A DNA stretch of 64,000 nucleotides from Spironucleus salmonicida. Lineage: Eukaryota. The translations under genes and the position numbers were made by a program. The stretch spans positions 248,001-312,000 of the forward strand of contig NC_090596.1 of the NCBI RefSeq assembly GCF_000497125.1, written 5' to 3'. The notes beneath the pieces are model-generated. The model did no database searches. It was not told the origin of the DNA and worked only from the letters and a program-made list of their open reading frames with translations. Below are positions 1 through 64,000 of the stretch, piece by piece. Position 1 is the first letter of the stretch. Each line of letters begins with the position of its first letter.

Positions 1-383
1 TCGGCGAGATAAGAGTATTAACTGATTTTTCAAAAATTTCTAATTCTTCAAAAATTTTTACACTCCCTATTTACGTTAAAATAACAAAGAATCGTGTTTT
101 TGCAGCTTCTTCTGATAATAAATTCGTCATTTTTGACTTAACTGATTTTGAGAAAGAAGATGTCTGGCCGACTTTCAGCAGACTAGAGCAATGCTCTAAG
201 ATAACTGGAAGAGTTCAGGGTATATTAGGAACCATTGTTTTTGGTAGCAAGGGATGGATAGAACTCGCAGATGATTTTTCAATCAAGCTATCTAAAGATT
301 CAGATGTTGCGGTGACTTACGTTGGTGAAATAGGAGATAAATCCACGATTTTCATATGTAGCGGTGCGGCTATTGCAAAGTGA
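1..383 (+). CDS. 3' end of a probable WD40/beta-propeller protein (partial)
   Basis: Open frame from position 3 to TGA 381-383 (AAGTGA); contains RVFAASSDNKFVIFDL, a WD-like repeat. Confidence 0.6.
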   Translation, partial: GEIRVLTDFSKISNSSKIFTLPIYVKITKNRVFAASSDNKFVIFDLTDFEKEDVWPTFSRLEQCSKITGRVQGILGTIVFGSKGWIELADDFSIKLSKDSDVAVTYVGEIGDKSTIFICSGAAIAK

Positions 384-389
384 AATTTA

Positions 390-1745
390 TCACTCACTAT
401 TTTTGTACTTTCGCAAAAACTTTAAATGGATGATTTGGAGTTATCGGGATCTAAAATCAATCAGATTTGTGATTAAAAAGAGTAATATTTGAATACTTAG
501 CCAGAAAAAAAGAATTTCAGAAAGTTTATTTGCTAGATTAATTGCTTCCTTATTGATTCGTGATAATGAAAATGTGACTATATAGCTTATAAGAAGCACG
601 AGTTATGAAAATATCGAAGGGAAAAAGCGACCGAATTTGATAAGTTCCAAAATTAAAAATTAACTAAAGAAAAATGAATTAGTGCTGACAGCTAACAATA
701 CAGATTTCTTCATTTGGCATAATGTGAAAATTTCAGTATTGAAAAAATAAACAATACAAATATTAACGATTTAAAAAAGCAGACCTGAGATAAAAGCAGA
801 TTTGATCAATTTTGAGTAGTTAGCTTTTTTATAGTACTGCTAAAACACCAAAAGTGTTTTAAATACTACATTAGCATTTAAGGTGCAGATATTGATAAAA
901 ATAAAAATACCAACATTTTAAATTTTAGATTACTCTAATATCTTCAAATCAACATCGATATTTTTTGTATCACTTTAAATTGTAAAAAATGCAAACAAAA
1001 CCCATAATTTGGACAAAAGCAATGGAACAAAAATCTCAGATTGACGTTTTATTGTATCTAAGTTAAATGGAATAAAATAGCTAGGAGAAGTGAAGATAAA
1101 CTATGAACGAAATTCTTTAAAAAATATTATACCCATTATAGCTAATGTAAATCCGTTCCCAGCAATATCTGAAATATGTAAAAAATGCATTTAAAAAATG
1201 TTATCGTTTAATCTATAGGTATAATTCAAAGTAAAAAGTTGAACTGACGTTCTTATGAACTAAAACGATCCGTTAAGCCCAAAATTACCGAAAGACTTTA
1301 ACAGCGCCATGAAAAAATCATTTACTGCGTTGAGTAGATAACGCAAAATAATTTAATTACAGTAAGTTTATAAATTAAAAACATAGCCAATTACAAGTTG
1401 TGAAAATGCAATTATACTGAATATTAAAATCTAAATGTAGATAGCATGCGATATTTATATTTTTGTGAATTAGATTTGGTTATACGAAATATATTTTCCG
1501 ATACCGATAGTCATTGATTCGGTTAATGCTTATGGTACAGCTTGCAATAGAAGAAATTCATAAGGTATTATTAAAATATATTAGGAGAATATGAAAAATT
1601 CCTATTATGATAATATGTAGAAGACTTAAATCTAATAAAGAAGTTGATATGATGTAATAAGTATTTATATTGAGAGCGCAAATAGATATATTTTTTGTGG
1701 GGAATTTTAGTTAAAGATTATTTATGTTTTGAAATTTTTTTCCAT
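390..1745 (-). CDS. Multi-pass membrane protein, MATE-transporter-like (451 aa)
   Basis: Table 6 ORF MEKNFKTQIIF...KYKNSE*; hydrophobic throughout; VPQALTESMTIGIGKYIS resembles a MATE helix; size fits MATE. Confidence 0.55.
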
Positions 1746-2032
1746 TACAAAACTATTGATCAGAATTATACAATAATTCCCAAATTGTAATTATCTTTGA
1801 AAAGTATCTAGTAATTTATATATAATAATCTAATAAAACTGCAACCCGTTAAAGTATAAATAGATATAATTATAAACAATTCAATAGAATTCATATTTAT
1901 ATATATAATTTATTACATTTTAATAACGTTTTTATCTTCTAAGTTTTACTTTTTAATTTTTATGTTGGAATCGTCATTGCTATTCAAAATATTAATGGTA
2001 TTATATAGTAAAAATTATAAATTATTCACTAA

Positions 2033-2926
2033 ATGTCAAGTGAAGATCCTCTTCTGATCACTGGCTCATATGACAAATTTCTGAAGTTCTGGAACATTAA
2101 TCAATAACGATGTTTTGCCCAAATTAATTTTGAAACCCCAGTTTGCGATATTGCAATTTCTCCAAATAAATAATATGCGGCAGTTTGCGGATTCAACTCA
2201 ATGAAAGTATATAACACATAAAACTAGCAAATTTATGCTTCTTTAGCACCCGATAAACTTGATTATTGTATATCATCTTGCTCTTTTAACGAATCCGGCT
2301 CCTAACTTGCTGGAGCAGTTGAAGATGGAACTGTTCAAGTATATGATACTAGAAACCTACAATAAGTGGCGCAGTCCTACCATCATAATGCGCTTCTGAA
2401 CTCAATTTGTTATTCTGATAATAACATAATCATTGGCGAACAGACGGGAAAAATTTTACTCCTAGACCAGCGGAACGTGCAGCAGCCTCTGAGAGTTATC
2501 CAGGCATTCGACTATGACATAGGTGTGCGCTGGATATCGTGCTCATAGAACAAGATGGTGGCCTGTGACGGGCGTGGTATCATCTAGCTATACGAAGACT
2601 TTGAATTAAAATGCTCTGTGCAGGCACACTCACAAGCTGTCTACAGAGTCCGATTCGCCAAAAATGGTTCCATACTTGCATCAGTCTCTAGTGATCGCAC
2701 GGCTAAAACCTGGCATGTTTAGAATAGCAGATTAATCAAGGAGGACTAGACCCCAGTTTTCGAACAGTCAGCATTTGATGTCGTCGTGAGTTAGAACGGT
2801 GATAATGTGATAGTTGGTTGCGACAAAGCTGCTAAACTATTTGGAAGACACCAGGGGTTGCGCGAGGCGTAGAAGATTTTCTCGTCTCACATGGGTCTCG
2901 TCACAAGCCTAGCATTTTAAGAGTGA
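2033..2926 (+). CDS. LST8: TOR complex subunit LST8 (WD40, 297 aa)
   Basis: LLITGSYDKFLKFWN, VEDGTVQVYDTR, IIGEQTGKILLLD, AHSQAVYRVRFAKNGSILASVSSDRTAKTW align colinearly with LST8/GbL motifs; ends GAGTGA. Confidence 0.8.
2922..2926 (+). terminator. AGTGA putative polyadenylation signal fused to the stop codon (representative copy)
   Basis: AGTGA overlaps or lies within ~16 nt of the TGA in about 20 of 38 gene ends; this motif is the described Spironucleus salmonicida poly(A) signal. Confidence 0.7.
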
Positions 2927-2939
2927 AATTTCAATTGCA

Positions 2940-5900
2940 TCATTTCCAGCCTTTCCTCTACAAACTTCTGGCCAGTATGTTGCAACCCCAATTCGTGCCA
3001 TCTTTGTGTCGTTTGTCAATGACTTCTCTAACTAAAAGTTAGACGTTCGAAAAAGTGCACCTAGCGAGTGCCTAAAGTATCGCTGAAAAGCAGTATGTTT
3101 CGATAGATGGTCCACTGGCGAAAATGGACATTTATACAACGACCCATCTTGCAGAATCTTAGGGTGCTAAATCACGAAGAAGCTAGTAGATTATCTAGAA
3201 ACAATAAGTCTCTTCAACTTTCTTTCTGTCTAATTGGGTATAAAAATGGTATTTCACTAAATAGTTCAAAAATGGAGCTATTTAGTCGATTTTTAAGGGA
3301 TTAAAAACGGTGTGCTTCAAGCTTGCAACAACATCTTTTACATAGTGATCACTATCTTTTTTAAGAACCATTTCTAAATCTTTGTTGATGTCAGCCATAA
3401 TAAGATCTTCTATAAAATCTGTCTCAGGAATTGCCAGCATTCCATTAACTTCATCTGTCTTTGGATAATTCTTTCTAGAGTTTAATTGACCGCGTAATTA
3501 TTAAGCATTTTAATGTAAAGATTCAGAAATAATAAGTCTGTATTTATTCATAAATATAGGAAAATCGTTACTAATAATGATTATTAAGCGCATTAAACAG
3601 CGAATATATTATTTTAAATATGGTTAATTTGTGAGTTGTATATTTTAGAAATAAGAATGTGTATAGTTGCAAAATGCTTAAAGCAACATGAAATACGGTT
3701 GGAAAGTTGGTGAATTTTCATAAAACATATGCTTTAGAAAGTTAAGATTTTAGCTTTTAGTGTAATATTAGTTAAAAGAATAATCAGGCTAGTAATGTAA
3801 CATAGCACCCTGTAATGTTGGCTCGGACATCAAAGACATAAATATCGCGAAAAACTCAGGATGATACTATGGCCGATACGCATATAGAGATTAAGCTATA
3901 ATAGTAGAAAATTAAATTCGATGATATCTGTTAAATCTAGTTGTTTAAGATAAAAATATCCTTTAAATAGTAAATAGTAATTTATGAGTAAACTTCATCG
4001 CTAAAATATTGAAAAATGTTTATTATGGTAATTACTCTCCATTATCAATTTATTCAATAAGTCTTTGCTCACTTTACAATTAGCATATAGTCTAAATAGT
4101 AATAGGAGTTTATTAAACACTTTTCTAGACCAAATCATAGTTTCTAAGTTACTTCATAATTTATATCTTTGTCAGGGGACAAATTTAGATAGATTAGAAT
4201 ACTGAATATAATTATTAGATTCTGTAAAGAAGTAATGCTAGATATTATTCTTTTTATTTTCCTCTAACCTCAAATTCTGGGATAGATTATATAAGATAAT
4301 AGAAAAACTAACCTAGTTAATCAATTTATACAGATTTTTTGTTAATAATGAGAGCCTTATAATCACAGTCATTATATATAGTATAGAAAGTAGATATAAG
4401 CAAAGAATCAAAAATTTAAGATGCTACATCGTCTGAAAGCATCAAACCAACTTAATGAATCTAAAATACACAACTAGAAATAAGTGGAATTTATTATTAT
4501 GTAAGATTAATTTTATCATCAACAATAGCTGAAAATTATTTAAAACATTCCATTATATGATTATCTAACATAGTAAATGAATTTTATGATTTTTTCTAAA
4601 CCTCTACATTAACATACTTAGCAAACTTTTTCACACTATCCTCAATTTCACTTAATTTAACTGAAATTTACTGGCCAGTAATAAAATCAGAATATTTTAA
4701 TTAAAATCCGAAATCGCATAAATTATCACCGGAAAAATTCCGCTATGCTAAAAATCCTTGATTTATATGCTACTAATAGAATAAAAATTCTTAGATAATA
4801 TCAGGTAATTCTAAAGATGTAGAATATATAGAAATATCCTAAGTAGTATTGACAGTGGCTGCCAAAGTTTCCATTGATGAGACATACAATTCTTCAATTA
4901 ATTATACAGTTTATTTAAAAAGATATGAAGATATAGATTTATGACATTACGCTAATTCTTTTGTGTTATTAAAGCAAACTTCACATAAAGTTTCGGCAGC
5001 AGCAGTAATTGTAAGCACACATTTATTTTATACTGCAACTGGTGGAATTTCAGAATTATTTGTAAAAGATAAAGGATAAAGGATGGCCTACTAAATAGTA
5101 TCATAGAAAAGCCTATCAGCATCCTCTGGCTTCAAGACATGATTTTGTATAATACCAATATAATAACCACTTAAACAATCATGCACAGAATAATACTTAG
5201 AGTCATGTAAGTTTAAAATATCAGAATAAACGGATAAATCTATAATTTACTAAAATCCAACTTAAATCTATTATTTCAATTCTATTGCTGAACTGCTATT
5301 ATCTTAGAAAACTCGATATAATACTTAGTAAATTGCAAACGGGAGTGATTTTAGAATGGAGATTTAATTTGAACAAGATGCGGGGGTGCTACAAATATGT
5401 CTAACAATCTGCTAGTGCTCTTCTTTGAAATAATCATGTATTTTAGAGTCAGGTGGGAACAGGCTTAAAAATTCATTTTTAGCTTTAACCTAATAACTAC
5501 TGATATTAGCTTATAGTTATTCTGCAATCTTGAAATCTGTTGTAAAATTAATAGATTTCAGTTACCCTTCTTTAGCTCCCTTTTAATAATCGTCATAATT
5601 AATTTGACAAGATTTAATTTAATTAATAGTATTAGAGTCAAAAGTGATTCCGGAAAATGTCCAATTAAATAGCGCTGTCATAAAAGATTTACAATTATTA
5701 GGATTTATTCTCCACATATAGTCAAATACAATTCTTAATGAATGCAGCTAAGCATTTAAAGGGTGATTAGTCTATATATTATACATAGAAATTTTAGACG
5801 ATGAGTATGAAGACTATGCTAATTAATTTTATGATGAATAAATTGACTTACATAATCTAGCCAAAAGCTTAATAGAATCATCTTAAGAAAGACTTTTTGA

Positions 5901-8900
5901 CAAAGGTAAATAGTTAGATAAATAGTTAATGGTAGCGCCTTAATTGTAAATAAATTTGATTACTTAATTTTTATGCAGTGTGCTAGTAAACTAATATCTA
6001 GATATAAATTACTGTAATTATTCCTATATGCTTAAATCATTAGATGTTCCAAGCTATTTACTAAGGAATTACTAAGCTTGTACCTAATTTTAAGAAATTT
6101 ATGGTTACTACATCCAGTTGCAGCAAATAAGTAGTTCTGGATAGTTAATCATGGTATAGGGATAAATTGCTGTGTTATCATGTTAGGTTACTTCAATCCA
6201 TGTATTTTTATCATGATGGTTAGATTTTATTGAAAAAATATGATAAAAGTCATCAACTAGCCTATTAACTTATTCATCAAATGATAACTCGTTTGACCCA
6301 TTATGTATTGCACGGTCATCAAAAGGTGTTGTAGTCTCCTCCATATCGTAAGTTTCAGCTAATTAAAAGTCAAACTTATAATTCAGTTTATTATTATTAC
6401 TAATTTTTATTTATTATAACTGTTACGCTTATTTCTAAACGTACAATATTACTTATTCTGCAGCCATTAAACTGAGTTATTTAAGTATTTTTGATGTGAT
6501 TAACTCTTGTAATTAGAGAGGAACGTACTCTTCATATTAAAACCTATTCAATATTTCCTATAGAATTTCTTATGAAAAAGCTGAAAGTGAAGCATTTCTG
6601 ATTAAAACACTAGTTATCCGATTTGTACACATTGAGAAAGCTTTTTTATATCGAGAATCAGTTTGCTTAAGTCCAAAATTATTTAAAAGTGCTTCCGCAC
6701 ATTCTCGAGCATTATCAACATATTTAGACCATATTTACTAAATTCTACCTTATCTGTAACAGATTTGCACACTATCGTAATTCCACAATAACTCCTGATT
6801 TTCCTAAATTAGCGCAGATGTTAAATTAAGAGGTACCTCATTAACTTCTGCTTTCATGAGTAAACTTAAATTTTCTTCTTATTATAATATTTCAGGCAAA
6901 ATTATATATTTTTTATTTTACTTATTAACAGTTTCTCCGGTTAATTCGTGTATTTCCTCAGAATAAAATTCATTAACAACGCTATCTATATCAGAATATA
7001 ATAAATATTATTCTAAATTTTGAATATTTTCGTTAGCAATCTTCGCACTTTCTCTACAATTCTTACAAAAAAATCCATGCTCACATTTTATCATATCTAT
7101 CGTGATAGATAATAAGGTAAGCAAATAACCGTTTTAACTTGTGATTATTTAACTCATTTGAAGGATTGTCCGCGAAAATTAACTGAAAAATTATGTTAAT
7201 ATAGGCTTTGTTTCACAAGTTTCTGCAATCTTTGAGAGTGCTAAATAATCAAAATCTTCGATTCGTAGCCCTTTAAGAGGTGCAAATTCTAGACGAAATT
7301 ATGAGGCACCAAGCCATGTGGCCAATTGAAATACTTTCTGTCGGCGCTAAATGAGCTGTTCAGAAGTTAATGTTTATACAGAATATAGCAGCCTAGAAAC
7401 AGTTAAGATACATTACTTTGTGATTAAAAATAACAGTTCGGGTGAGTCTAAAGTAATGAAAAATTAGAAAAACAAGGCTAGTGGCATGTTTTATTGATCT
7501 GAATTTTTAACTTAAAACTAAATGATCCAATTTGTTACGAAAAATTCAGCAAATTATTATTTATCATTTTCAAAAATCAGTTTACACTCTTTGATTTACT
7601 GTTGTCTAACTGATTCATTTATTGCTGATTAGGACAGAATTAATTAGAGTTTTTGTTGATAGATTTCATAATAAACACCGGTTTCTTATTGAGAAGATGG
7701 CAAAAGAACCATAAGAGACTTATTTTTGCGTAGTAGTTAGGCAATTTCTTCGTCTAAAAAGTTAGATTAGAGTAGTTTATCAGCATTTTACAGGAGTTTA
7801 TTGTTAGAATCTTTTCTTAGCTTAACTTCATTCTAAATATTTTATAATATTAATGATTGTTTAAATGTACATTGTTAGGTTAAAATAAAAGCGTATTATT
7901 AAGTATCTAAATCAACTTGTTAGAAAGCATCTAACATGCTTAATGATTCAAAAAATGAGAAATATGTAGTAGAAGAGTTTATAACTTTAGTTGTCTATTT
8001 TATCTTTTTAACACTTAAAATAATAGTCTTAATAAGTAATTTTGATAAAGATAGATCTGATTATGATTTAGAAGATGCTATTAATAACAGTACATTTAAA
8101 AACTTAGGATGCAAAACATCAAAAAATAATGAATTGATAAATAGTTCGGCTGAAAGAATGTGTAATTCTTATTAAGTTTAAATAAGCTATTCTTGGTTTA
8201 AATCTTTATTATGCTATTAGATCACCTTAATATCATTAATTCCATTGATAATTAAATTAAGTAGCACAAAACTGACAGATTTTAAGGTTTATTATTATTT
8301 TAAAATAGTCTTCTATTCTTCTACAAATTATTGATAGTTCTTATTAATACATAATTAAGAAAATTGATTACTAGCGTTTTAGCTTGTAATTTGATCAGTT
8401 ACCTAAAGATCTTGTGCCATCACCATATCAATTTTAGGATATGCTAGTTTGATGATAGATATTGCTGCACTAAATAACTTAGTCATTCTAGACTGTAACT
8501 CTTATTACGAAATATTTTTAAAGTAACCTTCATAATAAACTAACGTTCTATAAAATGAGTAAACAACATCTTCATTAGGTTGAATATCAGAAACGGTTAC
8601 AAATCTAAGTTGCGTTTCTAAACTCACAGATTAGGTGTTCTATTATGAAAGTTAAATGATGTCATGAAGAGCACATGAAATACTTGGTGTATAATCTGAA
8701 TGAAGATAATGAAAATCTGATAATTCCAAATTTTTATTTTATATTTATAAATATTTATATACTTTCTTAACTATAAACACGCATAAAGCTTCCGCAAAAG
8801 AAACACCAATCTTCATAAGTTATCCATTTAAAAATGTTGTCATTGATATTTTATTTTATTGTGCTGCAATAGACCCCACATCCAAAGTGAAATAAAAATT

Positions 8901-10532
8901 ATCCTCCGAAATTAGAACTAAATCTAAGCATTGATACTCAATGGCGTGTTCTAACATCTTACTAGTTAAAGCTGGCTAAAATTACCAAACAACTTGATAG
9001 ATATACGAAAAATACTCAGACTATATTAAAGATTAGGTTAAAATCGGATTAAGTACTGTTTTTGTAGATTTGTTATAGTATTTGTTCAACGCTAAAGCTA
9101 AAATTGATTTAAGGAAGTAAGATGGTTAAAGTTACAATATAGTTAGTGCTAGTTATTCAGCACATTTAGCTGTAGGATCACCGTATCCTTTTTGAGTGAG
9201 CTCTTATGAGAGTTGAAGCTAAGTTTAATTAGGCATATTTATATGCAATAAATACTCAATTTACGGTGAGAAATCTTCATATAAAAGTTTTAATGTTTTG
9301 ATTAATGGAATGCATCTCCATACAAATGCTTATGTAAGAACGACAGCTTGCTGCTGGTTAAGCATAAGCTAATCTAAATCAGAAATTAAATACTATTGTG
9401 AAAAGCTGCAATTTCTTTTACTAGAATTTTCACCAAATTTTTAATCTAAAATATTGCCACAAATGTCCAATGCATATTAAAATGGACATGAAAACTCGTT
9501 ATTAGTTAAATTGGGAGGATATATAAGTTATACTGTTTCTAATCTTCCAAAATTAACATAAAATGCATACTATTAAAGAAGTAAAAATTGTTTAAGGGTT
9601 TCCTAAGATAATCCTTACTTTAACTAAAGATAAACTTTAGTATTGAAAGCTCTGGTAAGTGTTTGTGCTAATGTCAAAAATCCAATAAGATATGTGAACT
9701 TAACAAATTTGTTGAGCTCAAATCCACCAAAAATAAGATCAATAAGACTTTCCTTTTGTTCATTAGAGCACTTAGAACAAAAACAAGTACGCTAATTTTA
9801 AGCCAATAAAGCTTTAATTGTAAGTTCAAGTAATTATTATGGAGAATAATAAATTTCATCCATTTTCATATTTTAAATACATTAAATAACAGTTATTCCT
9901 TTACTTTTCAGGTATTAAAAAACATCCACAATTTTCCAGTCCATGGCTTCTTCAAATAATTCAATATTAAATTCTTTCTCTATCTAGGATACCGAGTAAC
10001 GGACCTTATTTACTGATTATGGAGTTGCAAAAAATTATAATAACTATCCGCCATCCTCTATTGTTGGCTATGGACAGATCTATTCAAATGTTGCTGTAAA
10101 TGTTCCATTAAACCCAATTTTAAAAAGTTTATTTAACAATTCAGAGTTAAAACTTTTCTACAATGTTTATTTTATTTTAATGAAAATTTCTGAAAAGTTT
10201 ATAAGCTAGATAGATTTATCTTAGTTAATTTATAATTAGTTTGCAATAAATTCTAATTGAGAATCTGACATTTTTTCCATTTTTATTACCTCGAAAAATT
10301 AATTCAAATAAGACGTCTATGGTAACCTCTATTGTAGATATTTAGATAATTATTAACTTGTAAACATGAGATGTGGTCTGCTTAATAATTAACAAGATTT
10401 AATGACTTAGATCGAAACCTAAACAAAACTTGAAAACTATAAATTCAAGTCTATCCCCCTAAAACTTTCCTATAGAAGTCTAATATTTTATGATTCAAGT
10501 GCTTAAAAAATATGTTACTAATGCAACGACAT
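2940..10532 (-). CDS. NOT1: CCR4-NOT scaffold subunit NOT1 (~2530 aa)
   Basis: Same frame at all checked points. FYFTLDVGSIAAQQNKISMTTFL~[38 protein letters not shown]~RPTKAPGFVYAWLELIS; LIIIISNDFPIFM...AQQLR~LLVLLHDFPEFL...CIQLR; NWGCNIL~PWGLLI. Confidence 0.85.
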
Positions 10533-10768
10533 TAATCAATGGAGTGGTTTTATAAAATAATAATAGATTATAATATTCAAATAAATAATATCATTTATAA
10601 TGAGATTTTAATTATAAACTAAGCAAGATTACTTTGTATTGAGCTTATTGCACTGCAAATGATGCAGCAATTTAATGGAATAAATTATTTCGTCTATTTT
10701 ACAATAAAGTTCCATATTACCATTATATTTATATTATATTATTATACTTATTTAATTATTATATTAAA

Positions 10769-11248
10769 ATGTCTGATTTTGTTGATAGTTTAATTTATGA
10801 TAGAAAATTTGTTGAATAGTAACTTTCTAAGTTTCTACTTTAGGAATTGACTTTCGAATAAATTATTGAGCTTTTAGATCATTGCAGCTTAATGTTTGAT
10901 ATAAATTAAGTCAGATAAATAATAGATATAATCTATTCTAGCCATTAATAAAAATTTACCAAAAAAGAAGTATTGCGAATAATTTATACTATTTTTTTTG
11001 GATTTTGTTTGCATGAGACTGCAATTAAATTTTTTTTCTTTGACATATTAGAGGAAAAATAGATTCCAATTTAGCTTGCATTAGAAATTTTTGAGGGATA
11101 ACAGAACCTTAATCATGATAAAATTTTGGAGTATAAAAAAGAATTAGTATATAATTAATCAATAAAAATAAACCACTAATTGTTTGGTTCTACTGATAAG
11201 ATTAATTTGCTTGGGTTCTTAAGTTTTGAGAGTGATCTTCTTAAATGA
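10769..11248 (+). CDS. Hypothetical protein, possibly degenerate EF-hand (159 aa)
   Basis: Table 6 ORF MSDFVDSLIYD...SDLLK*; FFFFDILEEKQIPIQLALEIF is EF-hand-shaped. Confidence 0.55.
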
Positions 11249-12563
11249 ATTCTATTATGTATTGTTACTGAGTGTTAAAATTTTTATCGTCTTAACAAAT
11301 GGAAAGAAATAAAAATATAATATTTATCACTACACATTTAAATATTTAATTTGTAGAAGGCTTAGTGTCAAAGATATAAAGCTAACAACGTCAATTATAA
11401 TGATGAATAATTACAATGAATCCCATTAAAATTGATTGATTGTTTTTACTATAAATTTATTAAATTTTAGATATAATTTTACAAAATAATCAAGAAATTA
11501 GGAGTAGAAGTAAATATATTAATCATTATTATTCCATTAAGGTGTTAATATTCGATTTTTATTCAGGCATATATATTAAAACAAATTTATTAGATATAAA
11601 TTTTTATAATATATTATTTACTTATCTTTATTATTATTTTATATGTTATGCATATAAAATAAAAGTATGGTATTCTGATTCTATTTATAATAATATATAT
11701 TACTCAGTAAATTATAAATAAATATATCATTACTGTTATGTTAATATAAATATTTATAAATTTTTCAAAAAACATATTATCATATATTAGATTATCTATA
11801 TTATATTCTTTATATTTTTTATTAGGCTTTGTTCAAAAAATATTTGTTTATTAAAGAAGTCACACTTATGTATTAAAAAGTAAGAATATTATATTTAGAG
11901 ATTAATAGATATTATTTGTTCATTTATGAGTAATCTGTTAAATATAATTAATATTGTTTTAAAAGAATATATGGATTGCTAATTAAAAAAATACTTTTGA
12001 ATGTGTTATATAGGATTTTATTTTAATATTATTGTGAACATGTTTTAAATTAATGAATCCATAATAGTTAATAAACATACTTATATTGGTTTTATCGAGT
12101 AGAAAAAGTTTTATTATTTTTACTTGTTGTTATTATATATAATTACATTTTATATTTAAATATTATACATCAACGTAGTTTTATAACAAATATATAGTTT
12201 ATTTTCTTTGAGTATAGTTAAGATTTATATTAAAAACTTAGCTTTATTTAGTATAATATAATTATTTGATGCATATATTTATATAATTAAAAAAATTAGA
12301 ATATGTCGTTTTTATAAATAATTATTAAAAATAAATAATATTGATAAAGTTTAGTTTGTGTGAATTTTCTACGACCACAGTTGAATAATTGAGATTAATT
12401 TTAATTCAACATATAAAAGGTCGTTTGATTAGTATATTTTGAATATCTTACTATACCTAATATAAATTCATATATAATACTAATTTTCTAATGCTAATTC
12501 AGTAATAAAAAACATTATTATTCTTACTAAATATATACTATATTCGAAATTAATTTTACCATA

Positions 12564-13112
12564 ATGCCTAGGCCTTAAACTATTGAGACCGCTTAATTCC
12601 ACGCTGCTTTTGTTTAAATTTTGAACACAAGAAGCCCTGTTGGTTATGATTTAACATAGAAACAAGCTTGTGAAGTCTTTGAAGATTTTAATAGAGCAGA
12701 ACGCCATAATTTTTGGTTAGAACTATCAGTTATAATTACTAAAAAGTAAAATCAGTGTTTATTACATTATAGACATTGTTATTCAAAGGCTAAATATACA
12801 GAATCACTGCAACCATATAAAACTGCTGTTGAATAAATGGTTGCTGACCTTATTCAAGAAAACTATGAGCCTAATGACATTATAAAAGCAGTTAAAGATT
12901 TTCTTTACGATAAAGATATATTTCCATCTGCTATTGAGTCATTTGTCTATTAATGTGTCAGCAGAGTTAAATCAAATAGAAGACTGAGGACAAATGATTT
13001 CAAGGATACAGACTTAACACCATTAAACAGTTAAACAGACAAAAATGCTATATAAACCTAGTAGTAGATCGAAGAAAAATTGCTTAGTTAGATTTAGAAA
13101 TTACTTATGTGA
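12564..13112 (+). CDS. Divergent Myb/SANT-like protein (182 aa)
   Basis: MPRPQTIE...; FWLELSVIITKKQNQCLLHYRHCYSK has W-x7-K-x2-QC-x2-HY helix-turn-helix spacing; TGAGTGA end. Confidence 0.65.
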
Positions 13113-13117
13113 GTGAC

Positions 13118-15832
13118 TCATTTTCTATTATTTTGTCTTTAGCTACTTATATATTTTTGGGATACTTTTTTTGAACCAATAGAACCTTTAGATCTAGAAG
13201 ATTTAATCTATGGTTTTTAATAGTTAGATTATTATTCTTAAACGTCTTGGTCTATACCGAGTAACATATGTTTTATTCCTAAAGCGATTGCATTTCTTCT
13301 GAGAGATTCCTATTATTTATATTATAACTTAATTTCTTCTGTAGATAATAATTAATTAACCATAGCCACATTCATAATCTTATCTATATTAATATCTACT
13401 TCAATTCCCGTCTCCAATAGCACCTTATTTTATGCAATATATACTCCATAAAACCCTTAATAAGTTCCATCTTTCACTATTATGGAATTAAATAATTCTA
13501 CTTCTTGTATGTTAGACATCCCTGGTTATTTAATAGTAATTTTCGAAATTTTAAGTGTCTTAAACAACCCTTTAGAATAACCTACACAAATTTCTTAATG
13601 CACTTTTGTAATCATGAATATTTATTCTTTAAATGATACAAACACTCCTAAATCTAATCCATTTTTATAATCTTTTTCAGGTATTTTTACAATTAATTAA
13701 TTATTAAGATCAGTGTCATATGGTATATCTTACATAGTATCCAACTAAAGACCACAAACTAAGCAAGGAATCTATGCTTAAATATAAATACAAGCACATA
13801 TTCTACAACACGAATGACCACACCTCAAAATAACGGGCTACTTTATTAGTTCCCAACACCCTGAACATAGAAATGGTAAATCAGGATTTTTAAAAGTCAA
13901 ATCTAATACCCAATTCTTCTATTACTTTTAGATATAACATACCTTTTCTTTTAAATCCTATTTAACTATTTCTACAATTTAATTACAAGGATGGTATTTT
14001 TACTTAGGATCATTGTACTGCACTAAATTAAGTCTTTTCCTCCGTTCCTCAACTATATCTATCATAAATTATTTTTTATTCTCAAGTTAGGACCGTTTTT
14101 CAGCTTCTTTTTAATTTTATTCTATAATTTTTTATTGAACTTTTTGTTTAATCTCTTCATATTCTAATTCTTTATCTTTAATTTACTAAATCTTGCCTCG
14201 TTATTTTTATTCCAAAATTTCTGTGCGTATATCATCTATCAACTTAAAACCATTTAATAGTAACATTTGTGCTTCAACTACTGCACCTTAAATTTAGTTT
14301 CTTGAACAAATTATAAACTAATCTTTTTCCTATAATAAAATTCCAAAATCCTTATCCATATATATCATTCCAATTCTTGGTCTCAATGCGGTTACTAATT
14401 TAGTAACATTAATAGCTTATAGTTTTACAGTATGTACATAAGTAGTCTATGATGGCCCTTATAATACCCAACAATTAACTCTATTTGGATCATCAATTAA
14501 AATACTTACCTAATCATCTATCATCACAGGCATCGCTCTATCAATCATAGGAGAATGCGATGGAATCTTAGAATACATTTATAGAATTAATTTTTTGTTA
14601 ACTGAATTTAACCCATATTTCTTACTGATATCTTTTCCGCATCCTAGACAAGGAAGTTTAAGTGATAATAAATCTCGTGCACAAGTAAAGCAACAATTAC
14701 AACCACAAATTAACTATACAGGGACTCTATAGTAAAATTTACATGCTGGACATATAAATTAACTGTTAAAATTTGATTAAAAGTTAATACCAATCCTTAA
14801 ATATGTTTCTAAATTTGTTGAACTTGTACTGGTATTATTTTTAATTAGCGTAACCGTATTTAGAACAGGTTCATCGGCTATCAACATAAAAATATTAGAA
14901 TTTTTATCAAAATTTAGATATTAGTTTGTAAATTGCAAAAATTTTGGCATTTCAGGATCATAAACATCAATATCATTATCACCAATAAAAAATTTATCGA
15001 CAATTTTGATATTAGCCCTTTGAATAACAAAACCTCCTCGTATAGGTCTAGTACAGATAGGATAATACTTAAAATTAATAGGAAATATTGAATTTAATAT
15101 ACCTTTCCATTTTTATGAAGCTAAAGCTACTGTTGCAATTTTTACAGGCATAAATTTTAGGGGTTATTCTTATTCAATACATGCCCTGGGGTCTTTTTTA
15201 TTCTTTTTTATTTTGTCTGATTTCGGTTATATTAAATTCTGATCTTCTAAAATAATATCGCTTTATATCCATTCTCTCATGTTTTCTTTTATATACCCAT
15301 TCTCTATTTTCGTAAAAAAGCCTAATGTATAAGGATTTACCTTTTCGTACTTTTACAAAACCACAACACATTAATCTAACTCTGCTAACACATGTCTTTT
15401 TAAATATTAGCTAACATCATTTTGAAGTAAAATATTATGCAAAAATTCGTCATATTCATCCCCACAACATGGACATTTTTTAAAACTCCATAAAATATTA
15501 CTTCTATGTAGACATAATGAACAAATTGTATGATTACAAGGAAGAGTGACTGGAAACTAAAATGGCTCTAAACAAACTGAACAAAAACACAATTACTATA
15601 AAATTACCTATTATACTTCTTAATTTATATATTTAACACCAATATTTACCTTTTTCTTCTCATCGGTTATTAAAATATTTTTAATTAAATATTTCTTCTA
15701 TTTCTTGAATGAAACTCGCGTCATAGTCTATTAATCTAAAAATTCTGTCGTATCATTATCTAAATACTATAATGTCTCTTCAATTTCATTATCTAAATTT
15801 TCAATATCTTCTAGTGTAATGTGTCCGGACAT
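13118..15832 (-). CDS. Protein with three RING-HC fingers (904 aa), putative E3 ligase
   Basis: CSVCLEPFQFPVTLPCNHTICSLC...CPCC; CPACKFYYRVPVQLICGCNCCFTC...CLGC; CSGCWELIKQPVILRCGHSCCRIC...CLVC, all in one frame. Confidence 0.8.
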
Positions 15833-15865
15833 TTTTTAAACTACTTATTATATACTATAATATCG

Positions 15866-17401
15866 TCAAATCACTTCACAAATTGACTCAGAAACAATAG
15901 CATCTAAACTTTAATATTTTGGTATTCTTTCAATTAGTTCTCTACAATTATCCACAACAATCCAGCGTCCTTTAACATCTTTTTTTTCTAAAATTTCACG
16001 AAATTACCAAATTGGCATTACCCTAGAAACTAGAAAACTAGTATTTCCATATTTTACTTAGATTATTCTTCCATTATACTTCTTTTTCACTATTCCACTC
16101 TCACTGTTCTCAACTCCTTAATCAGTTTTTTCATCATATATACAATTTTTCAAGGTTTACAGGAGTTCAATCTCACAACCTTCCAAACAAGTTCTACTTA
16201 CCTAAATCTGAAATTCAATGACAATTTATTGGCAAATTAAGTCGTTTCTCAGCATAAACCCTTACTTTTTGAGCATAAAGTTAGCATAAAAAATACGAAA
16301 ATCCTAAATTTATTTGCGCGTAACATCCCCTGCATTGAACGTTTTGATAGTCTTAAAGAAAACAGCACATGCAAAATTGGCAACTTTCTCAGCTCCAAAA
16401 TTGTCTATATCCGAAATTCTAAAATGTTTTAAGTTAGGAAAAAGCTAATTTAAAATATAAAGACTTTATAATGAAATTTTACATTTTGCAATATTAAGAA
16501 ATATAAGATCTTACATAATAAAATTAATTTAGTTCAATTAATTATTTATTGATTTTTTGTTTATTTCTTCATCATAGATCAAATTATTTACTAGAGATAA
16601 ATGTGATAGATTTGGAAATTTTTAAATTAACGTCAAAAACTGTGAAAATGTCATTTTTTGTGCATGATTTAACTGTAACTTAACAATAGAATTACTTGCA
16701 GTTAGCATGTTTAAGTCTATGTTAACGTTATTCATTAAAATTTCAGTAATACATGAGATAGTAAGTAAATTGTTAACAACATTAATCTGATTTTATTAAA
16801 TTTCATTGATAAAAATACTGCAGGTTTTAAAATTGATTTGTGAGAGTTAAGAAGTTATATCTTCAGAAATATCGAAATTAACACCTCCTAGATCGAGTAT
16901 TTTGAGACTTTTTATAAATTTTAATAGCAATAATGCTTCACCATTAATCGGATTTCCTGAAAGGTCAAGGAATTCACAGTTTGGAATTAATGCATTCAGC
17001 TTTTCAAAATCATCAATAAATCCACAATTTTCCACTGATATAGATTATAGTTTGCCAATTTAAGATTATTGTTTATCAATTTGAGAGATTCCTTTAAATT
17101 CTACTGCTTTATCAAGCATTCCATCAGAAAACTGCATTTCCGAGGTTGCCTGACGTGATGTCACATATTTTTCTACAATAAGTGTCTCTAAACATTTTAA
17201 TAATTTTTTAGGCTTCACAAAAGCTCCATGTAATGGCTATGATGTAAAATATCGTATATTTTCAAACATTCCATCATACTTGCCTACTGCATTGTCATAT
17301 GAAATTCCAATGAATTATTAATCCTTAATATCTCCAATAAATACTATTGTGGCTTTTTCTCGTGTTTCTGAATTCATAACACGCTCATTTATAACAAACA
17401 T
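15866..17401 (-). CDS. TBCE: Tubulin-specific chaperone E (CAP-Gly + LRR, 511 aa)
   Basis: N-terminal CAP-Gly ATIVFIG...IGISYDNAVGKYDGMFENIRYF...GAFVK followed by LRRs (CEFLDLSGNPI, LKILDL). Confidence 0.8.
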
Positions 17402-17523
17402 TTTATATTTTAAATAAGTTAATAGAATATATATTATAACTAATAATAGACGAATAACGAATATACAATGCATAATATTATTTTATTATGATATTATTGT
17501 AATTTATCTATCGAATCACTAAA

Positions 17524-18129
17524 ATGGCTAAGATGCAATAGTCAGATTATGTATTTTTTGATTGGTTAGCGGCCTTGTAAGCGTTTATAGCATCGTTGTC
17601 ACCTTATTAATTTGTATAAACTGGTATATATACTGCAATTTCTCTGTCAATCATTGGTGCTGGTACTGGTATTATGATGATTGGAGCTTCTTTAACTTAA
17701 GCTACTATTCATCATCCTGAAATTAAGTCTAAAAATTTATTGTCTATATTATTTTGCGAAGCTATTGCACTATATGGAATTATCATGGGAATTATTTTAT
17801 TTTCCTCAACAGGAGCAGAACAGGCGAATATAATTTTAAACACAGCAAACTATGATGGACCAAGATATTATACAGACTAAATAATATAAAATGACGTTAA
17901 TAACCTTGCTACAGGATTTTCAATAGGTTTTGGTGGTATCACTGTTGGTTGTTGTAATATTGTTGCTGCTTTAACTGTTGGTATATTAGGATCATCTGTT
18001 GTTATAGCACATTCAAATAGTCCTGCTATCTTTGTTAAACTATTTATAGCTGAGGTTTTTGCCGAGGCTATAGCTCTTATTGGCCTCATTGCGGGTATTG
18101 TCATGAGTCTTGGAGGCAAATTTAAGTGA
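17524..18129 (+). CDS. VMA16: V-ATPase V0 proteolipid subunit c'' (201 aa)
   Basis: [26 protein letters not shown] and [25 protein letters not shown] match ATP6V0B/Vma16. Confidence 0.9.
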
Positions 18130-18206
18130 AATTAACTTAATATACTGAATATTAATTATTTGGTTTTCTTTATTAATATATTATTATATATAATAGAGAT
18201 AAATTT

Positions 18207-19151
18207 TCAAAAAGTTAAAATGTCAGAAACTTTTATCTCAGTTGAAAAGCTTCCTTCCGCCGTTAAAAAGTATCTACCTGTGTTTGCATCTATTTTTCCT
18301 CTTTTATTTTTATCAAATTTGATCAATTTACTTTCTATGCCTTTCAATGAATTCTGCTATATTTCTGATACAATTTCATTATTACCAGTGTTCTATTTTG
18401 TAATAACTTTAGCATTTATAATCAGCCAGTCTATCTCTTTTATATGCTTATTTTTTGTTCTTAAATGCAACTCGCTTCAAATAATAATTTTTAGTTCACT
18501 TTAGCTCGTCTGCCTCTATGCATATTTCCTTGGAATGGATCTTAATGATCTGCGTGAAAATATAGCAATTTGCTTTGATTGATTTCGCTCGATTCACTCT
18601 TCTTTCTATCTGGATTTAAGTACTTTTATTTCTGCATTAGCCTCTAATAGTGCTTATTTCAGGGTCTTAATTTAAGAATACAGTTTACTATGACCTAAAA
18701 ATCCTTAGTTTAGTTTCTCTATTTCCTCTTTCTATCTGTCAATTAACACTGAATTTTCAGCATTTTTCCTAGTTAGATTGTGATTCTCGGATATTAAAAA
18801 TTCTGGTGAATTAGATGTAAAAAGTGATAGTTATGATTCAAGAGTAGAGACCCGTTACTTCAACTAACTATTTTCATTAATTAAAAACGTATTATCTTAA
18901 ACCTGGTGAATAAGTGAGGCTTATATATTTTAAATATTTATATTAATGCTTTTTTATGCCTGCAAAAGGTGATTTTATGTTGTAGTAGAACGTTTTTCTT
19001 ATCCTAGTTACTCTAATTAGTTTCTAGCTAGCTACTACTTTAAGGAGCTATTTTAAGTATGCAGATCAAGTATTCTTGCATTTAATAATTTAGTTTATTA
19101 GGTTAAATGAGTATTTAAATGGCGTGAAGTCAGTAAATCATGTTGATCCAT
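18207..19151 (-). CDS. Coiled-coil hypothetical protein (314 aa)
   Basis: Table 6 ORF MDQHDLLTSRH...DILTF*; Q/K/E-rich heptads. Confidence 0.65.
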
Positions 19152-19516
19152 TTTTAATTAGTTGATAATGTATTATTAATATATAATAAAGTTGGAAGAA
19201 ATAATTTAGAATAATTTTAAAGATCTAATAATCTAAGAGTAAATAATATATGATTTTTCAACAATTGAGAATAGTTGGTATATAATTTTGTTTAACAGTT
19301 ATAAAAGCAATAATGATAGCGTACGAAAGTAAATTAAAATACTGCAAAGCGTTCCGTTTATGCGCCAATAATTTATTTGATAAATATAGAAACTAGTTTG
19401 TAATTGTTGTCATAACTATAATTTATATCATAAAATTATAATAATGACTCTATCAAAAATTTCAAAAAATAATAAACACTAATAATACTAAGATTATATT
19501 TATTTTTTAATTGAAA

Positions 19517-19717
19517 ATGGGATGCCAAGTAAGTCAAGTGAAGGGTTTTCAAGAGATTAAGCTAAAAAATTATTCAATAGAGTCTGCCAGATCAATGAAA
19601 TCAAGAAGATCAATAACAGGTCCACCATGTTTTTATCCATTTAAATCTGAGCTAGGAGTATATTCAATTGTAGAAGATGAAGAGGCCTCGTTTATGTCAA
19701 TAAAAAATCATCACTGA
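19517..19717 (+). CDS. Small protein with N-terminal acylation motif (66 aa)
   Basis: MGCQVSQ start (G2, C3, S6); AT-rich promoter-like sequence upstream; TGA stop. Confidence 0.6.
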   Translation: MGCQVSQVKGFQEIKLKNYSIESARSMKSRRSITGPPCFYPFKSELGVYSIVEDEEASFMSIKNHH

Positions 19718-20664
19718 GTATATAAGTCTTTAACTTGAACAACTTTTACTCCTTTAATTTCGCTAGTTTTTTCTAAGTACTGCATAGCATTTTTTTGTTG
19801 AAAGTCAATACAACAAACACTAAACATAGTGTATTACTTTTAGAGTTAATATTTTATCCACGATACTGCGAATTCTGTACTTTTATCATTTTAGAATGAA
19901 AGAATGCATGCATTATGTTTTGTTTTGATACTTATTATAAACTCTGATTCTAGTCTAACACTCTTTATTATCCCTAATGCGTGATTTATTGTTTTAATTG
20001 GTATTTCTGTATTAACCATTTATATAACTTACTTTCCACTTATTAAATCATCCCCTTGAATACTGACAATACCTAGAGTCACCCAACATTAATTATACAG
20101 AGCTGAACCTATTTCTTGGCTAAGAATTTCTTCTATTTTATCTTAGAAATGACCAAAAATGTATATAAATTTATCTTCATTAGAATCAAAATCTATCATT
20201 TCCGTTGAAATTTATTAAAATTCAAATATTTTTTGTGGTTAATTAATCAGCTTAATTTCTGGAACAAGAATAGAGCTTTTATCAAACTTCAGCCCATGTG
20301 AGCGTTCTATATTTTATGCTAAACAAATAGTTCTTACCTTGCCCTTCAAAGTTGAAATTTATGACTTCAAGGATTATAACAGTTGAAGTTCTTATTCCAT
20401 TTATTTTTTTGATTCTTTCAGTTCCTACGTAATACCTCTATTCTAAATTTCTAATTCATGAACTGATACTTCTTCATTAACTTTTTTAGAGGAAATAGCG
20501 TTAGATAAAATTTCCCGTTATTTAATAAGATCTTACGTAGTATGATATAAAGAATTTGAGGCTTCTAATATTTCAGACTAATCCTTCATTGAGTTACTAA
20601 TCTAAGTAACTAAATATTATTTTTACTATTTAAGAGCAAATTGGTGTTAAATAAGTGATTCCAT
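19711..20664 (-). CDS. Hypothetical protein with N-terminal coiled coil (317 aa)
   Basis: MESLIQHQF...KDLYTQ* ending CAGTGA; start and stop in frame. Confidence 0.65.
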
Positions 20665-20721
20665 TATTTTAAAGTTATAAATTTAAAAAGAAAAATTATA
20701 TTACTATATAATAAAATATTT

Positions 20722-23085
20722 TCAATCACTAGAATTTTCGCTACTACTACTTATTCCACCTCCAAAAATTTTCTTAGCTTGCTACCTAGCCCAAGAGCTG
20801 TTTCTTTAAGGAGACTCTTACTCTGATTCAGAATCTGAAGATAGTTCATACGCTATTTTCTTCATCTACTAAGCAACAGACTTCTAAATAGCATTATCTT
20901 CTGTTTAGATAGTTGGTGATTTAATAATCGGAGAATGAACTTCCTGTGCACCTACTTACTCTAAAACCAGATCGCTTGAACTTTACTTTGTTTTCATTGC
21001 TTAAATTAGTTACTATGCTAATAATAAATCATCCTACGGCTTAACTGCAGAGGAAATTACATTATTTTATCGCTAGTCAAAATTACCAACAATTGCTTAT
21101 GCCTCTTCTCTCCCTATAGATACATTAAAACTATCCCCGCTTACCATTTAGCTTAAAATACTACTCATTTCTTACTAAAAATTAGGTATTTCTATTTTAG
21201 TATTTATATTGAGCATTGGACCTTAGTGTCTAGGAATTACAGATTAAGCATGGTCTTACTATTTTATTTTCTAATTATTTATATAAAGTGACTCTTTTTA
21301 ATTGGAAATTAACTGATAATTTCCGTCCAAATACTAGACATTTCGTCCAATTAAGCTCGGCAACGCAGCAACTTTACATTTCATTCGCCCGAAAGGCTTC
21401 AAATCAATCCATTTTTCATCAAATGCAGAGGATTATAATTATTCTAAGCTAAGGACTCCGATTAATTTTTTCTACTGAACCATATCATCAATAAGAATAT
21501 GTACAACTAATGGTGAAATTTATTGTGAATTTTATTCAAAAATTGGTACAGATTGAGTGAACATTGCATGCCCTGCTGCGATTGGTTGATTTTGCAGAAC
21601 CAGTTTTTCGATATTATTTTACACGAATTGAACACTAATTATAGACACAGAATATTCACCTAAACAGTCAAATTCCAGTCGCTGAATAAAAAGTTAACTA
21701 ATTTTTGTAGTGTTTAAAATAGTTTTAACATATTAATCATTAGATTTATAGTTTTAGCTGTTTAAATTTAATATTTTCGGTTATTATGATACAGATACTA
21801 GACTTTGAACTTATTTTTAGATAAAATATTCATTACGTTCCTAATCATAAAATAATCCATCTTCTATTTCTTATAGACGCTATTTTTATTTTGCGTTTTC
21901 TACTAATTCATCTAGCTCATATTGAGTCCCCTTATTCTCAAACTGTTTTTGTAAAGTTCCATTCTGGGCTAAAAGATTGGAGTTAAATTAGACTTTTTGT
22001 TTTACTTGTTGAAAATTAACATTTTTTCTTTAAAATTCCATTGAGTCTTATCTTTTTGGGCATGCAAAACCAATTAACTCAGTTGAAAATGGAATTATTT
22101 TAAAGGTTTGAAAGTGTTAATTTTGTAATATCCCTGCATCTCCAACTTGTTATTTATTAAGAATAAGATTAAAATTAGAAGATTCAAAAATTGTATTTTA
22201 CAAAAAATTATCATAGATAAGTTCAGTTTAATGTAGTAGAAAATAATTTTAATTTTTTAATTTTTAACTAAAATTACCTTTCATAAATTAAGAAATTTCT
22301 TAAGTTCCTTAAACTTCAAACCCATTGATTTTTCCTTGAAATACTATCTAGATAGATGCGTTTTCTAAGTATGGGATAACAATTGAGATATCTGGTACGA
22401 ATTAATATATAAACGGTTAGGTTGAATTTATTAAAACTAGATTAATATTTGAGGTTAAATCAAAAAGCTTAAATTATTGAGGAACTCCAGTGATTTAGAT
22501 ATAAAAACGTAATTAGAAATTTGTATCTTTTGGGTTCTATTAAGATATAAAATTAAGTGTCTTGATATATATGATAACTGATTCTGGAATATAAAGTTCT
22601 GGTTCAGAGTCAGTATCTGGACATATTGATAGTACTCTTTATGCATTTCTTTAAATCATAGATTTTTAAGTGTTAGTAGTATTTTATTCTGACACTGAAT
22701 CATTTTTATGTAATTTTTTCTACTTATTCTGGGACACTTTTTAGTGTAAAAGATCATTTTCAAGCTGGTCCAGCTAAATTTTAGCAGTTTATAGTACAAA
22801 TCCTTATTCAGGAAGAGGGCGTGAGGTATTGTAAGCTACATCTTAATTATCTTAATTTCTAAGATCCATATTCTAGTTCTTCTACTATGAAATATACAGT
22901 GCCTATTTAAATTATGCCGAATCATTAGAGGCGGAATGAATTGAAATTTCATTTTTAATCTCTTATTGTGTCTCATTGATCTTAATTTTAAGTTATTTCG
23001 ATTTATTAATAACAGATTATAATTTGCTAGATGAATCTTTTTAGACCCCAGTTTTTAGTTATTTAGAGGCTTGCGCGTATGACAT
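20722..23085 (-). CDS. Hypothetical protein with possible C2-like domain (787 aa)
   Basis: Frame checked line by line, no TGA; VHILIDDMVQQKKLIGVLSL...EKWIDLKPFGRMKCKV resembles the C-terminal half of a C2 domain. Confidence 0.65.
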
Positions 23086-23237
23086 TTATAAAATTGGAAA
23101 ATATTTCTATTATACTATATATAATAATAAAATATTAAATATTTTAATTACATATATTAATTACAAAATAATTAATAATTAAAACCTAAATATTAATATT
23201 ATATAATATAAAATTTTAATATAAAATTTTTATAAAA

Positions 23238-23762
23238 ATGTTCAATGAGAGATACTCTGTTCATATTCATGGTACTGTCAATGCTGTTTATACTACAAAA
23301 GCAAACGCTCACATATAATATTAAATAGTTTCCCGGCCACCATGGAAATCAGTATATGGCAATACGGCTGGGAAAACGGCTTTGGGAAAAAGATAGTCTT
23401 CATAATAGTTTGGGCATCGTTGTATAATCGCTCACTAATTTTAACTTCAGTTGGTGAAAGAATAGGCCAACCCATTAGGATGGCCTTAAATTGTTTTTGA
23501 AGCTTATGAAATGAGTTTTGCAGGTAAAGATAAACTCATTGGATATGGAATTCTTCGGGTACCTCTTTTTAACTCTAGAGAAATCATTAAAGTTCCTATA
23601 TTTTATCCCACGGTTGCAGGAGATGGGGTTGGTGCTATCACGGGTATATAACCGGAATTAAATGATCCAAAGCTACTTGCATAAAGTACATCTAGAGGGC
23701 ATATCTCTACCAAAAGCACGGGAGAATGGATTGAGGTTTTATTAGATACTGTAGTTGTCTGA
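23238..23762 (+). CDS. B9D1: B9 domain ciliary transition-zone protein, B9D1-like (174 aa)
   Basis: NPLGWPQIVFEAY...GKDKLIGYGILRVP...PIFYP...PELNDPKLLAQ...R...KSTG aligns with B9D1 NPFGWPQLVLSVY...RGYGAVHVP...PEYTDPKVVAQ. Confidence 0.8.
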
Positions 23763-23811
23763 TTAAAATCATTATTTTCATTATTATATGTTATTATAAT
23801 TATTTAAAATA

Positions 23812-25908
23812 ATGTTTATTTTACTTTTATAAAAATAATATGTTAGTACATATATAGGATCATATATGTCTAATACCAACCTAACTAGAGAGATCATAGC
23901 AAGTACAAATAATACAATCACAATTTCTTTTATAACCAATAAGTAAATCTCTAATAATTACTTAATGAATATATAAGTTTTTGGTTCACAATATCTTGAT
24001 TCAAAATATGCTGTTTTATGTGGATATGGATAATATTGGCATGATATTTATAGAACATAGGCAGATCTCAGTTTAAGTCTTTGTAGAGAACCATCTTTGG
24101 ATCAAACAGAAGCTTATATACTTGCTAGAACTTAAGGTGAAAATTGGCCTACAGTTATATAACGATAGTTTAATGAATCAAAAAATCATAATAAAGATGA
24201 TTGCGAATTTATGTTTTATGCTAATTTTTACAATTAAACTACTGACAGTTCTAATGTTCCTGTTGATTATAAAGTTATAAATAATATTAGTAATACAATT
24301 AATGTAATATAGGGACTTATCATCAGTTAAGATTGTCGAATATCTATGGTGATTAATGCGAAATTATATAGACCAACGTACTAAAAGAAAACTCTATCTT
24401 TAGTTTTACTAATACAGCTAATCATATTACCAATAATATGTATTATTAAGGTTTATGTAAAAAACACAGGATATAATAATATAATATTCACTTAGCATTA
24501 AAACTATTCTATTTATTTTAATTTTGATATTATTATCCAAGGAATCATTATGATTTGCATGAGTACCGAATTAGTTTTTGTATCATTCACACAACTTTAC
24601 TTTCTAAAAGTATATTTGTTTGTAAGCATTCTTATTCTTATTGATGTAGTAATTTTGCAATCAGAATTATGTTTTCAATTTTCTAAATTACTTTGCTCAT
24701 ATAGAAATATATAATTTTTGTATTTAAAACATAAATTTTATACATTTATAGTTATTTTAACTACCGTCATTATTTAAATTATTGGAATTAAACTGTTACC
24801 AGCTGAATTTATACTGATTACAATTTTACTTTTAATTGTAAAGAATCTACTCAGACTCATAAAAAGTTTCTATTATGAATAATAGAACTTATAATCTCAC
24901 CAAATATATCTAATTATAAACTTTGTAACATGTGTGTTGTATGACACATCATTCTTTTTAACAATAGACATAATTGTAGGTAAAGATAATATTCAACGAA
25001 AATAACCACTTAATTTTTCATTTATTCCCATATGTATTTTATCAGCAGTGTTATTACTATTATCATGTATTGTTTAGTTTACAATAATCTTTAAGAAAAC
25101 TAAGAATATTAGTGAAATTGCAATCATTAAATCGACTTTACCATATAAATATATTAAAGAACTTATTCCATCAGTTTATAAACTTAATTAACATTATATA
25201 GCTGTGCCATATAACTATATAATAGAATCAGTTAATTATGGCTGTTTACAATGTCATAATCCATATCATAACCATTCAGAGTATTTTGGTTAATAAAATT
25301 TATTCACTTTTAAAAATATATAACTTCCTACTAATAGTTAGTGTTTCCTTTTAATTAGTGAATAATAACTAAATTCAGCCACATGTGCAATTTGCTTAGA
25401 TAATTTGGAGTTACATAGTGCAAATAATTTTTATTATGATTTAGAAGGTTATATTTAAGAAGAAACAATATGTATTAAGTCTAAAGATCTTTCTGCAAAT
25501 GCATTTCATTAGACACAATATTCCGAATTTGAAGATGAAATACCAACTATTCCATATTTTTAGTTACCAAATTTTAACGACTGTGAGAATGAGGTTAATA
25601 GTAAAAAGTTTGCAGATGATGTCGATCACTTTACACTGCCAAATTTTGATGATTTTGAGTGCAATGGAGAGATTCAGCTACCAATATTTGCTTTACCGAA
25701 CTTCAACTTTATTAATTCTTCTGAACTTAGTCATAATTAGTATCCTATTTTAGAAGATAAAATAATTATTACTAATTTACCAAAAGGCAAAAGTAATAAT
25801 ATTATAATCACTAAATGTAAACACATTTTTCATAAGTTTTGCTTATCATAATGGGTATAAGCTGGAAATCCATAATGTCCCATTGACCGATAACTATTAT
25901 CAGAATGA
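23812..25908 (+). CDS. Multi-pass membrane RING-H2 E3 ligase, Tul1/Dsc1-like (698 aa)
   Basis: Hydrophobic N-terminus, lumenal region, several TM segments, then CAICLD...ITKCKHIFHKFCLSQWVQAGNPQCPIDR at the C-terminus. Confidence 0.7.
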
Positions 25909-25963
25909 ATTATATTAACATTTTATTATATTATATAGGTAAATAATTTACAACTCCGCAAAA

Positions 25964-28900
25964 ATGCAAGATGTTGCAGGTCTCACACTTACTTACTAAA
26001 ATTCTCTTGCTCCTGGATCTGACTATGCATATATTCTTACACCAACACATTTATTAGCTGCTTCACCAATACCTATAGGTAAAAATGAATAATTAACTAC
26101 CGCTATGGCAACTTCACAAGATTTAATTGCAGTTGCATTAACATCACCAAATGAGTTGGTATTTATTGATAGATTGGATCATCGTATTATAACTTAAATA
26201 CCTACAAAAGGAGAAGTTAGTGTAATGGAGTTTTCTGGAGATTTATTATGTGTAGCATATAGAGATAGTCAAAGCCTAGCCATATATTCTACAGTTAATT
26301 ATGAATATTTGAATACTCTTTGTAATTTGGTTCCATAAAATACACCATTTGTTCCAAGATTTATGCTTAAAGATCCATCTGGATTAGGATTTATTGTTGA
26401 ATCTGGTTTACGTGTTTTAAGTATTTAAGTTAATTTAACATAAGAAAAAAATATTGAAAATAAAATCATTAATTCATGTACATTTAAGGCTTATGAAATT
26501 GCGGTAGGTGCGCTATGTGGTAATATTTGTACACGTTATCTAATTTTAGGATATCAAGATTCGACAATTTAAATTTTCTGTAAGTATAATCAAGTTTACT
26601 AAATGCCTCCTCCATATCCAGCTGACCTTCTAGATAAATCAGATACATTATCATTTGAGGCAATTCCATTCAAAGAAGCACTACACGTACCTGAATCTTT
26701 TTATAAATCAATATAAACACTAAACGTACCATAACTCCTACCAAAAGATTGTGTCAGTCCTAAGTTTGGTATTTCAAACATAACTTCTTCTGATTAAACC
26801 GTTTTTGTAGCTTCCCGCGGAGGTCTTATAATGAAATTTAAATTTATTTTAGATCTCAAAGAAGAAGCAATAGAAGAGAAATATACAGACTCTGAGGGAG
26901 AAAATTCTGAAATCGAAGTAAATTACAACGATATAACTTAATCTTTAAAATTTTAAGCAGCAGCTAATCTAGACTTGGATGCCTTACTATCACCTTGTGT
27001 GTCATCTAGCAATCTTTCTTCAGTTTTAGCTCAAGCATCGTCTTCTTTAGAAGAGAATATTACATGGACGGATGCCAGAAGTTGCATTGAAGTTTTAAAT
27101 TTCTAATTCGCAAAGGATCAAATCTATGCTATTATTTATGATCCTGTATCCAACTCTGCATTTCCTGTCAAATTTGATGATTTTATAAACCAATACACAA
27201 TTTTGCTTTAAATCATTCAACTTTCTCACTAATTTATATCTGTATATTCACTTATTTATTATCAGTAAATTCCTGCTCTTAAATAACATCTTATGTAGGT
27301 ACAGAATTTTCTATAATTTAAAAACTAGCAAAACAACAAAATTTCACTTCTATCTTTGGCATCTGGAAGCATAAAAAATGATGATTCAGAGCTTTTTATA
27401 ACAAATTCTCATGTTCCTTCTGCAGTGTTCACCAACTCCTTAAAAATACTGAAATTTTAAACAAACTAAACAAAATTTGCATATTCTTCCCATAGGTGTG
27501 CATTTGCAACAAAAGAAGGTCACATTTATCTATTTTCATATGAATCTTAGGAAACTGAAATTAAAGAAGAACTAACTAATAACAACGGAATTGAAGATAT
27601 AGAAGTTAAATTAATTCAAAAAGAGCCAGTCTCAGGTTTTAAAGTTGTAGCTAATTGCAAAATAATAGACGCCATTTTGGATATAGATATTAATCCCACA
27701 GGAACTTAAATAGTCGCTGCATGCACTGATGCCATTCGTATTTTTTAATAAAATGGTCGCTTTTTGATCTGTTAACATGAAATTCCTATCAAAATGGCCT
27801 AAAAAGTTTTATTTGCCAGCACAGGATTTGTAGTTAATGTAGCTCAAAACAATCTTATAATTCAGTTAGACCCATTAACTGGTCTAATTACTAATTAACT
27901 TTAAGGTCACAATGATGTTATAAAAGATATGAAGTACTTGACCCCTACATTGATTCGGGATGCATTTTTAGCTACTGTTGATGCAGATGGTGTTTTGTAT
28001 ATTTGGGACCGTAGAGGTAAGCGTGTGATTGAACATGTTACAAGGTCTAAAGTAAGTTCAATAGGATCGTTTTGGTATAATCGTAGTAAGACACCGCATT
28101 ATTGTTTAATGGCTGCGGATGGTATGATTAAGATTTTTGATATAATTAATGGTAATTTTGTTTATTAAGGTGTTATCTAGATGTTCTCAACAAATAGTTA
28201 TGCAGTGATAAAAGATGTAATATTTGACTATCAGAAACAAGTTTTTATTGCATCTGATTAGTTTGGATGTGTTCATGTTGTTATGGCACCTGGATAAGAA
28301 TAATTGAAACAAGGTCGTTCTACTATGCTTGGATCATAATATTAAGTTGGGGAACATCGTTATGCAGTTGCTAAAGCATGCTAATCTGTTCCTGCAATTG
28401 ATGAAATAATTAAATACCGTGAAATTCCTCACAATTGTAAATTATCGCTTTCGCCTGATAATAAATATTTAGTTATTTCAGGTACAAACTCTCCATCTAC
28501 GCTAGTATTAATTCGTTTTAATGATGGCTTTTTACCTTGTATTAAGCGTCATATTAAAGATATTGATGTTATTGGCGACAAAAATATTGATGATTATGCC
28601 TTTGTTGATAAATGCATTAGAGTGGATTTGGGCTTGTTTTAAGTGCTTCAAAAAGTACTTACATAACTAGAAGATAGAAAAATCGAGATGAAACTAGAGT
28701 TCGACCATACCGTTAAGGTTGTGTAATAGCGTCATCAGCGTGGTTTAGAATAATAAAGAACTTAGTCCGAAGAAGAAATTCACTAAGCTCAAAACATGAC
28801 AGTAGAAGTCGCTAAAACTGCAGAAGAGGAGGCTGAAGAATTTGAGAAGAAGCTTGCTGAAGTTGGGAGAACACATTCAGATGCCCTATAGAAAATAGAG

Positions 28901-30142
28901 CTTTAATACCGTACAAAAGTAGCGCAAATTAATAATTAAAAATAATCTATTTTAGACACAATTACTAACTTAAACATGTCTCACGATCAGCAAATTTAAT
29001 CTCTGCATTCAACTCGCGTTCAAACACTACATTAAGAAACATAAAACTACGATAAGAAAGAGTAAAAAAGACGTTCTGAGCTACAGAATTTGTAATAAAA
29101 ACTTCATGAAATATCTTAAGAATACCAGGAAATGCAAGATTAAGCTGACCAAGATTGCGACACCCAAATTTAAGAATTAATTGGAAGGAGCAAGGCTCAA
29201 GTTGACCTGAAGTAAAACCAAATTGAAGCGATTCAGGCAGAAACAGGCATGATTAAGAATAAGTTTGCAAGTATCAAAAAGCAAATTTTGACGTTTTAGA
29301 GCAATGTTTTGAGCTGTGAAAACAATATCACAGCGCTGATTTAAGCGATGGATGAACAATAATAAGAGCTGAAAAATGCTGAAAAGGAAGTATAATAGCG
29401 CCAAGAAAGTATAATTTAGCGTGAAAAGCACATTTACGAGCTCAAGAGACAGGCAAAAGAACTTGAAAAGCACCGTTTTGTTTTAGATTTTAGAATCAAA
29501 GACTTGAGAAAATTAATATAACCCAGAGAGTAGGAAATTCATGATTTGAGTGAGCAAGTCCGAGAAATTGGCAACGAACTCGAGAATTACCATAAGGCAA
29601 TTGATATGATCGAAAAGCAAATTTAGGAGAGTAGAAGTGAAGAAAGTGGTCTGAAAAGCAAGTTAGCGAATGCCAGGGACGATTTTACTCACACTAGGGG
29701 ATAATTACAGTTTTTGAGTCATACTTTAAGCCGAATTATCGAAGATCATGGGCAACTAAGTTATGACAAGTTGAAAGATAGGATAGTGGTACTTTTGCAG
29801 TTTGGCGGAGAAGAGAAGATCGATGCAGAGCAGGCTAAGGCGGACGGTGAAAAATTCAGACACAAAAAGTTTTTGGTAGAGGCTGCCAGAGAACTTTCGA
29901 AATAAATAAATTAGGGTAAGGATGATGTAGTTTAGGAGAATGCCAGAATTATTGAGGAGAATACAGAGCTATTGAAAGAAGCTGCAGTATTAAGGAGAGA
30001 AATTTAAAAGATTATCCACGCACCTGTTAGTTAGCAGAATACAGAGAATTCAAAGGTTTTCTAGGCCAGACTAACTGCGTAGGACGCTGAAATCAAGCGT
30101 TTGAGGAAGAGAGTTATTGAATTAGAAGAAATGGAATAATGA
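25964..30142 (+). CDS. CFAP57: Cilia- and flagella-associated protein 57 (WD40 + coiled coil, 1392 aa)
   Basis: IYELKRQAKELEKHRFVLDFRIKDLRKLIQPREQEI matches CFAP57/WDR65 [36 protein letters not shown]; upstream WD repeats. Confidence 0.85.
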
Positions 30143-30151
30143 TCAATTTTC

Positions 30152-32629
30152 TCACTGAACTTAAAGCTGTTTCTTGATTTCTAGAATAACAGGAGCTAGT
30201 TTCTACTCTTCGAGCTCTTTTCTATAATGCTGCTTCATGATATCAATACTCTTTCTGGTAACTTTGGTGTAAATTCTGTCGCCAGTATCGAAAATACCAT
30301 CTTTTCCAGCAATCCAGTTATCAGCAGTGTCAATTCTAACAGATATTTCACTACCGACACCAGCTTCTTACTAGTCTTTATGGTCTTTCTGAATACCTCC
30401 AACTTTACCAATATACTTACCACCTTCTCTGTCAGGGATGGCAAGAGGTTAATTTAACACTAGAGTTCCTTAAACAACCCTAAATCCACAAATTACTGGG
30501 TTTCTAGTGTGGAAAACTCCCAAACATTGAATAACAGCTGGAAATACTGTTTCGTGTTTAAGTTTTTCCCTCTCGTCCAAATGCCAACTTGCTAGGTTCT
30601 CTTAGTACATATCGTAAAGTCTGTAAATAATCTTGTTAGTAAAAATCTTAACTTTAAGCTCTTTAGCTTTTTCAATAACTTCCTTATCAACATTAACATC
30701 AAAAGCTAAAATAACAGCATATTCTGGGTGTTTTCTATCGTGTTAAATACAAATCTCCTAAATGGTTTATTTAGTGACCGGGCCAATAGCTGCGGCTGAA
30801 ATAGGTACAGGTTCACGTGTTTTAACTGTGTTTTCGCTTCGCAAATAACCAATTAATGCTTCTAAAGCTCCTAATGAAGAACTGTGGACATATACACCTA
30901 GATCATTTTTGATTGCTGCAACTTCATTTTTCAACTCATCCATAACAGCTTCTAACAAAATCTCCTCTTCTTCGTCATTTTCCACTAGATAAAGGGGTGT
31001 TCCAGCTACTGCTAATTCTAAGTCCTTAGCAGCAATTTTACAGCCAATAGCAGCTTATAATGATTCATGTCTATGATAATCGGAAGTTGACGCTTCGCGA
31101 ATTTCTTTGGCCTCTTTAGGTGTCAAAAGTGCTGAAATAGTTGTGGAAATTGGTCCACACTGACCAGCTAAGACAATTTTATCTCCTCTATGTAGCATTC
31201 CATTGACTAAAATACAATCTAAAGTATAGCCGAAACCCTCAGTTTTACGAACCTCTAAAATCGTGCACTAAGTTTCTTCTGTATAGGTTAGACGATCTCT
31301 CATAAGCTTTTATGAAAACTGCAAAAGCATTGCCAGAAGATCAGAAAGACCCTCTCCAGTATGTGCAGAAGTAGGAATGATGGGAATCGTTTCTTTAATA
31401 TCAGTAACTTTCCACCAGAAATCAATTGAGTAATTTAAGTTAGAAAATTACTTTAGTACCTACATATATTTATGGTCAAAGTCTTACATTGTCCCCTTGG
31501 ACTATGCTTCAATAGATGATTTTGCATCTCTATTTGGTACTGGAGACCAACTATAAAGTCTGTCAATTTTATTGAGAGCAATAACAAAAGGTGTTTTTCG
31601 CTCCTTTAAAAGATTTATAGATTCAATTGTCTAAGGCTCAATTCCATGCATAATATCTACTACTAAGACAGTAATATCGGCTAAAGAAGATCCGCGAGAA
31701 CGCAAGTTAGCAAATGATTCATGCCCTGGTGTATCGACGATAAGAAGACCTGGAACTTCAATTTTTAGTTTATGAGGGAAGTCAACAAGCTTATCTTTCA
31801 CAAAATCCTTTGATAGGAAGGATGCACCAATCTATTATGTAATTCCACCTTCCTCACGAGCTTGAACAGTAGAAGATCTGATTTTATCAAGGAGAGATGT
31901 TTTCCCAGTATCCACATGCCCTAGAACGCAAATAATAGGGCTTCTTAGATCGTTTTCGTTAAGTTTGTGCTCTATGTCTATATCTTTTTGATTTTACTTT
32001 TATTTTTGAGCTTGTTTTGTCGTTGTTGATGTTAATAGATTATCTGAATCCTCTCCAAACACGTCATCATCTTCAACACCAACTTCCCAATCTTCCAACT
32101 ATTCTTTTTCCTCCTATATTTACATTTGTAAAAACTATTCTTCTTTTTGCTTTTTCTGCTCTTACCGTTTTATCTAAATAGCATTTCTCTCCTCATCAGT
32201 GAGTTGATTACCTTGAGAAAGTAAAAATTATAATTCCTCGGCCTACTATTTTCGCTATTCATCTGTAATTTATGATCCTAACATAGCTAATCCAAATTTA
32301 GCGCCCATTGAAGCATATTTATCCTTCTTCTTTTTACCTTTGCCCTGTTCCTGCATTTTTTATTCTTATTCCTATTATTCCAATTCTAAAAGCATTTTCA
32401 ATTCTTCTTCTTCTTACTTTTTCCTTAATGTTTCTTCTTTGGCTACCTTAGCAGCTTCGGCTTTTTTAAGAAGTTCAGCCTTTGAAATTGTAGCTTTTTT
32501 GGGAGCTACAACTGGACGTGTAGACTTTTTTTCCTCGATCACTTTCTTTTCCTTTGGTTTTTCTTCTTGTTTCATCTCCTTAATGATATCTGATTTTTTA
32601 ATGGGCTTCTAACTATTCTTAGGAGGCAT
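30152..32629 (-). CDS. EIF5B: Translation initiation factor eIF5B (825 aa)
   Basis: [59 protein letters not shown]. Confidence 0.95.
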
Positions 32630-32743
32630 CAAGAAATGGAAAAGGAAAGGTGACTTATTATTATATAATATCTATAATTTAAAATGAGATATCTTTTATT
32701 TCATTTTGCATATTATATAAGTGTGATTTAAAAACAGAATAAA

Positions 32744-34042
32744 ATGTCTAGAAATAAGGAATAATGGAAAATCTCATTTGATAATGTATTAATGGCATAA
32801 TTAAGATCATTCTTTAATTCTGATACAAATTTAACAAAGTCTGACCTAATTTCTCAGTATTAAAGTACAAAGGGTGTAGATAAATCTGTAATCTGGGATG
32901 TAGTTAGCAGGTAGCTTAATATATCATCACATAAAGCATATAAATACTTTACCAATACATGGTCTAGAGTCAATGTTGATAAATGGCCTAAATAATTGAA
33001 ATAAGAATTAAAAGATAAATTGATTATAAAGATAGACTAGGTATTCGATCCTAATTAAGAAATTGTATATTAAAGAAAATTAATTATTAAACTGTTTACA
33101 GAATAATATTAAATTAAAGAATTATATCCTCAATATCATTTTGATTCACTCTACTTTTATTTATACAATATTATTACAGCACATTGCTGTAAAAAAGCAA
33201 ATATAGGCTGTGATACAATAAGGTAAAGTTAATAAGATTATGATATTATAGATAATAGTCCATAAGTAATACCAATCAACGATTATCTTTAATAAAAATT
33301 AGTAAAAATTCCATCGAATATACCATTTTTGCCAGCTAAAAATCAGGAAATCTAATAACCATAACTAAACACTACTATTATTAATTAACTAGAAATTAAT
33401 TTAATATAAGAAGTATAGAAGTCATTTGCTAATGTTAATAATTTTAAACCATTTGTTTGTTTATAAGAAAGTGGATATAATAGTCCAAATATAAATCGAT
33501 TAAATTCTTTCGGTTTAGGATTCATGTCATTAGAACATCACTCCTCATTTAATTAGTAGCAGCAAAATTTTTTCGAAACTAATACATAGAGTAAAATTCA
33601 AGACTCATTAAAAAATATGACTTAAGATTAATTGTAACAATCATTTAAACTATATAAGTAATTTAGTAGTTTAAATCCTCTGGAATTATCATAAAATTTT
33701 ATGTAATCAGATCATTTTAAATTTTTTAATTCTGAATTACCAGTACATGCTTAGTAAAATTCTAAAATCAAAAACGATGAAATTTAATTAGTATAAGAAG
33801 CAATGGTTTCTCTCAAATCACTTGAAAACGTTTTATCTTAATCATAATAGAGTGGTGATACATGGTTTAATTATAGTCTAGGGTAATTAAATAATATTCC
33901 TTCATAAGAGTGTGTAAGTAAAAATCTAAACTAAGTAAAAACATTATTGTAATCTTCAACAAGGAGTGAAGAAATAATGCCATCAATTCATAATAAAGAT
34001 ATTGACGCTAATATTTATAATTAAGATTTTGATGACTTTTGA
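32744..34042 (+). CDS. Divergent Myb/SANT-like protein with Q/N-rich tail (432 aa)
   Basis: IWDVVSRQLNISSHKAYKYFTNTWS, same family pattern as 12564-13112; low-complexity tail ending QDFDDF*. Confidence 0.65.
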
Positions 34043-34051
34043 AGAAGTAAA

Positions 34052-34519
34052 TCACTGATCGAATAATTTTGAATGATCTGCCCCACATGAACATTTATAC
34101 TTTTGGCTAAACTAGACATATTTTTTAATCTGAACTTCATCTAATTTTTTGATAAATCCTAAAGCTTATCTGTCATCTTTCTCATTCATGTAAACTCTTA
34201 AAGCATTTATGATTGAAATAACAGATGTTCCTGGAGTCCATTTTTCTTAATGATACGAAGTAATTCCTTAAATGCAAACTGGTTAATGCAATAAGTAAGA
34301 ACCAGAATCATTCAAAAATTGAATACTTGGTGCCTTTTCTGGATATTCTGTAAAATCAATTTCGCAATGATATATGCCTTCTTCAAATAATGTAGCAGGA
34401 GACCCTTAGAACGAGATGTGAAATATATTAATATTTTCTTTATTTAGTATAAAAGGCTATGTATAGATACAATTAAGTAGCTCCTTATATTATAACATCA
34501 GCAATCTATTTTTATTCAT
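34052..34519 (-). CDS. Ubiquitin-conjugating enzyme E2, UBE2J1/Ubc6-like (155 aa)
   Basis: FHISFQGSPATLFEEGIYH...EYPEKAPSIQFLNDSG...VCIQGITSYHQEKWTP; no HPN motif, as in class J E2s. Confidence 0.8.
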
Positions 34520-34570
34520 TTCAATATCAAAAATATGCAATATTATATTGTTATACGGAAATTAATTTCA

Positions 34571-35704
34571 ATGGAATTTGTTGCCAAATCAGCTAGAAAT
34601 TTTGCAAGTATTGAGCATAGAATTAACATCCTATAATCAGATCCTAATATACATAATATTGAGATATCCAATTTAGAGGCTGTTAATTTTAAGCTTAAAT
34701 AAGAAAATAATGATTTGAAATAATAAGTTTTATAACTTACAAGTTAATTTTAATAATTTCAGACTAAAATTTCAGTTTATGAAGATTTATAATCAGAAAT
34801 AGAGGGAGAACTTTAACTGAATGTGAATAAGAATGCTGATTTCAATGAAGATTTGATAAAGTCTGCAAATTTCATGGATAAAATCGAAGTTGCATATAAA
34901 GCTTTATAAATATAAGACTAGTAATTATAATCAGTTTAATAAGTAAACAGTTAATAATACTTTATTTTGAAGTAATATGAGAGTTTTATTGCTTAGTTAT
35001 TGGCTACATGTTAAACAATGGGAGCATAATAATCACATTTAGTTAATTAACTCAAGGAATAAGATGAATTTATAAAGTAATGTATAAGCGTATAATAAAA
35101 AAATATAACTGAAAATTAAATATTGGTGTCAAAGTTAGATTTTCCTTTTATTCAAGTTAATGGTATCGACAATTTTTAGATTTAATAAATATAGCAATTT
35201 ACATCGATTATATAGAGAATTAATAAAAAATTAAATACAATTACATAAGAAAAGAGTAGTTCCAAGTTGTGTAAGATTATATTGTAATTGATTCAAAAAA
35301 ATTAAGCGTAGTCTATTTCTGAGTTTTAGAATATTATGTAAACCAAAGTCAATGTATTGCTAACTAAGCTATAGCATACAGATTTCTAACTTAATAATTT
35401 TGTCTGTTCATATACTAAAACTAAAGACCTCAACATTAATTAGTTAACACACACAAATGCTTAGAGTACATAGTAATTAATATCTTTATAACAATAACTA
35501 ATTTTTTCTCAGCAAGAAACAGACTAGATAAAATTAGAGTTTACTTAATTTAAAGAGTAACAAAATTTTGATGTCGCTGAACTTAAAGATGAAATTTATT
35601 TATTAAAACACAAATTAAAAGATTTTCAATAGTTACACAGGTTAAATGATACTAAATAGAAGATTAAAAATTAAATCTCTTAAATCTCTCAAGATTATCT
35701 TTGA
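34571..35704 (+). CDS. Coiled-coil hypothetical protein (377 aa)
   Basis: MEFVAKSARNF...SQDYL*; Q-rich heptads. Confidence 0.65.
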
Positions 35705-35996
35705 TTATTTATATATTTTTATAGAAATCATTCAATTTAACTTATTAGTTATACACGTTAGCTTTAATTTTAAATTCATAATAAACTATTTAGTGAGTAA
35801 ATTATTAATGTTGAGAAGTAATTTTATATAATTGTCTGATTTCATAGTTATATTAACACTAATCATATTATTTCCATTTATTCTGCAAGTATAGAAAAGA
35901 AAACCTGTAATTCAGTCATACAGAAAAAAAAGCATATAAACGGAAGTATTAATTAATATTATAGTAAAATTAACTTAACAAAACCCTTAGCTAAAT

Positions 35997-36437
35997 TCAC
36001 TTTAGTATAACTATATTTTAAGCTTTTTTGTGTGTCGGTTTTTCAGTCAGCCTAATATTGGTTTTTAATAACTTAAAAATAACCCAGACATTCTTATAAA
36101 ACTTATCATTAACAAATCTTAAATGTTAAAGCTTCTACTTAAATTAGTCGGAAACAATATCGATTGAGGTTGGGTTTTTACCTATTATTTCTGATGGATA
36201 CCAATTGAAAGGATTTTTTAAAAATTATTATGCAAGTTTTATCTATTCTTCTTAAACATCAAATTTTTCTTTATTTACTTCAGTTTTATATGCTTTTATA
36301 TCAGTATCTAAGCGCAATTAAGATAAAGGAGAAACTATCTTGAATGCCTATTCAATGGGTCTGATTCTGCGAATTTTTCCAATTAATGGAGTATTCAGTT
36401 CAGTGGGTAGCAAACTAACAGACTTAAACTTTATCAT
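35997..36437 (-). CDS. Hypothetical protein (146 aa)
   Basis: MIKFKSVSLLP...IVILK* ending AAGTGA; frame checked. Confidence 0.6.
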
Positions 36438-36827
36438 TATTATTAACTAGAATATTTTATTATTATATTCAATATAACTTTAACATGTGATATTTATATA
36501 TATAGTATTTCTAATAATATTTGGCTTACCTTTATATTAAAAGTATAAGATATTCAGTATCAGGTACTTGAATTAACGACATTATTTATTTATAATCCTT
36601 ATTAAATAGAATATCTATTCTATGCAATGAAAAATATTATTACTTGTTAACCGATAAGTAAAAATTTTAAAGAATAAAGAAATATATATGTAACCAATCT
36701 ATGTTTTTAATTCTTTAGAATTAACCACCTATATATAATACAATAGATTTTATTTTATAGATTTTGCAAATTTACTCTCAATGTATGACTTTTACTATAC
36801 CGTAATATATAACATTTATTCCAAAAA

Positions 36828-37685
36828 ATGAATAAGTCTTCCATCAACTAATGTTTTAGATGTAATAACCAAATACTACAAATATACTCATCAACAAATC
36901 TTAAACCAGGTGCTGAATCAGCTCAAATAATAAACTATTATGATAAAACTAAAAAGATGCTTATTCCACAAGAATTGGAAAATGCAGTAACTCAGCTATC
37001 TTACTATGCAACCACTGAATTTTCAGGAGTAACATATATTATAGGAGGTATCCTTAATGAAGACATCCCTTAAACCTCAATATATACATTTAAAAACTAT
37101 AAATTCGAATTAGTATATAAACTCCCATTCCCGCTTTACGATGCTGCAGCGGCAGCAAACGAGGAGTTTCTGGTCATTTTTGGTGGCAGAAATGGAGATT
37201 CTTACTTAGATACACTTTTAGTTTTCGATAAAAACTTAAAAATGCAGCAATTCCCAGTACACCCCCACAAGCAAATTTTCGACCTATATTATAAAAACTC
37301 AATCAAAGACTGGCCAGCAGCACGTGCACAGGCATCAATTTGTTACTGCGCACCGGCGTTTTACCTCTTCGGTGGTGCTGGTCGTCAATTGGATAGAGAG
37401 CTCTGGCGCCTCGAAATCGTCTAAAAAGGCGTCTCCGCGCACCCGAAATTTCACAAAATTCGCTATAACGTCGGCCCAAACCCAGGATTTGGAGGTTTCC
37501 TGGTTGCACACAAAAATCGACTTGTTTTAGTAGGCGGTAAAGGGAACGAAAACCGTATTTTCAAGTTCCAGAACAACAACTGGATCGACCTCGGCTGGAC
37601 AGCCTACAAGAGCTGCCAAACTGGCTATTTCGATGGTGAGACCCTGTGGTTCCAAGGTGGTTTACTCGAAATCGCATGCGTATGA
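36828..37685 (+). CDS. Kelch-repeat protein (285 aa)
   Basis: Repeated GG motifs YIIGG, LVIFGGRNG, FYLFGG, LFLVGG with downstream W. Confidence 0.85.
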
Positions 37686-37698
37686 GTGAGCAAAAATG

Positions 37699-40600
37699 TC
37701 ATTCAATTTCCTGCAAAATCTCCATCCCGCCGGTGCCTATTTTGAACGGATTCCCGAATATCAGGTCCTCCGAAATGTCGACGATGCAGCCTTCGTTTAC
37801 CCCGCGTGCGGAGGCGTCGTATAGGTACTGCCCCGTGCGCTCGAAGCTAGCCAGCAAGATCGTGCGCGACTTCTTGATCTCCTTGAGACCCTAGTTCGTG
37901 TAGCCCAAAATGCGTCCATAGCTTGTCATAAAGCTCGCAAGCAGGTCGACATGGAACCTACAGACATTCATTCCGTAGTCCTGGTACAGAATGAACACCT
38001 CGTCCGCAATCTGCTGTCTCGCTGCTTCGATCCCTAGGACTTCGCACAGGTCATGGATATTGCTCGTAAATGTCAGGTAAGGGTCGATTAGGTCTGAGTT
38101 CCAGATACTGAATACATTGTTCGAGGACTAGCTGAACATCATGTGAAGCTACTCTGGGGGCAGGACGTATGTGAAGCTTTTGTTGAAAGAAAGTTGATTT
38201 TCGAGGTAGAATTTGTACTTTTCTGTCTTAAGGAAGTCTCTCGTGTCAATGTTTACAATGCTAATATCGCAGCCTTCGAATCCCCAGACTACTATATTTT
38301 GTAGCTCCTCTAGATACTTCGCCAGGACGCTATTCATTTCTAGCTTAGATTTTTAAAAGTATATTCTTATTACATCATTTTGGAATTAGAAGTCGTCAGC
38401 ATTTTTGTTTTTAAGCTGTTTTTTAATGATTTTTGATAGATTTTCTGCGGAAATATCAATTGCTAGATCGTTTAAAATACATCTATTTAAAATAATAGAA
38501 ATTTAAACTTAAAAAGAGTTAATAATTTGTTTAATATCTGCAATTTAGTTTAATTTTAAAGGTTGGAACTAAGATTAGATAAATTTAGCTTGGTTGACAG
38601 ATAAAGGTGTTAAATCAGACGATTAAGATTCTTTTAAAGAATTATTTTTCGAATAAATTTCAAAAATCCCAGTTTTTGTTTTAGCAGCATTAAAAATAGA
38701 AATAAGTCTTGGTACACCAGAAATTTTACTAGCTAAACCTGCAAAATGGAATGTTTTAAGAGTCATCTGAGTCGTAGGCTCGCCTAACGCTTAACCTGCT
38801 ATCGCACCAGAAGGAGTACAAGGTGTCAAAGCTGGGCATAATAATGTGCGTTTAATGAAACTAGCAATGTGATCCATAGTTTCAGGAGTTTATAGAGATA
38901 AAATCTTTAGCTGAATCTTAGAAATATTTTAAATTAAAGATTTCACAATAGGAATATGTGATTTTGAAATTTTGCATGATAAAAAATCAAATACTTGTTT
39001 TTATATATTAATATATACTGATTCATCTTCTTCAACGGAAATTAATGATTCATTATTGGTAAATATATGTTGCTGTACGAAATAATCTAATTGAGTATTC
39101 ATATAGCTTTAAAAATTTTAGTTAAATATCTTATTGATGACATAGTCTTTTGCAATTTTTACTGGCTTCATAACTTCTGGGTTAAAAATAACAAATTTGT
39201 CCGAAACAACATTTTGATTCCAGTCAACAGTAACGGATTCTAAATTTTTTAAAAGCTTACGTTGGATATAACCCGTCTAAGCTGTTTTAATTGCAGTATC
39301 TATAACTCCTTCTCTCCCTGAAGTTGTATGAAACCAAAACTCGAATGGATTTAATCCAGAGAAAAAGGAATTCTAAATAAAACCAAATTAATATGGTGAA
39401 TGAATTTTTGCTGGAACAAAGTGCGGTGAAACACGATCTCCAAAATAACACTCAATCATTTTATTATTTACAGTTTATTATGAGAGAAGAGAAGTCATCT
39501 AAACTTGATTTATGATGGATCCTTTAGAACCAGATCTCGACATAACTAAAGTTGAATTATTATTTGCATTGGTGTAATGGAATAGATGATTATGTATATT
39601 ATTAGAGATTGTAGCTCTTAGATCTGATAAACTACTCATAATTTATGATTTAGTATTAATTTTCGTGCAATCAAACTATGGAATGATGTCATTATTTTTT
39701 ACAGAGCGTTTTAACAATTCTGGATACATCCATAAATATTCTATTTGAGAATACTTTTCATATCCTAATTTAATAAAAGATTATTCTACTAGGTCTAATT
39801 TCATATTATGTAATTAAGTGTCCTACCATATATCTTATATACCAATTGAAAATCCGGACGTCTACATAAACCTAAGAGCAATTCTTTAAAGAGAAAATTA
39901 TAAGTCTAAAACTTATGTTTTTACATTTTTAGAAGAATTGTAGCCGAGAAGCTCATTATTTGCTAAAGTAGTAAATATATTACCAAGTTACTTTTTATTC
40001 AAAGTTCCCGACATAATCTCTGAATTTTTAATAACAATATCAGAATTTGAAAACGAAAATGGGTTATTACTAGAATGATTTTTAATGATTTAAGAAATAA
40101 GTTGCTTCCCTGTAAATAAACTATGAGGATAGATGATAGCAGGTTAATCAATAAATTCTGATTCTTTAATAATATGATTCGTTTTACCATAAAATTTTTC
40201 ATAATATGATAGCTCATCGGTTTACTATAAAATTTCATTTATTTCTCGAATATCGTTTTTAGTGCAGTCACTTTAAGGCATATTGCCTAGATAATCACTT
40301 GATTCACCAATTGATTGCCAATCTACTAGTAATAATTATACATATTGTTAATGCTAAATAAAAACTTCTCTAGACATAATATATAACCCTGATATAGAAT
40401 CTTGCATTATATTCATTGATAAACTATTATTTGCAGTGTCAATAAGATTTTCTTCATGTTTAATTAATTCAGTAGCCTCCGTTAAAGCCTCATATAGTTA
40501 CGGATATTGAATATTCATCTCATCTCCATCAAAATCTGCTCCAAAGTTCGCACAATTCACAACATTAAACTTAAATGTTTTAAATGGATGAATTCTTGCC

Positions 40601-42132
40601 CTAAATAACTGAATACTAGTTTTATGTAACGAAGGTTATCTATTAAATAGTAAATAGTCTCCATTTTATAAATATCTATGTACAATATCACCTGGTTCTA
40701 CAGTATTCTTTGATACTTCTTTTTAAATAATCGAGGATGTCGGAATTGTCAGATATTTATAAGCTTATTATTATTAAAGCCTATTATTTATAGAGTTAAT
40801 ACTAATTTCATCCAATTCGTCTTAAAATTAAAACTATTCTTCTTATGCCGTATATTTTTTATTTCCATGAGAAAATACATACATAGCATTAGTTCTTGCA
40901 TTAGCACTTTTTCTAGTGTCAATAGTATAATTTCCATCTACTATATCAAAATTGATTTTACGGCCATCATCTTCTACATGTTTATAATTAAATGTAACCC
41001 AATCATATTAAATAGACCTATCTATTTAAGAACTAAACCGAACTCCTGAAAAAGCACCTTTCTTCTCGATTCTTTCTATCTAATCATTCTAAATCATGAT
41101 TTTTATTGATTCAATGTTTTCTGTTGTTACAATTTCTGGAAAAGTCAGTGTTCGAGAAACTGCATATGGAACACCTATTTCATCAACTTTTAAATTTGGA
41201 TCTGGGGAAATAACCGATCTTCCTGAAAAATTGACTCTTTTTCCAGAAAGATTTCCTCTAAATCTACCGTATTTTCCAGATAATCTAGCAATAATAGATC
41301 CTTTAAGTTTATCATCTACTTTTTTCTTATTCATATAATTAGACTTCACTTATTCTACAATTTCTTATTATTTATCTTGGCCTTCTAAATCAATTTTCTC
41401 TTCTCCTTAAATAATACTAAACATATTTTTTGGAGGATCGATACCAATCATCTTAGCAACTTCATTTTAAAGCTACTACCACGCAACAAATGATTTGTTT
41501 GTAGTTTAACCCGCCTTGATCGTCTAATTTAGCAAGCAAATTCTAGAAATTGAAGTAGTAAGCTCGTCCTCATTAGAACTTGAAATATCTATAGTGGAAC
41601 GAATAGAAGGTCTAGATGACGCGGAAGCGACAGGTAATACCTCTAAAATTATATCTTTAGGTCTATTTGGAGATTTAATAATATGTTACCACGATGCCTA
41701 ATCCTCTACATTAACATTGGAAAATATTCTAAGAGCATCTTACGGTGTCGTATATTATGTCTTATTAGGTCTTGAACGAAGCCCACAATGCTGACATGTG
41801 GCATGGTTAGTTGGTCTAGAACAGTGCCAACAGAGGAGCTCTAATAATAATTTTGCTTTTTACACATAAGCTGGATGGAATACCGGGAGTGCTAAAATGA
41901 TATGTCCAGTATGACCTGGACATATTCTCCAGGACTAATGACAAGTTGGGCAAAGTGCTCCTTATTTCTTCTATGAAAATCCTAAAGCTGGGTCTAAGGG
42001 CCCATTTTATACTGCTTCAGGATATGTTGTGTAGTATCCTGGTTAAAATATGTAAGCAGAACTTAACTTCAGTAAACTCTCAGTAGATAAAATTTCAAAG
42101 CTTGCACCCTTAATTCTAGCCTAAACAGACAT
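37699..42132 (-). CDS. RPC1: RNA polymerase III largest subunit (1477 aa)
   Basis: CPTC...[89 protein letters not shown] and TLKTFHFAG are Pol III-type; no CTD. Confidence 0.9.
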
Positions 42133-42194
42133 CGATTTAAAGTGAAAAATAATATACAATATACTATAACATAAATAATTACTTTCCGCTTAGA

Positions 42195-44336
42195 ATGGAA
42201 TATTTGGAGTTTGATTTAACAGCATAGTTGATTTGCTCACTATACGATGCCAAATGTAGATCATTAAAGATAGAAAATACTGAATAACTTCGATTACGAT
42301 TTGTACATTAAATCTAGTCTCACCTACCTAAAGGTATTTTAGATATTTCGAGCCAAAAACTGACAAAAATGTGCGCTCCAGCAATTGTTAAACTTCTCTC
42401 CCATCTTAGCACTTAAATAACTACCCTCATCCTCGATGATAACCCTCTTGAAGATGCTGGTATTATATCACTCACAACATGTCAAACTGTTCTGGACAAA
42501 ATAACAACAATCTCGCTAGTATCAGTAGGGTTATCACCAGAGGGCTGCATTGAATTTTTATCAAGTTTTGCTACTAATTCTTATATTAGATCATTAAACC
42601 TTGGTTCAAATCCTGCTGCTCAAAAGCGAAACCGTTTCAATGAACCAGCATGTAAATTCTTGGGATAATTCTTTGTCTAAATGTAAAATCTTGAAGAAAT
42701 AAATTTCTAAAACAGCCAATTACGTGCAACAAACGGCTACGCTCTTTTCAAGTTTGTTGCGCGTGAGTGTGCTCTCAAACGTATAAACTTAGCAAATACA
42801 GGTGTCAATAATTAGGCTATCAAGTAACTTTGCACTGTGAATGCACGAAATTTTCCGTTTCTTGAAATGCTAGATTTAAGTGGAAATCAGACATTGACTG
42901 GCGATGCATGTCTTGATATAGCAAATTTGATCATGTTTTAGAGGCGTTTTCATGAGCTTTATATCAAAGACTGTACTGGATTGTAGGAGTAGATGAAGGT
43001 TATTTTTGAGGCGCTAGGTTATGGATCTGCTGAGTAATTAGCTGAATAAGAAGCATTCAAGCGCCGAAATGCAGTTAGGGAGGAATAAAGAAATAAAATG
43101 CTATGTGATTTGCATTTTGGTATTAGGAATTTAATTTAAACTGGAAAAGTTATTTAAGGTGATGAAATTCCAAAAAAAGTTGTTTAACAAGAGTAAAATT
43201 TACCTTTGACAGAAAAAACATGTGCAATTACACATTTAGATTTAACAAATTTAAAAATTTCAGCTTAGAATTTGTAGATTTTCGCAGATTCATTAAAAGA
43301 AAATCAATCTCTTCAAGTGTGTAAACTTGAAAATTGTTTTATAGATTTAAATAGAATTGACGCAAAAAATGAAATTGAATTTCATGTTCCATTCTAAAAT
43401 TTTTGTGAGGCGATTTTTGATCATTCGAAAATCAAGTTTTTGAATTTGTCAAAAAATAGTATATTAGATATTGGAGCATAATATTTATTCAAAGTTATAC
43501 AAATTGGTAGCCTAAAGACACTCAACTTAAACTATTGTAGAATTTAAAATGATGGCATGGTAAACATTGCAAAAGGGCTTGGAAGTGCTAAAAATATTGA
43601 AAAACTATATATTGCAGGAAATAATTGTGATGATATTGCGGGGTAAGCACTTTTTACAAACTTATAAAATTATTAAAAATTAAAACTTCTAGACATCAGT
43701 TTGAATAAGATTAGTTTCTAATTTAGTGAAAAAATCTAATAATTAATCAAATCTAATATTGAATAAAGCTGCAGCGAAATATATTAATCTCTAATGATAT
43801 AAGTTAATTAGTTCGAGAAATCAATTAATGAGCTAAATTTCATAGATGTGGAGACGATTAAACATAGGTAAGAATATAATGATCTACTTATATAAGTGAA
43901 AAATTTAAGTATAGAAATGGTGGATCTTCATAAGAATTGTGAAGAATAGCTAAAAAATGAGCACAATAAGCTTGAAGATTTACGAGTAAAGTTGGGTTAA
44001 AAAGAAGGTGAGTTAGGAAATAGAACCATCAAAGTTAATGAAATTTAAACACGATTAGATCAAGATTTTGCTATTTGTGAGTAGAAAAAACGAATTATAA
44101 GAGAGAAAACAATGGTTATTCAAACACAAATTGAAGAATTAGAAGAAGTGGAAAAAGCAGTGGTCAATGACGAGCTTATTTCGCTATAAGCATAGTTAGA
44201 AAAGAAGAGAAAAGAAAAAATTACGCTAGAAAAGGACTGTGTTGGGACGCTAGCCTAACTAGCAGCATGTGAGGCAATTTTAGTAAAGGAAAATTTAATT
44301 ACAATAATTCAGAGTAAAAAAGGTATAAGGAAGTGA
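42195..44336 (+). CDS. RI-like LRR protein with C-terminal coiled coil (713 aa)
   Basis: LILDDNPLEDAGI, LDLSGN, LNLSKNSILDIGA, LYIAGNNCDDIAG; E/K-rich tail; ends AAGTGA. Confidence 0.8.
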
Positions 44337-44339
44337 AAA

Positions 44340-45419
44340 TCATTATTATTTCACGATTCCAACCCCAATCTTTGGACTTAGCGACAGCTCATGAGTACCG
44401 GTGATGAATTTAATTTCGTTTTCGGTAAAGAAAACGTCATCAATAGGATTTTAAAATATTGTCGGAATTGGAACTGAAGTAGCTAATGGTTTACTGAAAA
44501 CATGAGTTAAATTATTAAACTAACCAGCAGCGATGATCCCAAATTCTGTAGCAATAACAGCGCGGTACTACCCTTTTGGGAGGAGGAACAATCTAGCCTG
44601 AAAGAGATTCGCTATGCTTTCACTAGTTTATGCCTATGACAGCTCAGTTAGAAGTGGAAAAGTTAGATGAGTACATTTATTCTTGCCACCAGTCGCGATT
44701 GTGTTCTTATATCCCCGTGCACGGTACCAGAATGCATCCCGATTCGCAATTTTGATGCCGAAAATTATATGATTTTAGTAATGATATTCTTTAAATAGCT
44801 CCATTTAAGTGTTGTAAGCATTAAGATAAATAACAGCGAATCCCAGATTTGGCATGTGCGATACTATAATATTATGATAAGAATATACTGAGTCAATTGG
44901 ATACAGCATTCTAATTAGATTTTATTCTTTATATACAAATTTAATTCCAGGTTATTTGTTTATTGTACTCCAAAATTTGATTTACCCATCCATACCGACC
45001 GAAACTATTTGATCATTAAATATAATTATATCAACACAAGTTTCATGTGCATTATGAATAATTATGTATATAGATTTATCCTTAAATATTTTTATTGCTG
45101 ATTCAGGGGCACCTGAACCTGATATAATAACATTTTTATCTTAAAAACATGTTATTGCATTAACAGGTCCACCATGTGATACTAATGTATCCATAATCTG
45201 TTAAAGCTTGTAGTCTATTATATATATTTATTAGAACTTCCCAGCTGTTATAATAGTGTCATTTTAAATACAGCATGAGTACAATTCATCTTACATTTTA
45301 AATGACTAAATAACATGCAAATCTTATTTTATTAGATATATACTTTTCTTGCCAACTAAAATATACTGATTATCATGACGTTGTATATCCCATATTTCCT
45401 AACAGTCCAATTTTAGCAT
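44340..45419 (-). CDS. WD40 protein, EED/ESC/FIE (PRC2)-like (359 aa; alternative start 45527)
   Basis: Colinear matches to EED: VIQSFKMQDELYSC, ITAGKFQQIYIIDY, LVSHGGPVNAI, IVSVGMDGQIKFWS, YPIDSVYSYHNIIVS, DAFWYR. Confidence 0.65.
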
Positions 45420-45476
45420 ACAAAGAGGCTTGTAATATTTAGTATATAATTTTAAATAATATTATTTTACTTGAGA
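45420..45476. promoter_or_regulatory. Compact bidirectional AT-rich promoter (representative)
   Basis: 57-bp spacer between divergent ATGs containing TATATAAT; similar TATTATATA/TATATAATA elements precede many ATGs in the window. Confidence 0.5.
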
Positions 45477-46052
45477 ATGGATCTTTTGAAATTTACATTG
45501 AATGAGATTGAAGAATTTATAATGCATAAAATTAGATCACTTTATTTACAGCCAGGTGGTCTTAAAGAGCACTACCTGTTATTATTTACTACTGATAAGA
45601 TGACCTCAATTTTAGTTAAATAAGAAAGTTTAGCACATGTTATGATGCATGCTGTTTCGCAAAGATTAGCAGAAAGAGTACCAGTATTAGAAGCCATATG
45701 TATTGTTGCCGATGGATATTCATAGATGCCCGAAAACATAAAAACATGTAAAATCATTTTATATTTGAAGAAAGCAAGTTATGTTAGAACATACCGCGTT
45801 GATTTTAACGATTCTCATAAGATGATTCTTAATGAAATCTAAGAACATTGGTTTAAACCTGACGAACTCCCTTGTGGTTTTAGTAATCCTTTTAATAGTT
45901 AGGAATTAGCATCAAAAGTTCCTAAAGTGGATTTAGAGATTATTTACAAGTAAATTAGCAAAGAGTTTGCTAAAGATAGAAAAAAGCAGTCAAAATAGAT
46001 GAAAAAATAAATTGAAAGTGCCAATCCAGCACCTACTGAAAATATTGAATGA
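45477..46052 (+). CDS. Hypothetical protein (191 aa)
   Basis: MDLLKFTLNEIEEF...APTENIE*; globular-looking composition. Confidence 0.7.
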
Positions 46053-46057
46053 AAAAA

Positions 46058-47065
46058 TCATTTTTTTACAGCAAAAATTACACTTATATTATCGCTGCTC
46101 TTAAGCAAATAAGCTGCACATACAAAAGCCTATGCTACTGTATGTTCAAACTGTAATTATTCTTTGTAATTGCAAGACATTTTAGCTATATCCGTCATAT
46201 CGATTTTTTTATAAAAGAAATCAATAACTATTTATGAATTTCTTCTTGTAGAAGTGTTAATATTTTATAATAGACACTCAATAGCCTCTCTTACATCTTC
46301 ATTATCCATTACATCAAATAATCCATCACATGCAATTAAAATCCAATCAGTACTCAATTCATCTATTTCTATAATATCAATTAGACCACAAACACCATAA
46401 ATTTTCATAGCTTTATCACCTATTGCTCTACTTACAGCTAATTGAGCATTTACTCGACCATTCATGACAATTCCACCGTAGCGTTCAATTCTATCTTTTT
46501 CAAATGGGTCTGTAGGTTTATGATCACATGTCGTGTTGTTTTAAGTAAGAACTCTAGCATCTCCTGCATTGCAAAGATAGAATTTAGAATTTTTCTTTAT
46601 TATGAACGCGAGTGTAGCTCCACTTTCTGAACATATATCAGGAAGGTCATGATCTAGGTTTAATATACCCAATTTTAAATCAGTTATTACATTACCAGTT
46701 TCATAATACTCCACATATTGTAATATCATACTTGCTCCTATACTTGCAGTTTCTGAACCTCCATGACCGTCTAAAATAACTAATATTTTATTGGTAATAA
46801 CATGTGAATCTTCGTTAGAATTTCTTCTCCCAATTGCAGTATGATGTCCTACGGACATTTACAAATCTTCAAGAGATTATTATGGCTATATTGAAATTTA
46901 CTTATTAATAGTATCTAATTCACATTGAAGTTTATTTTTTATTTATTCAGATCTCTCAACTTATAATTTTTTCCTACCATATACTTCATGCAATTTTTTA
47001 TATAATTATTCAGTCCTTTTTGCTTATTATTCAAATTCAGACTCATTGTAAAATTTGATTTCCAT
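46058..47065 (-). CDS. Protein phosphatase 2C (335 aa)
   Basis: GRRNSNEDSH, LDGHGG, SGAT, NAGDAR, DHKP, LAVSRAIGD, ACDGLFDV, SSDNIS. Confidence 0.92.
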
Positions 47066-47894
47066 TTTTTAATAATAAAAATTATTAATACGATATAAAA
47101 ACTTTAAAAGTTAAATTAATAGAATATACAAACTTAAATATAATATATATCTTATTACTTAGTTTAAGCTTTCTAATTAAACGGGTTAAAATTATATATG
47201 CATACAATGTATTATATATTTAATTTCCTTTGACCTAATAAAAATACTTTTATTTTGATTCTTATATCAATGTTGTCTTCAAAGTATTTTGGTTATAGTA
47301 AGAAACCATTTATTACTCAATAAAAAATATCAATGATAATGAATAACTCTGTATTAATGTTCTGTTATATGTTATTATCACTAAATTAATGTAATTGTTA
47401 TTAGTAATTTATCTAAATTTCTTTTTGATGATAATATATATTCAAACTTTATTATTACTGATTTTACTCCCCGACTAAAATGAGAGATAGATCAAGGTTA
47501 TCTTATATTAGAGTGTGTTCTAAATAGAATAAAAAGGTGCTGCTCAAAATCCAATTTAAATTTAAATAGTAATCAATCTGTAATGTATGTATTGTATATG
47601 ACATAAATAAAATTTATGCTACTAATATTACAACAATATTAGTGATTTATTCCTAGTTTTAATAAGCGTAAAAATATATAATAAATGATATATTTGTAAG
47701 TAATATGGTCAATAAAGTGAAAGTTATTTGATACTCTCAAAATTGGTAATATTTATGATGCTAAAATACTAATCTACTAATAACTTCACTGAGAATATTA
47801 ACATTTTAATAAGCTGCAATTTTGCTATTGTTTGCTTCCTCAAAAAAAGACTAACATATTATAACATATTAATATAATATATTGCTTTTATAAA

Positions 47895-50141
47895 ATGCAC
47901 TAAAATAAATTCTAGAGACTTTAACATGTACTACTTCCAAAGTAATATGTTCCACCATTACATTTTGAAGAATTTTTACATAAACTTATGCAAATGTTAG
48001 GTTTTACTGAGAGTCCAGTGTCCTACGCATGTCAAATGTATTATGAACGAGTTATGGAATAAATTGCAAGGGCACTGTCATAAATTGAAGTATTAAAAGA
48101 GTAATTAATAGAATTAACATGTAAATAATAAAAATAATAACAAGTGCATGTGTTTAAAAGCGACTCTTAGATGTCATAGTTATCATCTAAAAATAACGAT
48201 ATTAATTTACAACTTTACAGTTTATAGCTTATAAATACTCGATAATAAAAAATAGTGAATGAGTACTATATCTTAACAGATGATTTTACTTAGCTAAAAA
48301 CTAGATTTTTATAGGAAACTGATAAAAATTTAGTATTAGAAAATCTGATTAAGATTCTTCAAACGAGACTAGATAATTCTATTTTTGAGAAAATTAGATT
48401 AAATGATAATTTAAAAGAATTAGAGAATTAGTATTTAGTTTATCAGAAATAAAAAATAACTGAAACTGAACAACTGCAAACATCATTTAATACATCAATT
48501 ACTCAGCTTACTTAAAAAGTTACTAGTTTAAATTTACTTAATTAATAAACTGCATAGTTAACAAGAAACTAATCATCATAAAATATTCATATGGAAGCTG
48601 AAATAAAGAACTTAAAAGATAATTTAGACTAAGCATACTTTGAAAATGAAAACTTACTGAAATAAGTTTAATTTAAATAAGACGAAATGGATGCAGTATA
48701 AGGAACTGACTCTGCTGTAGCTTTTAGAAAATTAAAAAAACATTTAAATGACACATGTAAGATAAAAGATGATTAGATTTTGAAACTATAAGAATAGTAT
48801 AAGATGTTTAAAACTGCAAAGGAAAATGATGTATATATTTTATAATAAGCGGCTATTAATAACAATAAGCTTATTGTTGAACTTTAAAAATAAATATAAA
48901 TAGTAAGTTAACGAAACTAGTAATTAGAAGAAACACTTTATGTATTATAATAAGATAAAAAATAATTTTTGGAAAATGAATCTAAATTATTATAAGATTA
49001 ATTTAGCATTTAATTGGATAAGTTTATCTAAGAAAAAGATGAATTATAATAAAATTATGAAAAATAAATTGAAGACCAAGTCATAAAAATTGACTTTCTT
49101 TATCAATAATTAGAGAACTTAAAATTATCAAAAAAACACCTTATATCAATGTACGAAGGAAATGATGATTTTGTAGATATAAATACTAAACTAGACACAA
49201 CATAAACATAGGTATTAATATTGTCAAAATTTTTAGAAGATAAAAATTAGGAGATAGATAGCTTGATTTAAGGTAAGGATGATTTGCATGAAAAATATTA
49301 AAAATTGCAAATCCGATTTGATGAAGTTTCAAGAAGAATAAGTTATCAAAATAAGAATAAGGAAATAGTAAAAGATTTGGAAAGTCAAATATCTAGTTTA
49401 TGTCTTGAAAGACTATAAAATAAACAAAGATATAACATTTATGATGCTTAATAATAGGAAATTATTAAATAGTAGCGTCTAAAATTAATTAAATTAGAAG
49501 AAGAGGAAATTATTATGAAAGAAACAGCTGAAAATGCCATCAAATATAGAAAATTATACGAAGAATTTTATTCTTTAGATCAATAAAATAAGTAACAAAT
49601 AAGTTTATTAAAAGAAAAAATTGATCATTTATTAAAACAAAATTCACAGTAATAAGCAGAAATAAATGTATTGACTTTTAATTCAGATTTACTATTAAAA
49701 GAAAAGACAGAAGATTTAGAAAATCAAATAATATTATTCAACAATCTACTTTCAGAGTCTAACAATGAATTATAAGGTAGAAGAAAATAGTATGAAGAAG
49801 TTTAAAAACAACTAGAGCAAAGTAATCTAAAAATTTAAAACTTAAACTAGCAGTTAGGCTCAGTTGAACTTCATATTTAGTAGGATAAAAATGAAAATAT
49901 TCTTTAGTAAAAGACTAATTAAATCAACCTTAAAAAATTAGAGAGGGAATGCTAGGACTTAAAGATAAAGTTAAAGACCAAATAATTATATAAATCTGAT
50001 ACTATACTTGATATAGATGATGAAGCTATTTTTAAGTTGGTATGCTTCGTATAAACATTAATGGTTTACTATTCAATTTAAACAAATGATATCGAGTCAG
50101 TATTAATGGGGATTATGAGCTAGATATCACAAAAATTTTGA
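47895..50141 (+). CDS. Long coiled-coil protein (748 aa)
   Basis: MHQNKFQRLQH...SQISQKF*; Q/E/K-rich heptads through most of its length. Confidence 0.7.
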
Positions 50142-52340
50142 TCATTTTTTCATCTATAATTTAAGAAACTTGATATTTTAACTGATACGTTAGTATTTAT
50201 TACATTTTTCTTGAATTTCAAACATCTTAATTAAATTTTTTTTTGATTTTGGTATTTCTCCGACTCTATATACAGTAATCACTTAAATATCATTTGTAAT
50301 AATACAATTTTAACAAATATACAACCATTGGAGCTAATTTCCACTAATATTAACTACCTTTAGTTTTTAAAATTAACTCAATAATATGTTTTAAAGATTA
50401 CAATTTTATATTTACAGGTCTTCTAAATTCATTGGTAAGTTACATTTTTCTACCTCAATTCCTTAATTATCATCGAGATTCAGTAGTTATAGTTACTATA
50501 AATGAGATAGATCTGGTAATTTTTTAAGCCCACAACTTTATAAACTCATCTTTTGTATATTCTCACAAAGACAGATTCCAAGTATTTCAATGTGTGTGTT
50601 ATAAGATAGATCAAGTTACTTTAAGTTAATTAAATTCCTGACGTCTGGTAATGCTGTTATTTTACAATTTTTAGCTATCAAGCTTATAAGGGAACTAGAA
50701 AGAAACCAAAAATCCGTTTCTAATGACTCAGTATTTGATATATTTAATTACTTCAAATTAATAAGGTATTCTAATTGATTTAATGAGGTTAGTGGATTAT
50801 TTTATAAATTTAATGTTTAAATTGATATGGGTAATAATTACAATGTCATAATTTAATTAAAACTCAAATCTAGATTGATTAAATTTTCTAAATTCTACAA
50901 ACCTTTTAACTCGATAATTTACAGACCTGATGCAAAAAGATACAATAAATTTGTTGATAATTTTGAAAAGTCCAATTACTTAATTTTGGTCTAACTTAAA
51001 TCAAGATAAGTCAAATTTTCTAAATGTACTAGTATAGGAGATATTCTTAAATTAGCTTGTTTGATATCAATTTCTATGATATTTTCAGGTAAATTTGATG
51101 TATCTAATCGAGGAACTCGAAAACATGATTATAACGATAAATATTTCAAGTTTTCATTATTTTTAATAGAAAAATCCTTTAAATCGCAATGAATTAAGTG
51201 GAGATATGAAAGTAAAGGGAGATTATTAAAAATAGTTAATGGAAAGTCAAATTAAATAGGCTTCACCATTACATTTTACGACAAGTTATATATAAATATC
51301 TTTTCTAATTCAGGCGTGTCTAAAATAGAAATCTTCTGCAAAACACAATTGCTTATCACAAGCTACTTAAGTGATTAAATATTAATAAATAGACATGAAT
51401 TGGGATTCTTGAGATTTTGTAAAAAATTAATATTTGCAAAAATTATAGTTTATAGTTTAGAAAAATTACCTTTCAAATGATGTAATTACTAAAATGCTAA
51501 CAAAGAGGTTTATTCATCCTATTTTGTTGGTTATAAAAATTATTGGATTGTATTCCAATTTTATGGTTTATACTATTTAAAATTAAACTCAAAATACTTT
51601 TTGCAAATATAAAAAGTTTTGTTGCTTACATTATCAAATACCTCAGCAGGTTCTAAAAGTGTTATTGGCTTATGTAATAGTCTAAAAAATACGATAGAAT
51701 TCTTATTAAACGAATAATTAATTAGTTATGGCTCAGATATTTTGACTTCTATCTCTGGTTACTTTTAAACTGGCATAAAATTATTAAAGCGTAGTAAATT
51801 AATATTAGAGCGTATAATATTATTTTATTTAGGTTAATGGTTATTTAGTGAGAATGCTTCATTATTGCATTTTGTCTGTCTATAATTTTTCCGTATATAC
51901 TACTTTGGAATTTTGAGAATCTTGTCAATGATATAATTCTCATTATCATCAAGGTCATTTTTAAAATTTTTTAATTCTTTCATAAAAACAGAATCATTTT
52001 TGAGCTAATCATTATTAGAAGATGAATTATTTATGGATTTTGATCTTATTTATTAAAATAATTTCACAGTATTAACATCATCATCATATAAACAAGAATC
52101 ATTCTTATTAAAGTGGTATATCCTAAACTAAAGTAATTCATCATCTGATATCTTTGTTTTTTGATTTATAGAATACGGCTCTTAAATTTAGTCAAAAAAA
52201 TGAATAAATGACTCAGAATTGATACAATATGATCTATGTGTATATTGCTATGACTAAGTGTTTTTAGAACTTTTAATATTCTATTTGATTTATTCACCCA
52301 ACACACTATATGGAAACTAGTCGATATTAAATCTATGCAT
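50142..52340 (-). CDS. Leucine-rich repeat protein (732 aa)
   Basis: Frame 52340-51776 checked; C-terminal half has LxxLxLxxN repeats (LINLDLSFN, LKQLDLSYN, LLNLDDN). Confidence 0.8.
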
Positions 52341-52398
52341 TTTTTATTTCATTTCAATGCATGGTATATAATTATAAATATAATATATTATTAGTGAA

Positions 52399-52722
52399 AT
52401 GCTAGCAAATCTTTGCTTTGCTAAGTATTAAAGTAACGGTTAGCTTACAGAAAATTAAGGCAGACTGGCGTTAATAGCACTAACTGGAGATATTAATTCT
52501 CAGTATAAGTCATTTTTAACTTAAAATGACTATATTAATTACTCATAGACTCTTCAATTTATGAAACCGTAATTAATCTAGAAACCATTATCTTTGGTTT
52601 AATTTGTTGATAAATTTAAAGATTATAATTTAACGGAAGATGAACTAGTTTCGATTTTTGAATATTTTAGTATTGATGGTTTCATCTCCAACGAGTTTGT
52701 CGATAGAGTTTTATAATAATGA
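52399..52722 (+). CDS. Small protein, degenerate EF-hand-like (107 aa)
   Basis: FAKYQSNGQLTENQGRLAL and LTEDELVSIFEYFSIDGFIS resemble calmodulin-family helices and loops. Confidence 0.55.
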
Positions 52723-52761
52723 TTAGTTAATATAATATATTATTAATATATATTATTAAGA

Positions 52762-53967
52762 ATGACATACATTATTAATTACTCTTAAGATTTAATTCAT
52801 TAATAGCGAGCTTCCAAAATAATAATAAATACCTAGCAAAGCCTATAAAATAAAAGAATGTTATTCAATAACTTTGTACAATGTTAAAACATGAATTACT
52901 CTACTGATTCAATTAGACATCCTTATATTTAAGCTGATACTTCATCAGCATTTTATAGAAATGGGTCCACAGCTCTTAATGCATAAGAGCATTATCTTTT
53001 TATAACACTTTTTTATTGGTATGGATCAGATTTTTATATATGGTAGCAATTTATTGAAAATACATTATTACCATAATCAGCTATAATCAACTATTATAAC
53101 CTCAACTATCCTCAATTAGTAAAACTATCTAAAGATGTAGAATATTTTGCAAATTCTCTAAGAGGATAGCAGATATTATAATATTACTCCTAATTTGATT
53201 TCTTTACTTCAATTACTCAAGTATAAACACCAATATTATCTAATTTTGGTTCAGTGTGTAGAGTAATGGAGAATAAACTATCATAATTTACAGGTAAAAT
53301 TGTCAACCCAATATTGATTAAAGATTATAATTTTGATCTTCCAAATGGTTTACTGATTATAACACCAGAAGAAAGAATGTTTGTTAATATTTTAAAATCA
53401 CCTATTGCAGGACTTAATAGAGTAAATAATGATAGATCTATTGACTTTGAGGTTCAACCAAATTCTTAATTTTTTTCTGATCAGAAGTAAAAATTGTAAG
53501 TTTTATAATTATAAGAAGTAAAATAACGTTTGTAAATATAAAATAAAATAGTAACAGAAATATTTAACGCATAGAATGATCAATAGTTAGGAATAATAAG
53601 ATTATTAGATAAACTAATAAAAAATTCATCAACTTAATAATAAGTATAGATTCTATAGGAACTAATGGATATTACAGAAAACAATTAAGATGTTTAATAG
53701 TAAGTGAAAAAGTTAAGAATTGCATTAGGGAAACCTGTTATGTCAGCATGGGCAAAATATTTATATGACAAATTAATAAGCAGTTAAAATATGAATAAGA
53801 TTATAAATATATCATAGTTCAGTTTTCTTCAGTAATATCATTAAGGCAGACTCAATCGTAATTTTTTTGATGGGCCAGTTTTAGCTACAGAACACTTATT
53901 AGATGTACCACACATTCCTGAATTATCGGAATTGCAATTGGCGATTGAATTATATTTTAGTGATTGA
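52762..53967 (+). CDS. SANT-like domain protein (401 aa)
   Basis: QEHYLFITLFYWYGSDFYIWQQF...AIINYY resembles a SANT domain; ends AGTGATTGA. Confidence 0.6.
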
Positions 53968-54041
53968 TTATAAGTTATTATCTTTTCTTTTCTAACCTTA
54001 AAATATGATATATAACAAACTTATTTTTATTTAAATTAAAA

Positions 54042-54578
54042 ATGTCAATCAGGTAGTATTAAAAATTTACTACAGATGATGAAGATACTTTAATTAATAT
54101 GGTTAATGATTAATTAAAAAAATCAACAAGAATTAACTGGAAGCCAATTGCCGCTACTTTGAGTAAAACTCCACGTTAATGTTATGATTTTTATATTATC
54201 AGAAAATAGTCGAGTAATAAAACTGAAAAGCATGATTGGTAGTTAGAAGAGATTAGTTAACTATTAGATGCAGTTTAAACTCATGGAACCAAATGGGATA
54301 CTATTAAAACCGAATACTTTCCAAATCTTACATAGAATTAGTTAAGAAACAAATACTATCACACAACAAAATCATCTAGGGCGAATTCATCATAAAATTT
54401 AGCATAGGGAATAGGATCATCTGTTGAAATTAACTAACGTACATTATCATTGAATGATTTTTTCAATGCATAGTTTACTTAGTAAAACAATATGATATAT
54501 ACTACCCAATCAACAGTTCCTGAAAATCTAGATGTATTTGGGGAAAATGTTAATGATATGTGGGACGATGAATATTGA
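54042..54578 (+). CDS. Two-repeat Myb DNA-binding protein (178 aa)
   Basis: FTTDDEDTL...INWKPIAATLSKTPRQCYDFY and WQLEEISQLLDAVQTHGTKWDTIKTEYFPNLTQNQLRNKYY. Confidence 0.88.
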
Positions 54579-54913
54579 ATATTTTTACTTTATCTAAAAT
54601 TGAGTATATTTTTAATCTTAACTCTATATTTTTAGTCTGCTTATCATATTAATTATACAAAGCCAAGTAAATAATTTACTAATACCAACAGTACATAATG
54701 AACTTATAATTAAAAATCAAAGTCTATTTCAAGTAAAAAATGTAATTATTCTTATGTAAATTTAGTAAAATATTATTTAACATAATTTCAAATAAATAAC
54801 TTATATTTAACAAAATTATAACAATAAAGTATGATGCTTCCATAAATTAATAAGCTATTATATTAATAACAACTAATCCAAGATTTATTACTCCAAATGC
54901 TATCTTCACTCCT

Positions 54914-55846
54914 TCATAACCTACCTTTTTCAAATTCATGGGACATAACAATTCCCCACAACCTCTCTTCTTCATCTCCCTAAACCACCTAAAATTCTAC
55001 CAGTTTTTCGTTAAACATATGTTTACAGTGCAATAAGCTTACACATGCTGGTGAATCTCTGCATACAACTACAAACACTCCGTCTAAATATTCACAAAAA
55101 ACAAATTAACAAATTTGACAAAACCACTTCATGAGAAGTTCTTTCGTACCATTTTCAATCTTTGCGCTTACAACGCAATTTTTAGGAAATGAATTCTTTA
55201 AGTCATCCATTCTCAAAACTATTAGATTTTTGTTGATTTCAGCTTTACATGATAACATTCTTTCTACATAGTTATTGTCACCAAGAACACGAGATTTACC
55301 CCATGTTTTAGATGAAAAGAAAGCGGTTTATTCTATGATTTTTCCCCGATCCCAACTAGGTTATGAACCAAAAAATTCATATACTTTATATGCTTCTTCT
55401 CTAGAAGCAAATGAAAGTTTTGCAATGAACTTAGCTTCGCCGAAAACTCTAGTTTTAATAACTTAAGTGAATTTTGGGAAGATATTTGTCTGCTTAGCAA
55501 TAAACCACTTAATATCTTTGTTGATAGTTGGAATATATGAGCTTTCCATTGATGAAATTAAAAGTGTTTGGGATATAAGTGAGTTTTCATTTTTGATTTG
55601 ATTTACTCGTGTGATAAAAGATTAACATAGCGATAATTGAACGATTTTAGATAGATTAACAGCTTTAATAAGTTAAACTAATGTAACATGATGTTTTGAA
55701 AAATATGGTATTTAAATAATTTCTTCTAAGGGAACTTCCCCTTTAAAGCATTCATATAACTTCATATTTTCTGGTTAAAGAGTCAATTTTAGATCTGAAA
55801 AGTAGTCTGATAGAAAAGTTTCTATTTATTTAGTTTTTAAGGGCAT
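54914..55846 (-). CDS. La-motif/RRM/xRRM RNA-binding protein, La/LARP7-like (310 aa)
   Basis: DYFSD...EVPLEEII...LIKAVNLSKIVQLS...ITR (La motif); RRM-like middle; FPKNCVV...FQVVQGDEEERLWGIV (xRRM helix 3). Confidence 0.65.
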
Positions 55847-55924
55847 TAAAGTGGAGGGAGAAAAGAATAATTATTTAAACCCTATTATTATATAATACTA
55901 AAACTTATATACAGCAGATTCTTA

Positions 55925-58474
55925 ATGATTGGTAGAAGAAAAACTATGTTTAGCGTAATTTCAGACGGGTAAGTCATTTTTAGTGGACACAAATATTTAA
56001 TACTATAAAATAAAGACTTAATTCATGTGTATAATGAAAAATTTATTAGCATATTTTAGCTTTCTACAACAGATAGAGTTATTTCAACCTGTGAACTATT
56101 TATTAGGAATCAATCATTAATATTTACTCTTTCTTCTGGAAAAGTAGTATTAATATAAGACGTGTAAGATGAACTGATATTTCAATTATCAAAACCACAT
56201 ATTTAGACAGCTTCATTTAATCTTCTAATATAAGAGAATAAAGTATAAATAAATTATATTGCTGAAAATATTCTATATAGGTAGGAGTATAAGTTTATCT
56301 AAGGACATCTATCAGATGTTATTTAATAACCAGATCTTAATCTTTAACTCTAAATTTCTTAATAGATCTGTTTTAATGATATTACATTAATTCTTGCGGA
56401 TTCTAAACTATACTCACTTAAAGATTAATTATTGTACATAGATATCGCTGAATAATTATTTATTCAGTCAGATAATTAAGTTTTATATACCAACAATTAG
56501 AATATAAATCAAATAACAATCTAAAATAACTAAAATAGCATAATGTAGGTTTAAAATTTAGAGTTTCTACTTGATGGTAATATATATTATTATAATTAGT
56601 ATATTATCATGATATAATCGAACATCATAGCATTTTTCGATTTTCCAACTGGAACATTCATCTATTCTGCAATGTTTACCGGCTAATTTTTTGTATTTAT
56701 AAATTAACTTTTTGTTAAGCAAAATTCTATAATAGAATAATTTTATCTAAATTTTTTTGATATAAACGAATATAATAAATAGCATCTTTTATTCTAAAAA
56801 TCTAACAAGGCTAATAAGAGTTTCATGTTAAATAAGGGACTAATAGATGGATATAAATAATATAGTATAATTTGGTTAAGTTAAATTGCATTTACTTCTT
56901 TACCTTAAAAATAAATAGTTAAGAAAGTAGAAGAATCAATCGAAATTTCTAAAATTTCGTTACTACACTTAATAATTGGTGGGATAACTCAAAAAGCTGA
57001 TAAATAATAGCGGTTTACAATTAAACTTTAAGATTTAATGTAAGAACTATAAATTGCTCTATAAATAATATCTGATAGTAATAACAACGAATATTATTTC
57101 TTAGGAAGTATAATACTGTTAATTTCATTAACTACTATTTGTGCGCTATAGAAGCTGGAATATGGCAATGTACAGTATACACAGGTATTTCAAAAATAAC
57201 TTGAGTAAGAAATTATTTCCATGTAAGTTTAAAATTTGCTTTTTAAACTGGCAAAATTCACTTATTTCAATTGTAAAATTAGGAAAAGCTAAGAGATGTA
57301 AGACCTTATTAGAATGATTAATTAGTAATTCAAATAAATTTCTAATGATAAGTAATAAAACTAAAACTTGATAAGATTAGATTTAAACAATTTAAATAAT
57401 TTTCTTTTATGTTAGAGTTAATTAAAAACTAACAATCCAAATTTTAATAAAGAAAATCTTAATATTTATAAAAATTACGTAAATAATAATTTTAATGACA
57501 ATGTATAGTGTTTTTATGAATCTATTTTTAGGTCTAATACTGCTTCTGAATATTTTAACTAAAATCTTAGTGATGATATATATACTTTATATCCAGAGTT
57601 AGATGTGTATAGATAATTTGAAAATAAGTCAGTTTTCTTTAATTATAAACTAGATGATATAAATTTTGAAATATTCAATGCTAGTATTTAAACAAATTTT
57701 TTACAATTAATTGAATAGCTTTATTTTAATAAAATCCTTATTTAAAGAAAATTTAAAATTATACTCACACCATAATAAGAGTAATTCATAGAGTTAATAT
57801 TAATATAAATGAAATAATTTAATCACATAATTTCATAGTTTTATATTGATAATAAAGAAGATATTCAGATATTTAACAATTAAATATGTGAAATTTTAAT
57901 TAGTTAAAGACCATTTTTGACCAAAGAATTATATAATTAACTTAACTCGAAAAACGAATCAAAATTACCTGGTAAAAATATAATGGATAAAGATTTATAA
58001 GTATCTAGATAATAACCTTAATAAACTATATTAAACAAGTAATAATAATATTTAAATAATCTTGAGAGTATTGAAATAGAGTATATCAAGATGATATCTT
58101 CTAATAGTTAAGAAACAGCAGATAGTTATATAAGTTTAATTACTAACGCAGACTTTATATTATTTAATTAAATCTAATAGCCATCTTTTTAAGGTTTAAA
58201 GTAATACTAAAAACTAAAATCTTATTGTATCAATATAATATCTAAAGTTAATAAAGTTGAAGATATATACCTTAATATATTTACTTAATTAGATTGTAAT
58301 TTTGAAGATTATTATTTACTATTGCAATAGTGTTTTTTAAATATATGTAATTTATTCATGTTTTATGAGCCATAGTTAAATAACTATGAATATGACTAGG
58401 ACCTAATTATTAAAAAAGCTTCTAATATACTAAAAATATCTTTAGGTTTCAATTAAATTTTAAAGTATGAGTGA
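55925..58474 (+). CDS. Large hypothetical protein (849 aa), beta-rich N-terminus and helical C-terminus
   Basis: Frame checked 55925-57120; ends GAGTGA; no family recognised. Confidence 0.65.
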
Positions 58475-58519
58475 TATGTATATTATATTATTGTATATAC
58501 TATTTTTAATAATAAATAA

Positions 58520-59020
58520 ATGAATTTAGAAATAGTTCAACCTACATTTCAACTATAATTATATAATTTTCTTATATATGAGACATTAGTACCTGTTAAA
58601 ATGAATTCTACTATAAATTATTAAACATAATCACTTTCATAAACACATTCTAATTTAAGAGTAGGGTCAATTCTTTAACTTACTTTAGCAGAAGCACTTG
58701 AATTACAAAAACATCATTTAGCTATTATTTAATTACCTGAATTTTTGACAATCAAGTATTTATAAAATATACTCGAAGCAGAATAATTATCTACCAAATT
58801 AGCACCATTGCCATAATGTTATTTTTCATCATCACAAATATTGCTATCTCAGTTTCAAAGTCGTCCTGAAATTTTTGATCTTACTCTTATTGATGAATTA
58901 TTTTCGCTGCGGCATTAAATAAGATAACATAGACAGTAAAAGTTAAATGAAGGGGAATTAACTAATGCTACATTGGATGAGTTATAAATGATTTCTTATA
59001 AATAACAAATTGAAGAGTGA
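58520..59020 (+). CDS. PSF2: GINS complex subunit PSF2 (166 aa)
   Basis: NFLIYETLVPV...LTLAEALELQKHHLAIIQLPEFLTIKYLQNILEAE...LAPLPQCYF...LTNATLDEL aligns with Psf2 ([41 protein letters not shown]). Confidence 0.75.
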
Positions 59021-59021
59021 A

Positions 59022-59648
59022 TCAATGTAACTTAAATTTATGTCTAGTATTCTACTATCTTATTTCTATTTACGAATCCTTTAATAATTTATTTGAATAA
59101 GCATTGTTTACAATATAGTTAAACTAATCTAATATAATTTTGCAAGAATTGATAATTTCTTACGCTTGATTATCTAACTTTTTAATGTTTGTTTAATTAT
59201 TAGCTTTTTTATTAGATTATTTTGTAATACTCTTACTAGATAAATTTTGAATTTTTGTGATACATTTTTAGTGTACACATGTTACTTTTCCGAGGTCTGA
59301 TGACTATATATCTTTTATATTTTAAATATCTTGAATTTAAGATCTGATATTCATCATTTTCTCTAATAAATTAGTTTCTATAATTTTTTCTATTTCTACC
59401 TATCTATGATCAATTATTTATTTTTTCTATTTATTTGCTACTTAAATATTCTGATCAATTGATTTTTAAGCTTTTATACTTGAATTATCATCCACTTAAT
59501 TAATATATGTATTTAACCTTCTTTATAGTTTTCGTATTATATCATTATGCTCCTATTTAATTGTTTTCATTTACTCATCAAAATACTTTTTAAGTGTTTT
59601 ATCTAATTAAAGTAAATACATTTCATGCAAATCAGCAATTGTGTTCAT
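59022..59648 (-). CDS. Coiled-coil hypothetical protein (208 aa)
   Basis: MNTIADLHEMYLLQ...; frame checked, no internal TGA. Confidence 0.65.
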
Positions 59649-59742
59649 TTATAAATATATATTAGTATATCATATTAATATATATTATTTATGATTTATG
59701 ATTTAGAATATATCATTAATAATAAATTTTTTAAAACATAAA

Positions 59743-60783
59743 ATGGATATTAAGTTTTACAACAAAGACGACTAAATTAAATAATTAATCCGCGTAGATA
59801 TCCTGATAGCATAGGCGAAGTAACTCAAAATTGAGAAACTACGTCAATTAGAAACCCTTTTAATGACAAAAAAACTTTTAATATAACAAAACGGTGCACT
59901 GACGACAAGCCTAAAACAGTTTAAATTATCAGTAAACCAGATTCCTGAATTTACATTTGGTACATCCTCCGCTAAGGGGCGTCGGCCAACTAATGAGGAC
60001 ACGCATTTAGTTTGTGAAAGTCCGTTTTTTGCCGCAATTTTTGATGGCCATGGTGGTGCAGAAATCGCTGAACTAGCTGAGAACGCACTCCATGACTACT
60101 TATAGGAAGATAATTCTATCCCTGGCCTTCATGGGATACAGCTAAAACTCCTGTAATTCGACCAGCTTCTGATCAATATCTGCCCGGAATCTGGAGCAAC
60201 AATGGGGTTCACCTGCTTCCTAGGTAAGAATCTGGTGATTGGAAACATCGGCGATGTGCGTGTTCTTACAGACTTCAACGATACCACCGATCACAAGCCA
60301 GATAGCGAGAGAGATCGTCTGGCCAACTATTCGAGTTTAGTCATAAGGAAACGCGTAAATGGTGTTTTGGCAACATCTAGGAGTTTAGGTGATAGGGCTA
60401 TGAAGACTTAAGGTATTATTGGGTTGGCAGATGTTCAGATAGTGCGGGATTTCAAATTTGTATTTATAGGATGCGACGGCGTGTTTGATGTATTGACGAA
60501 TGAACAAATAAGGAGTATAGTTAAAATGGAGAAAGATAGTACAGACAGAGTTGTAAAGGCCGCTATATGTTTTGCAGAATGTTTGATCGAAGACGGCGAT
60601 TCAATTGTAGAGGAGATTCGCGGGGTTTAATAGTATGAGATTGACGAAGAATATTGTGAAAAAATACTAAAAGAAGATTAGTTAGAAACGAGGCTGTGCA
60701 AAGCTATTATACGGATTGCATTTAGGATGGGTAGCTAGGATAATATTTCATGCATGTTATTGATTATGCAAAAGCACGAGTGA
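59743..60783 (+). CDS. Protein phosphatase 2C (346 aa)
   Basis: GRRPTNEDTH, FDGHGG, SGAT, NIGDVR, DHKP, LATSRSLGD, GCDGVFDV, SQDNIS; ends GAGTGA. Confidence 0.92.
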
Positions 60784-61561
60784 TAATTTAATATAACATA
60801 ATTTGCTTTATTGTGTTATTCATATTATTGTGATCATGTACACCAAAATAATTAATAAAAGGAAGCATTGGAGATTCTATATGGAACTTTAAGATTAAAT
60901 GTAGGATTTATTAATCTTATCGTATTTTCTCTTTATGAATTATTATTATTCTTGTCATTTTGCTAATAAAAAATTAATATCAAAGATATTTTTGAAATAT
61001 TAAGAATATGAGGATTAGAATAAAATTTATGATTATCTGACAATGAATATGTTTTAAAATAATTGATAAATTTACACTAATAATAATATAGTTTATTTAA
61101 ACATGTATTCGAGGCTAGAGATTTACTTATTAAGTTGTGTTACTATGATTTATCGATTTCAATAGGTTATAATAATATAGAAAAAGGCGTAATGAATTAG
61201 AAATAATAAGTTTTGTGAATTATATGAACATTAATAAGCCAGTCAATTTTTATATTAATACTTAGTGTTACTAGTGCTGAGTAGTTTATAATTATTAGAC
61301 TAATTTTGCATACTCATAATTTTTAATGCTTAATATTTAAATAAAAATCATATTAGGTATATATAAATCATTAAAAAACATTTTCAACCTTATTGTAATA
61401 TCTAGTAATATTTTATAGCTTTGGAAAAGATTAATTAGGTCATAAAAATTATAATGATATAACACTAAAATTAAATATATGTAAAGTATTATACTTTTAT
61501 TATTGTACCCAGCAAGCGAATTAACCCAAATATATGTAAATACAGCTAAAAATAAGTCACT

Positions 61562-63670
61562 TCAGTTAAATCTTTTTGTAAATATCTTTAATATATCCAA
61601 ATAATGGTCTTAAGCTCGTTAAAAAATATCTTCCACTTTCTTATTATCTTGTATTCTATTTAAATATTAAAATAAATACCTAGTTCGACCAAACTAGTCA
61701 CAAAAATCATCAAAGTCAGTAAATTGTATGCAAACTGGTAGAATCTACTCTTGTAGTCTTACTTTGGTAAATAACTACTTAATTAAATTATCTAACAAAC
61801 TTTATTATGTTTAGATCTTAAGGAGCTAAGAAAGACTTACCAAGTGAGATTCTTTATCTAGCAAATTTTTCACAATAGACCATTAAGATCGACAAATCGC
61901 ATATATCAGTGCACAATTACCTGAATTATCTTGAAAACCATATTCAAGTTTACTAAGGAATAGAGCTATTTCCGCATTTTCATCTTCAATTGCCATCATA
62001 AGGGACGTTTTTCCATCATTATTTTGATGGGTTATTATATATTCATATAGATATTTAACATGAGCTAATTGATTACAATAAAAAAGAGGATTATTTCCCT
62101 ATTTATCATTAATTTATACTTGAGATATACACATTTATACCGCATAGAAATCTTCAAGTTCTAGGGCCTTCATTAACAAAGTTTCTCCTGTACTATAAAT
62201 AGGTTACTTTTCCAAAGATAATATATAACTTAAACCTTCATAAAACGTCGATGAGATGCAAAGTTCCGCAGGAGAATCTTCATATTCATAATACACATCA
62301 TTCAGGGATTTAGGATAAATGACCTTAAGCAGGTAAATGTTTTGATTTTGAATTATTTCGGTAAGTAAAGCTCTATAATTTGGATGTTATAAAAGCAGCT
62401 TTGAGTATAAACTAACAAAGTCATCATTATATGAATCAAAATTAGCCAAAATTATATTTATACTATGCACTACTGGTATTCTTAATAAAACATCGTAACT
62501 AAGGGCGTTATTCACAATAAGTATTGGTAAAATTTGTTCAATAGATTCAGCTGAAAGATTAAAGCCAAAAAGCACAGCAATATTATTGATATTGTATTAA
62601 ACCGCGTACTCGCAGAAGTTTTTATTAACTAGAAGCTGTAATTATTATTCGCTTAAAATTTATTTAAGTGGCGTCAAAGAGCCATTTTAATAGCCAATTT
62701 AAGCTAGTGTAAGACCGTTGAATAATATAGTCGAAATATCAGAATTTATAACAATTGGGGTGTTAAAAAATTCTAAATAAGAAGGATATTAAATAATTGG
62801 GCGTGGATTGATGTTTTCAATGAATGATGGCTTCTGATTTATTTCTTACAGGCTAGTAATACGATTAAAATAAAGTTAAGAAAATTCCCACTTTCCATTG
62901 TTAAAATTGATTTCAGGATCGATAAGAAAGCCATTTGTAAATGAATATGCTGTAATTTAGCAACGTAAATCCAAAATAAAGTAAACTTTTGAGCTCGCAT
63001 CATAGAATATGAAAATACCATTTCGGTGAGAGTCAAACCATATGTTTTCTGCCTATAAAAATATTGCTGTTTTGTTTTGGTATAATCTAAATTATTTTGA
63101 CTACTCTCTAACTATGAAATTATCATTATAAACATACAACCTAGCTTCTTTTGACACATATTATACAGTTTAAAATTAATTATTGACAAATTACTTAATA
63201 GTACCATTATTGCAAAAGTATAAATTATTTTTATACACACAAAGTCGATTATGTGGAAGTTCTTAGTCATAATCTTAAATATTGTAAAAAATGCTAACTG
63301 TAAGTTTATTTAGATGGTATATGCATGAACCAATATGCGCTAAAACCATATCTTTGTAGTTTACAATTTCATAGTAATGTGGTTGCTTTTTAATTTAAAA
63401 TCCTTCGCAGTATTGGGTACAGTAGTAGGGAAAATCAACGGCTGCTTATTCTAATATATGAAATTACTCTGTTATTCGGAAAGCACTATTTTTTCCATAA
63501 CAATAAAGTTGGTTGCCATTTTAATGTGCAAAGAGTCTAAAGTATTTTGAAACTATATTATAATCTAGTTCATCAGAAATTGATGCATATTAATCTTAAT
63601 CATAAAATGATTCATCATTACTATCTTATGAAATAGAATCTGAAAAATCCTCTATAAAGTCATCGTTCAT
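61562..63670 (-). CDS. Ankyrin-repeat protein with beta-rich N-terminal region (702 aa)
   Basis: TGETLLMKAL, DKQGNNPLFY, NNDGKTSLMMAI, DNSGNCALIYAI; stop followed by AGTGA. Confidence 0.8.
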
Positions 63671-63720
63671 TATTAATAGACTTATATTTATATTATATTA
63701 ATTATAATTTTTACTATATA

Positions 63721-64000
63721 ATGTCTTAACAAGATTTAACTGTATTAGCTGCATTCGAATTAGAACTTTTTTAGGAAATGTAAAATTTTTCATCTTAGAT
63801 TATTAAACTTAACGATAAATATGAAAATTAAAAGATAAATCAATCAGTAATCAACCCATAATTAATTAATACCTTTTTTATTGACTAATTGTAGCTATTT
63901 GATGTTAAATTATTGAATTAGACGATATAAAATGATTAACATAGTAAAATATATTTAAAATAAAGCCATTTATCACAATACGAAAATATTGAAACTAAAT
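63721..64000 (+). CDS. Hypothetical protein, 5' part (runs off window)
   Basis: MSQQDLTVLAAFELELFQEM...; no TGA to window end; AT-rich spacer upstream. Confidence 0.55.

What the first reader, a model, noticed from the sequence alone, without database searches (positions are those of the whole stretch)
54914..55846. La-motif + RRM + xRRM protein resembling LARP7/p65/Pof8
Seen: N-terminal La-motif pattern, an RRM-like middle, and a C-terminal domain starting FPKNCVV and ending FQVVQGDEEERLWGIV, like LARP7 LEILSGDHEQRYWQKI. Established: xRRM proteins chaperone telomerase RNA (Tetrahymena p65, S. pombe Pof8), 7SK and U6. Several La-motif residues look diverged and the usual YW is LW. Inference: a handle for finding an undescribed Pol III RNP such as telomerase RNA or U6 in this lineage. 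It could instead be a highly derived genuine La.
Basis: partly seen in the sequence, partly recalled or inferred. Interest (0 to 1): 0.7.

Follow-up and report, generated by a model that had tools for sequence, protein, structure and literature searches.

The report
Cryptic La-family RNA-binding protein, diplomonad
This expressed 310-residue gene of a Spironucleus-type fish parasite most likely encodes a very diverged member of the La family of small-RNA chaperones, one of several such genes in that species, and could help find small RNAs (telomerase RNA, U6) that are still unknown in this lineage.

Summary
On the minus strand, 54914-55846 is a 310-codon frame that is open only if TAA/TAG are read as Gln. 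The quoted motifs are there. Contigs of three probable RNA runs cover just this gene.

The La + RRM + xRRM layout is supported only by prediction. All ten nearest clusters to the ESM Atlas model, and to its residues 1-95 alone (TM 0.72-0.81), carry the La motif. Pfam gives only a sub-threshold RRM_3/xRRM hit (E 0.031, 14.8 bits against a 22.9 cut-off) and no La or RRM_1 hit. No relative appeared among 1.84 billion representatives. Both AlphaFold runs failed.

The window's gene order fits the published Spironucleus salmonicida annotation. A supplementary table there lists six other genes with the La-type xRRM domain, and one of them also has a detectable La motif.

I therefore read this gene as a further, cryptic La-family paralogue, not the canonical La. 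Membership of LARP7 is not shown. It is a new member of a known kind, of moderate interest. The telomerase or U6 idea remains open but is shared with at least six paralogues.

The parts
54914..55846 (-). Coding sequence of the 310-aa protein (P0001), including the TGA stop at 54914-54916; no intron
   Evidence: open only under code 6, 11 TAA/TAG read as Gln. (RNA-type contigs colinear with the DNA, no joints).
55571..55846 (-). Residues 1-92: predicted La motif (winged helix), cryptic at sequence level; starts with Q7-I-E and holds G36-E-V-P-L-E-E
   Evidence: the Atlas model of residues 1-95 has TM 0.72-0.81 to La-bearing clusters in 10 of 10 rows, and the aligned part is named PF05383 in 6. 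The best feature hits are PF05383 clusters (0.90, 0.89). Against: no Pfam La hit and only noise in PDB. Borders are approximate.
55292..55570 (-). Residues 93-185: predicted RRM1 of the La module (atypical; no RNP1/RNP2 consensus)
   Evidence: in structure rows 1, 7 and 9 the aligned part is PF00076 RRM_1, and rows 1 and 9 meet the naming bar; no RNP1/RNP2 pattern anywhere in the protein. Against: no Pfam RRM_1 hit. Borders are inferred by eye.
55190..55291 (-). Residues 186-219: short linker between the La module and the C-terminal domain
   Evidence: Inferred from the domain borders. Its length (about 35-40 residues) is the basis for calling the spacer La-like (criteria).
54917..55189 (-). 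Residues 220-310: xRRM-like C-terminal domain that ends the protein
   Evidence: Pfam RRM_3 PF08777, E 0.095 (whole protein) and 0.031 (piece), 14.8 bits against a 22.9 cut-off, residues 269-301 on profile 55-87 of 102; row 5 has RRM_3 as the aligned part, under the naming bar.
55082..55090 (-). Y253-L254-D255: the only [YW]-x-D in the protein; candidate RNP3 of an xRRM
   Evidence: (regex), with the motif definition from Basu et al.. Its placement on strand beta2 rests only on low-confidence models.
55058..55060 (-). R263: candidate conserved Arg of strand beta3
   Evidence: Y-x-D followed by an R 6-12 residues later arises in 659 of 20,000 shuffles of the C-terminal 115 residues.
54917..54976 (-). 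Residues 291-310 (DEEERLWGIVMSHEFEKGRL): candidate helix alpha3; L296-W297 stands where xRRMs have Y-W; no basic GK/R-rich tail follows
   Evidence: sequence; role of the alpha3 Tyr. The helix itself is not shown: the AF2 models are unusable.
54892..54913 (-). Very short 3' untranslated stretch; AGTGA at 54906-54910 (minus strand); RNA-type contigs end 16-22 nt after the stop
   Evidence: Xu et al. 2014 describe AGTGA at or near the TGA stop and a poly(A) tail about 14 bp downstream in S. salmonicida.

Best explanation
The gene encodes a very diverged La-family RNA-binding protein. It has a cryptic La motif (about residues 1-92), an atypical RRM1 (about 93-185) and, after a short linker, an xRRM-like domain that ends the protein (about 220-310). 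It is most likely a lineage-specific paralogue within an expanded diplomonad La/xRRM family, not the canonical La. The inferred mechanism follows. It acts in the nucleus as a chaperone or stabiliser of one or a few small structured RNAs. The C-terminal domain grips a stem with unpaired bases through the side of its sheet (Y253-x-D255, R263, the following helix). The degenerate La module either holds a 3' end in a non-canonical way or mainly serves as a scaffold, as proposed for fission-yeast Pof8. Shown: the ORF, its probable expression, and the sub-threshold RRM_3 match. Predicted: the three folds. Inferred: the paralogue status, RNA binding, and the client RNAs.
For: The ORF is open only under code 6 and is transcribed as a discrete unit. 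ESM Atlas: the feature hits are La/RRM_1/RRM_3 clusters (best 0.91, 187 of 256 shared features), and all 10 structure rows for the whole model are La-bearing clusters (TM 0.39-0.49). Residues 1-95 alone give TM 0.72-0.81 in 10 of 10 rows, 6 of them named PF05383. Pfam's best hit of 24,736 models is RRM_3, the La/LARP7 RRM2 family, at E 0.031 on the C-terminal piece. There is a single Y-x-D in the whole protein, in the right domain, followed by Arg, and no RNP1/RNP2, which matches the xRRM definition in Basu et al.. The protein ends 10 residues after L-W with no basic tail. The published S. salmonicida table lists 6 genes with IPR014886, only 1 of them with a detectable La-type HTH. Five of the six share an orthoMCL group with Giardia 'La ribonucleoprotein' GL50803_9803. 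So xRRM genes whose La motif is not detected are the rule in that species. The window's gene order (PP2C ... Myb, two genes, GINS, hypothetical, PP2C) fits tags SS50377_14764-14772.
Against: No curated profile threshold is met: RRM_3 scores 14.8 bits against 22.9, and there is no La or RRM_1 hit even at E 10. PDB sequence searches give 0 hits or noise. No homologue was found in 1.84 billion representatives or at E up to 10 in the word-index search, so there is no alignment, no tree and no covariation. Both AlphaFold2 single-sequence models are unusable (pLDDT 32.1 and 40.1), so all the fold evidence comes from one source, the Atlas, whose own model is mediocre (pLDDT 0.63, pTM 0.45). The Atlas notes that a third of shuffled proteins also get ten same-family hits. 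The alpha3 Tyr of xRRMs is Leu here. I could not verify the invariant 3'-end-binding residues of La/LARP7. This gene's row is absent from the published table, so its link to the six paralogues is by analogy only.
Confidence: 0.6

Rival explanations
1. It is the organism's genuine La: a general chaperone that binds the UUU-3'OH ends of all new RNA polymerase III transcripts (pre-tRNAs and others), merely fast-evolving.
For: The layout LaM-RRM1-short spacer-RRM2 and the size (310 aa) resemble classical La and the 348-aa Giardia La homologue. The La motif sits at the very N-terminus. Atlas rows include 'lupus La protein' and 'la protein homolog' clusters.
Against: The published S. salmonicida table holds a different gene (SS50377_14208) with a detectable La-type HTH + RRM + xRRM, grouped with Giardia La. 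None of the six listed genes has this window's neighbours. The Pfam La profile fails here. There is no GK/R-rich basic tail, a feature of classical La in Deragon 2020.
Confidence: 0.13
2. It is a functional LARP7/p65/Pof8 analogue: a dedicated, constitutive subunit of one RNP, such as telomerase or U6, that folds that RNA through its xRRM.
For: The xRRM-like domain ends the protein, as in LARP7. Y253-x-D255 and R263 are present. The La motif is degenerate, as in Pof8. Atlas hits include LARP7 clusters. The Giardia telomerase RNA is still unknown, and U1, U4 and U6 escaped detection in Spironucleus, so client RNAs without known partners exist.
Against: The spacer is short, not long as in LARP7. 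The alpha3 Tyr is Leu. Nothing links this gene to TERT or to any RNA. At least six paralogues are equally good candidates. No RNA gene lies in the window. LARP7 is not reported from excavates in the main text of Deragon 2020 (passages only).
Confidence: 0.12
3. It is not La-related: an orphan diplomonad protein whose resemblance comes from chance motifs and from language-model bias.
For: No curated threshold is met. There are no homologues. The AF2 models fail. The Atlas warns that shuffled proteins reach 0.9 in 4-10% of cases.
Against: Three partly separate signals point to one family: Pfam's top hit is RRM_3; the N-terminal 95 residues alone give La-motif structure matches in 10 of 10 rows, not other winged-helix families; and the order of the three domains is the La order.
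Confidence: 0.1
4. It is a cytoplasmic translation co-factor (an IRES trans-acting factor), the role reported for the Giardia La homologue with giardiavirus RNA.
For: GlLa binds the GLV IRES in vitro, and its knock-down lowered IRES activity by 40% (abstract and passages).
Against: That work concerns another protein in another genus. No similarity between the two could be measured here. Nothing here bears on localisation.
Confidence: 0.05

Closest known systems
Genuine La (La motif + RRM1 + RRM2 + basic tail), including the Giardia homologue GlLa / 'La ribonucleoprotein' GL50803_9803
   Same: The domain order is the same, the spacer before the last domain is short, the size is similar (310 against 348 aa for GlLa), and the La motif starts within the first ten residues.
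   Different: The La motif and RRM1 are invisible to Pfam. There is no GK/R-rich tail. Another gene of the matching species carries the detectable La motif. No measurable sequence similarity to any La was found in the databases searched.
LARP7 family (human Larp7, Tetrahymena p65, Euplotes p43)
   Same: It has a La module plus a C-terminal xRRM-type domain at the end of the protein. It has Y-x-D and Arg candidates and no RNP1/RNP2. LARP7 clusters are among the nearest Atlas hits.
   Different: The spacer is short, not long. Leu replaces the conserved alpha3 Tyr. The LARP7-specific RRM1 residues and the invariant 3'-end pocket are unverified. No RNA partner is known.
Pof8 (fission-yeast LARP7-like telomerase protein)
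   Same: Only the RRM2/xRRM region is recognisable by sequence, and the La module is inferred from structure prediction alone (Deragon 2020 passages). The region after beta4 is short.
   Different: Pof8's xRRM passes as homologous to p65 and Larp7 and keeps Y-W on alpha3. Here even the xRRM is sub-threshold. Pfam's fungal xRRM model PF19977 did not hit.
The six S. salmonicida genes annotated with IPR014886 'La protein, RNA-binding domain' (SS50377_10262, 10781, 14208, 15363, 15366, 15600)
   Same: The species apparently matches. In 5 of 6 the xRRM-type domain is present without a detectable La motif, and they are annotated only as 'RNA binding motif-containing protein'.
   Different: None has this window's neighbours. 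This gene's row is missing from the table.

Membership tests
La motif (Pfam PF05383, La-type winged helix) | Match to the curated profile | tested here: not met
   No PF05383 hit at E up to 10, for the whole protein or for residues 1-95 alone. HMMER filters may hide matches above E of about 0.1.
La motif (Pfam PF05383, La-type winged helix) | La-type winged-helix fold | tested here: met
   Predicted only. The Atlas model of residues 1-95 has TM 0.72-0.81 to La-bearing clusters in 10 of 10 rows, and the aligned part is named PF05383 in 6. My own AF2 model is unusable.
La / LARP7 La module | Invariant residues that hold the terminal uridine and its free 2',3'-OH (Asn50, Asp54, Phe56, Phe77 in human LARP7 numbering) and Gln41 for U-2 (PMC4381077 section read) | tested here: inconclusive
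   No tool-made alignment to La or LARP7 was possible. By eye, Q7 and an F49-S-K51 triplet could correspond, but no Asp/Phe pair stands at the expected spacing after Q7. The failure of the La profile fits partial loss.
La / LARP7 La module | RRM1 directly after the La motif | tested here: inconclusive
   Atlas structure rows 1, 7 and 9 align an RRM_1 part, and rows 1 and 9 meet the naming bar. There is no Pfam RRM_1 hit.
xRRM / RRM_3 (Pfam PF08777) | Match to the curated profile at the gathering score | tested here: not met
   13.2 bits (whole protein) and 14.8 bits (piece) against a 22.9 cut-off, E 0.095 and 0.031. It is nevertheless the best hit of the library.
xRRM / RRM_3 (Pfam PF08777) | No RNP1 and RNP2 consensus on the sheet | tested here: met
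   The regex for both consensus patterns, as given in Basu et al., finds none in the protein. The best loose RNP1 score in the C-terminal domain is 3 of 7.
xRRM / RRM_3 (Pfam PF08777) | Y/W-x-D (RNP3) on beta2 and a conserved Arg on beta3 | tested here: met
   Y253-L-D255 is the only such triplet, and R263 follows 8 residues after D255. The shuffle control gives 659 of 20,000. The strand placement rests on low-confidence models.
xRRM / RRM_3 (Pfam PF08777) | Helix alpha3 lying across the sheet, with a conserved Tyr that stacks on beta3 and bonds the RNP3 Asp | tested here: inconclusive
   Twenty residues follow beta4 (291-310), but the helix is not shown by any usable model. The Tyr position is L296, before W297.
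Genuine La | [quoted passage not shown] | tested here: not met
   The protein ends ...SHEFEKGRL ten residues after L-W. The C-terminal domain has a pI of 6.3.
Genuine La | Being the La orthologue of its genome | tested here: not met
   From literature only. In the S. salmonicida table a different gene holds the one detectable La-type HTH and groups with Giardia La. This gene's own orthogroup was not seen. No genome was available to search.
LARP7 | Much longer spacer between La module and RRM2 than in La; RRM2 close to the C-terminus (Deragon 2020) | tested here: not met
   The spacer is about 35-40 residues (La-like). The second half of the criterion is met, since the domain ends the protein.
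LARP7 | Stable subunit of 7SK or telomerase RNP | not testable with these tools
   This needs RIP/CLIP and co-purification. The diplomonad telomerase RNA is unknown.
LARP7 | Grouping with LARP7, not La, in a tree of RRM2 or the La module | not tested
   No La-family sequence could be obtained by the tools.

The most novel reading that the evidence does not exclude
This cryptic La-module/xRRM protein is the diplomonad counterpart of p65/Pof8: a dedicated assembly subunit of telomerase, or of the undetected U6 snRNP. Pulling it down would then reveal the telomerase RNA that has not been found in any diplomonad.
Probability: 0.1. Interest if true: 0.75.

Novelty: new member of a known kind. Interest (0 to 1): 0.42.

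Why it matters
Diplomonads (Giardia, Spironucleus) are so diverged that several core small RNAs are still missing. [quoted passage not shown] U1, U4 and U6 escaped detection in Spironucleus. La-family proteins with xRRM domains are the proteins that hold such RNAs in ciliates, yeast and animals. If this gene and its at least six relatives in S. salmonicida are RNA-specific chaperones, tagging them is a direct route to those RNAs. The gene also illustrates that a whole La module can drop below profile detection while its fold is still predicted, as reported for Pof8. No paper in the searched library joins 'xRRM' with 'Giardia' (0 papers).

Tried and rejected
**Homologue searches**
- The word-index search at E 0.01 and at E 10 found only the protein itself among 364 candidates of 170-543 aa.
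- phmmer over 1.84 billion representatives of all lengths found only itself at E 0.001. Relatives scoring below about 41 bits would be missed.
- A JGI metagenome scan matched 80 patterns, and none was confirmed by tblastn.
- phmmer against 609 stop-to-stop frames of the window found no paralogue.
- PDB sequence searches gave 0 hits for the whole protein. The pieces gave noise only: LC3 at E 0.66 for residues 1-95, bS6 at E 1 and rubredoxin at E 1.3 for residues 206-310.

**Structure**
- AlphaFold2 without an alignment failed on the whole protein (pLDDT 32.1) and on residues 196-310 (pLDDT 40.1).
- I therefore ran no fold search, because low-confidence models give meaningless matches.
- No complex prediction was run.

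**Genome-wide check for other La genes**
- No genome is held for this window, so the check rests on a published table only.

**Expression**
- No listed run is on record as RNA. X5-X7 are guessed to be RNA and come from one study.
- I did not rank genes by depth.

**Matching the gene to one of the six published xRRM genes by neighbours**
- None fits.
- The row for this gene (expected between SS50377_14768 and 14770) is absent from both spreadsheets searched. Two scanned PDFs could not be read.
- A search on 'Myb' gave 399 occurrences and was abandoned.
- The table calls SS50377_14770 a GINS subunit, but Pfam found no family in the 166-aa ORF that should correspond. The gene-order match is therefore good but not complete.

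**RNA genes and earlier notes**
- Rfam gave 0 matches and ARAGORN 0 tRNAs in the window.
- No earlier scan note covers this place or sequence.

**Considered and rejected**
- A ciliate origin was my first guess from code 6. I dropped it in favour of a diplomonad because of the TGA-only stops, intronless compact genes, 3' ends about 16-22 nt after the stop, and the gene-order match.

Full report
**1. What is at the coordinates**

Read with the bacterial or standard stops, the stretch 53500-57500 has one 63-codon ORF. Read with TAA/TAG as glutamine (NCBI table 6), the minus strand holds a 310-codon ORF at 54914..55846. It has 11 in-frame TAA/TAG codons and a TGA stop. Its ATG is the first in a stop-to-stop frame that reaches 55960.

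The same code opens the whole window. There are 36 ORFs of 250 codons or more. There are 37 non-overlapping ORFs of 120 codons or more, which together cover about 92% of the 64 kb at 21-36% G+C.

**2. Whose genome**

The window shows TGA-only stops, intronless tightly packed genes and very short untranslated ends. These are the features that Xu et al. 2014 (passages read) describe for Spironucleus salmonicida. That paper reports a single termination codon, 3 introns, and an AGTGA signal at or near the stop with the poly(A) tail about 14 bp downstream. Earlier notes of this scan on other pieces of the same genome also call it a Spironucleus-type diplomonad.

I tested this partly. The ORFs flanking the gene are a Myb protein on one side (54042-54578) and an 849-aa orphan on the other (55925-58474). 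Further out lie two PP2C phosphatases (46058-47203 and 59698-60783), an LRR protein and a kelch protein.

In the supplementary table of a 2019 S. salmonicida paper (PMC6397501, file 3), the tags run as follows:
- PP2C (SS50377_14764)
- hypothetical (14765)
- a missing tag
- hypothetical (14767)
- Myb (14768)
- a gap of two accession numbers
- GINS (14770)
- hypothetical (14771)
- PP2C (14772)

This order fits the window, with the present gene in the gap. One blemish remains: Pfam found nothing in the 166-aa ORF that should be the GINS subunit. The row for the present gene is absent from the spreadsheets I could search, so I did not see its published annotation.

**3. Is it expressed**

Eight public runs hold the stretch. 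Four DNA runs may be the source of the assembly. Four more, from one other study, are guessed to be RNA. I laid three of those four and one DNA run. Contigs of the three guessed-RNA runs cover 54892 or 54898 to 55828-55844. That is the ORF plus 16-22 nt after the stop. They have no joints and no differences, and they stop there, while the DNA run's contig runs straight through. The neighbouring gene lies on separate contigs. This is what a discrete, unspliced mRNA would give. It comes from one study, the RNA label is a guess, and contigs cannot show the strand.

**4. What the protein looks like**

Sequence methods say little:
- For the whole protein, Pfam gives RRM_3 (PF08777, the RRM2/xRRM family of La and LARP7) at E 0.095 and 13.2 bits, against a curated 22.9 bits. 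Residues 269-301 align to profile positions 55-87 of 102.
- On the C-terminal piece alone the hit is E 0.031 and 14.8 bits.
- Residues 1-95 and 96-205 hit nothing.
- PDB sequence searches give nothing or noise.
- No relative appears in 1.84 billion representatives, in the word-index search up to E 10, in JGI metagenomes or in the window itself.

The RRM_3 hit is below threshold, but it is the best of 24,736 models and it is the family named beforehand.

Prediction says more:
- The ESM Atlas holds this exact sequence with a mediocre model (pLDDT 0.63, pTM 0.45).
- By language-model features, the nearest clusters are La + RRM_1 + RRM_3 proteins, including La-related protein 7 (best score 0.91, 187 of 256 shared features).
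- All ten structure rows are La-bearing clusters at TM 0.39-0.49 over residues 1 to about 300. RRM_1 is named as the aligned part in rows 1, 7 and 9, and RRM_3 in row 5, below the naming bar.
- Residues 1-95 alone give TM 0.72-0.81 in ten of ten rows. All ten are La-bearing clusters, and the aligned part is named PF05383 in six. The best feature hits are PF05383 clusters at 0.90 and 0.89.

A generic winged helix would be expected to draw other winged-helix families, and it did not. The Atlas's own cautions apply: its two searches count as one source, and a third of shuffled proteins also get ten same-family hits.

My two AlphaFold2 runs without an alignment failed (pLDDT 32.1 and 40.1). I therefore have no independent model and ran no fold search.

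**5. Motif-level reading of the last domain**

Basu et al. (preprint, passages read) define the xRRM by four features:
- absence of RNP1 and RNP2
- Y/W-x-D on beta2
- a conserved Arg on beta3
- a helix alpha3 across the sheet, with a conserved Tyr and charged or aromatic residues at its end

In this protein neither RNP consensus occurs anywhere. The only [YW]-x-D is Y253-L-D255, and R263 follows eight residues later. This combination arises in 659 of 20,000 shuffles of the domain. Twenty residues follow the last strand and then the protein ends. So the sequence features are mostly met, and the helix is unproven.

**6. La or LARP7**

Deragon 2020 (passages read) separates the two in three ways:
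- a much longer spacer between the La module and RRM2 in LARP7
- an RRM2 nearer the C-terminus in LARP7
- a GK/R-rich tail in classical La

Here the spacer is short (La-like), the domain ends the protein (LARP7-like), and there is no basic tail. The criteria split.

The structure paper on human LARP7 (section read) lists residues invariant in La and LARP7 that hold the terminal uridine and its free hydroxyls. By eye, Q7 and F49-S-K51 may correspond, but no Asp/Phe pair sits at the expected spacing. The failure of the La profile fits a partly lost pocket. This point is inconclusive.

**7. The wider family**

Giardia has a La homologue of 348 residues. It has a recognisable La domain in its first 100 residues and binds the giardiavirus IRES.

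The 2019 S. salmonicida table lists six genes with IPR014886 ('La protein, RNA-binding domain'). Only one of them (SS50377_14208) also has the La-type HTH and an RRM signature. Five of the six share an orthoMCL group with Giardia's 'La ribonucleoprotein', and one is a singleton. None of the six has this window's neighbours.

The species therefore appears to carry an expanded set of xRRM genes whose La motifs mostly escape detection. The present gene looks like one more, even more diverged. The stored file is marked as cut, so six is a lower bound.

**8. Best explanation and rivals**

- **Best (0.6):** a cryptic La-family paralogue (La motif, atypical RRM1, xRRM-like end) acting as a chaperone or stabiliser of one or a few small structured RNAs. 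Its xRRM is the specific grip and its La module is degenerate.
- **Rivals:**
  - the general La (0.13)
  - a dedicated LARP7-like subunit of telomerase or U6 (0.12)
  - an unrelated orphan (0.1)
  - a cytoplasmic IRES co-factor like GlLa (0.05)

Nothing here links the gene to any RNA. The window holds no Rfam match and no tRNA.

**9. Novelty and value**

I found no paper joining 'xRRM' with 'Giardia' (0 papers). 'La ribonucleoprotein' with 'Giardia' gave one unrelated paper. Giardia telomerase RNA is unidentified (review conclusion read), and Spironucleus U1, U4 and U6 were not found.

The gene is a new, very diverged member of a known family. Its value lies in the family as a set of baits for missing RNAs, not in this gene alone. 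Supplements I could not see (this gene's own row, two scanned PDFs) may already give it an annotation.

Noticed in passing
window 54917-55261 (-), residues 196-310: Eight of the protein's ten cysteines lie in the C-terminal domain, including C243-x2-C246 and C251, C262, C268, C274 with H273/H276. Only noise-level hits point to metal binding (Pfam zf-C3HC4_3 at E 0.13; rubredoxin in PDB at E 1.3). This could be a metal site on the xRRM or just the cysteine richness of diplomonad proteins.
   Followed up: no
window 46058-47203 (-) and 59698-60783 (+): Two PP2C-type phosphatase genes (Pfam E 1e-31 and 4e-27) bracket a block of about nine genes that contains the La-like gene. The same pair appears eight locus tags apart in the published S. 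salmonicida table.
   Followed up: partly
window 54905-54916 (-): The TGA stop is preceded by A, not by the AG reported as typical for the species. An AGTGA lies 3 nt after the stop, and the RNA-type contigs end 16-22 nt after the stop. The poly(A) signal may be displaced downstream in this gene.
   Followed up: partly
window 55131-55601 (+): A 156-codon ORF with only two TAA/TAG lies antisense inside the La-like gene. With TGA as the only stop such shadow ORFs are common, as Xu et al. 2014 note. The contigs cannot tell the strand.
   Followed up: no
window 1-64000: ORFs of 120 codons or more cover about 92% of the window. This is well above the 72% coding share published for the species, and the G+C (21-36%) is mostly below the published 33.4% mean. 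The region is an unusually gene-dense, AT-rich stretch.
   Followed up: no
window 58520-59020 (+): This 166-aa ORF sits where the published table places a 'GINS complex subunit Sld5/Psf2' gene, yet Pfam finds no family at E 0.01. It is another example of a core protein below profile detection in this genome.
   Followed up: partly
window 2940-10532 (-): A 2530-codon intronless ORF with 232 TAA/TAG codons. I did not examine it.
   Followed up: no
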